From an uncultured bacterium (lineage in GTDB: Bacteria > Patescibacteriota > Minisyncoccia > Phycocordibacterales > GWA1-40-21), in the NCBI GenBank assembly GCA_903823865.1, contig CAIJUJ010000027.1, positions 12,065-76,064 of the forward strand: a DNA stretch of 64,000 nt, in the 5' to 3' direction. The notes under the pieces were generated by a model that was not told the DNA's origin, did not search any database, and saw only the letters and a program-made list of their open reading frames with translations. A program made the translations under genes and the position numbers. Every line of letters begins with the position of its first letter. Position 1 is the stretch's first letter. This document shows positions 1 to 64,000 of the stretch, one piece after another.

Positions 1-1078
1 GATAGATGACCATATAAAGTTGAAAGACCATTATTATGCTCAATAAATACCCATTGTCCAAAAGATGCTCCTGGACAAACAATGTCTGTGTTGCCTGTTC
101 CTTTTATAACTCCACTTAAAGCAGCTTTGACTGGCGTTCCTATAGATGTGCCAAAATCAACCCCATTATGTCCTTGACCACTATAAGCGTTTGTAGTTTT
201 TGAAAAATCTGTAATTCCAAATCTTTGAGTTATCTTAATAAAATCAAGAGGCCAAGACAAAATTCCCTTACCAACAGAAGGAATACTGCTCAAATCCATT
301 GTGAATTTAAGCTGTGACTCAAACATTAACAATTCATTGTCAAAAGCATTTGCGAGAGTTTGTTTGTCTGAGAGTATTTTTTTGTATGCAGTTTCAGAAT
401 TTTTAGTATCAGCGAGCAATTTATTTTTCTCTTTTTTGGTAATAGCAAGAACACTCTTTTTATCGAGTAATGTAGTCTTCAATTTCAATAAATCCGCCTT
501 TTTCTTTTCAGCAAGTTTTTTATTACTTTCTAAAATAGTTTTTGTATCTTTTGTCTCATTTATTTTTTCCCTAATCTGATTTTGAACAAGATAAATATTT
601 TGTTGTTCATTCCAAAATTCGGAAAGGTTTTTATAAGTTAATAAATTTTCAATAATAGATGAACTATCATAATTGTTAATTTGTTTAACAAGTATCGATA
701 TCGCCTCTGTATCCTTATTGATTAAATCAATATTTTTCCCAATATTTAAAGACAATTCTTCAATTTCAAGAGAGGTGGAATTAATATTGCTTTGAGTAAG
801 TTTTATATCAAGAGCATTTTTATTAATTGTTGCATCAAGCGATTTAATAGTATTTTTTAAGGACACTGCTTGTGCACCAATATCCTTTAACTGTTGCTCA
901 TATTGAGCTATTTCTTGTTCGAGTTGAATTTTATTTGCAGTAACTTGCTGGATTTGTTGTTTTATTTCATCAGCCGTTGCTGAATAAACCACTTTACAAT
1001 TTAGAAGAAAAAAACTAAGAAAAATAATTCCGAAAAATATCTTTATTAATGAATAGTTTGGTTTTTTAAGAAAGTACA
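1..1078 (-). CDS. M23 family metallopeptidase (EnvC/NlpD-like) with signal peptide and long coiled-coil N-terminal region. Partial: the C-terminus runs off the window start.
   Basis: Manual minus-strand translation from ATG at about 1078 gives MYFLKKPNYSLIKIFFGIIFLSFFLL... Q/E/K-rich coiled coil follows, then ...AYSGQGHNGVDFGTSIGTPVKA (the HxxxD part of the M23 active site). No stop before position 1. Absent from the ORF track because it is open-ended. Confidence 0.7.
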
Positions 1079-1090
1079 TTTTGGTAAAAA

Positions 1091-2545
1091 CTATATGGAT
1101 TCAATCGCTTTTTTAATCCTATTTATAGATTCATTTTTACCCAAAACAAACAAAAGTGTAAATGGATCAGGGGATTTTTCCTTACCAGATAAAGCCACCC
1201 TTAAAGGCCAGAGAACATTCCCCTTCCCTTTTTCCTCTGCGAGCTTCATGAGCTCTTGCTTTAATATTTCTAATGTAAAATCTTTATCAGAAATCTTATT
1301 CAAAATATCAGAAACTAAAGACAAATTTTCTTTAGCCTCGACTAAAGTTCCACCCTTTTTCCAAACAATCATTTCTTTTGATATTATTGGTATTTCAAAA
1401 TAATACTGTATATCGCCATCAACAACCATTTTATCTATATCTGAAAAAACATTGATTCTCTCGACTATTAAATCAGAAATCTTATTTATAATTTTTTCAT
1501 CTTGAAACTCTTTTGGAAACCTATTTTTTATTTCTGAAATTATTTTTTCTTTAGGAAGTTTTTTAATATATTCTTTATTAAGCCAAATGAGTTTCTCTTC
1601 ATTAAACTTTCCTCCTGCAGATTGGATTTTTTTAATATCGAAAGCTTCAATAATTTCTTCTATTTTCATAACTTCTCTTTCATCGCCTGGATTCCAGCCA
1701 ATAAATGAAAGAAAATTAATAACTGCTTCTGGTAAAAAACCTTCTTTTTTATAATCTAATATGTCTTTTGCACCGTCTCTTTTCCCAAGTTTTTTCTTGC
1801 CATCTGGCCCAATTATTGGAGGTAATGTTGCAAACTCCGGTCTTTTTATATCCAATGCCTCATACAGTGCTAGAAATTTTGGAGTTGAAGAAATAAATTC
1901 ATCAGCTCTAAAAATATGAGTGACTCCCATATATAAATCATCTATAATATGCGCAAAATTATATGTTGGATAACCATCACTTTTCATTAAAATAAAATCA
2001 TCTAGTGCTTCTGGTCCAGCAGAAAGTTCTCCACGAACTAAATCATTCCAAACATATCTTTTTACATCTTTTATTTTTAATCGAAGGGGTTTTGTTCCAT
2101 CCCATTTTGGTGGTTTGTCTGGTCTATGCTCACGAAACAGAAATGGCTTTTTTTCCTCATCTGCTTTTTTTCTAAATACCTCCAATTCTTCTTCTGTATA
2201 TGGGTCGGCATAAGCTAAATCTTTTTTGTATAATATTTCTGCGTATTTTTTGTATGTATCTAATCTTTGCGATTGTATATATGGGCTATTTGGTCCACCG
2301 ATATCTGGCCCTTCATCCCAATTAATATTTAACCATTTGAGAGATTTAATAATATGTTCTATCGAACCTTCAACCTCTCTTTTTTTGTCAGTATCTTCTA
2401 TTCTTAATATAAAAGTGCCATTATTTTTTTTAGCAAAAAGCCATGCAAATAGTGCAGTCCTAACACTACCTACATGCATAAATCCGGTAGGACTTGGTGC
2501 AAATCTGGTAACTATTTTAGAATTATTTTTCATGTTGTAAACCAA
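1091..2545 (-). CDS. gltX: Glutamyl-tRNA synthetase (class I).
   Basis: RFAPSPTGFMHVGSVRTALFAWLFAKKNNGTFILRIEDTD matches the GluRS HIGH region. 484 aa. Confidence 0.9.
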   Translation of the reverse strand: MVYNMKNNSKIVTRFAPSPTGFMHVGSVRTALFAWLFAKKNNGTFILRIEDTDKKREVEGSIEHIIKSLKWLNINWDEGPDIGGPNSPYIQSQRLDTYKKYAEILYKKDLAYADPYTEEELEVFRKKADEEKKPFLFREHRPDKPPKWDGTKPLRLKIKDVKRYVWNDLVRGELSAGPEALDDFILMKSDGYPTYNFAHIIDDLYMGVTHIFRADEFISSTPKFLALYEALDIKRPEFATLPPIIGPDGKKKLGKRDGAKDILDYKKEGFLPEAVINFLSFIGWNPGDEREVMKIEEIIEAFDIKKIQSAGGKFNEEKLIWLNKEYIKKLPKEKIISEIKNRFPKEFQDEKIINKISDLIVERINVFSDIDKMVVDGDIQYYFEIPIISKEMIVWKKGGTLVEAKENLSLVSDILNKISDKDFTLEILKQELMKLAEEKGKGNVLWPLRVALSGKEKSPDPFTLLFVLGKNESINRIKKAIESI

Positions 2546-3653
2546 TTTTAATTATTTCGTGAGCTATCAAATCAGAGGCGTCTGTTTTTATAAAACTTTT
2601 TGCTCCATCACTCATTTTTTGTGATATTTTTTTATCATCAATTATCCTAAATATTTCAGAAAGTAAAATGTTCGGAGAAAGATTTGACTCTTCAATGACT
2701 ACTGCACCACCTGAACGTGCATAATTATAAGCATTCTGACGTTGATGATTACCATTTGTCTCAGTAATAGGAATAATGATACTAGGAATACCCCACGTTG
2801 CTATTTCAAAAATAGCCGAACCAGCACGAGATATAATAAGATTTGATGCACCAGCAGCCATACCCATATTCAAATTATCTAAATAATCAAAAGCTCTATA
2901 TCTAGTTTTAAATTGGTTACCTGTCAAAATTACATCAGCAGTTGCTGTAACTTCCTGAATGTTATCTTTACCTGTCTGGTGCAATACGTAATATTTTTCT
3001 ACAAGATTATTTAATATACTCAATATCTTTTCATTGATTATTTTTGCGCCAAGAGACCCACCCAAAATAAGTATTACCGGAATATTTTCATCAAGTTTTA
3101 GATATTGTTTTGCACTATCTCTCGGTGGTATCATCTTAACACTTTTTCTAACCGGATTACTTGTAACAGCAACTTTCTTCTCATCAAAAAATTTTGATGC
3201 TTCTGGATAAGAAACCGCGATCCTCTTTGCAAATTTTCCTGCCCAAATGTTTGTTCTTCCAGGAACACTATCTGACTCATGAATAACTACAGGTATTCTC
3301 AATAATTTTGCTGCAACCAAGACAGGAAAGCTCGAGTAAGCTCCTTTACTAAATATCACATCTGGATAAATATTAAAAACTTTAAAAATTGCCCCAATAA
3401 TTCCAAAAAATGTTTTAAATAAATCAAAAAAATTTAATAAAGAAAAATACGTTCTCACTTTACCAGCTGAAATATTTATGTATTCAATATTATTTTCAAG
3501 CAACATATCTGCATCGTGTGGTGAATCAGACATATAATAAAGCTGAACCGGTAGGAGTTTCCCTTCTTTGACTATTTGATTAATTTTTTCTGCAACTGCG
3601 ATAAGTGGGTAAAAATGTCCGCCTGTTCCACCACCAGTTAATAATATTTTCAT
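2523..3653 (-). CDS. murG: MurG, UDP-GlcNAc:lipid I N-acetylglucosaminyltransferase.
   Basis: N-terminal KILLTGGGTGGHFYPLIAVAE glycine-rich MurG signature. Sits inside the mraY-ftsW-murG synteny. Confidence 0.9.
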   Translation of the reverse strand: MKILLTGGGTGGHFYPLIAVAEKINQIVKEGKLLPVQLYYMSDSPHDADMLLENNIEYINISAGKVRTYFSLLNFFDLFKTFFGIIGAIFKVFNIYPDVIFSKGAYSSFPVLVAAKLLRIPVVIHESDSVPGRTNIWAGKFAKRIAVSYPEASKFFDEKKVAVTSNPVRKSVKMIPPRDSAKQYLKLDENIPVILILGGSLGAKIINEKILSILNNLVEKYYVLHQTGKDNIQEVTATADVILTGNQFKTRYRAFDYLDNLNMGMAAGASNLIISRAGSAIFEIATWGIPSIIIPITETNGNHQRQNAYNYARSGGAVVIEESNLSPNILLSEIFRIIDDKKISQKMSDGAKSFIKTDASDLIAHEIIKIGLQHEK

Positions 3654-3661
3654 AATAAATT

Positions 3662-4777
3662 TTATACTTTAAATGCTCTACTAAACTTTGATACGTTCAA
3701 AACAATTCCCATTTCAAGCAAGACCAAAAGCATTGCTGTCCCTCCTTGGCTAAAAAATGCAAGCGGTAAACCTGAAAAGGGTATTATACCAAGAACTGAA
3801 GCCATATTTGTAAACGACTGCAGTACAGTAAGTATAACAATTCCAACTACTAAAAGTCCACCAAAAATATCAGGAGACCTGATTGCGATTCTAAAACCAC
3901 GAAAACAAAAAAATAAGAAAATGACTACAATCGCAACGCAGGCAACAAAACCGCCTTCCTCTGCAAGAACTGCAAAAATTGTATCACTTATGGATTCAGG
4001 CAAGAATTTGTACTTTTGTACACTCTGACCAAGACCTTTCCCGAAAACTTGTCCTGAACCAACAGCGATTAATGATTGTTGAACTTGATAACCAGAAGTC
4101 TGTGAATTGTCTCCTGGGTTTATAAAAGTTTCAATTCTTGACATAACATATGGTCTAGTAAACGCAAGAAATGCAATTATCGCGACCCCAAGTGCACCAA
4201 GAACTAAAACATATCTAAATTTTCCACCAGCTACAAGAAACATTGTGGTGCAAGTAGCAGCAATAATTAGAAATGAGTCAGTGTCTGGTTGGCTTAATAA
4301 AATTAACCCGGAAATCGCAATAAGAATTAAAAGTGGAATAAAACCAAATTTTATTGTAGAAACTTTTTCCTTAACTGAAGACAACCAAGCAGACCAATAT
4401 ATAATAAAACCAATATTTAAAATGGTTACTGGCTGAAAAGAAAAACCAAAAATTGAAATCCATCTTTTTGCAAACGTATTAAGATTTGTTCCTACATGCG
4501 GAACAAAAACTAATAATGTCAAAATAATTGACGCAGCAAAAATTGCTAATGAATATTTTTTGTAAATTTTATAATCAATTTTTGAAAACACAAAACAAGC
4601 CAATAAACCAAAAACTATTCCAAAAAAAAGTTGCTTTAATACGACCGATGTAAATTGGATACTATCTTTTGCCAAAATTCCCATTGACGCCGATATAAAA
4701 ATAATAAAACCAAAAATCAAAAGAGCAATTACAATACCTAGAAAAACTTTATCAATATTTTTTTTAGTTCCTGTCAT
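3662..4777 (-). CDS. ftsW: FtsW/RodA (SEDS family) peptidoglycan glycosyltransferase.
   Basis: Polytopic membrane protein, 371 aa, between mraY and murG as in dcw clusters. Confidence 0.8.
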   Translation of the reverse strand: MTGTKKNIDKVFLGIVIALLIFGFIIFISASMGILAKDSIQFTSVVLKQLFFGIVFGLLACFVFSKIDYKIYKKYSLAIFAASIILTLLVFVPHVGTNLNTFAKRWISIFGFSFQPVTILNIGFIIYWSAWLSSVKEKVSTIKFGFIPLLILIAISGLILLSQPDTDSFLIIAATCTTMFLVAGGKFRYVLVLGALGVAIIAFLAFTRPYVMSRIETFINPGDNSQTSGYQVQQSLIAVGSGQVFGKGLGQSVQKYKFLPESISDTIFAVLAEEGGFVACVAIVVIFLFFCFRGFRIAIRSPDIFGGLLVVGIVILTVLQSFTNMASVLGIIPFSGLPLAFFSQGGTAMLLVLLEMGIVLNVSKFSRAFKV

Positions 4778-5851
4778 CTAAATTTTAATCAAAGCCAAAA
4801 TTACACCAATAATCGCACAAACGATACTGACAACCCAGTATCTCATTGTGACTTTATATGCAGGCCAGCCGATTGCTTCAAAATGATGATGCACAGGTGC
4901 TACAAGAAAAACTTTTTTCCCATGTCTAAATTTCTTTGAAATGACCTGAACAATTACGGATAATGAAGTAATAACCAAAGGTAGAGCAATCACTGGTAAG
5001 ACTGCAATTCCCCTTCCTTCACCCATTGAATCAGTCATAAAGGCAACAATAGCAAGTGTTATTGCAAGTGCCATACTTCCAGTTTCGGACATATAAAATC
5101 TAGCCGGAGAAATATTAAACCACAAAAATGCAAGTATTGAACCAACAACGACTGCACAAAATGCCGCAAGATTAATTTGATTTTGAAAAAAAGCAATACC
5201 AGCATATGCAGAGAAAATCGCCGCAAAAACTCCTCCCGCAAGCCCATCTATCCCATCAATAACTCCTCCAGAATAAATAAATAAAGTTAATAAAACAAAA
5301 ATTGGAATAAATAGTATACCAAAATTAATTCCGCCCAAAAATGGAACACTGATCGTATTTACATCCAATTTAAAGTAAAACCAAAGTGCAATTAAAAAAG
5401 AAATTATACTCACAAAAAATAGTCTTTTTTTAAGTGAAAGCCCACCAGCATAATTTCCCCCAGTTCCTTTTATTTCTAAAATATCATCTACCAAGCCGAC
5501 TAAGGCACCTAAAATAAGTACGCAAAGTGGAATCCAGGTTTGGTCTCTACTTAAAAAATCTAATTTTGTAAATGTTCCATCAAAGATTTTTGCTAATAAC
5601 CAAAATGCAGCGGTAGTAATAAAAGCAGATGCCCAAATAACGATTCCGCCCATTCTTGGTGCGCTAACTTCCCTATCAGCGTGTAAACTATTAAATATTG
5701 GGGTTCCTCCACCGTCAATCGAGACGGTTTTAACCTTTTTCTTCCACATTTTATATTTGTAAAGATATTTTGTAAGAAGCGGAGTACCAAGCATTCCAAT
5801 AATGAAGGCTATAACTGAGGGCAAAATCACTTTGATAAGATTTATTGTCAT
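4778..5851 (-). CDS. mraY: Phospho-N-acetylmuramoyl-pentapeptide transferase.
   Basis: VAPVHHHFEAIGW motif and polytopic topology typical of MraY. Confidence 0.9.
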   Translation of the reverse strand: MTINLIKVILPSVIAFIIGMLGTPLLTKYLYKYKMWKKKVKTVSIDGGGTPIFNSLHADREVSAPRMGGIVIWASAFITTAAFWLLAKIFDGTFTKLDFLSRDQTWIPLCVLILGALVGLVDDILEIKGTGGNYAGGLSLKKRLFFVSIISFLIALWFYFKLDVNTISVPFLGGINFGILFIPIFVLLTLFIYSGGVIDGIDGLAGGVFAAIFSAYAGIAFFQNQINLAAFCAVVVGSILAFLWFNISPARFYMSETGSMALAITLAIVAFMTDSMGEGRGIAVLPVIALPLVITSLSVIVQVISKKFRHGKKVFLVAPVHHHFEAIGWPAYKVTMRYWVVSIVCAIIGVILALIKI

Positions 5852-5917
5852 CTTGATAATTGTTTGATTATTATACCTATTCTAACATTTTTTAAAATAA
5901 TTCGTAGTTGTTAATAA

Positions 5918-6850
5918 TTATTGTTCAGAAAACCTTTGTAGTGTTATCTGTTCCAATTTTATTACATCACTAAATCTACCATCAGTAGTTGAACCCAAAA
6001 CTACAACAATAACTGGGTGCATAAAACCAGCATCAAAAATCACAGCGAGATTGCCACCAGCAAGATTTGTAAAACCAGTTTTTGAAGCAATGAGACCAGA
6101 AATTTGGTTCATCGCTTCATTGGTATTTACAGCACTATGTATAATATTACTTTCTGAAATAAATTCCTCTTCTTTTTTGTTTGTGTCGGAAATTAATGTT
6201 GGATCCTTTTTAAGAATAGACTGGAAAAGCAAAGATATATCGAACGCCGAACTATAAGCACCACTCATATTTGTATCAATATCAAGACCAGTTTCATTTA
6301 TAAAAAACGTATCATTCATTTTTAAATTTGCTGCTTTTTCATTCATTATTTTTACAGTATCTTTATTATTTACTGCTTCATAATAATTTAGAGCTGAAGC
6401 TATAGCGTGCATTCCATCATTTGATGAAGTAATTAATGAAAAATCCAACAAATCTTTTAATTTCCATTTTTCTCCAACGATAAGCCCGGTATCACCTTCC
6501 ATTGCAACATCATTTTTAGTAATTGTAATAATTGTGGTCTCGGGCATAATATCAAAAACAACAAGCCCAGACATAAGTTTTGTGATTGAAGCCAATGGTA
6601 ATTTTTCGTGTTCATCCTTAGCAAAAATTGGTTTTTGGTCAATTACATCATAAACATAATATGATTTTGCTTTGATACTATTTAATACGGCATCGTAGTC
6701 AAACTTTTTTTGTTCAATAGTTTGACCTGAAATCATTTTGATATTTTCACTTTCTTTTTTCGAATAGAAAGTGAAACACAAAACAATCACAGCCACTATT
6801 GCTGAAATTATCAGTAATTTATTTTCTTTTATAAAATTTTTGAAATACAT
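5918..6850 (-). CDS. Serine-type D-Ala-D-Ala carboxypeptidase (S11 / PBP5-like), membrane anchored.
   Basis: SxxK (ASITKLMS), SxN (SSND) and KTG (SKTGFT) motifs in the right order. Confidence 0.75.
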   Translation of the reverse strand: MYFKNFIKENKLLIISAIVAVIVLCFTFYSKKESENIKMISGQTIEQKKFDYDAVLNSIKAKSYYVYDVIDQKPIFAKDEHEKLPLASITKLMSGLVVFDIMPETTIITITKNDVAMEGDTGLIVGEKWKLKDLLDFSLITSSNDGMHAIASALNYYEAVNNKDTVKIMNEKAANLKMNDTFFINETGLDIDTNMSGAYSSAFDISLLFQSILKKDPTLISDTNKKEEEFISESNIIHSAVNTNEAMNQISGLIASKTGFTNLAGGNLAVIFDAGFMHPVIVVVLGSTTDGRFSDVIKLEQITLQRFSEQ

Positions 6851-7473
6851 TATTCTTTTATGGTATCAGCTGGGGTTTCCATCTGGCTTTCTAAATCTGC
6901 GTTTGCTTCATCTTGACTTTCTTTTTGTTCTTCGGCTTGTTGTGAATTTTTATAACTTTCAATTTCATTTCTTGCGTCAGTATAATTTGGCATATCTTCC
7001 ATTTTTGTGATTCCCATGAAACTTAGCATTTCAAAAGTTGGTTTATACAAGAATACTCTTTGATCTTTTGGATTTGGAACTTTTTCAATCAAACCACGAA
7101 TCATCAAATTTCTAATAATAAAACTTGATTGAACTCCTCTTATATAATCTATTTCCGAACGTGATATTGGCCCTTGATAAATAATAATTGAAAGTGTTTC
7201 AAGCCCAGCTCTACCCAAATCTCGAACAAGTTCCTCCTTTGTGAGTTTTTCAATAAGTTCTGAAGTGTCTTTTGATGTTCCAAGTGTGACTTCGTCATCT
7301 TTGAATATCAATACGATTCCTCTATTCGTGAGATTCGTTTCAAGATTTTTTAATGAAGCTAAAATTTCTTCTTCGGTCTTTTCAAAAATTTGTCCGAGTT
7401 TTTTTATAGAAACCGGCTCACCTTTCCAGAAAAGTACGGACTCTATTTGTTTTTCTAAGTTATTTTCTTGCAT
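6850..7473 (-). CDS. scpB: Segregation and condensation protein B.
   Basis: Winged-helix ScpB pattern (ETLSIIIYQGPISRSEIDYIRGV) and acidic C-terminal tail. Confidence 0.8.
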   Translation of the reverse strand: MQENNLEKQIESVLFWKGEPVSIKKLGQIFEKTEEEILASLKNLETNLTNRGIVLIFKDDEVTLGTSKDTSELIEKLTKEELVRDLGRAGLETLSIIIYQGPISRSEIDYIRGVQSSFIIRNLMIRGLIEKVPNPKDQRVFLYKPTFEMLSFMGITKMEDMPNYTDARNEIESYKNSQQAEEQKESQDEANADLESQMETPADTIKE

Positions 7474-7485
7474 GATAGTTTTTTA

Positions 7486-7968
7486 TTATAATATATTTCT
7501 TTCCATCTTTTTACTTACTTCCTTAAAACCCATACTTGTCCAAACAGCCACTCCTAATTTATTTTTAGTATTTACCGAAAGTTCAATTTTTTTAATTTTC
7601 TTTTTCTTAAGAATACCGGCCATGTAATTAAAAATCATTTTGCCTAATCCCAACCCTCTATATTTCTTTTGAATATACATTGTCTCTAAATAAGCAATTT
7701 TATCTAAAATAAATATTGGTGTTAATTTGCGAATATTAAAAGAAAAATAACCAATTGGTTTTTCATTTTTCTCAACAATGTAATAATATGTATTTGGTTT
7801 TTTTATATCCCTAGATATAAACTTTTTATATATTAATTCAACTGTAACACCTTTTTTATATCTATTATCAAAATTACGATGATAATCTAAAATTTCTTGA
7901 TCACTTTTAACAAGAAAAGGAATATCTTTTTTTGTCGCTCTATAAATATTTATTTTATCTTTTAACAT
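7486..7968 (-). CDS. GNAT family N-acetyltransferase.
   Basis: Motif A-like QKKYRGLGLGKMIF. Confidence 0.6.
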   Translation of the reverse strand: MLKDKINIYRATKKDIPFLVKSDQEILDYHRNFDNRYKKGVTVELIYKKFISRDIKKPNTYYYIVEKNEKPIGYFSFNIRKLTPIFILDKIAYLETMYIQKKYRGLGLGKMIFNYMAGILKKKKIKKIELSVNTKNKLGVAVWTSMGFKEVSKKMERNIL

Positions 7969-7979
7969 TTTTTTGATAA

Positions 7980-8708
7980 TTAATATGAAGGCACACCTAA
8001 ATGCTTCGTTTCCATGTGTATATCTTCAAATTTATCTTTTTGATTGACCTCTATTATACCTTGTTTTACAAGCTCAAGCATGGCTAAAAAGCTAACAATT
8101 ACATTAATTTTCTCTGATTTTCCCATACCTGAAAAATCTTTAAAACTCATTTTGAGGGATGATTTTACTCTTTCAGTAAGGCTGGTTATCATTTCCTCGA
8201 GACTTACAACTTTTGTTACTTTTACTTTTGGTTTTACTTCAAATTTTGGTAGATTTTTAATAACATCAAAAATAGCCTTCGAAATATTTTCTTTACTCAT
8301 TTTAGTGTCTGGAGAAAAAACTGGTTCCATTTTTCTTGCATTTGGGAAGAATATAATTTGTTTACCAAAATTCTTTTTCACAAAAACGCTGAGTTCTTTA
8401 ATTTTTTTGTAAATTTTTAACTTCAACTCCAAATCTCGCATATCTGTCTGCTCTTCTTCTGAAAGATTGAGTGAAGGAATCAATGATCTTGATTTAATAA
8501 GCAAAAGTGTGGAAGCTACAACTAAAAATTCAGAAGTATCTTTTATTGAATACACTTCCCTATTTTGTAAATGAGCAATAAAGTCGTCTGTAACTTTAGC
8601 CAAAGAAACATCATTTATTAAAAGTTTTCTTTTTTCTATAAGGGAAAGTAGCAAGTCTAGTGGACCTTCAAAAATTTCAGTTTTGATTTTGAATAAATTA
8701 TTTTCCAT
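7980..8708 (-). CDS. scpA: Segregation and condensation protein A.
   Basis: N-terminal FEGPLDLLLSLIEKRKLLINDVSLAKVTDDF is the ScpA signature. Confidence 0.8.
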   Translation of the reverse strand: MENNLFKIKTEIFEGPLDLLLSLIEKRKLLINDVSLAKVTDDFIAHLQNREVYSIKDTSEFLVVASTLLLIKSRSLIPSLNLSEEEQTDMRDLELKLKIYKKIKELSVFVKKNFGKQIIFFPNARKMEPVFSPDTKMSKENISKAIFDVIKNLPKFEVKPKVKVTKVVSLEEMITSLTERVKSSLKMSFKDFSGMGKSEKINVIVSFLAMLELVKQGIIEVNQKDKFEDIHMETKHLGVPSY

Positions 8709-9237
8709 CGCTTAATTTTGCAAAATGATAATCATCTATAATTTTTCCATCTTTTAAGTATGCTTTTCTAGAGATTCCCTCAAGTTTAAAGCTATTTTTT
8801 AGTAAAACTTTTTGAGAACCCTTGTTCCAAGGAAAAGTTTTTGCTTCAACTCTTTTTATTTCCTTAAAATTTTTAAAAATATATTTTATATAAATTTTGG
8901 TTGCCTCTGACATAATTCCTTTTCCCCAATATTTTTCTCCAAGCCAATATCCAAAACCCATTATAAATGTTTGTTTTTTAATATCACCACCAATAGCTCC
9001 AGCAACATCTCCATCTATATCAATAACAAAATTAATAATTGGACTAATTTTGTACTTTTTTAAAGAATGTTTTACCCATTTTTTTGCTTCATCAAGTGTA
9101 TATGGGTATGGGAAACCTTCAAACATATTTCTAGCTATTTTTTTGTTATTTGCATTTTTAGCCAAAGAAAACTCGTCTCCTTTTTTCCAAGTTCTTATAA
9201 TAAATCCTTTTCCTTTTAAAATTATTTGTTTATTCAT
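8698..9237 (-). CDS. GNAT acetyltransferase, RimJ/RimL-like.
   Basis: GFGYWLGEKYWGKGIMSEA region typical of RimJ-like GNATs. Confidence 0.65.
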   Translation of the reverse strand: MNKQIILKGKGFIIRTWKKGDEFSLAKNANNKKIARNMFEGFPYPYTLDEAKKWVKHSLKKYKISPIINFVIDIDGDVAGAIGGDIKKQTFIMGFGYWLGEKYWGKGIMSEATKIYIKYIFKNFKEIKRVEAKTFPWNKGSQKVLLKNSFKLEGISRKAYLKDGKIIDDYHFAKLSDGK

Positions 9238-9626
9238 TAATTACTCAAAATTATATTAGCAACTTTTTTTAAGTCTTCAATTTTTGGATGAGTTGCTCTT
9301 TCTGGATTTAGTTCACCTCCATTATTGATTGGAACTAAATGTAAATGCACATGTGGTACACCAAATCCTTCTACAGCTAAACCAACTCTTTTAGGTTTTA
9401 ATTTTGATTTTAATATTTTTGCAATTTCTTTTCCTTTTAACATCAACTCACTATATTTATTATCTTCAAGATCAAAAAGATAATCATTATGTTCTTTAGG
9501 AATTAATAAGGTATGACCTGGATTTATCTGCCCTTGATCAAGAAAAGCAAAATAATTTTCATCTTCCCATATTTTAAGACAGGGTATTTCTCCTTTTATT
9601 ATTTTACAAAATATACAATCCTCCAT
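9237..9626 (-). CDS. HIT family (histidine triad) hydrolase.
   Basis: HVHLHLVP histidine triad. Confidence 0.8.
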   Translation of the reverse strand: MEDCIFCKIIKGEIPCLKIWEDENYFAFLDQGQINPGHTLLIPKEHNDYLFDLEDNKYSELMLKGKEIAKILKSKLKPKRVGLAVEGFGVPHVHLHLVPINNGGELNPERATHPKIEDLKKVANIILSN

Positions 9627-9627
9627 A

Positions 9628-11025
9628 TTATTTTTTCTTTTTTATCTCAATTCCCAAATCTCTTAATTGTTCGTTTGGAATTTCAGAAGGAGAACCCATC
9701 ATTAAATCTTTTCCTTCTCCTGTTTTAGCAAACGCAATAACTTCACGAATATTTGGCTCGTTGTTTAATATCATCACGATTCTATCTATACCAGGAGCAA
9801 ATCCTGCATGTGGTGGAGTACCATATTTGAATGCTTCAAGCATATGTCCGAATCTTTTTTGCTGATCATCATCACTAATTCCAAGATGCTCAAATACTTT
9901 CTTTTGTACATCTGATTTATGAATTCTTACACTTCCTGAACTCAATTCAAGTTGATTTAAGACAAGGTCATAAGCTTTTGCTTTTATAGATAACAAATCT
10001 TTACCCGCCATAAAATTTTCTAAATCTTCATCTTTTACTGCACAGAATGGATGATGTGTTGCAGACAATTTACCATCCTCGCCTTTTTCAAACATAGGAA
10101 AATCTACAACCCAAACAAATGAGAGTTCGTTTTTATCTTCTTTATTTTTTCTCATATCTGGCTTATCTGAACCAAATTTTTCCATAGAATCTTTGTAAGT
10201 GATTCTAGGAAAAGGTACCTGTGTAATATGTTTTTCTGGATACAATTTTGTAACCAACTCAATAAACATCTTTTCAGTTAACTTAAGAACATCTTCTTGA
10301 TCAACAAATGACATTTCATAATCAAACTGTGTAAATTCTGGTTGTCTATCACCTCTTGTATCTTCATCTCTGAAACATCTCGCTATCTGAAAATATTTTT
10401 CAAAACCAGCAACCATACACAATTGTTTAAATTGTTGTGGTGATTGTGGCAATACATAAAATTTTCCATTCTCAAGTCTTGATGGAACAACATATTCACG
10501 AGAACCCTCAGGTGTACCTTTCATTAAAATTGGAGTTTCAATTTCAACAAAATTTTCTTTGTGCATATAATCTCTGAAAAAAGAAATAATTTTATCTCTG
10601 TCACGAATATTTTTTTGCATTCTTGGTCTTCGCAAATCCAAATATCTATATTTCAAACGAGCATCTTCACCAATTTCAATTCCATCTCCCCTGACATCAA
10701 TAGCTGGAGTAAGTGCTTCATTTAAAACATTAATAGATAAAACTTCTATTTCAACGCTACCATTTACTTCATCTTTGTTTACCATTCTTTCTGGACGAGC
10801 ATTTACTTTTCCAGAAACTTCAAGAACCCATTCAGAACGAACAGTGTTTGCCAAAGTATGTGCTTCTTTATGATTTGGAAGTGCAACCATCTGAACTTTT
10901 CCAGACATATCGCGAAGGTCAATAAAAATAAGTTTGCCGTGATCTCGTCTAACATCCACCCAGCCACAGATTTTTACTTCCTCTCCAACTTTTTTATTTA
11001 ATTCTCCAATGTATGTACGTTGCAT
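9628..11025 (-). CDS. aspS: Aspartyl-tRNA synthetase, short form without GAD insertion (465 aa).
   Basis: Class II motifs FQIARCFRDEDTRGDRQPEFTQFDYEMSF, HHPF and GFAPGIDRIVM. Confidence 0.85.
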   Translation of the reverse strand: MQRTYIGELNKKVGEEVKICGWVDVRRDHGKLIFIDLRDMSGKVQMVALPNHKEAHTLANTVRSEWVLEVSGKVNARPERMVNKDEVNGSVEIEVLSINVLNEALTPAIDVRGDGIEIGEDARLKYRYLDLRRPRMQKNIRDRDKIISFFRDYMHKENFVEIETPILMKGTPEGSREYVVPSRLENGKFYVLPQSPQQFKQLCMVAGFEKYFQIARCFRDEDTRGDRQPEFTQFDYEMSFVDQEDVLKLTEKMFIELVTKLYPEKHITQVPFPRITYKDSMEKFGSDKPDMRKNKEDKNELSFVWVVDFPMFEKGEDGKLSATHHPFCAVKDEDLENFMAGKDLLSIKAKAYDLVLNQLELSSGSVRIHKSDVQKKVFEHLGISDDDQQKRFGHMLEAFKYGTPPHAGFAPGIDRIVMILNNEPNIREVIAFAKTGEGKDLMMGSPSEIPNEQLRDLGIEIKKKK

Positions 11026-11215
11026 AAAATTATTATTAATCTATTAAAAACAAAACGCCCTCGCAAGAACCGAAAAATATTTTCGATTATTGCGAGGGCG
11101 AACGAGTCGCGGTGCCACCTCACTTGCTTCTCATTTATAGGGTTCTACTCACCAAAGGTTTTCTTCCCCAAACTCCACCGTGTTTTCGGCTTCAACGTTA
11201 AAGATATTATATAAT
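11026..11215 (-). promoter_or_regulatory. Candidate T-box riboswitch leader of aspS, compact glyQS-like.
   Basis: The minus-strand leader contains GAGGUGGCACCGCG (plus-strand 11106-11122), a near match to the T-box consensus AGGGUGGNACCGCG. The UGGC bulge predicts pairing to a G73 discriminator, which fits tRNA-Asp or tRNA-Asn. It is followed by an 11-bp terminator hairpin cgccctcgcaa/ttgcgagggcg (11056-11100) plus a U-run directly before the aspS ATG. This is one of the few GC-rich patches in the neighbourhood. Confidence 0.55.
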
Positions 11216-11300
11216 TTAATTGCAAAAAATACACGTTGACATACCAAAAAAGATAATATACAGTTTGAGCAGAAGCAAAATTGACAATACGGAGGCTAAA

Positions 11301-11849
11301 ATGAATAAAATTGATATTTTGGATGGTTTTTTGAAAAAAAATACAATTATTATAGACGGTGATATAAATAAAGAAATTAAGGATTATGTCCGAAGGTCTT
11401 TAGCACAGCTTTACTTAAACAAATCAACAACTATCAATTTGCTAATAACAAGCAACGGTGGAAGTTTAATTCACGGTCTGGAAATCTTTGATAATTTAAA
11501 TCTTTTTCCGGGCTTAATAAGGGGTGTTGTAATAGGACACGCACGTTCAATGGCGGCTGTAATATTACAATCATGTGATTACAGGACAGCAACACCTAAT
11601 GCAAAATTACTGTTCCATAATCATTTGAGCAATGTAAGTTATGACGAGATGTTTAATAAAACATCAAGAATAAAATTTTTTAAAGAAATGAAAAGGGACA
11701 ATGAAAAGATGGAAGACATTATCATAAAAAGATCGGGGTTAAGTTTGCACTCAGTCAGAGAATTGTTTAAAAAAGACGCCGACCTAAATGTTGATGAGGC
11801 TATAGAATTGGGTCTCCTCGATCATATAGAGAATGAGCATCTGTTTTGA
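11301..11849 (+). CDS. ClpP-like serine protease (S14 family), orphan.
   Basis: ITSNGGSLIHGLEIFDNL...GHARSMAAVIL...FHNH...LGLLD aligns with the ClpP Ser/His/Asp regions. The ORF track extends to 11220, but GGAGG at 11291-11295 supports the ATG at 11301. TTGACA at 11236. Confidence 0.6.
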   Translation: MNKIDILDGFLKKNTIIIDGDINKEIKDYVRRSLAQLYLNKSTTINLLITSNGGSLIHGLEIFDNLNLFPGLIRGVVIGHARSMAAVILQSCDYRTATPNAKLLFHNHLSNVSYDEMFNKTSRIKFFKEMKRDNEKMEDIIIKRSGLSLHSVRELFKKDADLNVDEAIELGLLDHIENEHLF

Positions 11850-11863
11850 AAGAATAAAATATT

Positions 11864-11896
11864 AAACCGCCGGATTTATCTCGGCGGTTTTATTTT
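11864..11896. terminator. Bidirectional rho-independent terminator between clpP-like (+) and trpS (-).
   Basis: aaccgccg-N9-cggcggtt hairpin flanked by A/T runs. Confidence 0.6.
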
Positions 11897-12873
11897 TAAT
11901 ATATTTCCACCCCCACTTTCTCTCTCACAACCTTCATTTTTTTATCTGCATTCATAGAGGCCTTTTTAGCACCATCTTTTAAAATTTCAAAAACAGCATC
12001 CAAATCTTTGGCTAATTTTTCTCTCTTTTCTCTCATTGGTTTTATAAAGGCAGACAAATCTTTTATAAGTAATTCTTTTGCTTCCTTGTAACCCATTCCC
12101 CCTTTTTGATATTTTTCTCTCAAATTTTTTAACTTTTCCGTATCAATAAATAATTTATGAATTGCAAAAATAGCAGATTCATCTGGATTTTTTGGTTCAG
12201 CAACTCCTTTTGAATCTGTGGGAATTTTCATAACGGCCTTTTTAATTTCCTCATCAGTAGCAAAAAGTGGAATGACATTGCCATAGCTTTTACTCATTTT
12301 TCGCCCATCTATTCCGGGTACTGTGTCAACATGGGAAAGAATTAGTGGCTCTGGTAATCTGAAAGTCTCCCCAAAAATTCTGTTGAACTTTTGAGCGGTG
12401 TCTCGAGCATATTCTACATGCTGTTTTTGATCTTGCCCCACCGGAACAATATCTGCATCTTGTATCAAAATGTCCGAGGCCATGAGCATTGGATAATCAA
12501 AAACCCCAACGTTGATTTCTTTATTTTTTGCTTCAGCGTCTTTGAAAGCATGGGCACGCATCATATATGGCATTGTTGTAATACAATTAAAAATCCAAGC
12601 AAGCTCTGTTACTTGTGGAATATCTGATTGTTTAAAAAGAGTTATTTTTTGTGGGTCAAGACCAATAGCGAGATAATCAAGTGCAACATTAATAATTCTT
12701 TGTTTAAGATCGGCTTTGTTTTGAACTGTTGTCATGGCATGATAATCAGCAATAAAAATATAGCTTTCATATTTATCTTGAAGATCTACCATTTGCTTCA
12801 TAGCACCAAAATAATTACCGATATGCACTGTACCGGTGGGTTTGACTCCTGAAAGTAATATTTTTTTATTCAT
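11896..12873 (-). CDS. trpS: Tryptophanyl-tRNA synthetase.
   Basis: HIGH-type motif (KPTGTVHIGNYFGA) and KMSKS. 325 aa. Confidence 0.9.
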   Translation of the reverse strand: MNKKILLSGVKPTGTVHIGNYFGAMKQMVDLQDKYESYIFIADYHAMTTVQNKADLKQRIINVALDYLAIGLDPQKITLFKQSDIPQVTELAWIFNCITTMPYMMRAHAFKDAEAKNKEINVGVFDYPMLMASDILIQDADIVPVGQDQKQHVEYARDTAQKFNRIFGETFRLPEPLILSHVDTVPGIDGRKMSKSYGNVIPLFATDEEIKKAVMKIPTDSKGVAEPKNPDESAIFAIHKLFIDTEKLKNLREKYQKGGMGYKEAKELLIKDLSAFIKPMREKREKLAKDLDAVFEILKDGAKKASMNADKKMKVVREKVGVEIY

Positions 12874-12902
12874 ATGATTATAATAACAAACTAATTAATT
12901 TT

Positions 12903-12946
12903 TTGAAAGACAAAAGGCGGGTTCGCTTCACGAACCCGCCTTTTGT
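12903..12946 (-). terminator. Terminator downstream of dnaJ.
   Basis: aaaggcgggttcg...cgaacccgccttt hairpin with flanking T/A runs. Confidence 0.6.
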
Positions 12947-12953
12947 ATTTATT

Positions 12954-14033
12954 TTACAGTCCTTCCCCCCTCAATTCCTCGAAATCTTTCTTCGCCTGCT
13001 TTGAAAGTCGGCTAGGTATTTTGATGTTTAATTTGACTAGTAAATCCCCTCGTCTATCGCCACTTATAGGGATTCCTTTGCCTCTAATACGCAATATTTG
13101 GCCAAATTCAGCCCCTGCAGGAACCGACAGCTCTATATCACCATCCAGAGTTTTAAGGCTATATTTAGCCCCTAAAACAGCATCTGTCAATTTTATATTT
13201 AATTCTGTTATAAGATTTTTTCCTTCTTTTTTAAACAAATGGTCTTTTCTTACACGAATTTTAATATACAAATCTCCAGAGCTTCCACCTTTCACAGATT
13301 CACCCGCACCAGTTAGTCTCACTGTTTCTCCGTCGTTTATATCAGCAGGAATACTTACAGAAAATGATTCTTCTTTTTTTGATATACCAAGACCTGAACA
13401 ACTAGAACATTTATGTTTTGGAATTTGTCCCAAACCTTCACAGACTTCGCAAATTTTTTCTGTAACTATCGGACCAAAAAATGATCTTTTTGTTTCTCGG
13501 ATTTTTCCTTGGCCTCCACAAGAATTACATGTTTGCATAGATGAACTTCCTTCAGCACCTGTTCCATTACAAACTTTACATTTTGAATTTTTTGTAAGTC
13601 TGATAGTTTTTTCAGCTCCAAAAACAGATTCTGAAAAATTGAGTTCTAAATCCACAGAAATATCTCTTCCCCTTTTTTGTTTTTTTCTAGAAGTTCTTCC
13701 GCCACCAAAAAAATCTCCAAATATATCTCCCAAGTCAAAATCAACATTTTGTCCACCAGAAAATCCTGAAAAATCAAATCCTTCAAAACCACCTTGACCT
13801 TGGTATTGTCCGCCACCAAAACCTGCGGGTCCTGCTGAACCGTAAGTGTCGTATTGGGATCTTTTTGAATCATCGGAAAGTACCGAGTAAGCTTCACTTA
13901 CTTCTTTAAATTTTTCAGCGTTTCCGCCTTTATCTGGGTGATGTTCGTGCGCAAGTTTTCTGAAGGCTTTTTTAATATCTTCTTTGCTAGCGCCCTTGTC
14001 CACCCCTAAGGTTTTATAGTAATCTTTACTCAT
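12954..14033 (-). CDS. dnaJ: Chaperone DnaJ.
   Basis: J domain with HPD (YYKTLGV...HHPDK), G/F-rich region and four CxxCxGxG zinc-finger repeats. Confidence 0.9.
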
Positions 14034-14048
14034 ATATTTGTTTTGCTT

Positions 14049-14093
14049 GTCCCGTAGCTAACTTTTTCCTGCAAAAAAGTTACGGTACTGGGA
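14049..14093 (+). repeat. 45-nt hairpin repeat, copy 1. Copy 2 is at 53485-53529 in inverted orientation.
   Basis: gtcccgtagctaactttttcctgcaaaaaagttacggtactggga matches the element at the uvrB stop codon at 41 of 45 positions. One stem pair co-varies between copies (g-c versus t-a). Confidence 0.6.
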
Positions 14094-14132
14094 TAATAAT
14101 CTTTGGACATTTATTTTTGGAGTTGGCTCCTC

Positions 14133-14169
14133 AAGGTCGAACCTTTTTAAATTCTCAAGGTTCGACCTT
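14133..14169. promoter_or_regulatory. 13-bp inverted repeat aaggtcgaacctt-N11-aaggttcgacctt upstream of dnaJ. Candidate operator or RNA hairpin.
   Basis: Seen directly. Matches neither CIRCE nor HAIR consensus. Confidence 0.3.
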
Positions 14170-14202
14170 TTCCCGCCAACGAATTTACTTTTTATCTCCT
14201 GT

Positions 14203-14297
14203 CTCCTTATACTCCGCGTCTTTTTCACCCTGTTAAATTTGAATTCTATTTAACAGGGTAAATTGTCATCTTACTTTTTCTCTTTATACTCCGCGTC
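14203..14297. repeat. 18-nt direct repeat (ctccttatactccgcgtc / ctctttatactccgcgtc) flanking a perfect 12-bp-arm palindrome (14226-14260) at the dnaK 3' end. It duplicates the last dnaK codons.
   Basis: The copy inside dnaK encodes DAEYKEKK-stop. The displaced copy would encode DAEYKETGDKK-stop. The palindrome is accctgttaaat...atttaacagggt. Confidence 0.6.
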
Positions 14298-16169
14298 CTT
14301 AATATTATCGCCCTCTCCCTTTTTATCACTGCCTTCAGCACCTGCAGTTTGTCCAGGAGCTTCTTTTTGTGTTTTTTGCATAGCTTCACCGATTTTTTGC
14401 ATTTCAGTTGAAAGTGCATCTGTCTTTGTTTTTATTAATGCTGAATCTGTACCTGAAGTTGCTGTTTTTAAATCAGCAATTTTATCTTCAACACCTTTTA
14501 TTATATCTGCTGGTATTTTATCTTTATTATCTTTTATTGCTTGTTCTGCAGTGTAGATTATTTGTTCGGCAATATTTTTTGCTTCAACACTTTCTTTTTT
14601 CTTTTTGTCTTCTTCTGCATTAAGCTCAGCTTCTTTTTTCATTCTTTCAATATCTTCTTTTTTCAAACCAGAAGAAGCTTCAATTCTGATTGATTGTTCT
14701 TTATTTGTTGTTTTATCTTTTGCTTTTACATTCAATATTCCGTTTGCATCAATATCAAATGTGACTTCAACTTGTGGCATTCCTCTTCTTGCTGGTGGTA
14801 TTCCATCCAATATAAATTTACCCAAACTCTTGTTATCGCTTGCCATTGGTCTTTCTCCCTGAACGATGTGAATTTCTACAGAAGTTTGATTGTCTGCTGC
14901 GGTAGAAAATACCTGACTTCTTGATGTAGGAATTGTTGTATTTTTTTCTACAAGATGTGTTGCTACTCCTCCCATAGTTTCAATTCCAAGTGCTAGTGGA
15001 ATAACATCGAGCAAAAGAACATCTTTGACATCTCCACGCAAAATTCCTCCTTGAACTGCAGCACCTAGTGCAACAACTTCATCTGGGTTGACTGAAAGAT
15101 TTGGTTCTTTTCCGAACAAAGCTTTTACAGCGGCAACTATTGCAGGCATTCTTGTTTGTCCTCCAACCATAATAACTTCATTAAGATCACCTATTTTAAA
15201 TGGTGAAGCTTCTATCGCTCTCTTCGAAATCATTATTGATCTATCAATAAATTCTTTTGTAAGATTTTCAAGATTTGCTCTTGTGAATTTAATAAGCAGG
15301 TGTTTTGGTCCGGAAGCATCTGAAGTAACGAAAGGAATATTTATTTCTGTTTCAAGTGCAGTTGAAAGCTCAATCTTTGCTTTTTCTGCTGCTTCATCAA
15401 GTCTTTGAAGTGATAGTGAATCTTTTCTCAAATCAATTCCGTTTTCTTTCATGAATTGATCTGCCATAAAATCCACAATCTTTTTATCAATATCGCGTCC
15501 ACCAAGATGTGAGTCTCCATCGGTTGAGCGAACTTCTACGACAGAATCACCAATCTCAAGAATTGAAATATCAAATGTTCCTCCACCAAAGTCGTACACT
15601 GCGATTTTTTCATTTTTGTTTTTGTTGAGACCGTATGCAAGTGCTGCTGCTGTTGGCTCATTTATAATTCTCAAAACATTTAATCCGGCAATTTGCCCGG
15701 CATCTTTTGTTGCCTGTCTTTGTGAATCGTTGAAATATGCTGGTACTGTAATAACTGCGTCAGTAATTTTTTCACCGAGTCTTGCTTCAGCATCATTTTT
15801 CATTTTTTGAAGAATCATTGCTGATACTTCTTCTGGACGATAATTCTTTCCGCCCATTGCTATTTCAACTCCATTATTTGTAGATTTTGAAATATCAAAC
15901 GAGACAGAAGCTTTATCTTTCTGTACTCCGGCATCATCATATTGATGACCCATAAATCTTTTTACTTGAAAAACTGTATTCTTTGGGTTTGTAACAGCCT
16001 GTCTTCTTGCCAATAAACCAACAAGCTTTTCACCTGTTTTTGTCATGGCAACAATAGATGGGGTTGTTCTTGCACCTTCAGCGTTTTCTATGATTTTGGG
16101 AGCATTTCCCTCCATCACAGCCATCGCTGAGAATGTTGTTCCTAAGTCTATTCCTAATATTTTACTCAT
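14271..16169 (-). CDS. dnaK: Chaperone DnaK (Hsp70).
   Basis: [26 protein letters not shown] and the rest of the Hsp70 signatures. 632 aa. Confidence 0.95.
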
Positions 16170-16249
16170 AGTTTTGGTTCGCCGAACATTTTTAATAAAA
16201 TGTTTTAGGCTAAATTGTTAATTTATAACTTATAAAAGTATATACAACC

Positions 16250-16319
16250 TGTCATTCCCGCGAAGGCGGGAATCTAGATTTCATTCTAATACTGGATTCC
16301 CGCCTTCGCTGGAATGACA
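16250..16319. repeat. 70-nt palindromic hairpin element, copy 1 (24-25-bp arms).
   Basis: tgtcattcccgcgaaggcgggaatc ...loop... gattcccgccttcgctggaatgaca. Confidence 0.7.
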
Positions 16320-16335
16320 ATACAAGAATTAAATA

Positions 16336-16635
16336 TTAAAAGTTAGGAGCGCGAGGTGGTTGACTAATAACAAAAGATAAATCTTTTATTAATTCTTGAA
16401 TATCTGCAAAAAATGGACTTGTAATAGGAAGAAAGTTTTGTTTTTCAAAATAAACTGGAAGTGCAAGAATTTCTTCCTGTGAAATAATATTCTCTTCAAT
16501 GATTTTTCCACAGACAGCTTTTGCAACAATTTTTCCATTTACTTCAAGCAATTCAAAAACGACAAGTGCCCATGAACCATTTGGCAATTGTATTGTTTTC
16601 TTTATGAATTTTTGCTGTTTTTGTAAACTTAACAT
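16336..16635 (-). CDS. Hypothetical 99-aa protein between grpE and dnaK, bracketed by the palindromic hairpin elements.
   Basis: ORF only. No recognisable motif, weak RBS. Confidence 0.35.
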   Translation of the reverse strand: MLSLQKQQKFIKKTIQLPNGSWALVVFELLEVNGKIVAKAVCGKIIEENIISQEEILALPVYFEKQNFLPITSPFFADIQELIKDLSFVISQPPRAPNF

Positions 16636-16667
16636 ATATTTTAATTATATCATTTTTGTCTCCGTAT

Positions 16668-16741
16668 TGTCATTCCCGCGCAGGCGGGAATCTAGTGTTG
16701 AATTGAATTAATACTGAATTCCCGCCTGCGCGGGAATGACA
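16668..16741. repeat. 74-nt palindromic hairpin element, copy 2 (perfect 25-bp arms).
   Basis: tgtcattcccgcgcaggcgggaatc ...loop... gaattcccgcctgcgcgggaatgaca. Same family as 16250-16319, with related loops (tag...atactg). Confidence 0.7.
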
Positions 16742-16747
16742 CACAAC

Positions 16748-17350
16748 TTACTTTTTGAACTCAGCAACCACAACTTGTGCTGGCTTCATAACTCTTCCAT
16801 TTAAAATATAACCTTTCTTCTTAACTTCTGTAATCATCCCGTCTTTTTTTTCATCATCAGTCACAACATGCTCTACCGCAATGTGAAATTTAGGGTCAAA
16901 TTTTTCATTAAGCGGGCTCATTGTTTTAAAATCATTCTCATCAAGGATTTTTAAAAGCTGTGTATGAATATATTCAACACCAACTCTCCAATTTTTATCA
17001 ACTTTCTCCCAAGCTTCTTTATTTGAAAATGCCATTTCAAAACTATCTAGCACCTGTGTGATTTCTTCAAGCAAATTTTCGTTTGCATATTTTACAATTT
17101 CGACTTTTTCATTTTCAACTCTTTTTTTGTAGTTTATAAGGTCAGCTCTTTCTCTCTGCCAGCCATTCATATACTCTTGTTTTTCTTTTTCAAGAGTTTT
17201 GATTTTTTCTTTGAGTTTTTTGACCAAATTTTCAGGAGCTTCAACTTCTTCATCAACTATTACATCATCAGCCATCTTTTTTGATGTTTTTTTTGACTCT
17301 TCTTCGTATACCAAATCATCATTGTTGTTGTTTGTTGTATTTTTGTTCAT
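16748..17350 (-). CDS. grpE: Nucleotide exchange factor GrpE.
   Basis: Coiled-coil N-terminus and GrpE core (MNGWQRERADLINYKKRVENEK...). Confidence 0.85.
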   Translation of the reverse strand: MNKNTTNNNNDDLVYEEESKKTSKKMADDVIVDEEVEAPENLVKKLKEKIKTLEKEKQEYMNGWQRERADLINYKKRVENEKVEIVKYANENLLEEITQVLDSFEMAFSNKEAWEKVDKNWRVGVEYIHTQLLKILDENDFKTMSPLNEKFDPKFHIAVEHVVTDDEKKDGMITEVKKKGYILNGRVMKPAQVVVAEFKK

Positions 17351-17480
17351 TTTTTTTATTTTGGCTTATTCTGGGCTTTAAATTCGATATTAGCCTTATT
17401 TATAGCTATTTTATCATAATTTCAATAAAAATCAAATTTTATGCTTGACAAGTATATAGATAATATGCTAAGATATAAGA

Positions 17481-17610
17481 AGTTAGCAGTGGAAAACACG
17501 GGTGCGCGGGGTAGGACGTCCAAATGTCCCCCATTCACGTTCTATCTCCCACCCGGGTTTCCACTGTTGTCTGCCGTCTTTATAACTTTATTAAGTAAGA
17601 CGGCTTTTTT
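17481..17610 (+). ncRNA. Candidate structured small RNA 1, unknown family.
   Basis: Promoter TTGACA (17445-17450), 18-nt spacer, TAAGAT (17469-17474). A GC-rich body with a long-range stem (cagtggaaaacacgggtg ... cacccgggtttccactg). Intrinsic terminator gccgtctt-N16-aagacggc plus TTTTTT (17573-17610). No ORF. Confidence 0.35.
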
Positions 17611-17661
17611 GTGCCTTTTTTCAATTTGACAACTAATTTTTTATTATTGTATAATTTACTT

Positions 17662-17815
17662 GAGTGCTCCTGCCACCGCACAATGGGGTGACGCCTCCTG
17701 GATGCCGTGAATCGTGGAATGTATTTTTGGAGGCGCTCTCCCAAAATATATTGCCCACCGACATCCCGTCATCATAATATGCCGCCTGAGAATACAGGCG
17801 GCATATACTATTTAT
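17662..17815 (+). ncRNA. Candidate structured small RNA 2, unknown family.
   Basis: Near-consensus promoter TTGACA (17626-17631), 18 nt, extended -10 TGTATAAT (17648-17655). The GC-rich body ends in hairpin atgccgcctg-agaata-caggcggcat (17779-17804). The overlapping ORF (17714-18049) is low complexity and probably spurious. Confidence 0.3.
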
Positions 17816-17842
17816 TATCTACAAATATATAAAATAATTATT

Positions 17843-17868
17843 AAAAAACCGTCTTTCGACGGTTTTTT
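17843..17868. terminator. Bidirectional terminator after rpsI.
   Basis: aaaaaaccgtc-tttcg-acggtttttt. Confidence 0.65.
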
Positions 17869-17877
17869 AAATTATTT

Positions 17878-18327
17878 TTATCTTTTTGACCACTGTGGAG
17901 CTTTTCTAGCCTTTTTAAGACCAAATTTTCTTCTTTCTTTTGCTCTTGGGTCTCTCTTCAAATATCCAACTTTTTTCAAATCTTTTCTTAGCTCAGGATC
18001 CATTAAAATAAGTATTCTAGCGATTCCATGTCTTACAGCTTCTGCTTGAGAATTGATTCCCCCACCTGTAACTTTTACTGTGATCGCCAAATGACCTGGT
18101 AATTTTGCAACATTCAAAGCTTGAGAAACGATAATTCTTTGTGCTTCATTTTTAAAATAATCATCAATAGTTTTTTCGTCATTAATTACAAAAGAATTTT
18201 TTGCAGCAATAGTGGCTCTTACTCTTGCAACAGATGTTTTTCTTCTTCCAACAGCTTCTATGTATTTGTGTTCCCCGACAGAAATTTTACTAACTGTATT
18301 TTTTTCTTTTTTTATTATTGGTTCCAT
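17878..18327 (-). CDS. rpsI: Ribosomal protein S9.
   Basis: C-terminal ...RKFGLKKARKAPQWSKR. Confidence 0.9.
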   Translation of the reverse strand: MEPIIKKEKNTVSKISVGEHKYIEAVGRRKTSVARVRATIAAKNSFVINDEKTIDDYFKNEAQRIIVSQALNVAKLPGHLAITVKVTGGGINSQAEAVRHGIARILILMDPELRKDLKKVGYLKRDPRAKERRKFGLKKARKAPQWSKR

Positions 18328-18388
18328 TTTTTTATATATAATTTATTTACTTTACCCACTGAATTTCTAACGGGGTAAATTGTTTCTT

Positions 18389-18739
18389 TTATTCTTTAAT
18401 AATCAAGTTCTTTATAATTCTTGATTTTAGTTTATTTCTTGGAATCATTCCGGAAATTGCGATTTTCAAAAGACCGCTTTTACCTTTGCTATCAATCAAT
18501 TGCTCCATGCTCTTTGCATAAAGACCGCCTGGGTAGCCAGAATATCTTTTGTAAACTGTTTTTAATTTACCTTCAAATATATCAATTTTGCCGGCATTTT
18601 CAATTATTACTTGAACATTAAAAACAACATTCTTGGCGTAATCAACACGATTTTTACCTATTAGTAAAGCTGTCGCTTTTGTGGCGATTCTTCCTAATTT
18701 CTGCCCTGTTGCATCTATTGTGTAAATTTTCTTTTCCAT
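18389..18739 (-). CDS. rplM: Ribosomal protein L13 (short form).
   Basis: YTIDATGQKLGRIATKATALLIGK. Confidence 0.85.
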   Translation of the reverse strand: MEKKIYTIDATGQKLGRIATKATALLIGKNRVDYAKNVVFNVQVIIENAGKIDIFEGKLKTVYKRYSGYPGGLYAKSMEQLIDSKGKSGLLKIAISGMIPRNKLKSRIIKNLIIKE

Positions 18740-18743
18740 GTTT

Positions 18744-19091
18744 TTATATAAATTCTATCTGAGAAATACTTGTTCCGTCAGATAATCTAGTCTTAATTTT
18801 GATAACTCTTGTATATCCACCATTTCTATCTTTATATTTTGGTGAAAGTACTTTTATTATTTTACTTGCTGAAGTTGCTCCTATTCTTGAAGCAATTAAT
18901 TTTTGAGCTGCTAAATTTGCTTCTTTTCCTTTTGTAATCAATTTTTCAACAAATGGTTTTAATACTTTTGCTTTTGTTTCTGTTGTTTGAATTTTTTCGT
19001 ATTTAATTAAAGATACGGCAAGAGTCTTAATCAGAGCATTTCTTTGATTTTTATTTCTACTTAATTGTTTTTTCTTATTACCGTGTAACAT
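18744..19091 (-). CDS. rplQ: Ribosomal protein L17.
   Basis: MLHGNKKKQLSRNKNQRNALIKTL... Confidence 0.9.
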   Translation of the reverse strand: MLHGNKKKQLSRNKNQRNALIKTLAVSLIKYEKIQTTETKAKVLKPFVEKLITKGKEANLAAQKLIASRIGATSASKIIKVLSPKYKDRNGGYTRVIKIKTRLSDGTSISQIEFI

Positions 19092-19145
19092 GTTTTTATT
19101 TTGAAATTTTTAATCTGGTTTGCTTCGCTTTCGCTCGCAATGACA

Positions 19146-20105
19146 TTATTTAAGAATTATTCCGAAATTTGATAGGGCTTTCTTTATTTCTTGAATTCCC
19201 TTTGAACCCAAACCTTCAATGCCATCAAGATCGTCGGCTTTCTTTTTTGCAAGACCGCCAACTGTTCTTATGTTTGCTTTTGAAAGTGCGTTGACTGTTC
19301 TTACCGAAAGATCCAGACCTTCTATTCTTGTTTTTAGGAATTCTGGGTCTGCTTCAACATCTTTGCTTTCGCCTTTTTCTGATTTCTTTGCAACTTTCTC
19401 TTCTATTGGTTCTTCAAAACCGACAACCGCCTTTAATTGTTCTAGCATAATGTAGATTGATTTTTCAAGAGCTTCAGCTGGTGTAAGTGAGCCGTCTGTT
19501 TCAATTGAGAAAGTGAGCTTGTTGAAATCTGTTCTATCCCCAACTCTCATGTTTTCTACTTCATAATTTACTCTTTTTATAGGAGTAAAGATAGCATCCA
19601 TTGCGATTGTTCCTATTTCAACTTTATCTTTTTGAATTTCTTCTTTTGGAATAAAACCCAAACCTTTTTTGATTTTGATTTCAATTGAAAGTTCTGAACC
19701 TTTTTCAGTCAAAGATGCAATGTGTTGTTTTGGATTTAGAACTTCAACTTGTCCAGGGACAGTTATGTCTCCTGCTGTAACATCTTTTATTCCTTTTACT
19801 TTTAGATGAACTGTCTGTTCTTCATCATTTACAACTTTAAATCTGACATTTTTCAAATTTAAAATTATATTTATTACGTCTTCTTTAATACCTTTTATTG
19901 TAGAAAATTCATGATCAACTCCATCAACTTTAATTGTAATGATAGAAACACCAGGAATAGAAGAAAGGATGATTCTTCTTAAAGAATTACCTAGTGTGTG
20001 TCCGTATCCTGGATACAAACCGTCTATTTCATAAACGCCAAAAAATCCCTCTTCTGAGACTTTCTTTGGTTTTGATGGTAATAAAATTTTGTATTGATCA
20101 GACAT
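19146..20105 (-). CDS. rpoA: DNA-directed RNA polymerase alpha subunit.
   Basis: NTD (GYGHTLGNSLRRILLSS) and CTD helix-hairpin-helix. Conserved alpha-operon order. Confidence 0.95.
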   Translation of the reverse strand: MSDQYKILLPSKPKKVSEEGFFGVYEIDGLYPGYGHTLGNSLRRIILSSIPGVSIITIKVDGVDHEFSTIKGIKEDVINIILNLKNVRFKVVNDEEQTVHLKVKGIKDVTAGDITVPGQVEVLNPKQHIASLTEKGSELSIEIKIKKGLGFIPKEEIQKDKVEIGTIAMDAIFTPIKRVNYEVENMRVGDRTDFNKLTFSIETDGSLTPAEALEKSIYIMLEQLKAVVGFEEPIEEKVAKKSEKGESKDVEADPEFLKTRIEGLDLSVRTVNALSKANIRTVGGLAKKKADDLDGIEGLGSKGIQEIKKALSNFGIILK

Positions 20106-20181
20106 ATTTTTTTTGCCTTCCTTGATTTTTCGTCTTGGTAGGCTGATTAAAATTAATAAATTTTAATAATATTTTAATTGA

Positions 20182-20787
20182 CTATCTGCTGTAATATTGG
20201 AATATTTGGGAAACATCAAATGATATTTCGTTCGCTGGTATTTTTGGCAATCCTTGAACTTTTGCTTCTTTCTTCTCTGTATTATATGCAAGCCATGAAG
20301 GTACTCTTAATTCTTTTTGTTTTGCTTCTAAATCTTTAAAGAGTCCTTTTTTCTTGCTATTTTCTCTAATTGTTATGATATCTCCGATTGATACATGGAA
20401 TGATGGGATTGTGTTTCTCTTGCCGTTTACATCTATATGACCGTGATTTACCATTTGTCTTGCGGCTTGTCTTGTAGAGGCAAATCCTAATCTGTAAATC
20501 GTATTGTCCAATCTTGTTTCAAGTGCTTGTACTAGAGCTTCATTTATATCAGTACCTTTTTTTGATTGAACCTTTTCAACTAGGTTTTTAAATTGTGTTT
20601 CTCCAAGACCGTAGGTCAATCTTGCTCTCTGTTTTTCAATAAGCTGCATTCCAAAATCTGACCCTGCTCTTTTCATTTTCTTTGGGTCTCTTGCGCTTGT
20701 TCTCATTGCAAATTTTTGGGTTTGTGTCTTATCAAATACACTTGGTCCCAATCTTCTTGCTATTTTATATTTTGGTCCTGTTATCAT
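20182..20787 (-). CDS. rpsD: Ribosomal protein S4.
   Basis: Sequence similarity and synteny. Confidence 0.9.
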   Translation of the reverse strand: MITGPKYKIARRLGPSVFDKTQTQKFAMRTSARDPKKMKRAGSDFGMQLIEKQRARLTYGLGETQFKNLVEKVQSKKGTDINEALVQALETRLDNTIYRLGFASTRQAARQMVNHGHIDVNGKRNTIPSFHVSIGDIITIRENSKKKGLFKDLEAKQKELRVPSWLAYNTEKKEAKVQGLPKIPANEISFDVSQIFQYYSR

Positions 20788-20799
20788 ATTTATTAAAAA

Positions 20800-21234
20800 T
20801 TATACTCTTCGTGGTTTTTTAGGTTTTGGTCCATTGTGTGGAACTGGGGTGACATCTTTTATATTTGTAATATTGAAACCTTTAGAAATAAAACCTCTGA
20901 TTGCTGACTCTCTTCCTGAACCAACTCCCTTTACAATTACGTCTATTTCTTTAAGCCCAATGTTCATTGCTTTTTCTCCAAGTGCTTCGCCAACTTTTGC
21001 AGCTGCAAACGGTGTTCCTTTCTTTGCACCTTTAAAACCTAGTGCTCCAGCTGAAGATTGCATGATTGCATTGCCTTTTTTGTCGGTAAGAAGAACGATT
21101 GTATTGTTATATGTTGATTGAACATGCAAAACACCAGACTCAACTCTCTTTTTTGAGCTGGCTTTAACTTGTGCTGCTACATCTTTTGTAACAGCTTTTT
21201 GTTCTGTTTTTGTTTCTGCTTGTTTCTTACCCAT
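20800..21234 (-). CDS. rpsK: Ribosomal protein S11.
   Basis: [24 protein letters not shown]... Confidence 0.9.
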
Positions 21235-21259
21235 TGTTCGTTATGTATATTATATTAAA

Positions 21260-21640
21260 TTATTTTTTATCAGCTGCTTTTCTACCAGTTCCCATTGTCT
21301 TTCTGACATTTCCCCTTAAGGTTCTTGAATTTGTTTTTGTTCTTTGACCTCTCGATGGAAGTTTTCTTGCGTGTCGTGACCCTCTGTAGCTTTTAATATC
21401 TTTCAATCTTTTTATATTTGCGCCAACTTCTCTTTTTAAATCTCCTTCAATTTTTTTAGCTTCGATGATTTGTCTGATTTTTGCTTCTTGTTCTGGTGTA
21501 ATTTCGGTTGGTTTTTTGTTTTCATCAACTTTTGCTTCAATTAAAATCTGGCGTGCTAAAGGGCGTCCAATACCATAAAGTACTGTCAAACCAATTTTTA
21601 ATCTTTTGTTGTCTGGAATTGTTATACCTACTATACGCAT
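21260..21640 (-). CDS. rpsM: Ribosomal protein S13.
   Basis: MRIVGITIPDNKRLKIGLTVLYGIG. Confidence 0.9.
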   Translation of the reverse strand: MRIVGITIPDNKRLKIGLTVLYGIGRPLARQILIEAKVDENKKPTEITPEQEAKIRQIIEAKKIEGDLKREVGANIKRLKDIKSYRGSRHARKLPSRGQRTKTNSRTLRGNVRKTMGTGRKAADKK

Positions 21641-21698
21641 AAATATATTATAAGAAATACCACAATAGCATTTCTATCATTTAAAATCAACCCTTATT

Positions 21699-21815
21699 TT
21701 AGCCCTGTCTCTGTTTGTGTCTAAGGTTTGATGTACATGTAACATACACTCTCCCCTTTCTTCTAACAGTTTTACATTTGGCACATATTTTTTTGACTGA
21801 AGCTTTTACTTTCAT
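21699..21815 (-). CDS. rpmJ: Ribosomal protein L36 (38 aa).
   Basis: Manual translation: [38 protein letters not shown]-stop. Too short for the ORF track. Sits in the expected slot between infA and rpsM. Confidence 0.85.
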
Positions 21816-21819
21816 ATTA

Positions 21820-22041
21820 TTATATTCTTCTCACTATTCTACCTTTTCCACCATACTCATCTAAGACAACTTCTACTCTATCTCCAATTAAAATTTTTAT
21901 TCTGTGCAATCTCATCTTTCCGGCGAGATAACATAGTAATTCTCCACTATCACTGTCCATTTTTACCTTGAACAATGCATTTGGAAAAGCTTCTAATACG
22001 ATTCCGGTAGCAGTTTTCTTTATTTTTTGTGGTGTTTGCAT
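21820..22041 (-). CDS. infA: Translation initiation factor IF-1.
   Basis: S1-like fold, [33 protein letters not shown]. Confidence 0.9.
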
Positions 22042-22122
22042 CTTTAATTTACAACGCTCTACATGATAACAAAAAAACCAAAATAGTCAAGCCATCTATG
22101 GGTCATATTTGGTATTTTTATT

Positions 22123-23502
22123 TTATTTGTTCAAACTATCTCTAACAGAATCTACAACTTTTATTTTATTACTGTTTGTTGGAAAAGTATTTTTCCACAT
22201 TGGCCGAATAGTAGCCTCAATTTCGGTCACTGAAGTTTTATTATTTTGTATAACAGAACTTATAATTGATTTATTTTGGCCAACAATTTCACTCAATATT
22301 TCATTCGTATCAAATGACCAAACAACTTTTGCAGGACCAGTAAATTTAGCTTTTAATGTTATTTCGTTCCATGGCTTTAAACTAGTTCCAAACAGTGAGA
22401 CAGTATCGTTGTCGTTCCAAAGAATATCTACTTTTGAATTATCAAATGATTTTATTCTGTTTGTAGCAATAAATGAAGCGAGGTCGCTCTTATTAAATAT
22501 GATTGCATTTATCGTACAATCTTCAGAAATGTTATAAACGCTTGTTGCAGAATCATCTGGTAAATCTGTACATTGGATGTAATAATTATCTTTAAATAAG
22601 ATATTATCTGTTGGAGTTTTTGAGTAAGCATCTTTAATAAGATTTGCTGTTAAATTATTTTTTAAATCTGTTCTTCCCGCTGTAAGTTTGTCATCTGAAA
22701 CTTTTTTTACATTACCTGTAAATCCGCCAGAGACGTCTGCGCTAAGTCTTGCATAGAAAGTCGTATATTTTATTGTGCCTTTAAAGCCCGGAATCGTAAA
22801 ATCACCTTTCAAATCTGAAAGCTTCATATTGTATTTGTCCCCCGGCGTGTCCGCAATGATATCTACTTCGATTGATCCTGGAGTTTTAACACCATCAATA
22901 GTTTTTATTCCTGGGACGTCTACTGAGTCCCGGATTCTGTATATCAAACCATCTTTTGTTTCTAATCTTGTATTAATTGTAAGTCTTTGTTTTTGTGTAC
23001 CGGAATTATTAAATATTACAGCTTTTCCTGTAGCCTTCTTCTCAACATACTCCTCGCCATCAGTTTCTAAAGCCTTAGAGAGTTTTTGTTCAATTGCCAT
23101 CGCTTGGAAATGTAAAGTACTTGTTCCAACGGTTTTGTCTGAAGTTATATTATATGTATCATTTAGAGTTATATCTTGGTTTTTGGGAGTAATTGTAATG
23201 GTCGCGGTCGAAAAAGTAGAAGATAAAATAAATAACAATATTGCAACTGCTGCAATTAAAACAATCCATAAAAAAATTATTGAGTCTTTGGTAACTTTCT
23301 TTCTTTCTTCATAGATAGGAGCGTCATTATCATATAGTTTTTCTTCTTCAACAAATCTATCATTAATTATTTTTTCATCTGTTGTTTTTCGAATTGGAAC
23401 TTTTTTTTCAATGCTAAAAGGGTCTTTTTTTACATCACCCCTCTTGACCATTCTTATGCTTTTTTTTACGACAAATATGTCTTGAATGATTTTTCTTGGC
23501 AT
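22123..23502 (-). CDS. Hypothetical membrane protein: about 85-aa cytoplasmic N-terminus, one TM helix, large extracytoplasmic domain.
   Basis: Hydrophobic segment IIFLWIVLIAAVAILLFILS. No recognisable catalytic motif. Confidence 0.45.
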   Translation of the reverse strand: MPRKIIQDIFVVKKSIRMVKRGDVKKDPFSIEKKVPIRKTTDEKIINDRFVEEEKLYDNDAPIYEERKKVTKDSIIFLWIVLIAAVAILLFILSSTFSTATITITPKNQDITLNDTYNITSDKTVGTSTLHFQAMAIEQKLSKALETDGEEYVEKKATGKAVIFNNSGTQKQRLTINTRLETKDGLIYRIRDSVDVPGIKTIDGVKTPGSIEVDIIADTPGDKYNMKLSDLKGDFTIPGFKGTIKYTTFYARLSADVSGGFTGNVKKVSDDKLTAGRTDLKNNLTANLIKDAYSKTPTDNILFKDNYYIQCTDLPDDSATSVYNISEDCTINAIIFNKSDLASFIATNRIKSFDNSKVDILWNDNDTVSLFGTSLKPWNEITLKAKFTGPAKVVWSFDTNEILSEIVGQNKSIISSVIQNNKTSVTEIEATIRPMWKNTFPTNSNKIKVVDSVRDSLNK

Positions 23503-23509
23503 TTGTAAA

Positions 23510-24700
23510 TTATTTATTTAGAAGTTTATTAACAAATATAGTGTCCATTTTAACATATGGTTCGTTAACAAAAGTCTTACTGTTTTCAATAAAACTGTTG
23601 ATAATATTTTCTGTAATAATAAGTACATCTATTTTAGTACCATGTACTTCTAGCTTGTCATTTTTTGCATCTTCAGAAAGATCTTTAACTAAGACATTTG
23701 CTATTTTGCTATTCGGAATAATAAATATGTTGTTTGGAATATTCATTTCATTACAAATTTTTGACAAAGTCTCTTTAAATTTATTTTTCCAAAAATTTAG
23801 ACCCAGACGTAATGATTCGGAACTATTGTTATCGACTGGCAAATCAAAATTTTTATCTTCAGCTATACTAATATTTGACAAAAAAACGTCTTTGGGAAGT
23901 TTTGTTCTATTTAACGATACTTGCATAATATTTTCTTCACCATATGGAATTGATGCAATCGCGAAAATAATATCATCGCGAACAACATAAATATCGGTTA
24001 TCAATTTGCCAATATCAGCATAAATAAAATCATTCTTGTCTGAATATAAATCTCGCAAATATGAATAGGAAGACAAAATGCATGAGTGGTTTTGTTTTTG
24101 CGCATTCTTACCGATTTTTTCATTAAGATTTAAACAAATTTTGTCTTTTATTTCACTTGGTATAAAAGTAACAAAAAGCTCGACAGCAAGATTTAGTGTC
24201 TTTTTTCTATAAATATCTTCGACTTTATAACCATTAAGCTTTGATTGAATTATTTTTTCTTCCATGATTTTAAGATTTTTCTCAGATGTATTATATTCAA
24301 TATTCTTTTCTATTTCTGACTCTTCACCGACCAGAATTTGGCTTAAAACTTTATTTGTTATTTCAAAAGGCTTATCTTTAATAATCTTTATCGTTTTTGC
24401 TTGAGAAATACTCCAAGGAGAACCGATGAAAAAATAATATTTCTCTATCATTTCTTTACTCCCGATTTTTACTAAAGATTGCCTAACCGAAAGAATTGCC
24501 TGGTCAAGTGTCTTAATCATTAACTCAAGATATTTTTTGTTATCCTTTGAATCAATGCTCTTTAGTGAAAAATTTTGACATAAAACTATTTCTGGTTTTT
24601 TGTCTTTTATAAATCTTACTGCAGCAAGAGAAATAGATGCATCTCTAATATCAAAAATAAATGATAAGGAAGGCTGTTTTTTAAATAAGAAAAAACTCAT
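23510..24700 (-). CDS. Actin-like ATPase fold protein, PilM/FtsA-like (tentative).
   Basis: Two sugar-kinase/actin-like phosphate motifs: FIFDIRDASISLAAV near the N-terminus and FIYADIGKLITDIYVV...ASIPYGEENIM mid-protein. Confidence 0.35.
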   Translation of the reverse strand: MSFFLFKKQPSLSFIFDIRDASISLAAVRFIKDKKPEIVLCQNFSLKSIDSKDNKKYLELMIKTLDQAILSVRQSLVKIGSKEMIEKYYFFIGSPWSISQAKTIKIIKDKPFEITNKVLSQILVGEESEIEKNIEYNTSEKNLKIMEEKIIQSKLNGYKVEDIYRKKTLNLAVELFVTFIPSEIKDKICLNLNEKIGKNAQKQNHSCILSSYSYLRDLYSDKNDFIYADIGKLITDIYVVRDDIIFAIASIPYGEENIMQVSLNRTKLPKDVFLSNISIAEDKNFDLPVDNNSSESLRLGLNFWKNKFKETLSKICNEMNIPNNIFIIPNSKIANVLVKDLSEDAKNDKLEVHGTKIDVLIITENIINSFIENSKTFVNEPYVKMDTIFVNKLLNK

Positions 24701-24744
24701 ATATAGACATATTATAATACGTTATAAACACCAATGCAATGATA

Positions 24745-24786
24745 AAAAGCGGGTTTTCGTAGAACGGAAACCCGCTTTTTATTTTT
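24745..24786 (-). terminator. Terminator after alaS.
   Basis: gcgggttt-N11-aaacccgc flanked by A and T runs. Confidence 0.6.
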
Positions 24787-24796
24787 ACAAACTTTA

Positions 24797-26650
24797 TTAT
24801 TCCAAAACAGCTTTTATTCTCCTGACACCAGCACTTGATGCTTCTTCTTTTACAATTTTAAATTGACCAAGTTCCCCAGTATTTTTGACATGTGGGCCTC
24901 CACAAAATTCTGTACTAAAATCTCCGATTTTATAGACTTTTACCACATCGCCATATTTAGACAAATCAAAAGAAAGTGTTGTAACAAGTTTTTTTGCTTC
25001 TTCTTTTGGAAGTTCTAGCATTTCAACTGGTATTTTTTCAGCAATTTTTTGATTTACTAAGTCTTCAACTTGTTTTAACTTGTCAGCTGAAACTTTTTCT
25101 GGCCAATTAAAATCAAAACGCATTCTTTCGGCTGTAATATTACTTCCCTTTTGAACAATTTCTCCACCAAGTACTTTTCTAAGAGATGCAAGAAGTAAAT
25201 GCGTAGTTGTGTGATATTTTGTTTCCATTTCACCCGTCCCTCCAAGCCCACCTTTAAATTTCTGCTCGGACCCAGAACGAGACAAAGCTTGATGTGCCTC
25301 AAGATCTTTCTTAAATTTATCTTCATCAACAACTTTTCCTTTCTCTTTAGCCAATTCCTTGGTAAGTTCAAAAGGAAAACCATAACTGGTAAATAAAACA
25401 AATGGATCAATCCCTTTTTCAAATTCTTTCATTCCAGCCTGCAAGGTTTTTCTAAATTTTAACTCTTCTTTATAAATTTCTAATCTAATAATTTCTCTTT
25501 TATTATATGTTTCTGGATAAGCTTCCTTATAATATTCTAAAACAGTAGCAGTTAGATCAGCAAAATTACCTTGCTTTATTCCTAAAATATCAGCATATCT
25601 AATGGCTCGACGCAATAAACGACGTACAAAATAGCCCCGGTCAGTATTTGATGGAATAACACCATCACTAATCAAAAATATTGATGCCCTAAGATGATCG
25701 GCAATAACACGGTATGAAGTTGTGTATTTATGGTCAGTATATTTTGTATTAGAAATCTTTTCCAAAGAAGATATAAGATTTGCAAATATATCAATCATAA
25801 ATATATCGTTAGTGTTTTGAACAGCCATTGAAATACGCTCTAAACCGCCTCCAAAATCAATATTCTTTTTAGGTAATGGCTCGAATTTTCTATCGCTAAC
25901 TTTTTTAAATTCCATAAAAACAGAATTTCCAATTTCAATATATCGTCCACAGTCACAATTTGGATGGCAATATTTACCATACTTCGTATCATGCTCAACA
26001 AAATCAAATTCGTAAAACATTTCAGAATCAGCTCCACCAGGTTCACCAATAGGCATAGCTTCTGGCGCCCCACCTCTTGACCACCAATTTTTTTCACTAT
26101 ATGAAAATATTCTACCTCCCTGCATACCCAAATTAGCACCATTTTGTTCAGATTCTAAAATTACATCTTTTGCCTCAATTCCTTCTTTTCTAAAAAGTTC
26201 TTTCCAAATCGTCACTGCTTTAGTATCAGCTAATAGATTATTTTCTTTATTACCTGAAAAAACTGTGACATAAATCTTATTGGGATTAATCTTTAATTCC
26301 TTAGTTAAAAATTCAAAAATCCAAGGTATTTGTTCTTTTTGAAAATAATCACCAAAAGACCAGTTACCGAGCATCTCAAAAAATGTAGTATGGCGATTAT
26401 CACCAACTTCTTCTATATCACTAGTTCGAAATGATTTTTGAGAATCTGCAATCCTCTTGCCAAGAGGATGACTTTCACCTAGTAAATATGGCATCATTGG
26501 TTGCATACCAGAGCCAGTAAAAAGAGTGGTTGGATCATTTTCAGGTACAAGTGAAGCAGAAGGAATTATTTTGTGTCCCCTTTTTTCAAAAAATTTTAGA
26601 TATCGTTCTCGGATTTCTTTTGATTGCATTGTTATTAAAATATAGCACAA
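24797..26650 (-). CDS. alaS: Alanyl-tRNA synthetase, short form lacking the C-Ala domain (617 aa). Start probably at MQSKE (about 26629).
   Basis: N-terminal catalytic core (FTGSGMQPM...FFEMLGNWSFGDYFK) and editing-domain HxxxH (HTTTHLL). Confidence 0.85.
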   Translation of the reverse strand: MCYILITMQSKEIRERYLKFFEKRGHKIIPSASLVPENDPTTLFTGSGMQPMMPYLLGESHPLGKRIADSQKSFRTSDIEEVGDNRHTTFFEMLGNWSFGDYFQKEQIPWIFEFLTKELKINPNKIYVTVFSGNKENNLLADTKAVTIWKELFRKEGIEAKDVILESEQNGANLGMQGGRIFSYSEKNWWSRGGAPEAMPIGEPGGADSEMFYEFDFVEHDTKYGKYCHPNCDCGRYIEIGNSVFMEFKKVSDRKFEPLPKKNIDFGGGLERISMAVQNTNDIFMIDIFANLISSLEKISNTKYTDHKYTTSYRVIADHLRASIFLISDGVIPSNTDRGYFVRRLLRRAIRYADILGIKQGNFADLTATVLEYYKEAYPETYNKREIIRLEIYKEELKFRKTLQAGMKEFEKGIDPFVLFTSYGFPFELTKELAKEKGKVVDEDKFKKDLEAHQALSRSGSEQKFKGGLGGTGEMETKYHTTTHLLLASLRKVLGGEIVQKGSNITAERMRFDFNWPEKVSADKLKQVEDLVNQKIAEKIPVEMLELPKEEAKKLVTTLSFDLSKYGDVVKVYKIGDFSTEFCGGPHVKNTGELGQFKIVKEEASSAGVRRIKAVLE

Positions 26651-26677
26651 AATAAGAATTTGGAAAATCCCACAATT

Positions 26678-27271
26678 TTAGAGATTTTTTAGGATTTCAA
26701 AATCATTTTTTAGTTCATCTTTACGGTTTGGATTATAAACAGCAACACAGGGATGATACAAACAAACTATTTTTATTGGCCCATAAGAAGTTCTCGTATC
26801 AAAAGATTTTCCGTGCATTTTGCTTATTGCTTCAACTTTTGAGCCAAGTCCAAATTTTTGCATTATATAACCCATTGAATACCTGCCGAGCGCACAAATT
26901 ACTTTTGGCTGTAATATTTCAACTTGCCTATCTAAAAATGGTCCGTAAATCTTAATTTCTTCTGGTAGTGGGTCGCGGTTTTGCTGGGGTCTATCTTTTA
27001 CTATATTTGTTATATAAACATCCTCTCTTTTAATTTTTACATGCTCCAAAAGTTCATCTAAAACTTTTCCAGCTGTTCCACAAAAAGGTCTGCCTGTTTT
27101 TGCTTCATTTCTTCCAGGAGCTTCCCCGACAAACATGATTTTAGCATCATGGCTTCCCTCTCCAATCACTGGAAAATATTTATTTTCTGTTCTATAAGAA
27201 TAAAGTGGAGATTCTTTTAAATTGAGAACCTCCTCTTTTATTTTTTTCAGAAGTTCTGTTTTGGTGGGCAT
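26678..27271 (-). CDS. Uracil-DNA glycosylase, family 4.
   Basis: GEAPGRNEAKTGRPFCGTAGKVLDELL signature. Confidence 0.8.
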   Translation of the reverse strand: MPTKTELLKKIKEEVLNLKESPLYSYRTENKYFPVIGEGSHDAKIMFVGEAPGRNEAKTGRPFCGTAGKVLDELLEHVKIKREDVYITNIVKDRPQQNRDPLPEEIKIYGPFLDRQVEILQPKVICALGRYSMGYIMQKFGLGSKVEAISKMHGKSFDTRTSYGPIKIVCLYHPCVAVYNPNRKDELKNDFEILKNL

Positions 27272-27282
27272 AATAAAAATGA

Positions 27283-28152
27283 TTATTTTGTAAAACTTCT
27301 TCTACAGTGTTCACACAAAGCTTCTACTTCGTCTTTTATAGATTTAATTTTTTTATCATCAAACTTCACCTCTTTTAATAAATTATCATCAAGAAGGCTT
27401 TTTGAGAGAATTATGCCCCTTAGAAGAAACAGGCTTTTTTCTGCCATTGATAAAGAGGTAAGTGCAGTTATTGGTATGAGCTCATATTTCTCTATCATGT
27501 TATGTAGATTAAAATTGTATGGATAATTCCAGCCAATAAATTTGAGTAATGGTTGGCACTGACCATATTGAATCGCTGTCGTACTAAATTTTGTATTTGT
27601 AATTATCCAACCTTCGGTTAATTTTCTACTTTCTCCACCAAAAACATAGTCTTTACCAAAAATATCATCATAGCGAGCCTTCACGTAAAGCACGATTTTT
27701 AAATCAGATTTTAAATTAAAATCTGTATGAAATTTTGCCTCTGTCATTATTAAATCTTTGTCTTTCCACGCAACGACATCAATTTCATGTGGTACGCACT
27801 TACCCTGAACAACCTGGTCAGTAATTGTTGAATAACCCATTGCCTTAAATATTTCCGCCACAAATTTTTCAAATGGAAAACCTGTAGGACCAAGCATGGC
27901 TACTGCCTTTTTTAAAGAATATCTGACAGCAATTGACTTGTGTTTTTTTCGTAATATAGAAAAAGCCATTCTGTAAATCTCTTGTGTAGTAATAAGTGAT
28001 CTATTTTTGGCTTCAGCACTGACTTCAGAGACAACTTCTGCAATCAACTCGTCTGATGCATCAATTTTTTTAAGAGAACCTTCCAATTTTTTATAATCAA
28101 AAAGTTCTTTTTCTCCGTTGGCTTTTGTTACGTAGAATTCGTTCATATACAT
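27283..28152 (-). CDS. ATP-cone domain fused to an Mrr-like PD-(D/E)xK restriction-endonuclease domain.
   Basis: N-terminal ATP-cone pattern (VTKANGEKELFDYKKLEGSLKKIDASDELIAEV...). It is followed by FEKFVAEIFKAMGY...HEIDVVAWKD...TEAKFH, an Mrr-type D...EAK motif. Confidence 0.6.
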   Translation of the reverse strand: MYMNEFYVTKANGEKELFDYKKLEGSLKKIDASDELIAEVVSEVSAEAKNRSLITTQEIYRMAFSILRKKHKSIAVRYSLKKAVAMLGPTGFPFEKFVAEIFKAMGYSTITDQVVQGKCVPHEIDVVAWKDKDLIMTEAKFHTDFNLKSDLKIVLYVKARYDDIFGKDYVFGGESRKLTEGWIITNTKFSTTAIQYGQCQPLLKFIGWNYPYNFNLHNMIEKYELIPITALTSLSMAEKSLFLLRGIILSKSLLDDNLLKEVKFDDKKIKSIKDEVEALCEHCRRSFTK

Positions 28153-28183
28153 ATAATATCAGACAGGGTAAAAAGTTGAAAGT

Positions 28184-29317
28184 CTAATTAATTATTCCCC
28201 CGCCAAGGCAAACTTCTTTATCATAAATCACAGCAGACTGGCCAGAAGTTATTGCTTTTTGTGATTTTGTAAAATGAAGCTCAAATTTACCAGCAGATTT
28301 CTCAATAATTTTGCATTCCTCTAGTGGTTGCCTGTACCTTATTCGAGCTGAATATTTCTTTGATAAATCTGGAGCTTGCCCAGAAATCCAGTTAATATTA
28401 TTTAACACAATTATCTTAGAATTATTTTCAATAATTTTCTTAGAATCTTGAGATACCGTAATTGTGTTATTTTTTATATTTTTGTTTATTATGTAATACG
28501 GCAAATCATTTGGAGTTTTTTCAGTAATTTTGAAACCATGTCTTTGCCCGATTGTTAAATAAAAAGCTCCATCATGCTCACCTATCACTTTTTCATTTTC
28601 ATCTAAAACTTTTCCTTTCTTTTCTTTAATATAATTTTTAAGAAAATCTTTGATATCAATTTTTCCGATAAAACAAAGTCCCTGACTATCTTTTTTTACT
28701 GCTGTACTCAAACCAAATTTTTCTGCTAATTTTCGAACTTCTGGTTTTTCAATATCACCTACTGGAAAAAGAGTTTTTGAAAGTTGTTTTTGTGTAAGTG
28801 TCCAAAGAAAATATGACTGATCTTTATTTTTGTCATCACCGGCTAATAATTGATATTTTTTATTTTTTCCGCGTTGGTCTGCGTTAAGTCCGCATTTTTC
28901 TGCGATTCTGGTATAATGTCCTGTCGCAACAAAATCTGCTCCTTGTTTCATCGCCCAATCAAAAAATCCGCCAAATTTTACATATTTATTACACATAACA
29001 TCAGGATTTGGTGTTTTTCCAACTTTATATTCGCGGATCATATAATCCACAACTTCTTTTTTGTATTCTTTTTCAAGATTCAAAGTGAAAAATGGAATAT
29101 CAAGTCTTGCACAAACACGCATCGCATCTAGACGATCCTGTTTCCATGTACACTCAAATGGCCTGCCCTTCGGAGCTTCAGCGGAGTAGGGTTGCCAAAC
29201 TTTTATAAAAACTCCAGTAACATCATATCCTTGATTTTTAAGCAATGCAGTAGAGACAGAAGAATCTACTCCGCCAGACATCCCAACGTATACCTTTTTG
29301 CTATTTAAAGGAGACAC
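28184..29317 (-). CDS. mnmA: tRNA-specific 2-thiouridylase.
   Basis: PP-loop VYVGMSGGVDSSVSTALL and conserved Cys. Confidence 0.9.
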   Translation of the reverse strand: MSPLNSKKVYVGMSGGVDSSVSTALLKNQGYDVTGVFIKVWQPYSAEAPKGRPFECTWKQDRLDAMRVCARLDIPFFTLNLEKEYKKEVVDYMIREYKVGKTPNPDVMCNKYVKFGGFFDWAMKQGADFVATGHYTRIAEKCGLNADQRGKNKKYQLLAGDDKNKDQSYFLWTLTQKQLSKTLFPVGDIEKPEVRKLAEKFGLSTAVKKDSQGLCFIGKIDIKDFLKNYIKEKKGKVLDENEKVIGEHDGAFYLTIGQRHGFKITEKTPNDLPYYIINKNIKNNTITVSQDSKKIIENNSKIIVLNNINWISGQAPDLSKKYSARIRYRQPLEECKIIEKSAGKFELHFTKSQKAITSGQSAVIYDKEVCLGGGIIN

Positions 29318-29885
29318 TTTTTAATATAGTATCAAAAGTTGGCTGTAATTGTGATACAGCAGCCGTTGTTGAGGCATCAAATAAAAAAACATACATACTG
29401 TCATTAGAAATTACAGCATTTATATTTAACGAGTCTTTTCCCCATAACGATGAATAATAGGATACGCTAGGCTTACCAGCAATTTCAGTTTTTAAAAAAG
29501 TATTATTTGTACCAAGAGACTTTTGAAATTCACTAATCAAGAAACTCGATGGATCTATTTTTTCTTCGACTGTCATTGTTAAATGAGAATTTGTGATTAA
29601 TAATAAACCCATTTTATCTGCAGAAAAAGCTTCTACAACATATCCTTTTGAACGTGAACTTTGTTTCCAACCTTTTGGTATTGTAAAAGTTATATTTCCA
29701 TCTGTATATGTATATAGATTTGTTGTAGTAGAAAATACTGATCCTGTTGTATATTGAGTTTTTTTATTATTTATCTGATTTAAACCATAATAAAATAAAC
29801 TTCCAACAATAATAATTGATATAACAACTGTCCAAAGTGTTTTTGATTTTATAAATGATACATTTATTTTATCCATTATATTCAT
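29301..29885 (-). CDS. Hypothetical membrane-anchored protein.
   Basis: N-terminal TM. No motif recognised. Confidence 0.4.
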   Translation of the reverse strand: MNIMDKINVSFIKSKTLWTVVISIIIVGSLFYYGLNQINNKKTQYTTGSVFSTTTNLYTYTDGNITFTIPKGWKQSSRSKGYVVEAFSADKMGLLLITNSHLTMTVEEKIDPSSFLISEFQKSLGTNNTFLKTEIAGKPSVSYYSSLWGKDSLNINAVISNDSMYVFLFDASTTAAVSQLQPTFDTILKSVSFK

Positions 29886-29909
29886 AAATATTATTTAATG
29901 ATTAAATTA

Positions 29910-31007
29910 TTAAATTTTGAATTCAATAACATCTCCGTCTTTTACAATGTATTCTTTTCCTTCTGTGCGAACTAGCCCTTTTTCACGAGCAACTCCATAT
30001 GAACCAGAAACAAGAAGTTTGTCCCATTCTATAACTTCAGCACGAACAAATTTGTCTTTAAAATCACCGTGAATTGCAGTGCCTGCCATTGGAGCATTCC
30101 ATCCTTTCTTAATTGTCCAAGCGCGAGTTTCGTCTTCTCCTGTAGTAAAATAAGTAATAAGTCCAAGCAAATCATATCCAGCTTTTATTAAATCATTTAT
30201 TCCATCATCCTTCACGCCAAGTCCTTCTCTCATTTCTTTTTTGTCTGCACCTTCCAAATCTTTCAGCTCTTGTTCAATTGCAGCATCAACAATTACATAT
30301 TTTGCTTTTACTTCATTAAAAAATTTAATAAGTTTTTGATATCGCTCGTCATTTAATTCATCAAGATTTTTTCCACCGGCTTTTTTATTTAATATATAAA
30401 GTATCGGCTTCATTGTTATAAGACAAAGTTTGCTGACTTCAACAATTTCTTTGTCATCAAAACTAACCGTGCTTGCGAGCTTCCCAGCTTCCATTGCAAT
30501 TTTTAATTTTTCTATTGCACCATTTTCAATTATTGCTGACTTACTTCCTTTTTTTATTTCACTTCCTAAAGCACTTGCTCTTTTTGTGATTGTTTGTAAG
30601 TCCGCTAAAATAAGTTCAAGATTTATTGTTTCAATATCTGAAAGCGGGTCTATTTTATTTGCAACGTGAATAATATTATCATCTTCAAAAATTCGGACAA
30701 CTTCAGCAATGGCATCAGTCTCACGAATGTTTGTTAGAAATTTATTTCCCAATCCTTCTCCAGCAGAAGCACCTTTTACAAGACCTGCAATATCAACAAA
30801 TTCCACCGCCGCTGGCATGGTCTTTATTGACTTAGAAAAGGTTGATAGCTTAGCTATTCTCTCGTCTGGCACAGCTACAACCCCTACAGAAGGGTCTATA
30901 GTGCAAAAGGGATAGTTCTCACAAGCTACAGCTTTGCGAGTTAAGGCGTTAAATAACGTCGATTTACCAACGTTTGGTAGTCCAACGATTCCGATTGATA
31001 GTGACAT
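29910..31007 (-). CDS. ychF: Ribosome-binding ATPase YchF (Obg family).
   Basis: [20 protein letters not shown]1 motif, TGS C-terminal domain, 365 aa. Confidence 0.9.
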
Positions 31008-31052
31008 ATTTCAGTACTTTAACAGATTTTAGGGGAAAGATAAAGGAAAAAT

Positions 31053-31084
31053 AAAAGCTGGGCGGCCGAAGTCCGCCCAGCTTT
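31053..31084 (-). terminator. Terminator after the 1219-aa gene.
   Basis: agctgggcgg-ccgaagt-ccgcccagct. Confidence 0.65.
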
Positions 31085-31090
31085 ACTTAT

Positions 31091-34000
31091 TTATGATATC
31101 TTTTTCTTCAATATTTTTGAAACGTCACCCCTGTATTTCTTTAATCCATTAATTAGATTCTTTGCGTCAATAATTTTTATCTGTCTTGGACCAACAATTT
31201 CATATTTATTTATACCCAACCAGCCAAGAGCACTCTGGAATACTTGTTGGTGCCTATATGATTTATTTGAGGACCTAGAATAAAAATCTAAAACTAATTT
31301 ATCAGCACCGCTTACCCATGTCATAGCTTTTAATGTTCTATTAATTATAATCTCTATATCGGCAACGAGTTTTTTTACTACCTCTGGATCATCATAATCA
31401 ATTTCCTTATTATTTTCTGCAAAATTTGTTGTTCTGAGCTCATCTAAAGGGCCAAATTTATCCCACTGCTCCACTGGTGAAAGAGACCGTTTTATTGCTT
31501 CTTCTGCGCGGCGAGCAGATGTAATTAGCCTAGAAACTACCGCTCCAGCAAAACCAATTGAACGTTTATCTTTAGCACCCCGTCTCGCCGCCTTAATTGC
31601 CCTGCCTAAGTCAACATCTTCGCCCACTCCAATTTTTGAATAGCCATTTAGGGCCGCATAAATACTAGATTGAAAAGCAAAATTTGCACCAGATGACGCA
31701 ATTGTACTTTCGTCCCCACGTCTTAATATAACATCTACATATTGAAAGAATCTGGTACCAATGTGCACTAACGGATTTCTAGCATATGCCTCCAAACCCC
31801 AGTCTAGTTGACCCATATATGCATCAGTGTCAGGATTTTTTTCAAACTTTCTAATAAAATTGTCTATATATTCTGTCGCTATGCCTTCATTGTCAGCATC
31901 ATTACTTACTATTGCAAGTTTTGGAGCATCTTTTCCACGTAAAATATGTCTCTCTAAAACCGCGTCTGTGAGATACTTTCTCATAGTGCCAATTTTAACA
32001 TCTTTAATTGGAAATACTTTGTTCATAACTCTAATGTGTAGTTCTGGATGATCTTTTTTGAACCTTTGAATTTCTTTTGCGGTGTCATCTGGTAATACTT
32101 TTTTGCCGTTATAATCTGTATCCGGTTGGTTTACAAACAAAACGATTTCAAATTCATCTTTCTTAGCGGTCTGATTTAAATAATTTTCAAGAGTCTTATA
32201 TATATTTTTACCCTCCTGGTGGCCGGCAACGGGAACACATACTGAGAGTCTACATTTTGAATCCATTGGACCAGCTTCTTTTGTTAGCTCATCGATTATT
32301 TTTAAATCTTCAGGAGTTTGTCTAGACAAATAATCTTTAATTTCTTCCTTTTCATTAAGTTCGGCGTCTGGATTTTCCTTTAAAGCTTCGGACATGCGAC
32401 CTAAATAATTCTCCCTGTTAGCATCATTAAATCCATGATAGGGATAATCTAATTCCTCATGAGTTATTGGATTTCTCAATTGTTCTAGAGGTCCTCTGCC
32501 AAAGATAGGAATAGACAATGGAAAATCTACAATAGGAGCCACACTTTCTATTGATTGATTACCAAGTTCGGTGGCGATGATATTTACCACACTATTTCCA
32601 TCGGAAGCAGTACCAATATCTTGAGCAACCTCCATAAACTTTCCAGTAAATTGAAGTTGTCCATCTACAACTCTAAAAAGAGTTTTTCCAATAAAACTAT
32701 TTGGGTCAATTAGAACATGTCCATCGGTACCAATTGGTAATTCAGCCACACTATGCTGTGTACCAGCAGAAAGTGAAAAAAGCATTTTGAGATGACCGCC
32801 CACCATTAGGTCTTTTACTTTTGCAATTGCTCCGGCGTGAAATGAACCACTATTTGTCATATGTGATATATCGATATCATAAGAGTGACCGTTATCCATT
32901 AGGCCAGTATTATTAATTCCACCATACTGAATACCAAGTTCGTTAAGGTCGTGGACTTGAGTATTATTGTCATAAAACATTTCTCTGTGAATAGTGTGAA
33001 ATTCTGAAGAATTATTTGGAATTATTTGATGAGCAACTTCTTCAGTATGCTCCCCGATTATTTGTGTTCCAGCTGCAACGTGCTCATGCAAATTATTTGG
33101 ACCAAGATGATTTCCAAACCATTGTCTTATTCCCTCAAGTGCTGTCACGTGGCCTGCCCCCTTATTTATTCCAATAGCATGTTCGATCAAACCCTGTTGG
33201 TTTGCATTAAAGAATGACGATACTTCTTGAAATAAACCACCAATAACAAGTCCTGTCGTTACACCTTTCGTAACCGCACCTGCTATTTTTTTTATTTTTA
33301 ATTTTTTAAATATACGGTCCTTGTCATCTATACCACCGTCCCCGTCATACAAATTTCTATTCTGCAAATTCATTACTGATGCATATAATTCATCAAAAGT
33401 TTGATTGCCCGGTAAAGTCATGACTCCACTCTCAACTATATTCCTTAATTTTACTTTTGCCTCAGCACGAATAACATCAAGGTTAAGGCGTTCTTGTTCA
33501 ACTGATTTATAATCTGAGTATGAAATAAGATCAATTTTTTCTTTGTCTGATAATTGTATTCGTGACTCAGCTTCAGAAAGAGCGTCTACTGCAGCAAAAT
33601 AATCTTCTGGAGACTCTATTTTGCTTGATAATTGTTTAATAGAATCACATAATGATTTTGATGAAACTGTTTTATATATTGCACCTTCTAATTCAACTCG
33701 ACGCTTCATATCTTGTGTCATCTCCTTACCCTTAGCTCTTTCTCTGGCGTGTTGTTTTCTTTCTTCTGTTATTCTCAAACTTTCTTTTGCACCAGCAACA
33801 GCTCCAGTTAATGCAGCTGAACCAAGACCAAATGTAACTGGGGCTAATACTTTATTAGCTCCAAATCTAGAAAGTTTAGCAACAGCTGAATATGCGAGTG
33901 CAACACCGACGGCTACCGTTGTCTCATTTACAAATCTACCGATTCCTGTGGAATGCATTTTATCAATTATCTTATCTACAGTATTCATCTTTGCTTCGGA

Positions 34001-34750
34001 TCTTACACCGGCTTTCGCTTTACCAACAATAATTTCGACTTCTTGATCTATTTCATCAATATCAGCGTGGTGTTCATATGCCAGTTTTGCCTCCTTTGCA
34101 ATCTGAAATAAGTTATCTGTATAACGAACTGTATTTTTTAGTTCTTTTCCGCTTAAACCAAGTGTGATAGAAAGAATTTTATTTCTTTCATCACTAAAAA
34201 TTTTATCATCAATTTTACCTTCAGCATAAGAGCGAATTAGACTACGAACGGAAGAGTTTAATTGTGAGTTCTCTGCTTCGCTTGAATCTAAAATTTCTCT
34301 TTCTTCACCAGCTTCAGTGTGTATAGTTTCGTCGTACTCAGAAATAAACCTGTCTACAATTGCCCCCATCGCTTGATCATGTGCTGTTTTATCTGTGTTA
34401 TTTTCTCCTATATAAATATTTCCTGAATTTTTTATTTCGTCTTTGGCTTTATAGTATTCCTTTTGTCTATACATCTCACGGGCAATATTACCCTTCCAAA
34501 TATTATTTTTGGTATATTCCCATACAGCAGATGCTTTCTCAGACATTTTTAAATGAGAAAAATCTTTAAATTTCTCACTAAGTTTTTTATTCGTTTCTGT
34601 TTTAGATGTTGTTAATCTTTCCTCAGCAATATCACGTGCTTGAGACTCAACAATGTCACCACTGTCAACAATAACAATTTTTCTCTTTTTTGTTTTTTTA
34701 ACTTCCTGTTCCTTTATCGGTCCTGAGTTATTTAATGATTCTGATGTCAT
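31091..34750 (-). CDS. Giant (1219-aa) multidomain protein: charged/coiled N-terminal region, central hydrophobic segments, C-terminal GT-A-fold (family-2-like) glycosyltransferase-like domain.
   Basis: C-terminal LSVCVPVAGHQEG (GT2-like first strand) and LAIVSNDADNEG (DxD). Central Gly/Ala-rich hydrophobic stretch (VAVGVALAYSAVA...VTFGLGSAALTGAVAGA). No other assignable domains. Confidence 0.55.
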   Translation of the reverse strand: MTSESLNNSGPIKEQEVKKTKKRKIVIVDSGDIVESQARDIAEERLTTSKTETNKKLSEKFKDFSHLKMSEKASAVWEYTKNNIWKGNIAREMYRQKEYYKAKDEIKNSGNIYIGENNTDKTAHDQAMGAIVDRFISEYDETIHTEAGEEREILDSSEAENSQLNSSVRSLIRSYAEGKIDDKIFSDERNKILSITLGLSGKELKNTVRYTDNLFQIAKEAKLAYEHHADIDEIDQEVEIIVGKAKAGVRSEAKMNTVDKIIDKMHSTGIGRFVNETTVAVGVALAYSAVAKLSRFGANKVLAPVTFGLGSAALTGAVAGAKESLRITEERKQHARERAKGKEMTQDMKRRVELEGAIYKTVSSKSLCDSIKQLSSKIESPEDYFAAVDALSEAESRIQLSDKEKIDLISYSDYKSVEQERLNLDVIRAEAKVKLRNIVESGVMTLPGNQTFDELYASVMNLQNRNLYDGDGGIDDKDRIFKKLKIKKIAGAVTKGVTTGLVIGGLFQEVSSFFNANQQGLIEHAIGINKGAGHVTALEGIRQWFGNHLGPNNLHEHVAAGTQIIGEHTEEVAHQIIPNNSSEFHTIHREMFYDNNTQVHDLNELGIQYGGINNTGLMDNGHSYDIDISHMTNSGSFHAGAIAKVKDLMVGGHLKMLFSLSAGTQHSVAELPIGTDGHVLIDPNSFIGKTLFRVVDGQLQFTGKFMEVAQDIGTASDGNSVVNIIATELGNQSIESVAPIVDFPLSIPIFGRGPLEQLRNPITHEELDYPYHGFNDANRENYLGRMSEALKENPDAELNEKEEIKDYLSRQTPEDLKIIDELTKEAGPMDSKCRLSVCVPVAGHQEGKNIYKTLENYLNQTAKKDEFEIVLFVNQPDTDYNGKKVLPDDTAKEIQRFKKDHPELHIRVMNKVFPIKDVKIGTMRKYLTDAVLERHILRGKDAPKLAIVSNDADNEGIATEYIDNFIRKFEKNPDTDAYMGQLDWGLEAYARNPLVHIGTRFFQYVDVILRRGDESTIASSGANFAFQSSIYAALNGYSKIGVGEDVDLGRAIKAARRGAKDKRSIGFAGAVVSRLITSARRAEEAIKRSLSPVEQWDKFGPLDELRTTNFAENNKEIDYDDPEVVKKLVADIEIIINRTLKAMTWVSGADKLVLDFYSRSSNKSYRHQQVFQSALGWLGINKYEIVGPRQIKIIDAKNLINGLKKYRGDVSKILKKKIS

Positions 34751-34766
34751 GGTATTTTGGGGATGA

Positions 34767-35072
34767 TTAATTTAACACATTTGCTAAATATATCTCTCGT
34801 AATCTCAATAGAGCACCAGCGACAACTTCATCTAAATTCTTTATATGTTTACTACAAAATTCTTGAATTTCACTATCATTTCCCTTATCGATTTTTTTCT
34901 CGAAATCAGCAAGCTTGTCTTTTGGCATATTGTTTACCATCTCAGCTATAATAATGTTTTCAGCTCTTTCTACAAGATCGTGCCTTAACTGGTCCATTAA
35001 CTCTTTGGACAAACCAGTAATACCTTTGTCTTTTATGAGCTGAGCTGCAAAATCATCGATATTGTATTTCAT
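34767..35072 (-). CDS. Hypothetical 101-aa protein 16 nt upstream of the giant gene, probably co-transcribed.
   Basis: ORF only, helical and charged. Confidence 0.4.
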   Translation of the reverse strand: MKYNIDDFAAQLIKDKGITGLSKELMDQLRHDLVERAENIIIAEMVNNMPKDKLADFEKKIDKGNDSEIQEFCSKHIKNLDEVVAGALLRLREIYLANVLN

Positions 35073-35231
35073 ATAAATATATAATTAATAAATGATAATG
35101 ATTAAATTATATAGTGCTCACCAAATATTGTAAAGTAAAAATATTATTTATACGTGATGAAATATGGCTTAAATTGGGCATAATTATAGAAAAGGGTGGT
35201 TGAAAATTGACTCCTTATATTTGTCATTAGT

Positions 35232-37016
35232 TTAAATAAACCCACTTACCTGTAAATCCCAAAGATTCTTGTACAGGCCACTTTCTTTATTTGCTAATTC
35301 ATCATGTGTTCCATCTTCAACAATCAATCCTTTTTCCATAGAAATTATTCTATCCATTTTTCTTATTGTCGAAAGTCTGTGAGCAATTACAATTGTTGTA
35401 GAATTTTCCATCAAATGTTTCAAGGCATCTTGTATTAGTGATTCAGAATATGAATCTAAACTAGATGTCGCCTCATCAAAAATAAGTATTGGTGCTTTTT
35501 TCAATATTGCTCTTGCGATTGCAACTCTCTGTCTTTCACCACCAGAAAGTTTAATTCCCCTTTCTCCAACATATGTGTCATATTTTAGTGGCAAACTTTC
35601 TATAAACTCATCACAGTGAGCAAGCTTTGCAGCCTTTTTGACTTCTTCATCAGTTGCCTTTCTATTACCATAACGAATATTTTCAAGAAGTGTTCTATGA
35701 AATAGAACTGGGTCTTGTGGAACAAAACTAATATGCTCACGTAGACTATCTTGCGTCACAGCGCTTATATCTTGACCGTCAATACAAATTGAACCCGCTG
35801 TTAAATTATATAGTCTCATTATAAGTCTTACTAAAGTTGTTTTTCCTGCACCAGAGTGTCCAACGATTGCAACTTTCTCTCTTGGTTTTATTACAAGATC
35901 TAAGTTATCAAGGATATTTGTATCTTTGTTAAATTTAAATGTCACACCCCTGAATTCTATTTCACCTTTTTTAATAATAAGCTTTTTTGCATTTGGTATA
36001 TCTTCTATCTCATATCTGGTAAGTAAAATATCTACCATCTCTTTAGAATCTGCGATACTTTGATAGAAATTACGAATAGTTTTATTTAATCCCCAAAGTT
36101 GTTGCGACAAACCAATAATATATGTTTGGCCAAGTACAAATGTACCAATACTTATCAAACCAACTTTCCAATACTTAATAGCAAAATAAAATACCAAAAA
36201 CTCAACTATGGTAATAAGAAAAACCTGCACAACATCAGAAATATTTCCTAACTGCCAAGAAAATAAATATTTTTTTGCCTGATCATTTGAGACATCTTTG
36301 AAGCCTTTTGATTCATAATTATGGCCAGTAAAAAATGTTACGGCATTGTTATTTGTAATAGAATCTGATAAATAACCAGTGGTTAAAGAATCAGCAGCCG
36401 CAACCAACTTATCATATTTAATTTTCCAAGTAGAAAATATTATACTAAATATTACATAGATAATAACCCATATTAATAGAATGATTGCAAATACTGGTGC
36501 AATAAACCAAGTCACGATAATTGAACCAAAAACAGTAACAACAAGAGGCATAAAATTATATACCAAGCCATCACTTATGTTTTCAAAGGCACGGCTAAAG
36601 CGCCCAACTTTTTGAACAAGACTACCAGAAAAATTATTTGTAAAAAATGAGTGTGAATGTTTTATTAAATAATCAAACGAAATTTGCTTTAGACGCGCCA
36701 TGACCTTTGAAACCGTTGGTAGATAGAAGTAATTTGCTACTTGCCAACAAGCTTGGTCAGCAAAATTCAAAATTAAAATTAAAATTATAATATGGATTAA
36801 TTTTGGTGCTGTGATATTTACATCATTAGATTTACCTATAACATCGAAGAAATTCTTGTAAAATAGTGGGACAATAACCATAATTATTCTCGAAACAAAG
36901 AAAAAAAACACACCAGAAAAAAGCGATGGTTTTAAATTTCCTATTCCATACCAAAATTGAACAAGTATTTCTCTAATCGTAGTTTCACTTATTTTTTTGT
37001 TATTATTGTTTGTCAT
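35232..37016 (-). CDS. ABC exporter, fused TMD-NBD (MsbA/ABCB-like).
   Basis: Six-TM N-terminal half. Walker A GHSGAGKTT, signature [14 protein letters not shown], Walker B ILIFDEATSSLD. Confidence 0.85.
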   Translation of the reverse strand: MTNNNNKKISETTIREILVQFWYGIGNLKPSLFSGVFFFFVSRIIMVIVPLFYKNFFDVIGKSNDVNITAPKLIHIIILILILNFADQACWQVANYFYLPTVSKVMARLKQISFDYLIKHSHSFFTNNFSGSLVQKVGRFSRAFENISDGLVYNFMPLVVTVFGSIIVTWFIAPVFAIILLIWVIIYVIFSIIFSTWKIKYDKLVAAADSLTTGYLSDSITNNNAVTFFTGHNYESKGFKDVSNDQAKKYLFSWQLGNISDVVQVFLITIVEFLVFYFAIKYWKVGLISIGTFVLGQTYIIGLSQQLWGLNKTIRNFYQSIADSKEMVDILLTRYEIEDIPNAKKLIIKKGEIEFRGVTFKFNKDTNILDNLDLVIKPREKVAIVGHSGAGKTTLVRLIMRLYNLTAGSICIDGQDISAVTQDSLREHISFVPQDPVLFHRTLLENIRYGNRKATDEEVKKAAKLAHCDEFIESLPLKYDTYVGERGIKLSGGERQRVAIARAILKKAPILIFDEATSSLDSYSESLIQDALKHLMENSTTIVIAHRLSTIRKMDRIISMEKGLIVEDGTHDELANKESGLYKNLWDLQVSGFI

Positions 37017-37086
37017 TTGCCGTAAAATATCAGACGACCATGATTGGCCGTCTAATTTATTAAGAAACTTTTATTATGGTTATGAT

Positions 37087-37314
37087 TTACATCATGAGTT
37101 TTCTTAACTCATCCTGATGTTTTCGCATCACTTCCATCGAGGCTGCGGTCTTGCTTTTTCCTTCTTTTACTTTCTGTTCAATTTCTTTTGCAATATTCTC
37201 AAAAAATTGTGGGTCCTTTTCTATAGCTCCCATCATCATGTCTTGCTGTTCTTTTGGAACACCTTTCATTTGAGATTTTATTGCATGCTTCATTAAAAAT
37301 GTTTTTAGTCCCAT
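37087..37314 (-). CDS. Hypothetical 75-aa helical protein with terminator-like hairpins on both sides.
   Basis: ORF only. Hairpins at about 37030-37060 and 37340-37380. Confidence 0.35.
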   Translation of the reverse strand: MGLKTFLMKHAIKSQMKGVPKEQQDMMMGAIEKDPQFFENIAKEIEQKVKEGKSKTAASMEVMRKHQDELRKLMM

Positions 37315-37427
37315 GTTTATTTTTGATTATTTTATAACTATATATTTATATCATAAATGGTGGATTTTTGCGAAGCAAAAATCCACCATTTATTTTTCTT
37401 TATAACTTTAAATTTTATAGATAAATA

Positions 37428-38660
37428 TCACTCATACCGAAGCGCCTCCATTGGACTCTTTTTTGAAGCTTGATTTGCTGGATAAATACCAAAAACTAAA
37501 CCAACGAGTCCAGCCACCACAACACCGAGAATTGCGGCACTCCATGGAAATACAAAACTCCAATCAAGTTTAATTACTGATGTTAAAATAATAGATATGA
37601 CATACGATAAAGATGCTCCCAAAATAATCCCTATAATGCCACCAGAAGCTGTAAGTATAACCGCTTCGAGTAAAAATTGGGTTAAAATATCTTTACCTGT
37701 TGCACCGATTGCTTTTCTCAAACCAATTTCTCTCGTTCTTTCGGTTACGGAAACCAACATAATATTCATGATTCCAATTCCACCAACGACAAGAGATATG
37801 GCGGCAACTGCCGCTAAAAATGCAGTGAGTGCATCAGTGATTGTGGATAAAGTCGCCGCAACATCAGCTGAGGTTGTGACAGAAAAATCATCTTTTGCTG
37901 GATCAGTAATATTGTGAGAATTTCGCAAAGTTATAGTCACATCTTGAACTGTGGATTTTAGATTTGCTTCAGTATCAGTTTCAACAACAATTCTACTGTA
38001 ATATTTCGTACCAGTAATATACTGTTGTACTGTGGTATATGGCATAAAAACAGAATCATCAAAACTTGAAGAAGAACCCTTTTCAGGTAAAACACCAATA
38101 ACCTTAAATGTATTATTTTTAATTCTAATTTTTTGACCTACAGCATCGTCACCATCAAAAAGGTGTTGTTTAACTTTGTAACCTATAACAACAACTGATG
38201 ACAAACTCTGTACGTCTTGATCTGAGAAAAAAGTTCCTCTATCGGGATTTAAACTAAAAATTTCTGGAACAAGCTCACCAGAACCAAAAACAGATACTTG
38301 GTAAACATTGCTACCATAAACTGCTTTTCCAGCTCCTACCACCATTGGCATGACATATTTTGCATGAGGAACATTTGTTTTATTTTTTATTAAATTTAAA
38401 TCTTTTTCTTTAAGCGAATCATTCATCGTTTGTGAAGCCATTGATGGTCCAAAAGAAATTTTCCCTGGCAAAACAATAACTGTTGTAGCTCCCAAACCTT
38501 TTACTTGTCCTAAAATAAGATTTTGTGCTCCTTGCCCAAGTGACATAACTAAAATAATTGACGTAATACCAATGACAATTCCAACAATAGTCAAAGCTGA
38601 GCGCGATTTGTGCGTTGTAAGTCCTGTCACTGCTGTTTTTATACTGTATCGTAATTTCAT
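37428..38660 (-). CDS. MacB/FtsX-family ABC permease.
   Basis: N-terminal TM, large periplasmic domain, C-terminal FtsX-like three-TM bundle. Confidence 0.8.
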   Translation of the reverse strand: MKLRYSIKTAVTGLTTHKSRSALTIVGIVIGITSIILVMSLGQGAQNLILGQVKGLGATTVIVLPGKISFGPSMASQTMNDSLKEKDLNLIKNKTNVPHAKYVMPMVVGAGKAVYGSNVYQVSVFGSGELVPEIFSLNPDRGTFFSDQDVQSLSSVVVIGYKVKQHLFDGDDAVGQKIRIKNNTFKVIGVLPEKGSSSSFDDSVFMPYTTVQQYITGTKYYSRIVVETDTEANLKSTVQDVTITLRNSHNITDPAKDDFSVTTSADVAATLSTITDALTAFLAAVAAISLVVGGIGIMNIMLVSVTERTREIGLRKAIGATGKDILTQFLLEAVILTASGGIIGIILGASLSYVISIILTSVIKLDWSFVFPWSAAILGVVVAGLVGLVFGIYPANQASKKSPMEALRYE

Positions 38661-38662
38661 TT

Positions 38663-39424
38663 TTATTTTATAAATTTATCTGAAACTGTTTTTCTATTTG
38701 TAACTTGTTCATCACTTGCAATTTGACCATCAAGTAGACGAATAATTCTTTGTGCATATTCCGCTGTGTATGTTTCGTGAGTAATGAGAATAATTGTGTG
38801 GCCTTTTTCAGTATTTAATTTTTGAATAATTTCAATAATAGCTTGACCAGATTTTGAATCAAGATTACCAGTTGGTTCATCGGCAAAAATAACTTCAGGT
38901 GAAGTTACAAGCGCACGAGCAATAGCAACTCTTTGCTTTTCTCCACCAGAAAGCTGAACAGCAAGGTGATGCATACGATGTGCGAGACCAACAGAAATAA
39001 CGGCTTCTTCTGCAAGTTTGTTCCACTCTGATTCTGGTTTGTCAGAATAAATTAAAGGTAATTTAACATTCTGTAAAACCGTTTCGTGTGGCAGAAGATT
39101 GAACGCTTGAAAAACAAATCCCATTTTTGAATTTCTAATTTTTGCAATTTCAATTTGGTCATATTCGCCAAGATTTTTTCCAGAAAAATTATAAGTACCT
39201 TCAGTATGATTATCCAGGAGTCCAAGAATTTGTAGTAGGGTTGATTTACCAGAACCAGAAGGTCCCATAATCGCCACAAACTCCCCTTTTTTTATTTCAA
39301 TAGAAACACCACGAAGAGCTTCCGTTTTTGTGCCCTCGCTATCATAAACTTTCCAAATATTTTTTGTTTCTATTAGAGCCACGGGGTTATAAGTTTGGTG
39401 ATGCCAATATTTTATCACCTTCAT
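38663..39424 (-). CDS. ABC transporter ATP-binding protein (MacB/LolD type).
   Basis: [35 protein letters not shown]. Confidence 0.9.
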
Positions 39425-40985
39425 TTAATCCAGAAATAATTTCTACATAACCATCGACACCTCTCATACCAGTTTCTACTTTTGTTTCTGTAATTGTAGC
39501 TAAATCATCTCCGCTAAGTAATTTTACATATTTTAATACATCAACAGAATAAACTGACCTTGATGGAACAGCCAAAACACCATCTTTTTGGCCGGTTAAA
39601 ATATCCAAATTTGCTGTCATCCCAGATTTAATTCTATCGTCTGAAGAAGATACAAATTTTAATGTGACCTTGTATGTTGGCACATTTTCTATAACAGTTT
39701 CTGCTGGGTCAATTTTAATAACAGAAGTTTCAAAAAATGTACCGGAGCCATACGCATCAAGAGTTGTTGTGGCAACGTCTCCAATTTTTATTTTTGCAAT
39801 ATCTGCCTCTGAAACAAAAGATTCAACTTCATATTGTCCATAAGAAATAACGGATAGCGCTGGCATTCCTGCTTGAATAGTCTCGCCAACTTTTGCAACA
39901 ATATTTGTAATGACTCCATTTATTGGTGAATTGATTATTGATTTGTTCAATCTTGCTTCTGCGACATCAACATTTGCTTGCGCTTGCTCGACTGTGGCCT
40001 CTTGTGCTTTTAATTGATCCGCTGTTGCACCAGTTTTAGTTAAAGTAAGTTGGCTGTTTACTATGTTTAAAGCAGAAATTGCTGATTGATATTGATTATA
40101 GGCAATTGATAAATTATTTATAACTAAAGAAATACTTGATCTAACTGTGGAAACATTTGTTTTCCAAAGTGTAATAGTTGTCTGACTTACAGAAGAATAT
40201 GGGTTTAATTTGTTTACAGCTAACGCAAGATTTTGCAGCAACAGTTGTATAGCAGAAAGATTATTATTTGATGTCACAACCACATCATCGATATTTGAAT
40301 TTGTAGTCAAATCTAATGTTAATGTATTCCATGCATTTAAAATGTTTTCAATACTTGCTCTTCCTGTAACAATATCATTTTGTAATTGAAAATCTGTTTG
40401 AAATTGTAAAGAAGGAATTATACTTCGTGGATTTGTAAACAATAAATCAATATAATTTCTAATTGCATCATCAGATTTATTATATGCGTCTTTTACTGAA
40501 TTTATTAAAGTATTTTTTGCATCGGCTAAATCATTTTTTGCTTTATCAACTTGAGATTGATTGGTAGCTATTTGCTCTGGTGTTGCTCCATTTTGTAGAG
40601 ACGATAAGTTTGCTTCGGCAATTTTTAATCCTGCCTTTGCTTGCTCAACCGCCGCCACTAAATCAGCATTTGAAAGTGAGGCTAAATATTGTCCTTGATA
40701 CACTTTATCGCCAACAGAAACATAAACGTGAGAAACTTGGCCACCAGTTTCAAAAGAAAGATCTAAATCTGAAATTGGTTTTACGTTTCCAGTTGAGCTG
40801 ACGACTTCTACTATATTATGTCTCGCAACGGCGATACTATCAGCCACTGTAGATTTTTTACCACTAAAGATAAGTACACATAAAATCAAAACCACTATTA
40901 CAATTACTGCCGTCCACCATTTATTTTTTTTAATAAAATTTAAAATACCAAAAAATATTTTTTTCATATTTAATAATTCTATCAT
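39387..40985 (-). CDS. HlyD/MacA-like periplasmic adaptor (membrane fusion protein).
   Basis: N-terminal TM, long coiled-coil hairpin region, beta-barrel C-terminus. Overlaps the ATPase gene by 38 nt. Confidence 0.75.
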   Translation of the reverse strand: MIELLNMKKIFFGILNFIKKNKWWTAVIVIVVLILCVLIFSGKKSTVADSIAVARHNIVEVVSSTGNVKPISDLDLSFETGGQVSHVYVSVGDKVYQGQYLASLSNADLVAAVEQAKAGLKIAEANLSSLQNGATPEQIATNQSQVDKAKNDLADAKNTLINSVKDAYNKSDDAIRNYIDLLFTNPRSIIPSLQFQTDFQLQNDIVTGRASIENILNAWNTLTLDLTTNSNIDDVVVTSNNNLSAIQLLLQNLALAVNKLNPYSSVSQTTITLWKTNVSTVRSSISLVINNLSIAYNQYQSAISALNIVNSQLTLTKTGATADQLKAQEATVEQAQANVDVAEARLNKSIINSPINGVITNIVAKVGETIQAGMPALSVISYGQYEVESFVSEADIAKIKIGDVATTTLDAYGSGTFFETSVIKIDPAETVIENVPTYKVTLKFVSSSDDRIKSGMTANLDILTGQKDGVLAVPSRSVYSVDVLKYVKLLSGDDLATITETKVETGMRGVDGYVEIISGLNEGDKILASPNL

Positions 40986-41025
40986 ATTTTTACTGAATTT
41001 GAAATAAAAAATTTTAAAATTTTTG

Positions 41026-41096
41026 TGGACTTAGGCAGAATCGAACTGCCGTCTCGTCAATGCGAATGACTCGTACTACCACTGTACTATAAGCCC
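41026..41096 (-). tRNA. tRNA-Ala (anticodon CGC).
   Basis: Manual fold: acceptor GGGCTTA/TAAGTCC with G3:U70, D-arm GTAC/GTAC, anticodon loop TTCGCAT, T-arm GGCAG-TTCGATT-CTGCC. Confidence 0.75.
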
Positions 41097-41120
41097 AAAA
41101 TTATAAAAATGTTTTGAAAT

Positions 41121-41615
41121 CTATACCTCAGCCTTAAGACCAAGATTGTTCTCTAAATAATTAATCGATATCTTCTTTCCTTTAATATTTTTTTCAAACA
41201 TTTCTTTATTTGTAAAATAAACCTTTACACCATTCTCAACCATTGCCTTTAGTGCAGAATCAAAATGTATTTTATTTAATGGTTTTACTTTTTGTTTTGT
41301 TGCCCACTCTCTACTCCATTGCTCGCGGTCGTTTGTAAAATTAGAATCTGGCAATACATAAACAGTACCGCCTTTGTCGAGCTCTCTAAACTTATCTTTA
41401 TCAGAAATCACAAAATAATATATCCCGTCTTCATAACCCTTGCGTGATTCATTATCAAACATTCTTACCAAAAAAAGAGTTGCTCCAGCAATATCCGGAC
41501 TTGCAAATAATAATTCACCCTCTTCTTTTTTTCTATAACTTTTTTGTTTTGGCTCTAGTTCAATAATGTCCTTATTTGCTGAGCCATGATAAAAATTTTC
41601 TGGTTTTTTTTCCAT
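41121..41615 (-). CDS. Hypothetical protein (164 aa).
   Basis: ORF only. Confidence 0.4.
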   Translation of the reverse strand: MEKKPENFYHGSANKDIIELEPKQKSYRKKEEGELLFASPDIAGATLFLVRMFDNESRKGYEDGIYYFVISDKDKFRELDKGGTVYVLPDSNFTNDREQWSREWATKQKVKPLNKIHFDSALKAMVENGVKVYFTNKEMFEKNIKGKKISINYLENNLGLKAEV

Positions 41616-41684
41616 ATAAAAATTATAACACTATATTAAATAGAGGCCAAATATCATCATAAAACCAGATATTTTTTACGTTTG

Positions 41685-41697
41685 TGGACCGCACCGG
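41685..41697 (-). repeat. Displaced copy of the tRNA-Ala(GGC) 3' end (gtggaccgcaccgg), about 115 nt downstream of the intact tRNA.
   Basis: Exact 13-14-nt GC-rich direct repeat of 41814-41826. The intervening segment carries a hairpin (gacaaaagcaaagca...tgctttttcgtc). Confidence 0.55.
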
Positions 41698-41813
41698 ACA
41701 TCTCCACCTACCGTGGCGGGTATCTTTCCATCTCACTTTGTTCGATACGAAAAGATCTTTCAATCCCGGGACAAAAGCAAAGCAGTTTGCTTTTTCGTCC
41801 CACTACTCCGTAG

Positions 41814-41886
41814 TGGACCGCACCGGGATCGAACCGGTCGCCTCATCCATGCCATGGATGCGCTCTACCAAATGAGCTAGCGGCCC
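41814..41886 (-). tRNA. tRNA-Ala (anticodon GGC).
   Basis: Acceptor GGGCCGC/GCGGTCC with G3:U70, anticodon loop ATGGCAT, T-arm ACCGG-TTCGATC-CCGGT. Confidence 0.85.
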
Positions 41887-41933
41887 TTTAAATTTGACCA
41901 AAAAAGTATATTATAAAAGATGTAAAAAATAAA

Positions 41934-42007
41934 GGACGATTAGCTCAGTTGGTTAGAGCATACGATTCACATTCGTAAGGTCACTGGTTCGAATCCAGTA
42001 TCGTCCA
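41934..42007 (+). tRNA. tRNA-Val (anticodon CAC).
   Basis: Acceptor GGACGAT/ATCGTCC, D-arm GCTC-AGTTGGTTA-GAGC, anticodon loop TTCACAT, T-arm ACTGG-TTCGAAT-CCAGT. Confidence 0.85.
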
Positions 42008-42013
42008 CAAAAG

Positions 42014-42050
42014 CAGAAAATCACGCGCAGGCGTGATATTTCTGTCTTTT
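42014..42050. terminator. Hairpin terminator after tRNA-Val (bidirectional).
   Basis: cagaaaatcacgc-gcag-gcgtgatatttctg plus T-run. Confidence 0.6.
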
Positions 42051-42087
42051 GTGGAAGGCACAGGTATAATTTGTTAACAAACAAATT

Positions 42088-42168
42088 ACCGAGCCGGGGT
42101 CGCGAGTACTTACGTAGAATTCGAGCGCAGTGAAAAAATTATACTTAGTAACTCGTGATACACAATTT
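42088..42168. repeat. tRNA-associated repeat, copy A (conserved ends gagccggggtcgcga ... tcgtgatacacaattt).
   Basis: Shares its 15-nt 5' and 17-nt 3' ends with 44085-44187. On the minus strand the 3' end reads TTGTGT-16 nt-TATAAT, a promoter-like sequence. Confidence 0.5.
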
Positions 42169-42892
42169 AAAACCCTGCGATTCTAGTAACAATAAAAATT
42201 AAAATTATTCCTAAAATAGTTGCAATTGTTGTCCATGCTTTTGGATGGCCATGATGACTCTCTGGCAATAAATCGCTTGCTCCAATATAAATAAAAAATC
42301 CACAAAATACTGAAACAATTATTGGTAAAATATTTATTGGAATAGTAACAAAAATAGAAGCTATTATTCCAACTACTGGAGCAAGTGCATCTATAAAAAG
42401 CCATTTTTTTGCAACTTTATTGTCACCCCCTGCACGGACAATCATATTCACAGTATTTATTCCGTCAGAAAAAGCGTGAATAAATATCGCGATTGCTAAA
42501 GCAATACCAATTGCTGGAGAAACTTGAAAAGAAAGTCCGACAATAATTCCATCAAACAAACTATGAAGCGATATACTCCCCGCTCCCAAACTTCCATTAT
42601 GTTTATGATTTTCGCATTCTTCTTCATGATTTGAATGTGGTATTAAAAATCTATCCAATATAATATAAGCGACAAAACCCAAAACTATCCAAAGTGCAAT
42701 CGTACTTGGTTGATAAAAAATGTTTCCCATTTTATACGCTTCGGGTAATAAATCAAAAAAGGCTACGCCTATGACAGAGCCAGCAGAAAAACCTAAAATT
42801 AGGTGAAGTTTGTCTTTAAACCTCAGAGCAAAAGTTCCGCCAAAAATTACAGAAAGAAAAATGGCTGTGGCTGAGATAATTAAAAAAGTCAT
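42167..42892 (-). CDS. ZIP family metal (zinc) transporter, ZupT-like.
   Basis: Eight TM, histidine-rich loop (HEEECENHKHNG), HAFSDG-type motif. Confidence 0.8.
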   Translation of the reverse strand: MTFLIISATAIFLSVIFGGTFALRFKDKLHLILGFSAGSVIGVAFFDLLPEAYKMGNIFYQPSTIALWIVLGFVAYIILDRFLIPHSNHEEECENHKHNGSLGAGSISLHSLFDGIIVGLSFQVSPAIGIALAIAIFIHAFSDGINTVNMIVRAGGDNKVAKKWLFIDALAPVVGIIASIFVTIPINILPIIVSVFCGFFIYIGASDLLPESHHGHPKAWTTIATILGIILIFIVTRIAGF

Positions 42893-42897
42893 AATAA

Positions 42898-43830
42898 TTA
42901 AAGTATCTGCGTTGATTCAATATCCTTTAAATGTTTTTTTGATTTAAACCAGAAATATGCAACGGAACCGAATGTTATAACTGGAGAAAGCCAGCTTGGG
43001 ATATTAAACCCGAAACTATCCGCAAGCATAATCATACCAAGAAATAATATTGAATACATTGCCCCGTTTTTTAGAAAAATATATTTTTTTATTCTCTCAA
43101 TATTACCGACGGTCAACTGTCTTACAACAAGAGCGCCCAGACCATTTCCTATTAAAATTAATGGAACTGAAAGCGTAAACGCAAATGCTCCAAGTACTCC
43201 GTCTATAGAAAAGGTTGCATCAATAACTTCTAGATATAAAATTTTGCTGATATCTGAAAGACCTTCTTTCATTAATTCTTTTTCTCCCTTTTCTGCATTT
43301 TGTTTAAAACCGTGTGTAATAAAAAATGCTGTTGAACCAATAACGGCACCAAAAGCCATCATTGGATTTATTTTCATTGCAAAATATACTGTGACACACA
43401 AAATAATTGAAACCACAGCATAAAACCAGACGCCTAACTCCATAAAAAATTTTTCGTGCTTCAAACCAAAATTTTTAGCTTCCAAAAATAGCCAATGAAA
43501 AAATAGAAAAATTAAAAACATTCCACCCCCAGCAAGAAGAAGTGGCGCACTTTTTTCAATTGAATCTTTTACGCCTGGATTACTGCTGAACGTCGCTGTG
43601 AGCGAACCAATAAACCCAAGCGATGGATTTGTCACCCAAACAATTATCCAAGGAAGTAATCCTCTAACAACAAATACTGCGAAAAGTAAACCCCAAAATA
43701 AAAACCACCTTCGCCCTTTTGGTTTCATTGTTGAAAGCACCTCTGCATTAATAATAGCGTTATCTATACTTGAAATAACTTCAAATAAACATAAACCACC
43801 AATAGTTATTATTATTGTAAAAATATTCAT
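42898..43830 (-). CDS. TerC/DUF475-family integral membrane protein.
   Basis: Polytopic. EVISSIDNAIINAEVL resembles the TerC-family DN motif. Confidence 0.55.
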   Translation of the reverse strand: MNIFTIIITIGGLCLFEVISSIDNAIINAEVLSTMKPKGRRWFLFWGLLFAVFVVRGLLPWIIVWVTNPSLGFIGSLTATFSSNPGVKDSIEKSAPLLLAGGGMFLIFLFFHWLFLEAKNFGLKHEKFFMELGVWFYAVVSIILCVTVYFAMKINPMMAFGAVIGSTAFFITHGFKQNAEKGEKELMKEGLSDISKILYLEVIDATFSIDGVLGAFAFTLSVPLILIGNGLGALVVRQLTVGNIERIKKYIFLKNGAMYSILFLGMIMLADSFGFNIPSWLSPVITFGSVAYFWFKSKKHLKDIESTQIL

Positions 43831-43921
43831 AACAAAATAATATCATAACTAATAAAAAAATACATTCCCACATGGATAATACTTGGAAAAATATAATTTT
43901 TGTGTTAATCTCTTAGCTACT

Positions 43922-43994
43922 GGGCCTGTAGCTCATCTGGTAGAGCGCCTCATTTGCAATGAGGAGGCAAGCGGTCCGAGTCCGCTCAGGTCCA
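43922..43994 (+). tRNA. tRNA-Ala (anticodon TGC), atypical T-loop.
   Basis: Acceptor GGGCCTG/CAGGTCC with G3:U70, anticodon loop TTTGCAA, T-arm AGCGG-TCCGAGT-CCGCT (C at position 55). Confidence 0.8.
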
Positions 43995-44002
43995 CAGTGA
44001 TT

Positions 44003-44029
44003 AAAAACCGCATCTGCATGCGGTTTTTT
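44003..44029. terminator. Hairpin terminator after tRNA-Ala(TGC).
   Basis: aaaaaccgcatctgcatgcggtttttt. Confidence 0.65.
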
Positions 44030-44084
44030 ATACACTGTGAAAGACGCAGCTATATTTTTGTTTTACGTAGCAAAGGCAAAAATA

Positions 44085-44187
44085 GCGAGTCGGGGTCGCG
44101 AAAAATTTCCGTCAGGAAATTTATTTGTGACCACAATAAATAGAAATTCCTTATTAAAATATTTAGTGATTCGTGATACACAATTTT
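44085..44187. repeat. tRNA-associated repeat, copy B (gcgagtcggggtcgcga ... ttcgtgatacacaatttt).
   Basis: Same conserved ends as copy A. The internal hairpin is aaatttccgtcaggaaattt. Confidence 0.5.
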
Positions 44188-44229
44188 TTGTCTAAAATAG
44201 ATGTCACCATAGGCTGATAGTTCACTTTC

Positions 44230-45234
44230 TCAATCCATATAATCAAAAGAAGTAATTGGTTTCTGCCCCAAAGCTAAAGTAATTACATGATCTAAAAAGT
44301 TTGACAGTGAACATCCAATAGCCTCTAAAGATTTTGGGAGTAAAGACTCTTTTGTTAGACCAGGTAAAGTGTTAACCTCAAGAATATAAACTCCCCTCTT
44401 TAGACTAACAATAAAATCTGACCTTGAATAATGCCTTAAACCTAAAATTTTATGAGCTTTCACGGCCATATCTTGTAGAGATTTTTTTTCTTGCTCTGAA
44501 AAATTTCCTGGACAAGTTTCACTCGCTTTTCCAGAATATTTTGCTTCATATCCAAAAAATTCAAACTCTTTTAGTTTGATAACTTCAATTGGTAAAAGCG
44601 GATAAATTGCTTCATTTCTAAAATTTTCTGCAACTCCACATGTTGCTTCTTTTCCTTGTATAAATTCTTCAACTATAACAACATCAGAAAACTTTAACGC
44701 TTTTTCAATAGCTGGCAAAATGTCTTTTATAACTTTTACGACAGATACACCGATAGATGAACCACTTCCGCCTGGTTTTACTATTGCTGGAATTGGGAAT
44801 GTTTTAAAAATAGTATGATCAATATTTGTTAGATTATCACCTTTTCTTACAACTTTATATATTGGAGTTTTTAAACCATTTTTAGCAAAAATTTCTTTAG
44901 ACAAAACTTTATTCATACCCAAAGCTGAAGCTAGGGCCTGAGAACCTGTATATTTTACTCCAAAATGATTAAAAATTTGCTGAACTTTGCCATCCTCTCC
45001 ATATTCTCCGTGCATCGCATTAAAAACAACATCAACATTTTGAAAGAGTTTTGCAGCAGTAATTTTTACACCATCAAGAAACCAATCTTTATTTTTTGCA
45101 ACAAAAACATCAACAGGAATGTATTTGTCTGAAAGATTATCTATGACATTTTTTCCAGACTTTAGTGAAATCTCATGCTCATCTCCAGGACCACCACGAA
45201 GTACTGCTACTTTTATTCTACTCATATTGGACAA
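44230..45234 (-). CDS. ddl: D-alanine--D-alanine ligase.
   Basis: ATP-grasp fold with N-terminal VAVLRGGPGDEHEISLKSG. 334 aa. Confidence 0.9.
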   Translation of the reverse strand: MSNMSRIKVAVLRGGPGDEHEISLKSGKNVIDNLSDKYIPVDVFVAKNKDWFLDGVKITAAKLFQNVDVVFNAMHGEYGEDGKVQQIFNHFGVKYTGSQALASALGMNKVLSKEIFAKNGLKTPIYKVVRKGDNLTNIDHTIFKTFPIPAIVKPGGSGSSIGVSVVKVIKDILPAIEKALKFSDVVIVEEFIQGKEATCGVAENFRNEAIYPLLPIEVIKLKEFEFFGYEAKYSGKASETCPGNFSEQEKKSLQDMAVKAHKILGLRHYSRSDFIVSLKRGVYILEVNTLPGLTKESLLPKSLEAIGCSLSNFLDHVITLALGQKPITSFDYMD

Positions 45235-45268
45235 TTATAACACCTAGAAACAAATAATAAAAACGTAA

Positions 45269-46111
45269 TTATTTTCTGTTAATTATTTTTTTGTATGATT
45301 CGAAGTCAATTTTAGGTAAATTACTATCAGTTTTACATATATCTTCATATTTCTCGATAATTGTAAAAAAATCAAGATTTGCCAAAGCATTCTTAACAAT
45401 ATCTATATTTTGATGAGAAATAATGGCGTTTATCATTTCATAACCAACAATATAAAAAAAACCCATAGTTTCAAAACCTTCTTTTTTTGCATCTTCTATT
45501 TCTTTTTGATTTGTAAAATTAAGAAATTTATTAAATTTATCAAATGATAGTCTTACACCACGATCTAAGCTTAATGGTTCCCTATACAATTTCTCTAAAC
45601 TTTGATTCGATACTTTTACTGCATAGCCTTCATTTAGTGACTTTAATAAAATATCTGCTTTATTATTATCTATTATATTGTAATTAGCTTTTGATACATC
45701 ACTAATTTTTTGACGATTAAACCAAATATGAAAAACCTCGTGGGTTATACCCTCAATTAAAGTTTCCTCGGGAAATAAATTCCTTAATAGACGGCCCAAA
45801 TCTACTATAATTTCATCATTATTGATGGCCCTAAAATCTGATTTCCTATCTAGAGTAAAAATAACCTTAAACTCTTTAAAATTATAATCTGGTATTAGTG
45901 TAGATAGTCTATTTTGAATTTCTTTTTTAATTCCCTCATAATCCCCAGAAATTTTTTCAATTAGCCCAACAACTTGTTCAGTTTTTAAATTCAAATCTTG
46001 TTTGACTAGTAAATTAGGAATTTCAGTTTCATTAATATATTTAAAAAACATTTTGTCTAAGTTGACTTTTGATTTTTCAAATATTTGTGCTATTTCTCGA
46101 TAATTTTCCAT
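45269..46111 (-). CDS. Hypothetical protein with HExxH motif (putative zinc-dependent peptidase).
   Basis: GITHEVFHIW. Confidence 0.4.
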   Translation of the reverse strand: MENYREIAQIFEKSKVNLDKMFFKYINETEIPNLLVKQDLNLKTEQVVGLIEKISGDYEGIKKEIQNRLSTLIPDYNFKEFKVIFTLDRKSDFRAINNDEIIVDLGRLLRNLFPEETLIEGITHEVFHIWFNRQKISDVSKANYNIIDNNKADILLKSLNEGYAVKVSNQSLEKLYREPLSLDRGVRLSFDKFNKFLNFTNQKEIEDAKKEGFETMGFFYIVGYEMINAIISHQNIDIVKNALANLDFFTIIEKYEDICKTDSNLPKIDFESYKKIINRK

Positions 46112-46130
46112 AACAAAATTATATCACATA

Positions 46131-47396
46131 TTATATTGTAAAATTTCCATCTCTTAATTTTTTATGATATTTAATAGCAAATCTGTGTGCCTCATTATTT
46201 GCAAGCAAAATATCATTTTTGTATTTATCAATTATGTTTCCTATACCTTGAATAATTTTTGGTCTATGTTTTTCATCCTTTGTAACTGCGATGATGGCAA
46301 TTTTTAGACATTTTTCTTTTATTATTTTTTCAGCAATATTTTTCTGCGCAACTGAACCGTCTACAACAATAATCTCTGGGAACTTCCATTCTGCGTGGTT
46401 GAGTCTTCTTGTTAATATCTCTGCAAGTCCTGCAGTATCATTCCGAACGCTATTATTTATTTTAAATTTTCTATATTCGTTTTTATTTGGTATACCATTT
46501 TCAACTACAGTCATCACGCCAACAGTATTTGTTCCATTAATATGTGCTACATCATATGCTTCAATTCTAAAAATATTTGCTAATTGCTGTTCATTTTTTT
46601 CTGATTTTAACAGAGCAATGTCTTGAATGTGATTTAATGCGAAGATTGTATGTTTAATTTGTTCAGCTTTTTCAAATTCTTGCTTTTTTATAACAACCTT
46701 CATTTCTTTCTCTAAACTCTTCAAAATACTGGTCTTTTTACCTTCAAAAAATAGTTTGATATTTCTGATGTTTTTTGCATAATCTTTTTTTGCTTCTATA
46801 CCAGAAATTTCTGGTGCTAAACCAATCTCTTTGTAAAATTTATAGCCAGTATTTTCTCTTGAATATTGGTCAAGAAATGGAAATATTTTGCGAACGATTT
46901 TTAGCGCTTCTTTTAGCTGGCCCCCATTTGTAAACGGTCCATATATATTTGATATTCTCAAATTCTTAAGAATTTGAGAATATGATTCTTTCTGTAAATT
47001 TTTTCCGCGTTCTATCAAAATTCTTGGGAACTCTTCTTTCGTAATAACAACATAATTATAACTTCTATCGTCTTTTTCTTTTGTATTATATTTTGGCTGA
47101 TGTTTTTTTATTAAATTTGATTCAAGTATCAAAGCTTCGAGAACCGAGTCGGTTTTAATAAAATCAATATTATCAGCCTGAAATACCATATCAACAATAA
47201 GCGGGCCACGAGTAGCAATTAAATCATTTGAAAAATAACTTTTTACTCTATCTTTTAATAAAGTTGCTTTTCCTATATACATAATACCCTTACCTTTTTT
47301 AAATAAGTATACTCCAGGTAAATCTGGTAATTTCGTTTTTTTCAGGTATTGACTATCCATATTTATTATGATACCATAAAAATTAGAGAAATCCAA
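46131..47396 (-). CDS. uvrC: Excinuclease ABC subunit C, short form lacking the C-terminal HhH (421 aa).
   Basis: GIY-YIG N-terminus (LPDLPGVYLFKKGKGIMYIGKATLLKDRVKSYF) and endonuclease-domain region (IIVVDGSVAQKNIA). Confidence 0.75.
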   Translation of the reverse strand: MDFSNFYGIIINMDSQYLKKTKLPDLPGVYLFKKGKGIMYIGKATLLKDRVKSYFSNDLIATRGPLIVDMVFQADNIDFIKTDSVLEALILESNLIKKHQPKYNTKEKDDRSYNYVVITKEEFPRILIERGKNLQKESYSQILKNLRISNIYGPFTNGGQLKEALKIVRKIFPFLDQYSRENTGYKFYKEIGLAPEISGIEAKKDYAKNIRNIKLFFEGKKTSILKSLEKEMKVVIKKQEFEKAEQIKHTIFALNHIQDIALLKSEKNEQQLANIFRIEAYDVAHINGTNTVGVMTVVENGIPNKNEYRKFKINNSVRNDTAGLAEILTRRLNHAEWKFPEIIVVDGSVAQKNIAEKIIKEKCLKIAIIAVTKDEKHRPKIIQGIGNIIDKYKNDILLANNEAHRFAIKYHKKLRDGNFTI

Positions 47397-47431
47397 TTAA
47401 TTTTCAAGTATAAAGCACTGGGAGGTGCAAA

Positions 47432-47701
47432 ATGAACTTATTAAAAAAACATGTTTCACCAATCTTCCCTTTTATAAAAGGGGAAGATGATTGTAAGAGT
47501 TTTTTGTGTAATGGGAAACTTTGCGACAAAGAATCCATCAAACTTGACAGGATGACTTCGAAAGGTACGCCTTTGAGTCATATATTTGAAACTCAAATCG
47601 CCATGCCTTGCAACAAATGCGGGAGGTTACACTGGTGGGAGGATGGGGAACAAGCGGTAGACGGGATGAACGGCAAAAAATTGTTTCGCAAAGAGCGGTA
47701 A
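47432..47701 (+). CDS. Small Cys-containing protein (89 aa), possible zinc ribbon.
   Basis: Strong SD (GGAGG-N6-ATG). CxxxxC and CNKC pairs. Followed by terminator cccccccgaacc-aaaag-ttcggggg plus T-run (47725-47762). Confidence 0.45.
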   Translation: MNLLKKHVSPIFPFIKGEDDCKSFLCNGKLCDKESIKLDRMTSKGTPLSHIFETQIAMPCNKCGRLHWWEDGEQAVDGMNGKKLFRKER

Positions 47702-47875
47702 ATTAATATGGAGATAAAATATAACCCCCCCCCGAACCAAAAGTTCGGGGGTAGTTTTTATTTACTCTTCTTTAAAGCTCTTTTTAAATATTTTCCTGTA
47801 TAAGATTTTTCGTTCATGGCTACCCCAGTAGTAGAGCCTCGAACAAGGCTCGGCTCACTACGGGGCGAGAAGTGG

Positions 47876-50575
47876 TTAATCCCTACCTGATTTATTCAAA
47901 GCGCGCTTTAAGTATTTCCCTGTGTATGACTTTTCATTTCTAGATACATCTTCAGGTGTTCCTTTCGCTATGACTTCCCCACCTTTATCTCCTCCTTCTG
48001 GGCCAATGTCTATTACATAATCAGAACTTTTTATTAAATCCATATTATGTTCAATAACAATAACGGTATTTCCAAGACCAACGAGTTTTTGTAAAATTTC
48101 TATTAGTTTTTTTACATCTTCATAGTGAAGTCCGATTGTTGGCTCATCAAGAAAATAAATAGTTTTGTGAAGTCCTGGTCTATAAAGTTCTGAAGCGATT
48201 TTTACTCTTTGTGCTTCTCCACCGGAAAGTGTTGTAGCAGATTGCCCAAGTTTTAAATATGAAAGTCCAACATCATTGAGACATTTTATTCTGTCATAAA
48301 CCGCAGGCAAATCAACAAAGAAATTCATCGCTTCTTCCACCGTCATTTCAAGTATTTGGTGAATATTTTTTCCTTTGTATTTTACTTCCAAAGTTTCCTT
48401 GGTAAATCTTTTTCCATTACAAACATCGCAAGGTACATAAATTGTAGGTAAAAAATGCATTTCAACTTGTATGGTTCCATTTCCTTCGCAGTTTTCGCAT
48501 CTTCCACCTTTTACGTTAAATGAAAATCTATTTGCCGCCCAACCTCTTTCTTTTGCCAAAGTTGTAAGCGCAAACATATCACGAACAAAAGACCACGCAC
48601 CTGTGTAAGTGGCGGGATTTGAACGAGGTGTTCTACCAATTGGAGATTGATCTATCATAATGGTTCTGCCAACATATTCGGAACCAGAAAATGAAGCGCA
48701 ATTGTGCGTTTCGTTTGAGCGAAGTTTTCTTTCAAGACGTGCCTGCAAATTTTTATACAAAATTTCGTAAACAAAAGATGATTTGCCAGAACCAGAAACT
48801 CCAGTGATTGTGACAAGTTTACCAAGTGGAACATCAACACTCATATTTTTTATGTTGAATATTTTTCCGCCTCTAATTTTTAATTTCCCTTTATCTTGAT
48901 CTCGTCTTTTTTTAGGAATATCTACTTTTAAATCTCCACGAAGATAATCAAGTGTGATAGAACCCGACTCATTTTTCTTTGCGGTAAGAAGCTCATCTAA
49001 ATATCCGGAAACTACAACTTCTCCTCCGTGAACCCCAGCTCCCGGTCCAATATCAACAATATAATCTGACGCATACATTGTGTCTTCATCGTGCTCTACC
49101 ACCAAAATAGTATTTCCTAAATCTCTAAGATGTATAAGTGTTTTTATGAGTTTATCATTGTCTCGTGGATGGAGTCCAATTGTTGGTTCATCAAGAACAT
49201 AAAGTGCACCCACAAGACCTGAGCCAAGCTGTGATGCAAGACGAATTCTTTGTGCTTCTCCCCCCGAAAGAGTATTTGCGCGTCTATCAAGTGAAAGATA
49301 TTCAATTCCAACATTGCTCATAAATTGTAGCCGTGAATCAATTTCTTTTATAATTAATTTTGAAATTTCTATTTCGCTTTCGGTAAGTTTTAAGCTTTCA
49401 AGAAATTCTTTTGATTCAGTAATTGTTTTTGCAGTATATTCAACGATATTTATTCCGCCAATAAGCACATGGAGTGCTTCTTCTCTCAATCTTTTTCCAA
49501 GACACACTTCGCATGGTTCATCGGAAAAGAAATCTTTTGTACCAAGACCGTGACATGTTTCGCACGCTCCATAAGGTGAATTAAAAGAAAATAATCTTGG
49601 TTCGATTTCTGGATATGAATATCCATCATAAGGACACATAAATTTTACGGAAATCATTTTTATTTCCACAGGAGTTTCTATTTTCAATAGCCCTTTTGAT
49701 TCTTCAATGGCTTTTTCTACCGCATCAGAAAGTCGCTCCTTTATACCAGATTTTTTCTCCTTAAATTCGCTAATATAAAATTCATCAACAAGCACATCAA
49801 TATCGTGCTTTTTATTTTTTGAAAGTATTATTTGATTTCTCAACTTTTTTAATTCTCCATCTATTTTTACTTGCTCATATCCTTTTTCTAGCAAATCATA
49901 AAGCAACTGATAATATTCTCCTTTTCTGCCTACAACCACAGGAGAGAAAATTTTAATTTTGTCTGAACTAACTTCCACACCTAAAATTTCCTTTGATTTT
50001 TGTGAAGATTTTAAATGAGTGACTGTATGAATAATTGTTTCTAAAATTTCTTCTTTTGAAAGTTTTTTGATTTCTCTTCCACAAGTCAAACAATGTGGTC
50101 GTCCAATTCTCGCATATAAAATTCTAAGATAATCATAAATTTCTGTTATGGTTGCAACAGTTGAACGAGGATTATTTGAACGTGATTTTTGATCAATTGC
50201 AATCGCTGGAGAAAGCCCGCTGATTTCATCAACGTCCGGTTTCTGCATTTGGTGCAAAAATTGTCTTGCATATGAAGAAAGAGATTCAATATATCTTCTT
50301 TGACCTTCAGCAAAAATAGTATCAAATGCAAAAGACGACTTCCCGCTTCCGGAAATTCCTGTAACGGCAATCATTTTATTTCGTGGCATCTCAACATTAA
50401 TATTCTTCAAATTGTGAGTTCTAGCCCCTTTTACAATAATTTTGCCTGCCCCGTTTGAATTTTCACTAAATTTTGTTTGTGTCATAAAATTAATATTTAT
50501 TAAATACTTATTTATTTTAAAATTAAGATTATCCCTGAAAATTCTTTTCGGGGCCTTCCTTATGTGATTCTGCAC
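47876..50575 (-). CDS. uvrA: Excinuclease ABC subunit A. Start is probably the internal Met near 50485.
   Basis: Two ABC modules (GISGSGKSS..., GVSGSGKSS...) and zinc-finger Cys clusters. Confidence 0.95.
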
Positions 50576-50626
50576 TATAATCAGTTTTGGTCATTTTATT
50601 TATTAACCCGAGAAAATTTTGATTGA

Positions 50627-50690
50627 CGCATTAAACTTTTTGTTTAATGCCGTAAAATCTTTGATTTTACATCAATCAAAACTTTTACGG
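50627..50690. promoter_or_regulatory. Two adjacent palindromes upstream of uvrA: gcattaaac-tttttg-gtttaatgc and ccgtaaaatctTTGATTttacatcAATCAAaacttttacgg.
   Basis: Seen directly. Lies 50-115 nt upstream of the uvrA start, in a 380-nt intergenic region. Confidence 0.35.
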
Positions 50691-50956
50691 GTAAACATAA
50701 ATTGCCCCCTGGTTCATCCATAGGGGTATATATAGAGTATATTACTCTTTATGTGTAGCTTTGGCAAACCCAGTAGTGAATTTTGACGTCGTTTTAGAAA
50801 TATTCTAAAACAAGTTCATCAATAATTAATTATACAATAAATTAAAAAATATCATCTTTCTAAATGTCAGGTAAATAAAAAATTTAATGTCAAAATCTAC
50901 TACTGGGCAAATATAAAGCGGGACCCATATGGCCCCGCCCTTTATTTTAATTTTTA

Positions 50957-51340
50957 TTATTTTAAAATCGTATCAATCTCCTCGACAATTTCGTCAGGAG
51001 ATAATAGTGCTTTTACTAAGAATTTTTTTGCGCCAAGGGATACGCCTTTTTCAACATCATTTTCCTGTCCAAGATTAGAAAGTATTATTACAACAGTTTC
51101 TTTTTTCTTTTCATCTGCTCTTATTGTTTTAAGGACCTGAAAACCATCCATTTTAGGCAACATAATATCAAGCAGGACCAAATCAAAGATTTGATTATCT
51201 TTTATCATTTTGACTGCTTCTTCTCCATCTGCTGCATGAAAAATAGTAGCATTATTATCAACAAGCTTTTTAGATAATAATTTACTTAATAAAATATCAT
51301 CTTCTACTAATAAAATTCTTTTCCCAGTAAAATTTGCCAT
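50957..51340 (-). CDS. Single-domain response regulator (CheY-like receiver).
   Basis: RILLVEDD...DLVLLDIMLPKMDG...KALLSP. Phospho-acceptor Asp present. Confidence 0.85.
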   Translation of the reverse strand: MANFTGKRILLVEDDILLSKLLSKKLVDNNATIFHAADGEEAVKMIKDNQIFDLVLLDIMLPKMDGFQVLKTIRADEKKKETVVIILSNLGQENDVEKGVSLGAKKFLVKALLSPDEIVEEIDTILK

Positions 51341-51414
51341 ATTTATATTATATCATAATTCGATTGTTAAATTATACTAAAGTTTAATAATTTGTTTTAT
51401 AATCACTAATATTT

Positions 51415-53373
51415 TTATATTGGTAAAGTAAAATAAAAGCTTGTTCCTACATTTTCTTTAGATTCAAACCATATTTTTCCCCCATGAGCATTAATAATAT
51501 TTTCGGTAAGAAAAAGACCAAGACCTGATCCATTTGGGTCAATTTTTTTTGCATTATCACTTCTAAAAAATTTAGCAAAAATCTTGTTTTGTTGATTTTT
51601 TGGTATGCCTATTCCAGAATCTTGAATTTTAAATACTATATTTTTGTTATCATTTTTTAAAGTTATTACTATTTTTCCACCCTCTGGGGAATATTTTATA
51701 GCATTGTCTATAAGATTTTGTACAGCAAGTTTAATTTTTTTCTCATCAATCTTTGCTTGTGGAAAATTCTTTGGTTCAAAATATTCGATTTTAATTTTTC
51801 TCTTTTTAATTGCATCTTTATAGTTATCTAGTACAGAATCAACAATCTTTTTCATATCTGTCATCGTGGTTTCGTGTAAATATGCTCCCTCTTCAATACG
51901 TGTTGTGTTTAAAAGATCACTGACTAAAACAATTAAACCTTCATTGGTTTTGAATGCACTTTCGACAATTTCTTTTTGTTTTTTATTAAGCTTTCCAAAA
52001 TCACCATTTTTTAGCATACTCATGGACCAATTCATTATTGAAATTGGTGTTCTCAATTGATGTGCAGCCAAAGAAACAAATTCTGTTTTCATTTTTTCAA
52101 CAGTTTTTTCTCTACTTATATCGTGAATAACAATCAAATGACCAATGTCTTTTTCGTTTAAATTCAATGGTATAACTGAAAGTTCTATAGTTAAATCTTT
52201 ATCCAAAATAAGTTCTTTTTTTAATATATTTGTTAATCCTGTTTTTAATGCAGAAACAATAGGTATAGCTTTTGAAAAAACTGATAAAGATTGTATTGGT
52301 TTTTTTATTAATCCATTTATTTTTAATTCAAGAATTTTTTCAGCTTCAGGATTAATTAAAAAAATTTCATCATGTTCGTCAAGAATGATAAGGCCATCAG
52401 AAAAACTTTTTATAATTGTTGCGGTTTTATCCCTTTCTGTTTCTACTTTCATACGATTATTTTCAGATTGTTCTAGCATTTCTGTTAAATTAATTTTTGC
52501 TTTTTCTAAGTCTCTTTTCTCAACAAAAAATAATCTGCCTACAAAAAACAGAGCTATAGATAGCAAAATTGCTACCACACAGATTGGCCATATCATTTCG
52601 TGTGTAAAAAGATAAGAACCAACGGACATGAGCGCTAAAAGCAGGGCAATTAAAATAATAATTACCAGGGCATAAATAAAAGCCTTAAACAACACAGACC
52701 TTATACCCATTAAATGATACTTAACAATGGCATAGCTAGTAAAACCTACGACAAATATTGTAGCTGGGGTGTCAAGATTGCTGAATTGGTTAACTCCCAA
52801 AGATGGGAGAACTATTATCACAAGTACCGCCCAGATACCGAATATTGCTTCTCCTAATAAAAAATATAATATTTGCTTTTTTCTTTCTTCATCAACTTTT
52901 TTTATAAATATAAATGGTACTGAAAGAGTTGTTCCAATAAGAAAAACCATATATGCCGTCCAAATATAAAAGAGTGGTCCAGAAACTGGCGCAATAGCGG
53001 TACTTGTAAAGGAAACGAGATTTTCAAATAATAATGGAGTAAAAATAATTAACACAAAAAATACTGAGCAAACCAAAGATAAAAATATTTGTAACCATTT
53101 ATTTATTTTTGTATTGCACAAGGCAAGAGTAAAATAAAGGCCGGTTAAAGTTACAATCGTTCCTATTGAGTAAGTAACTCTAAACCAAAATATATTCTTC
53201 TCAAATAGCATAATAAAATTAACAAGACACCACAAAAAGATAGCGAGACCGAAATAAAGAAAATTTTTGTTTATATTATCTTTTGAGTTTTTTTTGTAAA
53301 CATAAATAGCCAAAAAAAGATTGGCTAATCCTGAAAAAATTACAACGACTTTAACAATGGTGTCTTGCAACAT
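51415..53373 (-). CDS. Sensor histidine kinase with multi-TM (about 7 helices) N-terminal sensor, PAS-like region, HisKA and HATPase_c.
   Basis: H-box LAAHQLRTPISIM. G1/G2 boxes (QNLIDNAIKYS, GSGLGLFL). Confidence 0.85.
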   Translation of the reverse strand: MLQDTIVKVVVIFSGLANLFLAIYVYKKNSKDNINKNFLYFGLAIFLWCLVNFIMLFEKNIFWFRVTYSIGTIVTLTGLYFTLALCNTKINKWLQIFLSLVCSVFFVLIIFTPLLFENLVSFTSTAIAPVSGPLFYIWTAYMVFLIGTTLSVPFIFIKKVDEERKKQILYFLLGEAIFGIWAVLVIIVLPSLGVNQFSNLDTPATIFVVGFTSYAIVKYHLMGIRSVLFKAFIYALVIIILIALLLALMSVGSYLFTHEMIWPICVVAILLSIALFFVGRLFFVEKRDLEKAKINLTEMLEQSENNRMKVETERDKTATIIKSFSDGLIILDEHDEIFLINPEAEKILELKINGLIKKPIQSLSVFSKAIPIVSALKTGLTNILKKELILDKDLTIELSVIPLNLNEKDIGHLIVIHDISREKTVEKMKTEFVSLAAHQLRTPISIMNWSMSMLKNGDFGKLNKKQKEIVESAFKTNEGLIVLVSDLLNTTRIEEGAYLHETTMTDMKKIVDSVLDNYKDAIKKRKIKIEYFEPKNFPQAKIDEKKIKLAVQNLIDNAIKYSPEGGKIVITLKNDNKNIVFKIQDSGIGIPKNQQNKIFAKFFRSDNAKKIDPNGSGLGLFLTENIINAHGGKIWFESKENVGTSFYFTLPI

Positions 53374-53384
53374 AACTCTCTAAA

Positions 53385-53516
53385 TTATATCATATTTTTC
53401 TTTTTTTCTGCTATCTTTTTGTCTTTAGATTCTATTTTTTCTTTTAAAATTTTAATTTCATCACGAAGTATTGCAGCACTTTCGTCCCAGTACCATAACT
53501 TTGTTTCAGGACAAAG
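53385..53516 (-). pseudogene. In-frame remnant after the uvrB stop, encoding a second copy of the UvrB C-terminal helix.
   Basis: Reading past the uvrB TAA in frame gives ...WYWDESAAILRDEIKILKEKIESKDKKIAEKK-stop. The real uvrB end is ...FESAAILRDEIMILKKRIEDKIKPKETKRSKSRS. There is no start codon. The copies are diverged at DNA level but similar at protein level. Confidence 0.5.
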
Positions 53517-53529
53517 TTAGCTACGGGAC
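53485..53529 (-). repeat. 45-nt hairpin repeat, copy 2. It overlaps and supplies the uvrB stop codon. Copy 1 is at 14049-14093.
   Basis: Minus-strand sequence gtcccgtagctaactttgtcctgaaacaaagttatggtactggga matches copy 1 at 41 of 45 positions. Confidence 0.6.
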
Positions 53530-55586
53530 TTCGAGCGCTTCGTTTCTTTGGGTTTTATTTTGTCTTCTATTCTTTTTTTGAGTATCATTATCTCATCTCG
53601 AAGAATAGCGGCGCTCTCGAAATCCAAAATTTTCACAGCAGCGTTCATCTGAATTTCTTTTTGTTTTATAAGCTTCTTTGGACTTTTTTTCATCATTTCT
53701 TCATCTATCCTAACAAGTTCTTTTACAGCTTTATCATGGTCGCTTCTCATATTTTCAGTGATATCGTGAATTTTTTTAATAATTGTTTTTGGAGTAATTC
53801 CGTGTCTTTTATTATAAGCGATTTGCTTTTCTCTTCTTCTGTTTGTCTCACCAATCGCTCTTTCCATGCTTCCGGTAATGCGGTCAGCATAAAGTACCAC
53901 ACGTCCAAGAACGTTTCGTGCGGCTCGTCCAATGGTTTGAATAAGTGAAGTATCAGAACGCAAAAAACCTTCTTTGTCTGCATCAAGAATTCCGATAAAT
54001 TCTACTTCCGGCAAATCCAAACCTTCTCTAAGTAAGTTGACTCCGACTAGACAATCAAACTTCCCTTTTCTAAAATTTGTAAGAATATCAATTCTGTCAA
54101 TGGTTTTGATTTCACTGTGCAAATATTCCGCTTTCACTCCTTTTTCTTTTAAATATTCACTCAAATCCTCCGCCATCTTTTTTGTGAGAGTTGTTGCAAT
54201 GACACGTCCGCCATTTTTTACAACTTTTTCTGTTTCAGCAATAAAATCATAGACTTGTGAAAGATTTTTTCCTTTGACTTCAGTAATTGGTTTTACTTCT
54301 ACAACAGGATCAACAAGACCTGTCGGTCTTATCACTTGCTCAACAATTTTTTCAGATTTTTCTTTTTCATAATCACCAGGCGTTGCTGTTGTATAAATAA
54401 TTTGTCCAACTCTTTTTTCAAATTCATCAAACTTCAAAGGTCTGTTATCACGAGCAGATGGAAGTCGAAAACCATAGTCAATTAAAGTCTTTTTTCTTGA
54501 AGCATCACCGGCATACATTCCTCTGATTTGAGAAACTGTTACATGCGACTCATCTATGATTGTAAGAAAATCTGCAGTTCCGTCTGCTTTCTTTGGAAAA
54601 TATTCTAAAAGAGAGTCTGGGGCTTCTCCTGGTGCTTTTCCAGAAAAATGTCTTGAATAATTCTCAATTCCATTACAATAACCAACTTCTTTTATAAGTG
54701 ATAAATCATAGACAGTTCTTCTTCGAAGTCTTTCTGCTTCTAAATTTTTTCCTTCCTTTTTTAATTCTTCTAACCTTTGTTCAAGCTCTGCTTTAATACT
54801 TTTAAATGCTCTGTCTTGTTGTTCTTTGTCTGTAATAAAATGTTTAGCTGGGAAAATAAAAGTTGACTGAATATTATCTTGTGTCAAGACTCTTGACACA
54901 GAGTCTATTTTTGAGATTTTTTTAATCGCATCATTTTCAAAATCCAAACGAATTAAAATCTTTTCGTTTACCGGCATTACTTCAATAGAATTTCCGATAG
55001 CACGAAATGTTCCCGGTTTTATATCAGAATTTGTTCTATCAAAATGAACATTTATAAGTTTTATTATTATATCCTGTCGGCTAACTTCTTCTCCTACTTT
55101 AAGTTTCAAATTTACTTTTTCATATTCTTCCGGTGAGCCCAAACCATAAATACAAGAAACTGACGCGACAATAATTACATCTTTTCTCGTAAGAAGCGCC
55201 TGTGTGGAAGCATGGCGAAGTCTATCTATCTCTTCATTTATCATAGCTTCCTTCTCAATATATGTGTCAGTGACAGGCATATAAGCTTCAGGCTGGTAAT
55301 AATCATAATAAGAAACAAAATAATGAACGGCGTTGTTAGGGAAAAATTCTTTGTATTCTTGGGCAAGCTGGGCTGCGAGAGTTTTATTGTGGGCTATGAC
55401 AAGAGTTGGTTTTTGAATTTTTTCAATTACATTTGCAACTGTAAAAGTTTTTCCTGAGCCAGTAACGCCAAAAAGAGTTTGCTTTGACAAACCTTTTTCA
55501 ACACCAGCGACCAACTCTCTAATTGCATTCGGTTGGTCACCGGCTGGCTTATATTCGGCTTTAATTTTAAATAATTGTTTTGACAT
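53517..55586 (-). CDS. uvrB: Excinuclease ABC subunit B.
   Basis: Helicase motifs (GVTGSGKTF...), beta-hairpin region, C-terminal UvrC-interaction helix. Confidence 0.95.
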   Translation of the reverse strand: MSKQLFKIKAEYKPAGDQPNAIRELVAGVEKGLSKQTLFGVTGSGKTFTVANVIEKIQKPTLVIAHNKTLAAQLAQEYKEFFPNNAVHYFVSYYDYYQPEAYMPVTDTYIEKEAMINEEIDRLRHASTQALLTRKDVIIVASVSCIYGLGSPEEYEKVNLKLKVGEEVSRQDIIIKLINVHFDRTNSDIKPGTFRAIGNSIEVMPVNEKILIRLDFENDAIKKISKIDSVSRVLTQDNIQSTFIFPAKHFITDKEQQDRAFKSIKAELEQRLEELKKEGKNLEAERLRRRTVYDLSLIKEVGYCNGIENYSRHFSGKAPGEAPDSLLEYFPKKADGTADFLTIIDESHVTVSQIRGMYAGDASRKKTLIDYGFRLPSARDNRPLKFDEFEKRVGQIIYTTATPGDYEKEKSEKIVEQVIRPTGLVDPVVEVKPITEVKGKNLSQVYDFIAETEKVVKNGGRVIATTLTKKMAEDLSEYLKEKGVKAEYLHSEIKTIDRIDILTNFRKGKFDCLVGVNLLREGLDLPEVEFIGILDADKEGFLRSDTSLIQTIGRAARNVLGRVVLYADRITGSMERAIGETNRRREKQIAYNKRHGITPKTIIKKIHDITENMRSDHDKAVKELVRIDEEMMKKSPKKLIKQKEIQMNAAVKILDFESAAILRDEIMILKKRIEDKIKPKETKRSKSRS

Positions 55587-55649
55587 ACTAAATTAAAATA
55601 ACATAGAAATGATTCTTTGGCACTAAATTTAAACAATGAATAAAAAATA

Positions 55650-56102
55650 CTATCTTGTAGTAAAAGGCCCTTTATGCGTTCCTAAATATTCTGGTAATTC
55701 TAATTCTTGTCTACCATTATAATATTTTTTAATTTGTTTATTCTTTTGAAACAAAAACAGATCTTCGGTCGGAGTTCCGTCTATTTTTTGATATCTTATT
55801 CCTAAAGCTATCGAGTTATTTTTTGATTTTGGTATTGAAAAAGTACATTCAACCAAGAAGCCATCCTTATTTCGTATGTTTATATTATATTTTTTTAGCA
55901 GTTCAATAAATATATAGTAAGGTGGCATTTGCCCATCTGTATAATATTTATCAGTAATTGATTTTAATTCATTGTATGAATTATCCATTAAAAATATTAC
56001 TATACTAAAAATTAATTTTTTAAAAATGTTTGCCATTTTAAAATTCTTGCTAATGATTCGAAACTGCCACTTTCGGACCATGTTGGAATACCGAGATAAC
56101 AA
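55650..56102 (-). CDS. Hypothetical small secreted or membrane protein. Likely start is at MANIFKK, about 56036.
   Basis: Signal-peptide-like IFKKLIFSIVIFL. Confidence 0.4.
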   Translation of the reverse strand: MLSRYSNMVRKWQFRIISKNFKMANIFKKLIFSIVIFLMDNSYNELKSITDKYYTDGQMPPYYIFIELLKKYNINIRNKDGFLVECTFSIPKSKNNSIALGIRYQKIDGTPTEDLFLFQKNKQIKKYYNGRQELELPEYLGTHKGPFTTR

Positions 56103-56941
56103 TCATTTTTTAAATCAATTGCCGCACCTCCAGAATTACCATGATCAACCTTGGCATCGGTTATATAATAGTTACCATCAAATCCAGATATTATACCGTC
56201 CGTCACAGTAACATCTGTCTGAGATCCTATTGTTGGATAACCAATTATTAAAATTTTTGCCCCTAAATCTGGTAATACATCACACATTTTATCTTTATTT
56301 ATTGCTGAATTTTTGACATTCTCATCAGCATCATCAATTTGAATATATGCAACGTCTGGACCAGAATTAAGATAGTAAACGTTATTATTATTAATATATA
56401 CAGAATAAACTTTATCAAAAGGAACTCGAATTTGACATAAAAATGCGAGATTACTATTTTGATCAGTAATAACATGACGATTTGTAGCTAAACTAACTTT
56501 ACCAGCAGTATTTATACCTAGGGTACCAGAACCAGATTGTTGTTGATAAACAGTCCCATTTGGATAAGAAAACTGACAAGATAAATAAACGATGCGGGGA
56601 TGCCATTCTTTAATAATTGTTTGTAAATCATTATTTATTTTTGGTAAAGCATTACTATCTTTATTTATTTGTTGTGTTTGGATATTATTATCTTTAGAAC
56701 TACTAGCTGTAATAGATTTATCATTCGGTGATTTGTGTGAATTAACAGATATCAAAAACAATATGGCAATAATAATTATTATCCAAGTAGCTATTGCCAA
56801 CATTTTCTGACTAGCAACATCATTTGATGAAATTTCAGTCTTTTTTAAATTTATATCTATAAAATTTATTTTGCTGCCACAATTTTTACAAAAATTTGCT
56901 TTATTATTTACTTCTTTTTGTCCACAATTTTTACAATACAT
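56012..56941 (-). CDS. Membrane-anchored trypsin-like (S1) serine protease with N-terminal zinc-ribbon.
   Basis: CKNCGQK...CKNCGSK zinc ribbon, TM helix, then catalytic His (ATNRHV) and Ser (GNSGGAA) motifs. Confidence 0.7.
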   Translation of the reverse strand: MYCKNCGQKEVNNKANFCKNCGSKINFIDINLKKTEISSNDVASQKMLAIATWIIIIIAILFLISVNSHKSPNDKSITASSSKDNNIQTQQINKDSNALPKINNDLQTIIKEWHPRIVYLSCQFSYPNGTVYQQQSGSGTLGINTAGKVSLATNRHVITDQNSNLAFLCQIRVPFDKVYSVYINNNNVYYLNSGPDVAYIQIDDADENVKNSAINKDKMCDVLPDLGAKILIIGYPTIGSQTDVTVTDGIISGFDGNYYITDAKVDHGNSGGAAIDLKNDCYLGIPTWSESGSFESLARILKWQTFLKN

Positions 56942-56967
56942 ATTACGGAATATTATACCACTTTTAA

Positions 56968-58218
56968 TTATTTAACATATTTAGTCAAAAACTCCTTTTT
57001 ATATTCCTCAAAATTATCGTCAAAAATACTTTGTCTAATTTTTTTTACCAAACCAACAATAAAATGGATATTGTGAATTGAAGCAAGTGTTCCACCGAGC
57101 ATTTCTTTTCCATGAAATAAATGTGCTAAATATGCTCGTGAATAATTTTTACAAGTATAACATTCACAGTCTTCTTCAATCGGCTTCAAATCTTCTCTAT
57201 ATGTTGTATTTGTAATATGTATTTTACCGTATTTTGTGTAAATTGTGCCATTTCTTCCAAGTCGTGTAGGCAAAACACAGTCAAAAAGATCAACACCATT
57301 TTCAATTCCCATAAATAAATCTTCTGGCTCACCAATACCCAAAAGATGTCTTGGTTTGTCTTCTGGAAGAATATCATTAACCCATTTTACAGCTGTGGAC
57401 ATATCCTCTTTTGCAAATGAACCACCGATGCCAAAGCCGTCAAATCCAATTTCTTCAGCTTCACCTGCTTCGCCAAGGCTTCGCAGGACGCGAAGTTCAG
57501 ATATGAACTTCGCGGATTTTTTTCTCAATTTCTCTTCCCTACCACCTTGGACAATTCCAAACAATGCAACTTTGTTTTCTGTATTTAATTTGTTGTGTTC
57601 GCGAAGAGAACGCTCTGCCCAATTGTGAGTTCTTTCAAGCGCTTCATTTTGATATTTCAAATCTTCACTTGGTGAAGTGCATTCATCAAAAGCAAAAATC
57701 ATATCAGCACCGAGATTGTGCTGAATCTGAATTGATTTTTCTGGAGTAATATAATGTATTGAGCCATCAAGGTGTGAAGTAAAAGAAACTCCATCTTGCC
57801 CAACTTTTGCAAGCCTTGGTGCATCTGTATCATCAAATCTTTCTGGAATTAAAAGCGATGGATTTGTAATTTGTATAACTTTTGAAATTCCTTTTTTGTA
57901 AGCAACCCCGAGTGAGAATATTTGAAAGCCACCAGAATCTGTCATTGTAGGGCCGTGCCAATTCATCATTTTGTTTAATCCGCCCATTTTTTTGACTGTC
58001 TCATCTCCTGGCTGTAAATATAAATGGTATGTGTTTGCAAGAACAACTTGTGCACCAGCGTCTCTTACCTGTTCTGGATTTACAGACTTTACTGTAGCTT
58101 TCGTGCCAACTACAACAAAAGCTGGGGTTTCTATTTCCCCATGTGGTGTTTTTAAAATTCCAGCTCTTCCAAGCTTTCCTTTTAATTTCTTTTCTATTTT
58201 GAAGGTGATTGAATTCAC
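56968..58218 (-). CDS. tgt: Queuine tRNA-ribosyltransferase (tRNA-guanine transglycosylase).
   Basis: TIM-barrel TGT core. Zinc site CxCxxC...H (EDCECYTCKNYSRAYLAHL). Confidence 0.9.
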   Translation of the reverse strand: MNSITFKIEKKLKGKLGRAGILKTPHGEIETPAFVVVGTKATVKSVNPEQVRDAGAQVVLANTYHLYLQPGDETVKKMGGLNKMMNWHGPTMTDSGGFQIFSLGVAYKKGISKVIQITNPSLLIPERFDDTDAPRLAKVGQDGVSFTSHLDGSIHYITPEKSIQIQHNLGADMIFAFDECTSPSEDLKYQNEALERTHNWAERSLREHNKLNTENKVALFGIVQGGREEKLRKKSAKFISELRVLRSLGEAGEAEEIGFDGFGIGGSFAKEDMSTAVKWVNDILPEDKPRHLLGIGEPEDLFMGIENGVDLFDCVLPTRLGRNGTIYTKYGKIHITNTTYREDLKPIEEDCECYTCKNYSRAYLAHLFHGKEMLGGTLASIHNIHFIVGLVKKIRQSIFDDNFEEYKKEFLTKYVK

Positions 58219-58264
58219 AAAATTGATATTAGCATAAATGACTGATAGATTATAGTTCTGTAAT

Positions 58265-58298
58265 ATTACCCATTTACGCTATAGCGTAAATGGGTAAT
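58265..58298. promoter_or_regulatory. Perfect 34-bp palindrome attacccatttacgc-tata-gcgtaaatgggtaat upstream of tgt. A third half-site-like copy (atagcgtaat) lies at about 58318-58330.
   Basis: Seen directly. 47-80 nt upstream of the tgt ATG. Confidence 0.4.
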
Positions 58299-58330
58299 AT
58301 ATTTTTTTTTAATTATGCCATAGCGTAATT

Positions 58331-58362
58331 AAAAAAATACAAAAGGCAGGGTGTTTACGCCC
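58331..58362 (-). terminator. Terminator after the FKBP gene.
   Basis: aaaaggcaggg-tgtttacg-ccctgcctttt. Confidence 0.65.
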
Positions 58363-58418
58363 TGCCTTTTGTATTTGTATTTTTTTATACTATATTCTGT
58401 ATACTAAATACTATACAC

Positions 58419-58871
58419 TTATTTAACCCCCAATAATTCAATTTCAAAAATCAAAGTAGAATTCCCAGGAATTGGACCATAATCTTTTTCTCCATATGCA
58501 AGTGATGGCGGAATCACTAAAATTCTTTTACCACCAACTTTCATTCCTTCAACTCCAATGTCCCAACCTTTTATCACCATTCCTGCACCTAATTCGAATG
58601 TAAAAGGTACTCCTCTGTCTAGCGAGCTATCAAACTTTTTGCCATCTGCAAAAACTCCAGTATAATTAACCGTGACTTGTTTTCCTGCCACAGCTATATC
58701 TCCTGTTCCAACAGTTATATCTTTTGATTGAATTTGTGCTGCTTGTTGCATAATAGATGTATCTTGTGTTTTGTTTGAACTAGTAAATAAACCTCCGACC
58801 AAACCTCCACCAATCAAGACCCCCACCACAACGACGGCTATTACCACTGCTATTATTGTTTTTTTATTCAT
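58419..58871 (-). CDS. FKBP-type peptidyl-prolyl cis-trans isomerase, membrane anchored.
   Basis: N-terminal TM. FKBP domain (GKKFDSSLDRGVPFTFELGAGMVIKGWDIGVEGMKVGGKRILVIPPSLAYG). Confidence 0.85.
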   Translation of the reverse strand: MNKKTIIAVVIAVVVVGVLIGGGLVGGLFTSSNKTQDTSIMQQAAQIQSKDITVGTGDIAVAGKQVTVNYTGVFADGKKFDSSLDRGVPFTFELGAGMVIKGWDIGVEGMKVGGKRILVIPPSLAYGEKDYGPIPGNSTLIFEIELLGVK

Positions 58872-58980
58872 TGTTTTTATAATAAATTAATACCCTTATA
58901 TTATATCAAGCCAAAAAAATAAATCCACTCTTTTTATAAAGGCTTTTCAGAATTAAATAAATAATGCTATAATCTACGAC

Positions 58981-59709
58981 ATGAATTTAAAAAATATTTT
59001 TTCAAGAAATAGAAATGTGTTGGAAATCATAAATGGTAATCATATTGACGCCGGTCCATTAACACGTAAAAAAATGAGAGAAATTATCAAGAGGAGAGAA
59101 AAAATTACTGGTAAGGAATTTGATAAGGGTTATGAATTAATAGAAAAATATCCAAGGTCTGTTAGCATTTTCGGCTCTGCAAGATTTAAAAATGACAGTA
59201 TCTATTATAAAAAAGCTGAATCATTGGGTGCCAGAATTGTAAAAGAATTAAAATATGCTGTTGTCACTGGCGGTGGCCCTGGGATTATGGAGGCCGCAAG
59301 TAAAGGGGCATACGAAGCTGGCGGAGTGTCATTGGGATTTACAATTAAACTTCCGAGCGAACAAATTATAAACAAGTACTTAACTGATTATGTTGAGTTT
59401 GAGTATTTTTTCAGTAGAAAAACTTTATTGTTTTTTGCTGCCGAAACGTATGTGTATTTCCCTGGAGGTTTTGGAACGTTTGATGAACTTCTAGAAATAA
59501 TGACATTGATTCAAACACACAAAATTAATAGAACGCCTGTAATTTTAGTAGGAAAAGAATTTTGGACACCATTTTTGGATTTATTTAAACAAAAATTAGC
59601 CACAGAAAATAAAACCATAAACATGGAAGATACAGATATTTGCAAAATAGTTGATTTAGAAGATGAAATTATTGAGATAATAAGAAACGCACCGTACAGA
59701 GAGGAATGA
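58981..59709 (+). CDS. LOG family / TIGR00730 Rossmann-fold protein (cytokinin riboside 5'-monophosphate phosphoribohydrolase-like).
   Basis: AVVTGGGPGIMEAASKGA and PGGFGTFDELLE motifs. Confidence 0.85.
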   Translation: MNLKNIFSRNRNVLEIINGNHIDAGPLTRKKMREIIKRREKITGKEFDKGYELIEKYPRSVSIFGSARFKNDSIYYKKAESLGARIVKELKYAVVTGGGPGIMEAASKGAYEAGGVSLGFTIKLPSEQIINKYLTDYVEFEYFFSRKTLLFFAAETYVYFPGGFGTFDELLEIMTLIQTHKINRTPVILVGKEFWTPFLDLFKQKLATENKTINMEDTDICKIVDLEDEIIEIIRNAPYREE

Positions 59710-59720
59710 GAATTAATAGC

Positions 59721-59756
59721 AAAAGAGCGGTGCCCTAGGCACCGCTCTTTTATTTT
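59721..59756. terminator. Bidirectional terminator.
   Basis: aaaagagcggtgcc-ctag-gcaccgctctttt. Confidence 0.7.
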
Positions 59757-59760
59757 CTAT

Positions 59761-60483
59761 TTATTTTAATCCAAACGCAGCCTTCACTGTCACCATAACA
59801 TTTTTATTTATTTTTGAAGTATCATAAGTGCCATAATCAGAAACTTCTAAAGAATTTGCGGGGAGAACCTGAACAACACCACTAGCTGCAGATTTTAAAT
59901 CTCCAACATTTCTTCCTGTTGCTTCTGCAATTTTCTGTGCTCTAGCTTTTGCATCTTTTATTGCATCAGAAAGTAGAGCAACTCTCAAATCAGGTAATTT
60001 TGTATAATAATATTCTACCGCATTAGTGCTAAATATCACGCCTTTATTTATCAAATCTTGGGTTTTTTGAGCTAGGGTAGTAATTTGATTTATGTCGGAA
60101 GAAGAAACTTCAACAGTCTGGCTAATTGTATATTCTTTCTCTGTTTGGGTATTATTGTTATTATAATTATAATTTTCAAACATAGAAACAGTAGAAATTG
60201 TAACGTTCTTATCATCTATTCCCTGGTCTTTCAAAAACTTTTGTACAGCGACTAAATCTTGCGCAATTTGAGCATAACCGGCTTTTAAATTACTAACTTT
60301 TACTATCCTTGAAAAATTTCCAGAAAACTTTGCACTGTCAGAGACTACTTCTTTACTTGCTGAACCAGTGACCGACAAAGAGTTGCTTGAATCTTTATTG
60401 TAATAAGATATCGCCCAGATAGAAGAGCTTATAATTAAACAAACCCCAATTATTATTGATAGTGCAAGATTATTTTGTTTCAT
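59761..60483 (-). CDS. SIMPL-domain (DUF541) secreted protein.
   Basis: Signal peptide and overall SIMPL-like pattern. Moderate certainty. Confidence 0.6.
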   Translation of the reverse strand: MKQNNLALSIIIGVCLIISSSIWAISYYNKDSSNSLSVTGSASKEVVSDSAKFSGNFSRIVKVSNLKAGYAQIAQDLVAVQKFLKDQGIDDKNVTISTVSMFENYNYNNNNTQTEKEYTISQTVEVSSSDINQITTLAQKTQDLINKGVIFSTNAVEYYYTKLPDLRVALLSDAIKDAKARAQKIAEATGRNVGDLKSAASGVVQVLPANSLEVSDYGTYDTSKINKNVMVTVKAAFGLK

Positions 60484-60518
60484 TTTTTAAATATTATTTA
60501 GCTAAATTAATAAGTCAA

Positions 60519-61145
60519 TTATAGCGCACTTTTATTTTTTTGTCGTGCTTCTTTTTTATTAAAGAAAGTATCTATCGCTCTACTAATAAAAATACCAGCA
60601 ACAATTAGTATCACAATAAATAATATGTGTTTAACTTTTCCTATACTTTTTACAATTGGGGCATAGGATTCATTAAAGAAATAACCAACCCAGATTAGAA
60701 AAGGCGCGTAAATAAAAGTAGCTAAGGTATTATACGTCATGAAAGTCTGGTGTTTGACTTTTGTATGCCCAGAAAAAACTGGCCCAACGAATCTTAAAAA
60801 TGGAATAAATCTACAAATAAAAACTGTTGCACCAATATGTTTGGTAATAAAATCTTTTCTTTTTGAAATTATTTTTAAAGATAAAACTTCATGAATTAAT
60901 TTTGAAACATATTTATTATTTTTGAGAGTAAGTGTGTAAACAATATTATCCCCAATTACAAAGGCCATTATAATAAGAAAAACTGCGGGGATGGTGCTGA
61001 TTAAATTTGATTTAATCATGTAACCAGTAATAATGAGGATCATTTCCTCTGGAAAAGGAATCAGAGTACCAGAAAATAGTGCGAAAAAGAAAATCGCCAA
61101 ATAAGAAAAATGCTCAACTGAAACGATAAAAAGTGTATCATGCAT
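60519..61145 (-). CDS. DedA family (VTT domain) membrane protein.
   Basis: Polytopic, LIITGYMIKSNL... pattern. Confidence 0.7.
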   Translation of the reverse strand: MHDTLFIVSVEHFSYLAIFFFALFSGTLIPFPEEMILIITGYMIKSNLISTIPAVFLIIMAFVIGDNIVYTLTLKNNKYVSKLIHEVLSLKIISKRKDFITKHIGATVFICRFIPFLRFVGPVFSGHTKVKHQTFMTYNTLATFIYAPFLIWVGYFFNESYAPIVKSIGKVKHILFIVILIVAGIFISRAIDTFFNKKEARQKNKSAL

Positions 61146-61233
61146 AATAATTTATATTTAAATATATTACCATAAATATAAATAAAATGTAGTACACATT
61201 GTTTTATTTACCAATAACAGTTAATATAAAATT

Positions 61234-61938
61234 ATGTTAGATGAAAACCAAAAAAGCATAAGAATAAATAAGTATTTAGCTATGCGGGGTGTAGCGACAA
61301 GAAGAGATGCTGACAAAATCATTGAAGCAGGGAAAGTTACAATAAATGGTAGGAAAGCAATACTTGGTGACAGAGTCAATGAAGGTGATAAAGTTGAAGT
61401 GTTGAAGAAATTGAAAAACAATTTCGTTTATTTTGCGTACTACAAGCCACGAGGAATAATCACCCACTCTCCGCAAGACGGAGAAACTGATATTATTTCG
61501 TCTATAAAAATTAAAGGTGTATTCCCCATTGGTAGACTTGATAAAGATTCAGAAGGATTAATTTTACTTACAAATGACGGCAGAATTACAGATAGACTTT
61601 TAAATCCGAAGTATGAGCATGACAAAGAATATATGGTAAAAACAAGAGTCCCAATAAAAGAATTCCAACTAAAAGTAATGGAAAAAGGAATGGATCTTGA
61701 AGGAATGATCACTGCTCCGTGTAAAACAAGATTAATTGATGATAAACTTTTTGCTATTACAATTTCAGAAGGCCAAAAACATCAGATAAGAAGAATGTGT
61801 GATGCACTTACACTACCGATCGATTCTTTAAAAAGAGTTAGAGTTATGAATATTAGACTCGGACAACTCAAGTCAAATGAATATAGAAAAATTGATGGTG
61901 AAGAATTAAAAACCTTTCTTTCTTCACTTTCTTTGTAA
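61234..61938 (+). CDS. rRNA pseudouridine synthase, RsuA/RluB family.
   Basis: S4 domain (RINKYLAMRGVATRRDADKIIEAGKVTING) and catalytic GRLDKDSEGLILLTNDG. Confidence 0.85.
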   Translation: MLDENQKSIRINKYLAMRGVATRRDADKIIEAGKVTINGRKAILGDRVNEGDKVEVLKKLKNNFVYFAYYKPRGIITHSPQDGETDIISSIKIKGVFPIGRLDKDSEGLILLTNDGRITDRLLNPKYEHDKEYMVKTRVPIKEFQLKVMEKGMDLEGMITAPCKTRLIDDKLFAITISEGQKHQIRRMCDALTLPIDSLKRVRVMNIRLGQLKSNEYRKIDGEELKTFLSSLSL

Positions 61939-61973
61939 AAAATAAAGGGCCTTCGCTTTCGCAAAAACCCTTT

Positions 61974-62402
61974 TTATTTTTTTATGACTCCTTTTTGTTG
62001 AAATATTTTTCTTTCTTTCTTTGGTATTCTATACCAAAGATTAGAAAAAACCTTTATTCTTTTGTTTTGCTTCCTGAAATTATCTACTACCTCCTTATAT
62101 AAATAAGAAATGAATTTAACAAAAAAATTTTTCTTATTACTTTTTTCGTACTCCTTCCAATGCTTACGCATTGAAAAAAGTCTTTTGATTCTGCCGTTGT
62201 GGTAAACGGAGTAATCGATTATCTCATCCTTAATCTGAGATAATCTTTTGGAATACAGGTTTTTGTTTATTGTATTATTTTCACCCGCTTTCCAGATTCT
62301 ATATTTACAATAAGAAATTGCATTTTCAGCGTTTTTGTCAAAAATATATTTTGATAAAAACAAAATAAATAATAGTGCAAGACAAACAATTATTATTGAC
62401 AT
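61974..62402 (-). CDS. Hypothetical basic protein with N-terminal TM.
   Basis: ORF only. Confidence 0.35.
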   Translation of the reverse strand: MSIIIVCLALLFILFLSKYIFDKNAENAISYCKYRIWKAGENNTINKNLYSKRLSQIKDEIIDYSVYHNGRIKRLFSMRKHWKEYEKSNKKNFFVKFISYLYKEVVDNFRKQNKRIKVFSNLWYRIPKKERKIFQQKGVIKK

Positions 62403-62487
62403 TCAAACCACCCCCTTTTTATATTTTCAACAATTTTACTTCTATTAAAAAGATAACACTCTAATGAACTAAAATCAATTCACTAAT

Positions 62488-62985
62488 TTATTTTTTAATA
62501 ATAAAATATATTACCAAGACAATAATTGAAACAAAGATTTGTATAGAAATACCAAACCAAATATATTTTTTGTTTTCAATATCGCGACCCATCTTATCAT
62601 GAAGTCTTTGAAAAAAAATAAAAGGTTGCTTTTTGAATTTGTAATACAATAATTGGAAAAAATCTGGCAACCATGCGCCAATAATACCTAGAAGGGTTAT
62701 GACAGCACTTTTTTCATCTTTCACAAATATTAAAAAACACAAAATAAGAGCCCCTATCGCTTCAAGTATAATGAACAGTAATTTTATTGCCGCTGCTGAA
62801 CTCTTGAATATAGACACCATCGTGCTTGTTTTCTTATCCATAAAACTATTAATATCGTAATCCTTGTGTGGGATCATATCCAAAACATAATGACTGAAAA
62901 ACGCAAGCGCAAAGCCCAATACTGGTTCATTTGGAACCAAATTAGCTACTGCGGCACCTAGAAGCGCATGGGGAGTTAAAATCAT
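62488..62985 (-). CDS. Membrane protein, possibly DUF457/YdjM-like membrane-bound metal-dependent hydrolase.
   Basis: N-terminal MILTPHALLGAA...HYVLDMIPH His-rich pattern. Weak. Confidence 0.4.
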   Translation of the reverse strand: MILTPHALLGAAVANLVPNEPVLGFALAFFSHYVLDMIPHKDYDINSFMDKKTSTMVSIFKSSAAAIKLLFIILEAIGALILCFLIFVKDEKSAVITLLGIIGAWLPDFFQLLYYKFKKQPFIFFQRLHDKMGRDIENKKYIWFGISIQIFVSIIVLVIYFIIKK

Positions 62986-64000
62986 ATCGTTTTAATACAA
63001 GTATTATATGCTGACACCTCTTTGTTATAGTCAGCGACCCTAGCTTTTATTTCTGATGCTAAATTGTTATAAAGTCCTGCCAAAGTATTTCTTTCTGCGA
63101 CTTTTGAATTATACGTTTGTGTATCAGTAGCACTAATTGTTTTTAATTCTGTATCAATAGTTTTTATGTTATTTAAAATACCATCTGCTGAATATTTATA
63201 TTGGGCAATCTTGTCTTTTAAAACCGTATCGGGAGATGTACACCCCGCCATCGGCTTACCAAAAATTTGCGTAGCAATCCAAACAGTTTGGCCATTATAA
63301 GTTCCCTGCACTGCATAAACTCCAATTTCTGTATAATTTTTATTTAAAATATTTGCTCTGTGCCCCGGGCTGTCCATCCAAGCGTTAACAAGACCTTCTG
63401 ATCCATTAAAATTCCCAAGTGCAATGTTTTCCCCAATGGTAATATATGAATAACCATTTTTTACGGCTTCTTTTGAAGCATTGTCACCTGTCGGAGAATT
63501 GTGTTCAAAATATTGCTGTGCAAACATGTCTTTTACACGCACCTCGGCAATGTTTGATAAAACGCTATTATATTTTAAATCAATTAGACTTGGGTCGTTA
63601 CTTTTTCTTGCGTTATTTGTCAAAGTAATAATTTGGCTAGCATTTAAATCACCACCTCCAACACCGACATTTGTCACGTATATGTCTGGTTCTGGATTAT
63701 TTATAGATGACGTATTTGGTAATTCAGTATTTGAAATGCCACTGTTACCATTTAAATTTTGTAGGGTCGTTTTGTTTATTTTAGCAGTTGTATCTGCTGG
63801 TACCGAATATGAAGTGCAAAATCTTTTTCCAAGGTTTGATCTTAATTCCCCATCTTTCCATTCTCCGGTTGATAGAGACAAAATATAATTTTTACAAAAA
63901 TCATTCTTTACCTGCCCAATTATTTTTGTACTAAAAAAATTTATAATACCTGAAAAAGTATCAGTAAAAGTAGATGCTTTGGCGACATTACAAAACACCA
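62982..64000 (-). CDS. CAP/SCP/PR-1-like (YkwD-type) secreted protein. The N-terminus probably lies beyond the window end.
   Basis: SPGHRANILNKNYTEIGV and GQTVWIATQIFG CAP motifs. The ORF is open to the window edge. Confidence 0.7.
   Translation of the reverse strand, partial: VFCNVAKASTFTDTFSGIINFFSTKIIGQVKNDFCKNYILSLSTGEWKDGELRSNLGKRFCTSYSVPADTTAKINKTTLQNLNGNSGISNTELPNTSSINNPEPDIYVTNVGVGGGDLNASQIITLTNNARKSNDPSLIDLKYNSVLSNIAEVRVKDMFAQQYFEHNSPTGDNASKEAVKNGYSYITIGENIALGNFNGSEGLVNAWMDSPGHRANILNKNYTEIGVYAVQGTYNGQTVWIATQIFGKPMAGCTSPDTVLKDKIAQYKYSADGILNNIKTIDTELKTISATDTQTYNSKVAERNTLAGLYNNLASEIKARVADYNKEVSAYNTCIKTI

Follow-up and report, generated by a model that had tools for sequence, protein, structure and literature searches.

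A conserved gene pair of Patescibacteria encodes a DUF5663 protein and a large modular protein with exchangeable C-terminal heads

The functional unit at this locus consists of two genes, one encoding a DUF5663 protein and the other a large protein whose C-terminal head is a predicted glycosyltransferase, and not of the seven genes among which the pair lies; the ABC exporter and the MacAB-HlyD trio in the same row are unrelated neighbors. Heads are exchanged at a fixed junction in the large protein, even among bodies that are 92 to 100% identical. We read the two-gene unit as a resident glycosylation platform on the cytoplasmic side, a reading to which we assign a probability of about 0.55.

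Results

The first gene of the pair (positions 34767 to 35072, minus strand, of the 64-kb window, i.e., the whole stretch of DNA analyzed) encodes a soluble, helical protein of 101 amino acids that matches the Pfam model PF18908 (DUF5663) with an E value of 1.2e-9 and 39.1 bits (gathering cutoff, 23.7), covering 82 of the 84 profile positions. A gap of 16 nt separates it from the ORF for a modular protein of 1,219 amino acids (31091 to 34750, minus strand), in which a junction motif joins a body to a GT-A head. At this length, the protein is large rather than giant, as it had been called. The suggestion that the 101-aa gene is a partner of the large protein is borne out across 30 informative lineages spanning Paceibacteria and the Kaiser-, Moranii-, Doudna-, Uhr-, and Falkowbacteria: DUF5663 lies directly upstream of the large gene in all of them, on the same strand and spaced from it by -17 to +37 nt in 29, and at a distance of 225 nt in the 30th. 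The reverse also largely holds, in that a family member of 1,355 to 1,489 aa follows DUF5663 in four of the five genes on the five DUF5663 contigs that we looked up. We accordingly treat the DUF5663 protein as a dedicated small partner. Each of 32 species genomes carries one such locus, and the genes flanking the pair are unrelated housekeeping genes that differ in every lineage; in the window, the large gene is followed by a terminator and then by ychF. A literature search on DUF5663, PF18908, and related terms returned no relevant text.

The large proteins constitute an undescribed family with 1,339 representatives at 50% identity, the body of which (about 760 aa) occurs only in Patescibacteria-type genomes. 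The 1,219-aa protein has no match in Pfam, NCBIfam (E < 0.1), PDB sequences, PHROGs, or PADLOC, and family profiles likewise find nothing among PDB sequences; the body has neither a known fold relative nor a Pfam model, and Pfam scans of family members with N-terminal extensions detect no domains.

All seven ORFs of the original prediction are present on the minus strand, and its calls for the transport genes agree with the Pfam and NCBIfam matches. Upstream of the pair, a region of neighbors outside the unit (35232 to 40985, minus strand) encodes an MsbA-like exporter with ABC_membrane and ABC_tran domains (35232 to 37016, minus strand; MsbA is the closest match in Pfam and NCBIfam) and a trio (37428 to 40985) comprising a MacB_PCD and FtsX permease (37428 to 38660, minus strand; PF12704, E value of 6e-44, and PF02687, E value of 6e-22), an ABC ATPase (38663 to 39424, minus strand; PF00005, E value of 1e-32), and an HlyD/RND adaptor (39387 to 40985, minus strand; TIGR01730, E value of 2e-40). 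With a permease, a separate ATPase, and an HlyD/RND-type adaptor, the trio has the composition of a MacAB-type tripartite ABC efflux system. Between exporter and trio lies the gene for a helical protein of 75 aa (37087 to 37314, minus strand), flanked by hairpins on both sides and without a family match in Pfam or NCBIfam; homologues of this protein are encoded 30 nt upstream of DUF5663 in two lineages (L003 and L013) and about 0.8 kb upstream in two others (L009 and L011), and it is possibly a loose third associate outside the core unit. In another lineage (L025), the locus has a weak TraG/VirD4-like neighbor.

From this row of genes, the original prediction had suggested a shared function in which the large protein would be secreted through the adjacent MsbA-like exporter, the MacAB-HlyD trio, or both, with the 101-aa protein as a possible chaperone or adaptor. 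The window and a relative at 77 to 81% identity to it (L007) do show these genes side by side on one strand, and no terminator was found in the spacer that leads from the exporter gene to DUF5663. Same-strand adjacency is, however, uninformative here, because the minus strand carries almost every long ORF across the 64-kb window, and among the 30 informative lineages the adjacency is not conserved. A MacB permease and an HlyD adaptor occur within 10 kb of the pair only in the window and L007, a single lineage group, and an MsbA-like orthologue does so in 3 of the 30, which is about chance level. Homologues of the large protein do not neighbor exporters, an outcome for which the adjacency was to be taken as fortuitous, and no linkage of the pair to a secretion system was found in the 30 lineages. 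The protein itself contains no signal peptide, RTX repeat (GGxGxD), or LPxTG motif, which speaks against the secreted or surface-displayed giant that had been envisaged.

Transcription signals also divide the row. Of the two hairpins that had been proposed, the one expected at about 37340 to 37380 exists at 37353 to 37393 (19-bp stem; dG, -26.1; z, -8.2) and the one expected at about 37030 to 37060 exists at about 37033 to 37056 (dG, -17.1; z, -5.1), such that the 75-aa gene is set apart from the trio on one side and from the exporter on the other. Inside the 159-nt spacer past the ABC exporter gene, a near-consensus promoter-like site (TTTACA and TATAAT separated by 17 nt; 35106 to 35134, minus strand) precedes the DUF5663 start codon by 34 nt; it is the top match of the region, with 11 of 12 positions, and its -35 box, its -10 box, and the 5' leader are kept in L007, where the spacer has diverged in its upstream half. 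At the other end, an intrinsic-terminator hairpin (31054 to 31084, minus strand; 12-bp stem with 8 GC pairs and a T-rich tail; dG, -23.5; z, -5.1) begins 7 nt past the stop codon of the large gene. The pair thus appears to have transcription signals of its own, running from the promoter-like site at 35134 to 35106 to the predicted terminator at 31084 to 31054. Secretion of the large protein through the neighboring transporters is already contradicted by the comparative data, and we regard it as highly improbable.

A narrower link, confined to this lineage and not ancestral, would be that the GT-A head produces a lipid-linked glycan and that the exporter, as an MsbA- or PglK-like flippase, flips it. 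The exporter does score against PglK- and MsbA-type flippases of lipid-linked glycans and lipids, it lies about 160 nt upstream of the pair with no intervening terminator found, and a Falkowbacteria genome encodes an orthologue (E value of 1e-212) at 5.4 kb upstream of its pair. Yet none of these flippase scores comes near its equivalog cutoff, a promoter-like site precedes the pair itself, and in 27 of the 30 lineages the platform does without the exporter altogether. Moreover, the position of the 75-aa gene directly beside DUF5663 in L003 and L013 suggests that the exporter is an insertion between older neighbors. We consider such a coupling very unlikely.

The body of the large protein begins with a charged domain that is alpha/beta and helical (residues 1 to 270; 33941 to 34750, minus strand), which AF2 models with pLDDT values mostly of 75 to 92 and whose invariant residues include R134, D212, and G243. 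It is followed by two Gly/Ala-rich, weakly hydrophobic helices (residues 273 to 319; 33794 to 33934, minus strand; Kyte-Doolittle hydropathies of 1.35 and 1.62), the position of which is kept across the family, by a charged helical bundle with strongly basic flanks (residues 320 to 488; 33287 to 33793, minus strand; AF2 helices with pLDDT values of 88 to 95), and by a third, Gly-rich hydrophobic helix (residues 489 to 507; 33230 to 33286, minus strand; G500, G504, Q508, and E509 are conserved). An acidic, His-rich, beta-rich domain (residues 570 to 745; 32516 to 33043, minus strand) completes the body. The Gly/Ala-rich hydrophobic core that had been described therefore corresponds to segments 273 to 291, 301 to 319, and 489 to 507, and the His-rich middle to the 16 His residues within positions 521 to 760.

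These hydrophobic helices are too weak for canonical transmembrane helices, so any membrane association of the body is only putative. When insertion energies are simply summed on a translocon-type scale, the two helices of residues 273 to 319 score +6.2 and +4.0, and real transmembrane helices encoded next door score -5.6 to +0.6 on the same scale. A topology with three transmembrane segments, drawn from Kyte-Doolittle peaks, was rejected, given segments at +4 to +6 against values below +0.6 for the nearby true helices. The protein has no signal peptide and no N-terminal hydrophobic run. The third helix is flanked, family-wide, by 6.5 Lys and Arg residues before it and 0.7 after it, a charge pattern that looks like that of an N-in/C-out signal anchor; on such a reading, the beta domain and the head would be outside the cell.

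The original prediction of a GT2-like C-terminal domain stands. Residues 831 to 1100 (31451 to 32260, minus strand) form a GT-A catalytic domain of the GT2 type, with a single Rossmann-like alpha/beta/alpha fold and conserved catalytic motifs. The first-strand motif quoted for it is real (LSVCVPVAGHQEG, residues 835 to 847, with the strand itself being LSVCVPVA, residues 835 to 842), as is the DxD motif, SNDADNEG at residues 949 to 956, in which D951 and D953, on either side of an Ala, are each retained by at least 90% of 21 members. E1044 and D1045 (in GVGEDVDLG) are likewise conserved in at least 90% of members and provide a candidate catalytic base. The window protein matches no GT2 model of Pfam or NCBIfam, and a search of PDB sequences with the family profile yields no match; homologues match glycosyltransferase models weakly (PF13632, E value of 0.003; PF02709, E value of 0.0014; and, also weakly, PF13641). 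The GT-A block is the most conserved of the protein, at 66 to 69% identity compared with 41 to 60% for blocks of the body, which implies purifying selection on catalysis. From its motifs and modeled fold, we predict that the head, whose DxD and ED motifs are intact, is a GT2-type GT-A glycosyltransferase that depends on a metal. According to the AF2 secondary structure, the head ends in a helical extension and a beta hairpin (residues 1101 to 1219; 31094 to 31450, minus strand), the conservation of which is confined to members whose head is of the GT-A class. The large protein may possibly hold a cryptic C-terminal secretion signal.

Body and head meet at a junction motif (residues 739 to 756; 32483 to 32536, minus strand) that has the consensus PPxFIPxFGRxPLE in an alignment of 41 members, with the core IPxFGRxPLE and the invariant residues P748, R752, and E756. 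Two family members, P0136 and P0142, share 92 to 100% identity over about 800 aa and then about 15 to 20% directly past the motif, and three less similar pairs lose identity at the same point. GT-A heads account for 64% of the family; some members have GT9 heads, and further heads or tails add Ser/Thr kinase or J domains. A full GT9-type tail is present in only 16 members, and PF01075 is matched by 7 of the 11 tested; a larger "GT9-like" class of 50 to 55 members was discarded, as single-linkage BLAST had linked into one class tails with only about 130 residues in common. Head class tracks the kinship of bodies weakly (122 of 179 nearest neighbors agree, compared with 96 ± 8 in shuffled data), and among 27 pairs of bodies that are at least 70% identical, heads differ in 6. 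Gene conversion between paralogues is ruled out as the source of these swaps by the single locus per genome in the 32 species. Frequent exchange of heads on near-identical bodies also fits a conflict system.

The layout is of the polymorphic type, with a constant N-terminal part, a demarcation motif, and an exchangeable C-terminal domain, and it raises the alternative of a contact-dependent polymorphic effector, in which the body, displayed by the episymbiont, delivers or anchors a head that acts in the host-cell cytoplasm, with the junction motif as a site of processing or exchange and DUF5663 as a cytoplasmic chaperone. The invariant motif between constant body and variable heads, the abrupt loss of identity at that motif in P0136/P0142 and the three further pairs, and the weak tracking of body relatedness by head class all favor such an effector. 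The charge pattern at helix 489 to 507 would suggest an exported C-terminal part, the cofactors for exported heads would be available only inside another cell, and the Gly/Ala-rich helices may be likened to toxin translocation domains, whose helices are Gly/Ala-rich and marginally hydrophobic. Against this reading, the family has neither a signal peptide nor a linked secretion system; nor is there a conserved immunity-like gene downstream, where genes are mostly singletons and independent of head type. Conservation peaks in the GT-A head, contrary to what an arms race would produce, only two or three head classes predominate, the surroundings are housekeeping genes with one copy of the locus per genome, and PADLOC and PHROGs yield no match. 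On balance, we hold the effector reading to be unlikely. Little credence attaches, likewise, to its broadest form, a contact-dependent delivery platform common to all Patescibacteria, in which the body, aided by DUF5663, would lodge its Gly/Ala-rich helices in a membrane and then present or release, at the IPxFGRxPLE junction, a cytoplasm-type enzyme (GT-A, GT9, Ser/Thr kinase, or J domain) to modify targets within the episymbiont's host cell.

Discussion

We favor a resident glycosylation platform, for which the following arrangement can be proposed. DUF5663 probably binds the body, as their tight gene coupling suggests, and the body would hold the head at the cytoplasmic side, probably at the inner membrane face by way of its weakly hydrophobic Gly/Ala helices. 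In that position, the head may transfer sugar from a nucleotide-sugar donor to an acceptor bound to the envelope, which could be an envelope protein or a glycan that is lipid linked or resembles teichoic acid. Swapping of heads (GT-A, GT9, and others) would then change the modification made on the same platform. Two observations are in keeping with a cytoplasmic location: the alternative heads (GT-A, GT9, Ser/Thr kinase, and J domain) all need cytoplasmic cofactors, and the closest structures (PcManGT, TarS/TarP, RmlT, and HAS) are all those of enzymes that work on the cytoplasmic face of the membrane.

Patescibacteria (CPR), which have an episymbiotic lifestyle and account for a large part of bacterial diversity, contain many lineage-specific proteins of unknown function. 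The present analysis defines one module of this kind, a strictly conserved pair with about 1,340 clusters at 50% identity and a body without a Pfam model, and removes as wrong the tempting operon reading of an exporter with its giant secreted protein. The module would offer a compact means of diversifying the surface exposed to hosts and phages if the heads do glycosylate the envelope; should they instead act in the host, it would represent a new effector system with no known secretion machine. Residues 760 to 1219 provide a tractable enzyme domain, and DUF5663 acquires a partner hypothesis.

Comparison with known systems sets the module apart. Like the substrates of type I secretion, the pair in the window adjoins an ABC exporter and an HlyD-family adaptor, but it has no RTX repeats, the adjacency is not conserved, and the transcription signals are separate. 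CdiA-CT (VENN motif) and Rhs-CT (PxxxxDPxGL) proteins resemble the family in their constant N-terminal part, demarcation motif, and exchange of C-terminal cassettes; the family differs from them in having no secretion signal or system, no immunity gene, and no toxin-type domain, and in the strong purifying selection on its main head.

Among GT2-family GT-A enzymes of the cytoplasmic membrane face (PcManGT, 6yv7; TarS, 5tze; TarP, 6h1j; RmlT, 8bz4; and SpsA, 1h7l), the head is unusual in that it escapes detection by GT2 HMMs, has VNxPD in place of the VDDGS that normally follows strand 2, and is fused behind a 760-aa body through an invariant junction motif and always paired with a DUF5663 gene. 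TarS and TarP of Staphylococcus aureus are among its best structural matches. The wall-teichoic-acid glycosyltransferases of S. aureus include TarS and TarP, with a GT-A fold, and TarM, with a GT-B fold, which are strain variable and serve the same role. Alternative GT-A and GT-B enzymes in one role thus vary among close relatives, as do the heads described here; in S. aureus, however, they are encoded by separate genes, one of them prophage borne, whereas in this family the heads are swapped on one scaffold at a fixed junction.

A dedicated two-gene unit without a conserved exporter link

Linkage was assessed in 34 lineages, distinct at 90% identity, drawn from the neighborhoods of six homologs recovered by protein search, from 32 loci detected in one scan of GTDB species genomes, and from our ORF calling and HMM searches at every locus. 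The large gene (1219 aa in the window; 31091–34750, minus strand) is truncated by a contig end in four lineages; in all 30 informative ones, it is immediately preceded, in the same orientation, by a DUF5663 gene (101 aa in the window; 34767–35072, minus strand), with a gap of −17 to +37 nt in 29 and of 225 nt in one. The pair is thus a dedicated two-gene unit, in agreement with the original suggestion that the 101-aa protein is a partner of the large one. In the reverse direction, four of five divergent DUF5663 proteins are followed within 3 to 10 nt by a gene for 1355 to 1489 aa (one verified to encode the body and a GT-A head), but the fifth, in the same syntenic slot, has a 178-aa ORF alone behind it. 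DUF5663 followed by a 178-aa ORF is present on 18 contigs; on that of this fifth protein, P0224, syntenic with loci L040 and L041, the two genes lie between those for an M17 peptidase and AhpC, a slot that in relatives holds a gene of ~1480 aa, and the large partner could have been lost or have decayed while DUF5663 was kept. At locus L025, where the contig end removes the start of a family member, a DUF5663 gene (4363–4671) follows that member after 35 nt and precedes a 918-aa protein (4842–7598) with weak matches to TraG/VirD4-like coupling proteins (E of 3e-4 to 1.5e-3). Some third-party MAG records carrying the module (L015, L018, L021, L032, and several loci labeled “Saccharibacteria”) bear the titles Gammaproteobacteria, Bdellovibrionales, or Saccharibacteria; gene content makes these labels look unreliable.

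Signals flanking the pair suggest that it forms its own transcription unit in the window. Of the promoter matches in the region, the best, TTTACA-17-TATAAT (35134–35106), falls in the 159-nt spacer that separates the DUF5663 gene from an ABC exporter gene; both boxes and the leader are conserved in the close relative L007, and the remaining spacer has diverged. The stop codon of the large gene is followed by a T-tailed, GC-rich hairpin (31084–31054).

The pair had been grouped with five further minus-strand genes, and exactly these seven ORFs are present. Pfam and NCBIfam uphold the transporter assignments: an HlyD/RND-type adaptor (39387–40985), an ABC ATPase (38663–39424), a MacB_PCD and FtsX permease (37428–38660), and a fused ABC_membrane and ABC_tran exporter (35232–37016), whose nearest model is MsbA, far under all equivalog cutoffs. 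The two predicted hairpins are also real and bracket the gene for a 75-aa helical protein (37087–37314), with ΔG values of −26.1 and −17.1 kcal/mol (z scores of −8.2 and −5.1). The shared strand is uninformative, since nearly all long ORFs of the 64-kb window are on the minus strand. The proposal that the transporters function with the large protein is contradicted by the comparative data: within 10 kb of the pair, MacB permease and HlyD homologs are confined to the window and its 77 to 81% identical relative (L007), an ortholog of the MsbA-like exporter occurs in 3 of the 30 lineages, and the other flanking genes vary between lineages and are mainly housekeeping.

Several features of the surroundings were recorded. 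The window has a GC content of ~32%, with negative GC skew across positions 1–64000 save a brief sign change near 60–62 kb, where two plus-strand genes lie, and is colinear with an uncultured Patescibacteria-type MAG contig, CAIKXY010000004 (83 to 87% nucleotide identity). As listed, the ATPase ORF shares 38 nt with the adaptor gene; its ortholog in the relative encodes 240 aa and starts 5 nt past the adaptor stop codon, so the true start in the window is probably an internal Met. L007 is otherwise colinear with the window, but the two differ in the orientation of a segment of ~1 kb (about 41012–42011; L007 2736–3740) that contains a 164-aa ORF (41121–41615) located upstream of the HlyD gene. 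Compared over L007 13802–15150 and window 30998–31028, L007 also carries an extra 424-aa GT9 (PF01075) gene between the large gene and ychF; at that place the window holds just an 83-bp spacer, which contains the terminator. The 75-aa protein belongs to a real conserved family (consensus ...KGVPxEQ...IEKNPxLFQKIAxEIQ...) that recurs near the pair in three separate lineages (copies at window 37087–37314; L003, 7460–7681; L013, 9427–9648; L009/L011, 8639–8866); in L003/L013 its gene is 30 nt upstream of DUF5663, and the window has the ABC exporter gene between the two, as though inserted. In four lineages, the large gene is immediately followed by one of a set of related genes without assigned function (L003, 11916–12515; L005, 12398–13858; L013, 13888–14478; L014, 14183–16225), one of which weakly matches a WipA-like phosphatase domain (E of 0.0015), and kinase-type genes occur downstream in L002 (Pkinase) and L038 (APH).

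A conserved body with exchangeable heads

HMM searches named the 101-aa protein as DUF5663 and left the 75-aa and 1219-aa proteins without a family, the latter matching nothing among Pfam, NCBIfam, PHROGs, and PADLOC models or PDB sequences. GT2 sequence models matched only a few homologs, weakly, and not the window protein, so that the GT-A assignment is made by fold and motifs. We aligned residues 760–1219 with 20 homologs and predicted the structure (mean pLDDT of 83.6, pTM of 0.85); in Foldseek searches against the PDB, GT2 enzymes rank first, led by PcManGT (E of 2.4e-8) and followed by TarS, TarP, RmlT, hyaluronan synthases, and cellulose synthases. The two motifs picked out originally, the first strand (LSVCVPVA, residues 835–842) and the DxD motif (D951-A-D953), are at their expected places, with a GEDVD motif (E1044/D1045) downstream, and the DxD and ED residues are kept in at least 90% of members. 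The GT2-like C-terminal domain noted originally is therefore established, on a predicted model, as a divergent GT-A domain, and its residues appear catalytically intact.

The part conserved across 41 homologs is the body, residues 1 to ~760. Its AF2 model (pLDDT of 75.6) has five parts: an alpha/beta and helical N-domain (23–270), two Gly/Ala-rich hydrophobic helices (273–319), a charged helical bundle (320–488), a third, Gly-rich helix (489–507), and an acidic, His-rich beta domain (about 570–745). The hydrophobic helices are constant in position family-wide and marginal in hydrophobicity: on a simple translocon-type insertion scale, the three score +4.0, +4.6, and +6.2, compared with −5.6 to +0.6 for true transmembrane helices of the neighboring transporters and +6.9 for the best segment of soluble YchF, and no segment of any family member scores 0 or less. 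Helix 489–507 has a basic flank before it and an acidic one after it, which would fit an N-in/C-out anchor; domains dependent on nucleotide sugars, ATP, and DnaK would then be extracellular.

Body and head are joined within a low-confidence linker by a motif, PPxFIPxFGRxPLE, in which P748, R752, and E756 are invariant (41 sequences). Searching 1.84 billion representatives with a profile recovered 1,339 family members (926 at E ≤ 1e-30). Among the 180 members analyzed, 114 have a GT-A head, at least 16 a full GT9-type head (PF01075 matches in 7 of 11 tested), and three a J-domain tail, the remaining heads being of no recognized type; a 14-member BLAST cluster of post-GT-A tails includes both members with Ser/Thr kinase Pfam matches (P0011 and P0016). 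Head class follows body relatedness weakly (nearest neighbors agree in 122 of 179 cases, versus 96 ± 8 in shuffles), and heads differ in 6 of 27 pairs whose bodies are ≥70% identical. In the clearest case, P0136 (GT-A) and P0142 (GT9, known from a 4.75-kb contig only, such that an assembly artifact is a residual possibility for this pair alone) share 92 to 100% identity through the initial ~800 residues, one variable stretch excepted, and about 15 to 20% starting with the residue next to the junction motif. Identity breaks at the same point in three more distant pairs. As each of 32 species genomes holds a single locus, the swaps look like cassette exchange and not like conversion between paralogs.

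Discussion

We infer that DUF5663 probably binds the body, that the body may hold the head in the cytoplasm, probably close against the membrane, and that the head would glycosylate an envelope-bound acceptor, its exchange diversifying the modification. Envelope glycosylation is preferred because the nearest structural relatives all act at the cytoplasmic face of the membrane, no other block of the protein is as conserved as the GT-A block, the main alternative head is a second glycosyltransferase fold, the genomic context is housekeeping, and no immunity-like partner was found. The main rival, a polymorphic contact-dependent effector, is favored by the junction and swap pattern and by the charge asymmetry; strong conservation of the head speaks against it, as does the absence of any immunity gene, secretion system, or secretion signal.

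The head represents a known enzyme fold in divergent form; for the body, the obligate DUF5663 pairing, and head exchange at a fixed junction, we found no description. The literature searched makes no mention of DUF5663 or PF18908, and a wider search returned nothing relevant. We regard the system as a previously undescribed form of an established kind, the modular membrane-proximal glycosyltransferase, and consider it unlikely to be something categorically different. In Staphylococcus aureus, teichoic-acid glycosylation is strain variable and performed by either GT-A (TarS and TarP) or GT-B (TarM) enzymes, and head exchange in Patescibacteria may be an analogous case.
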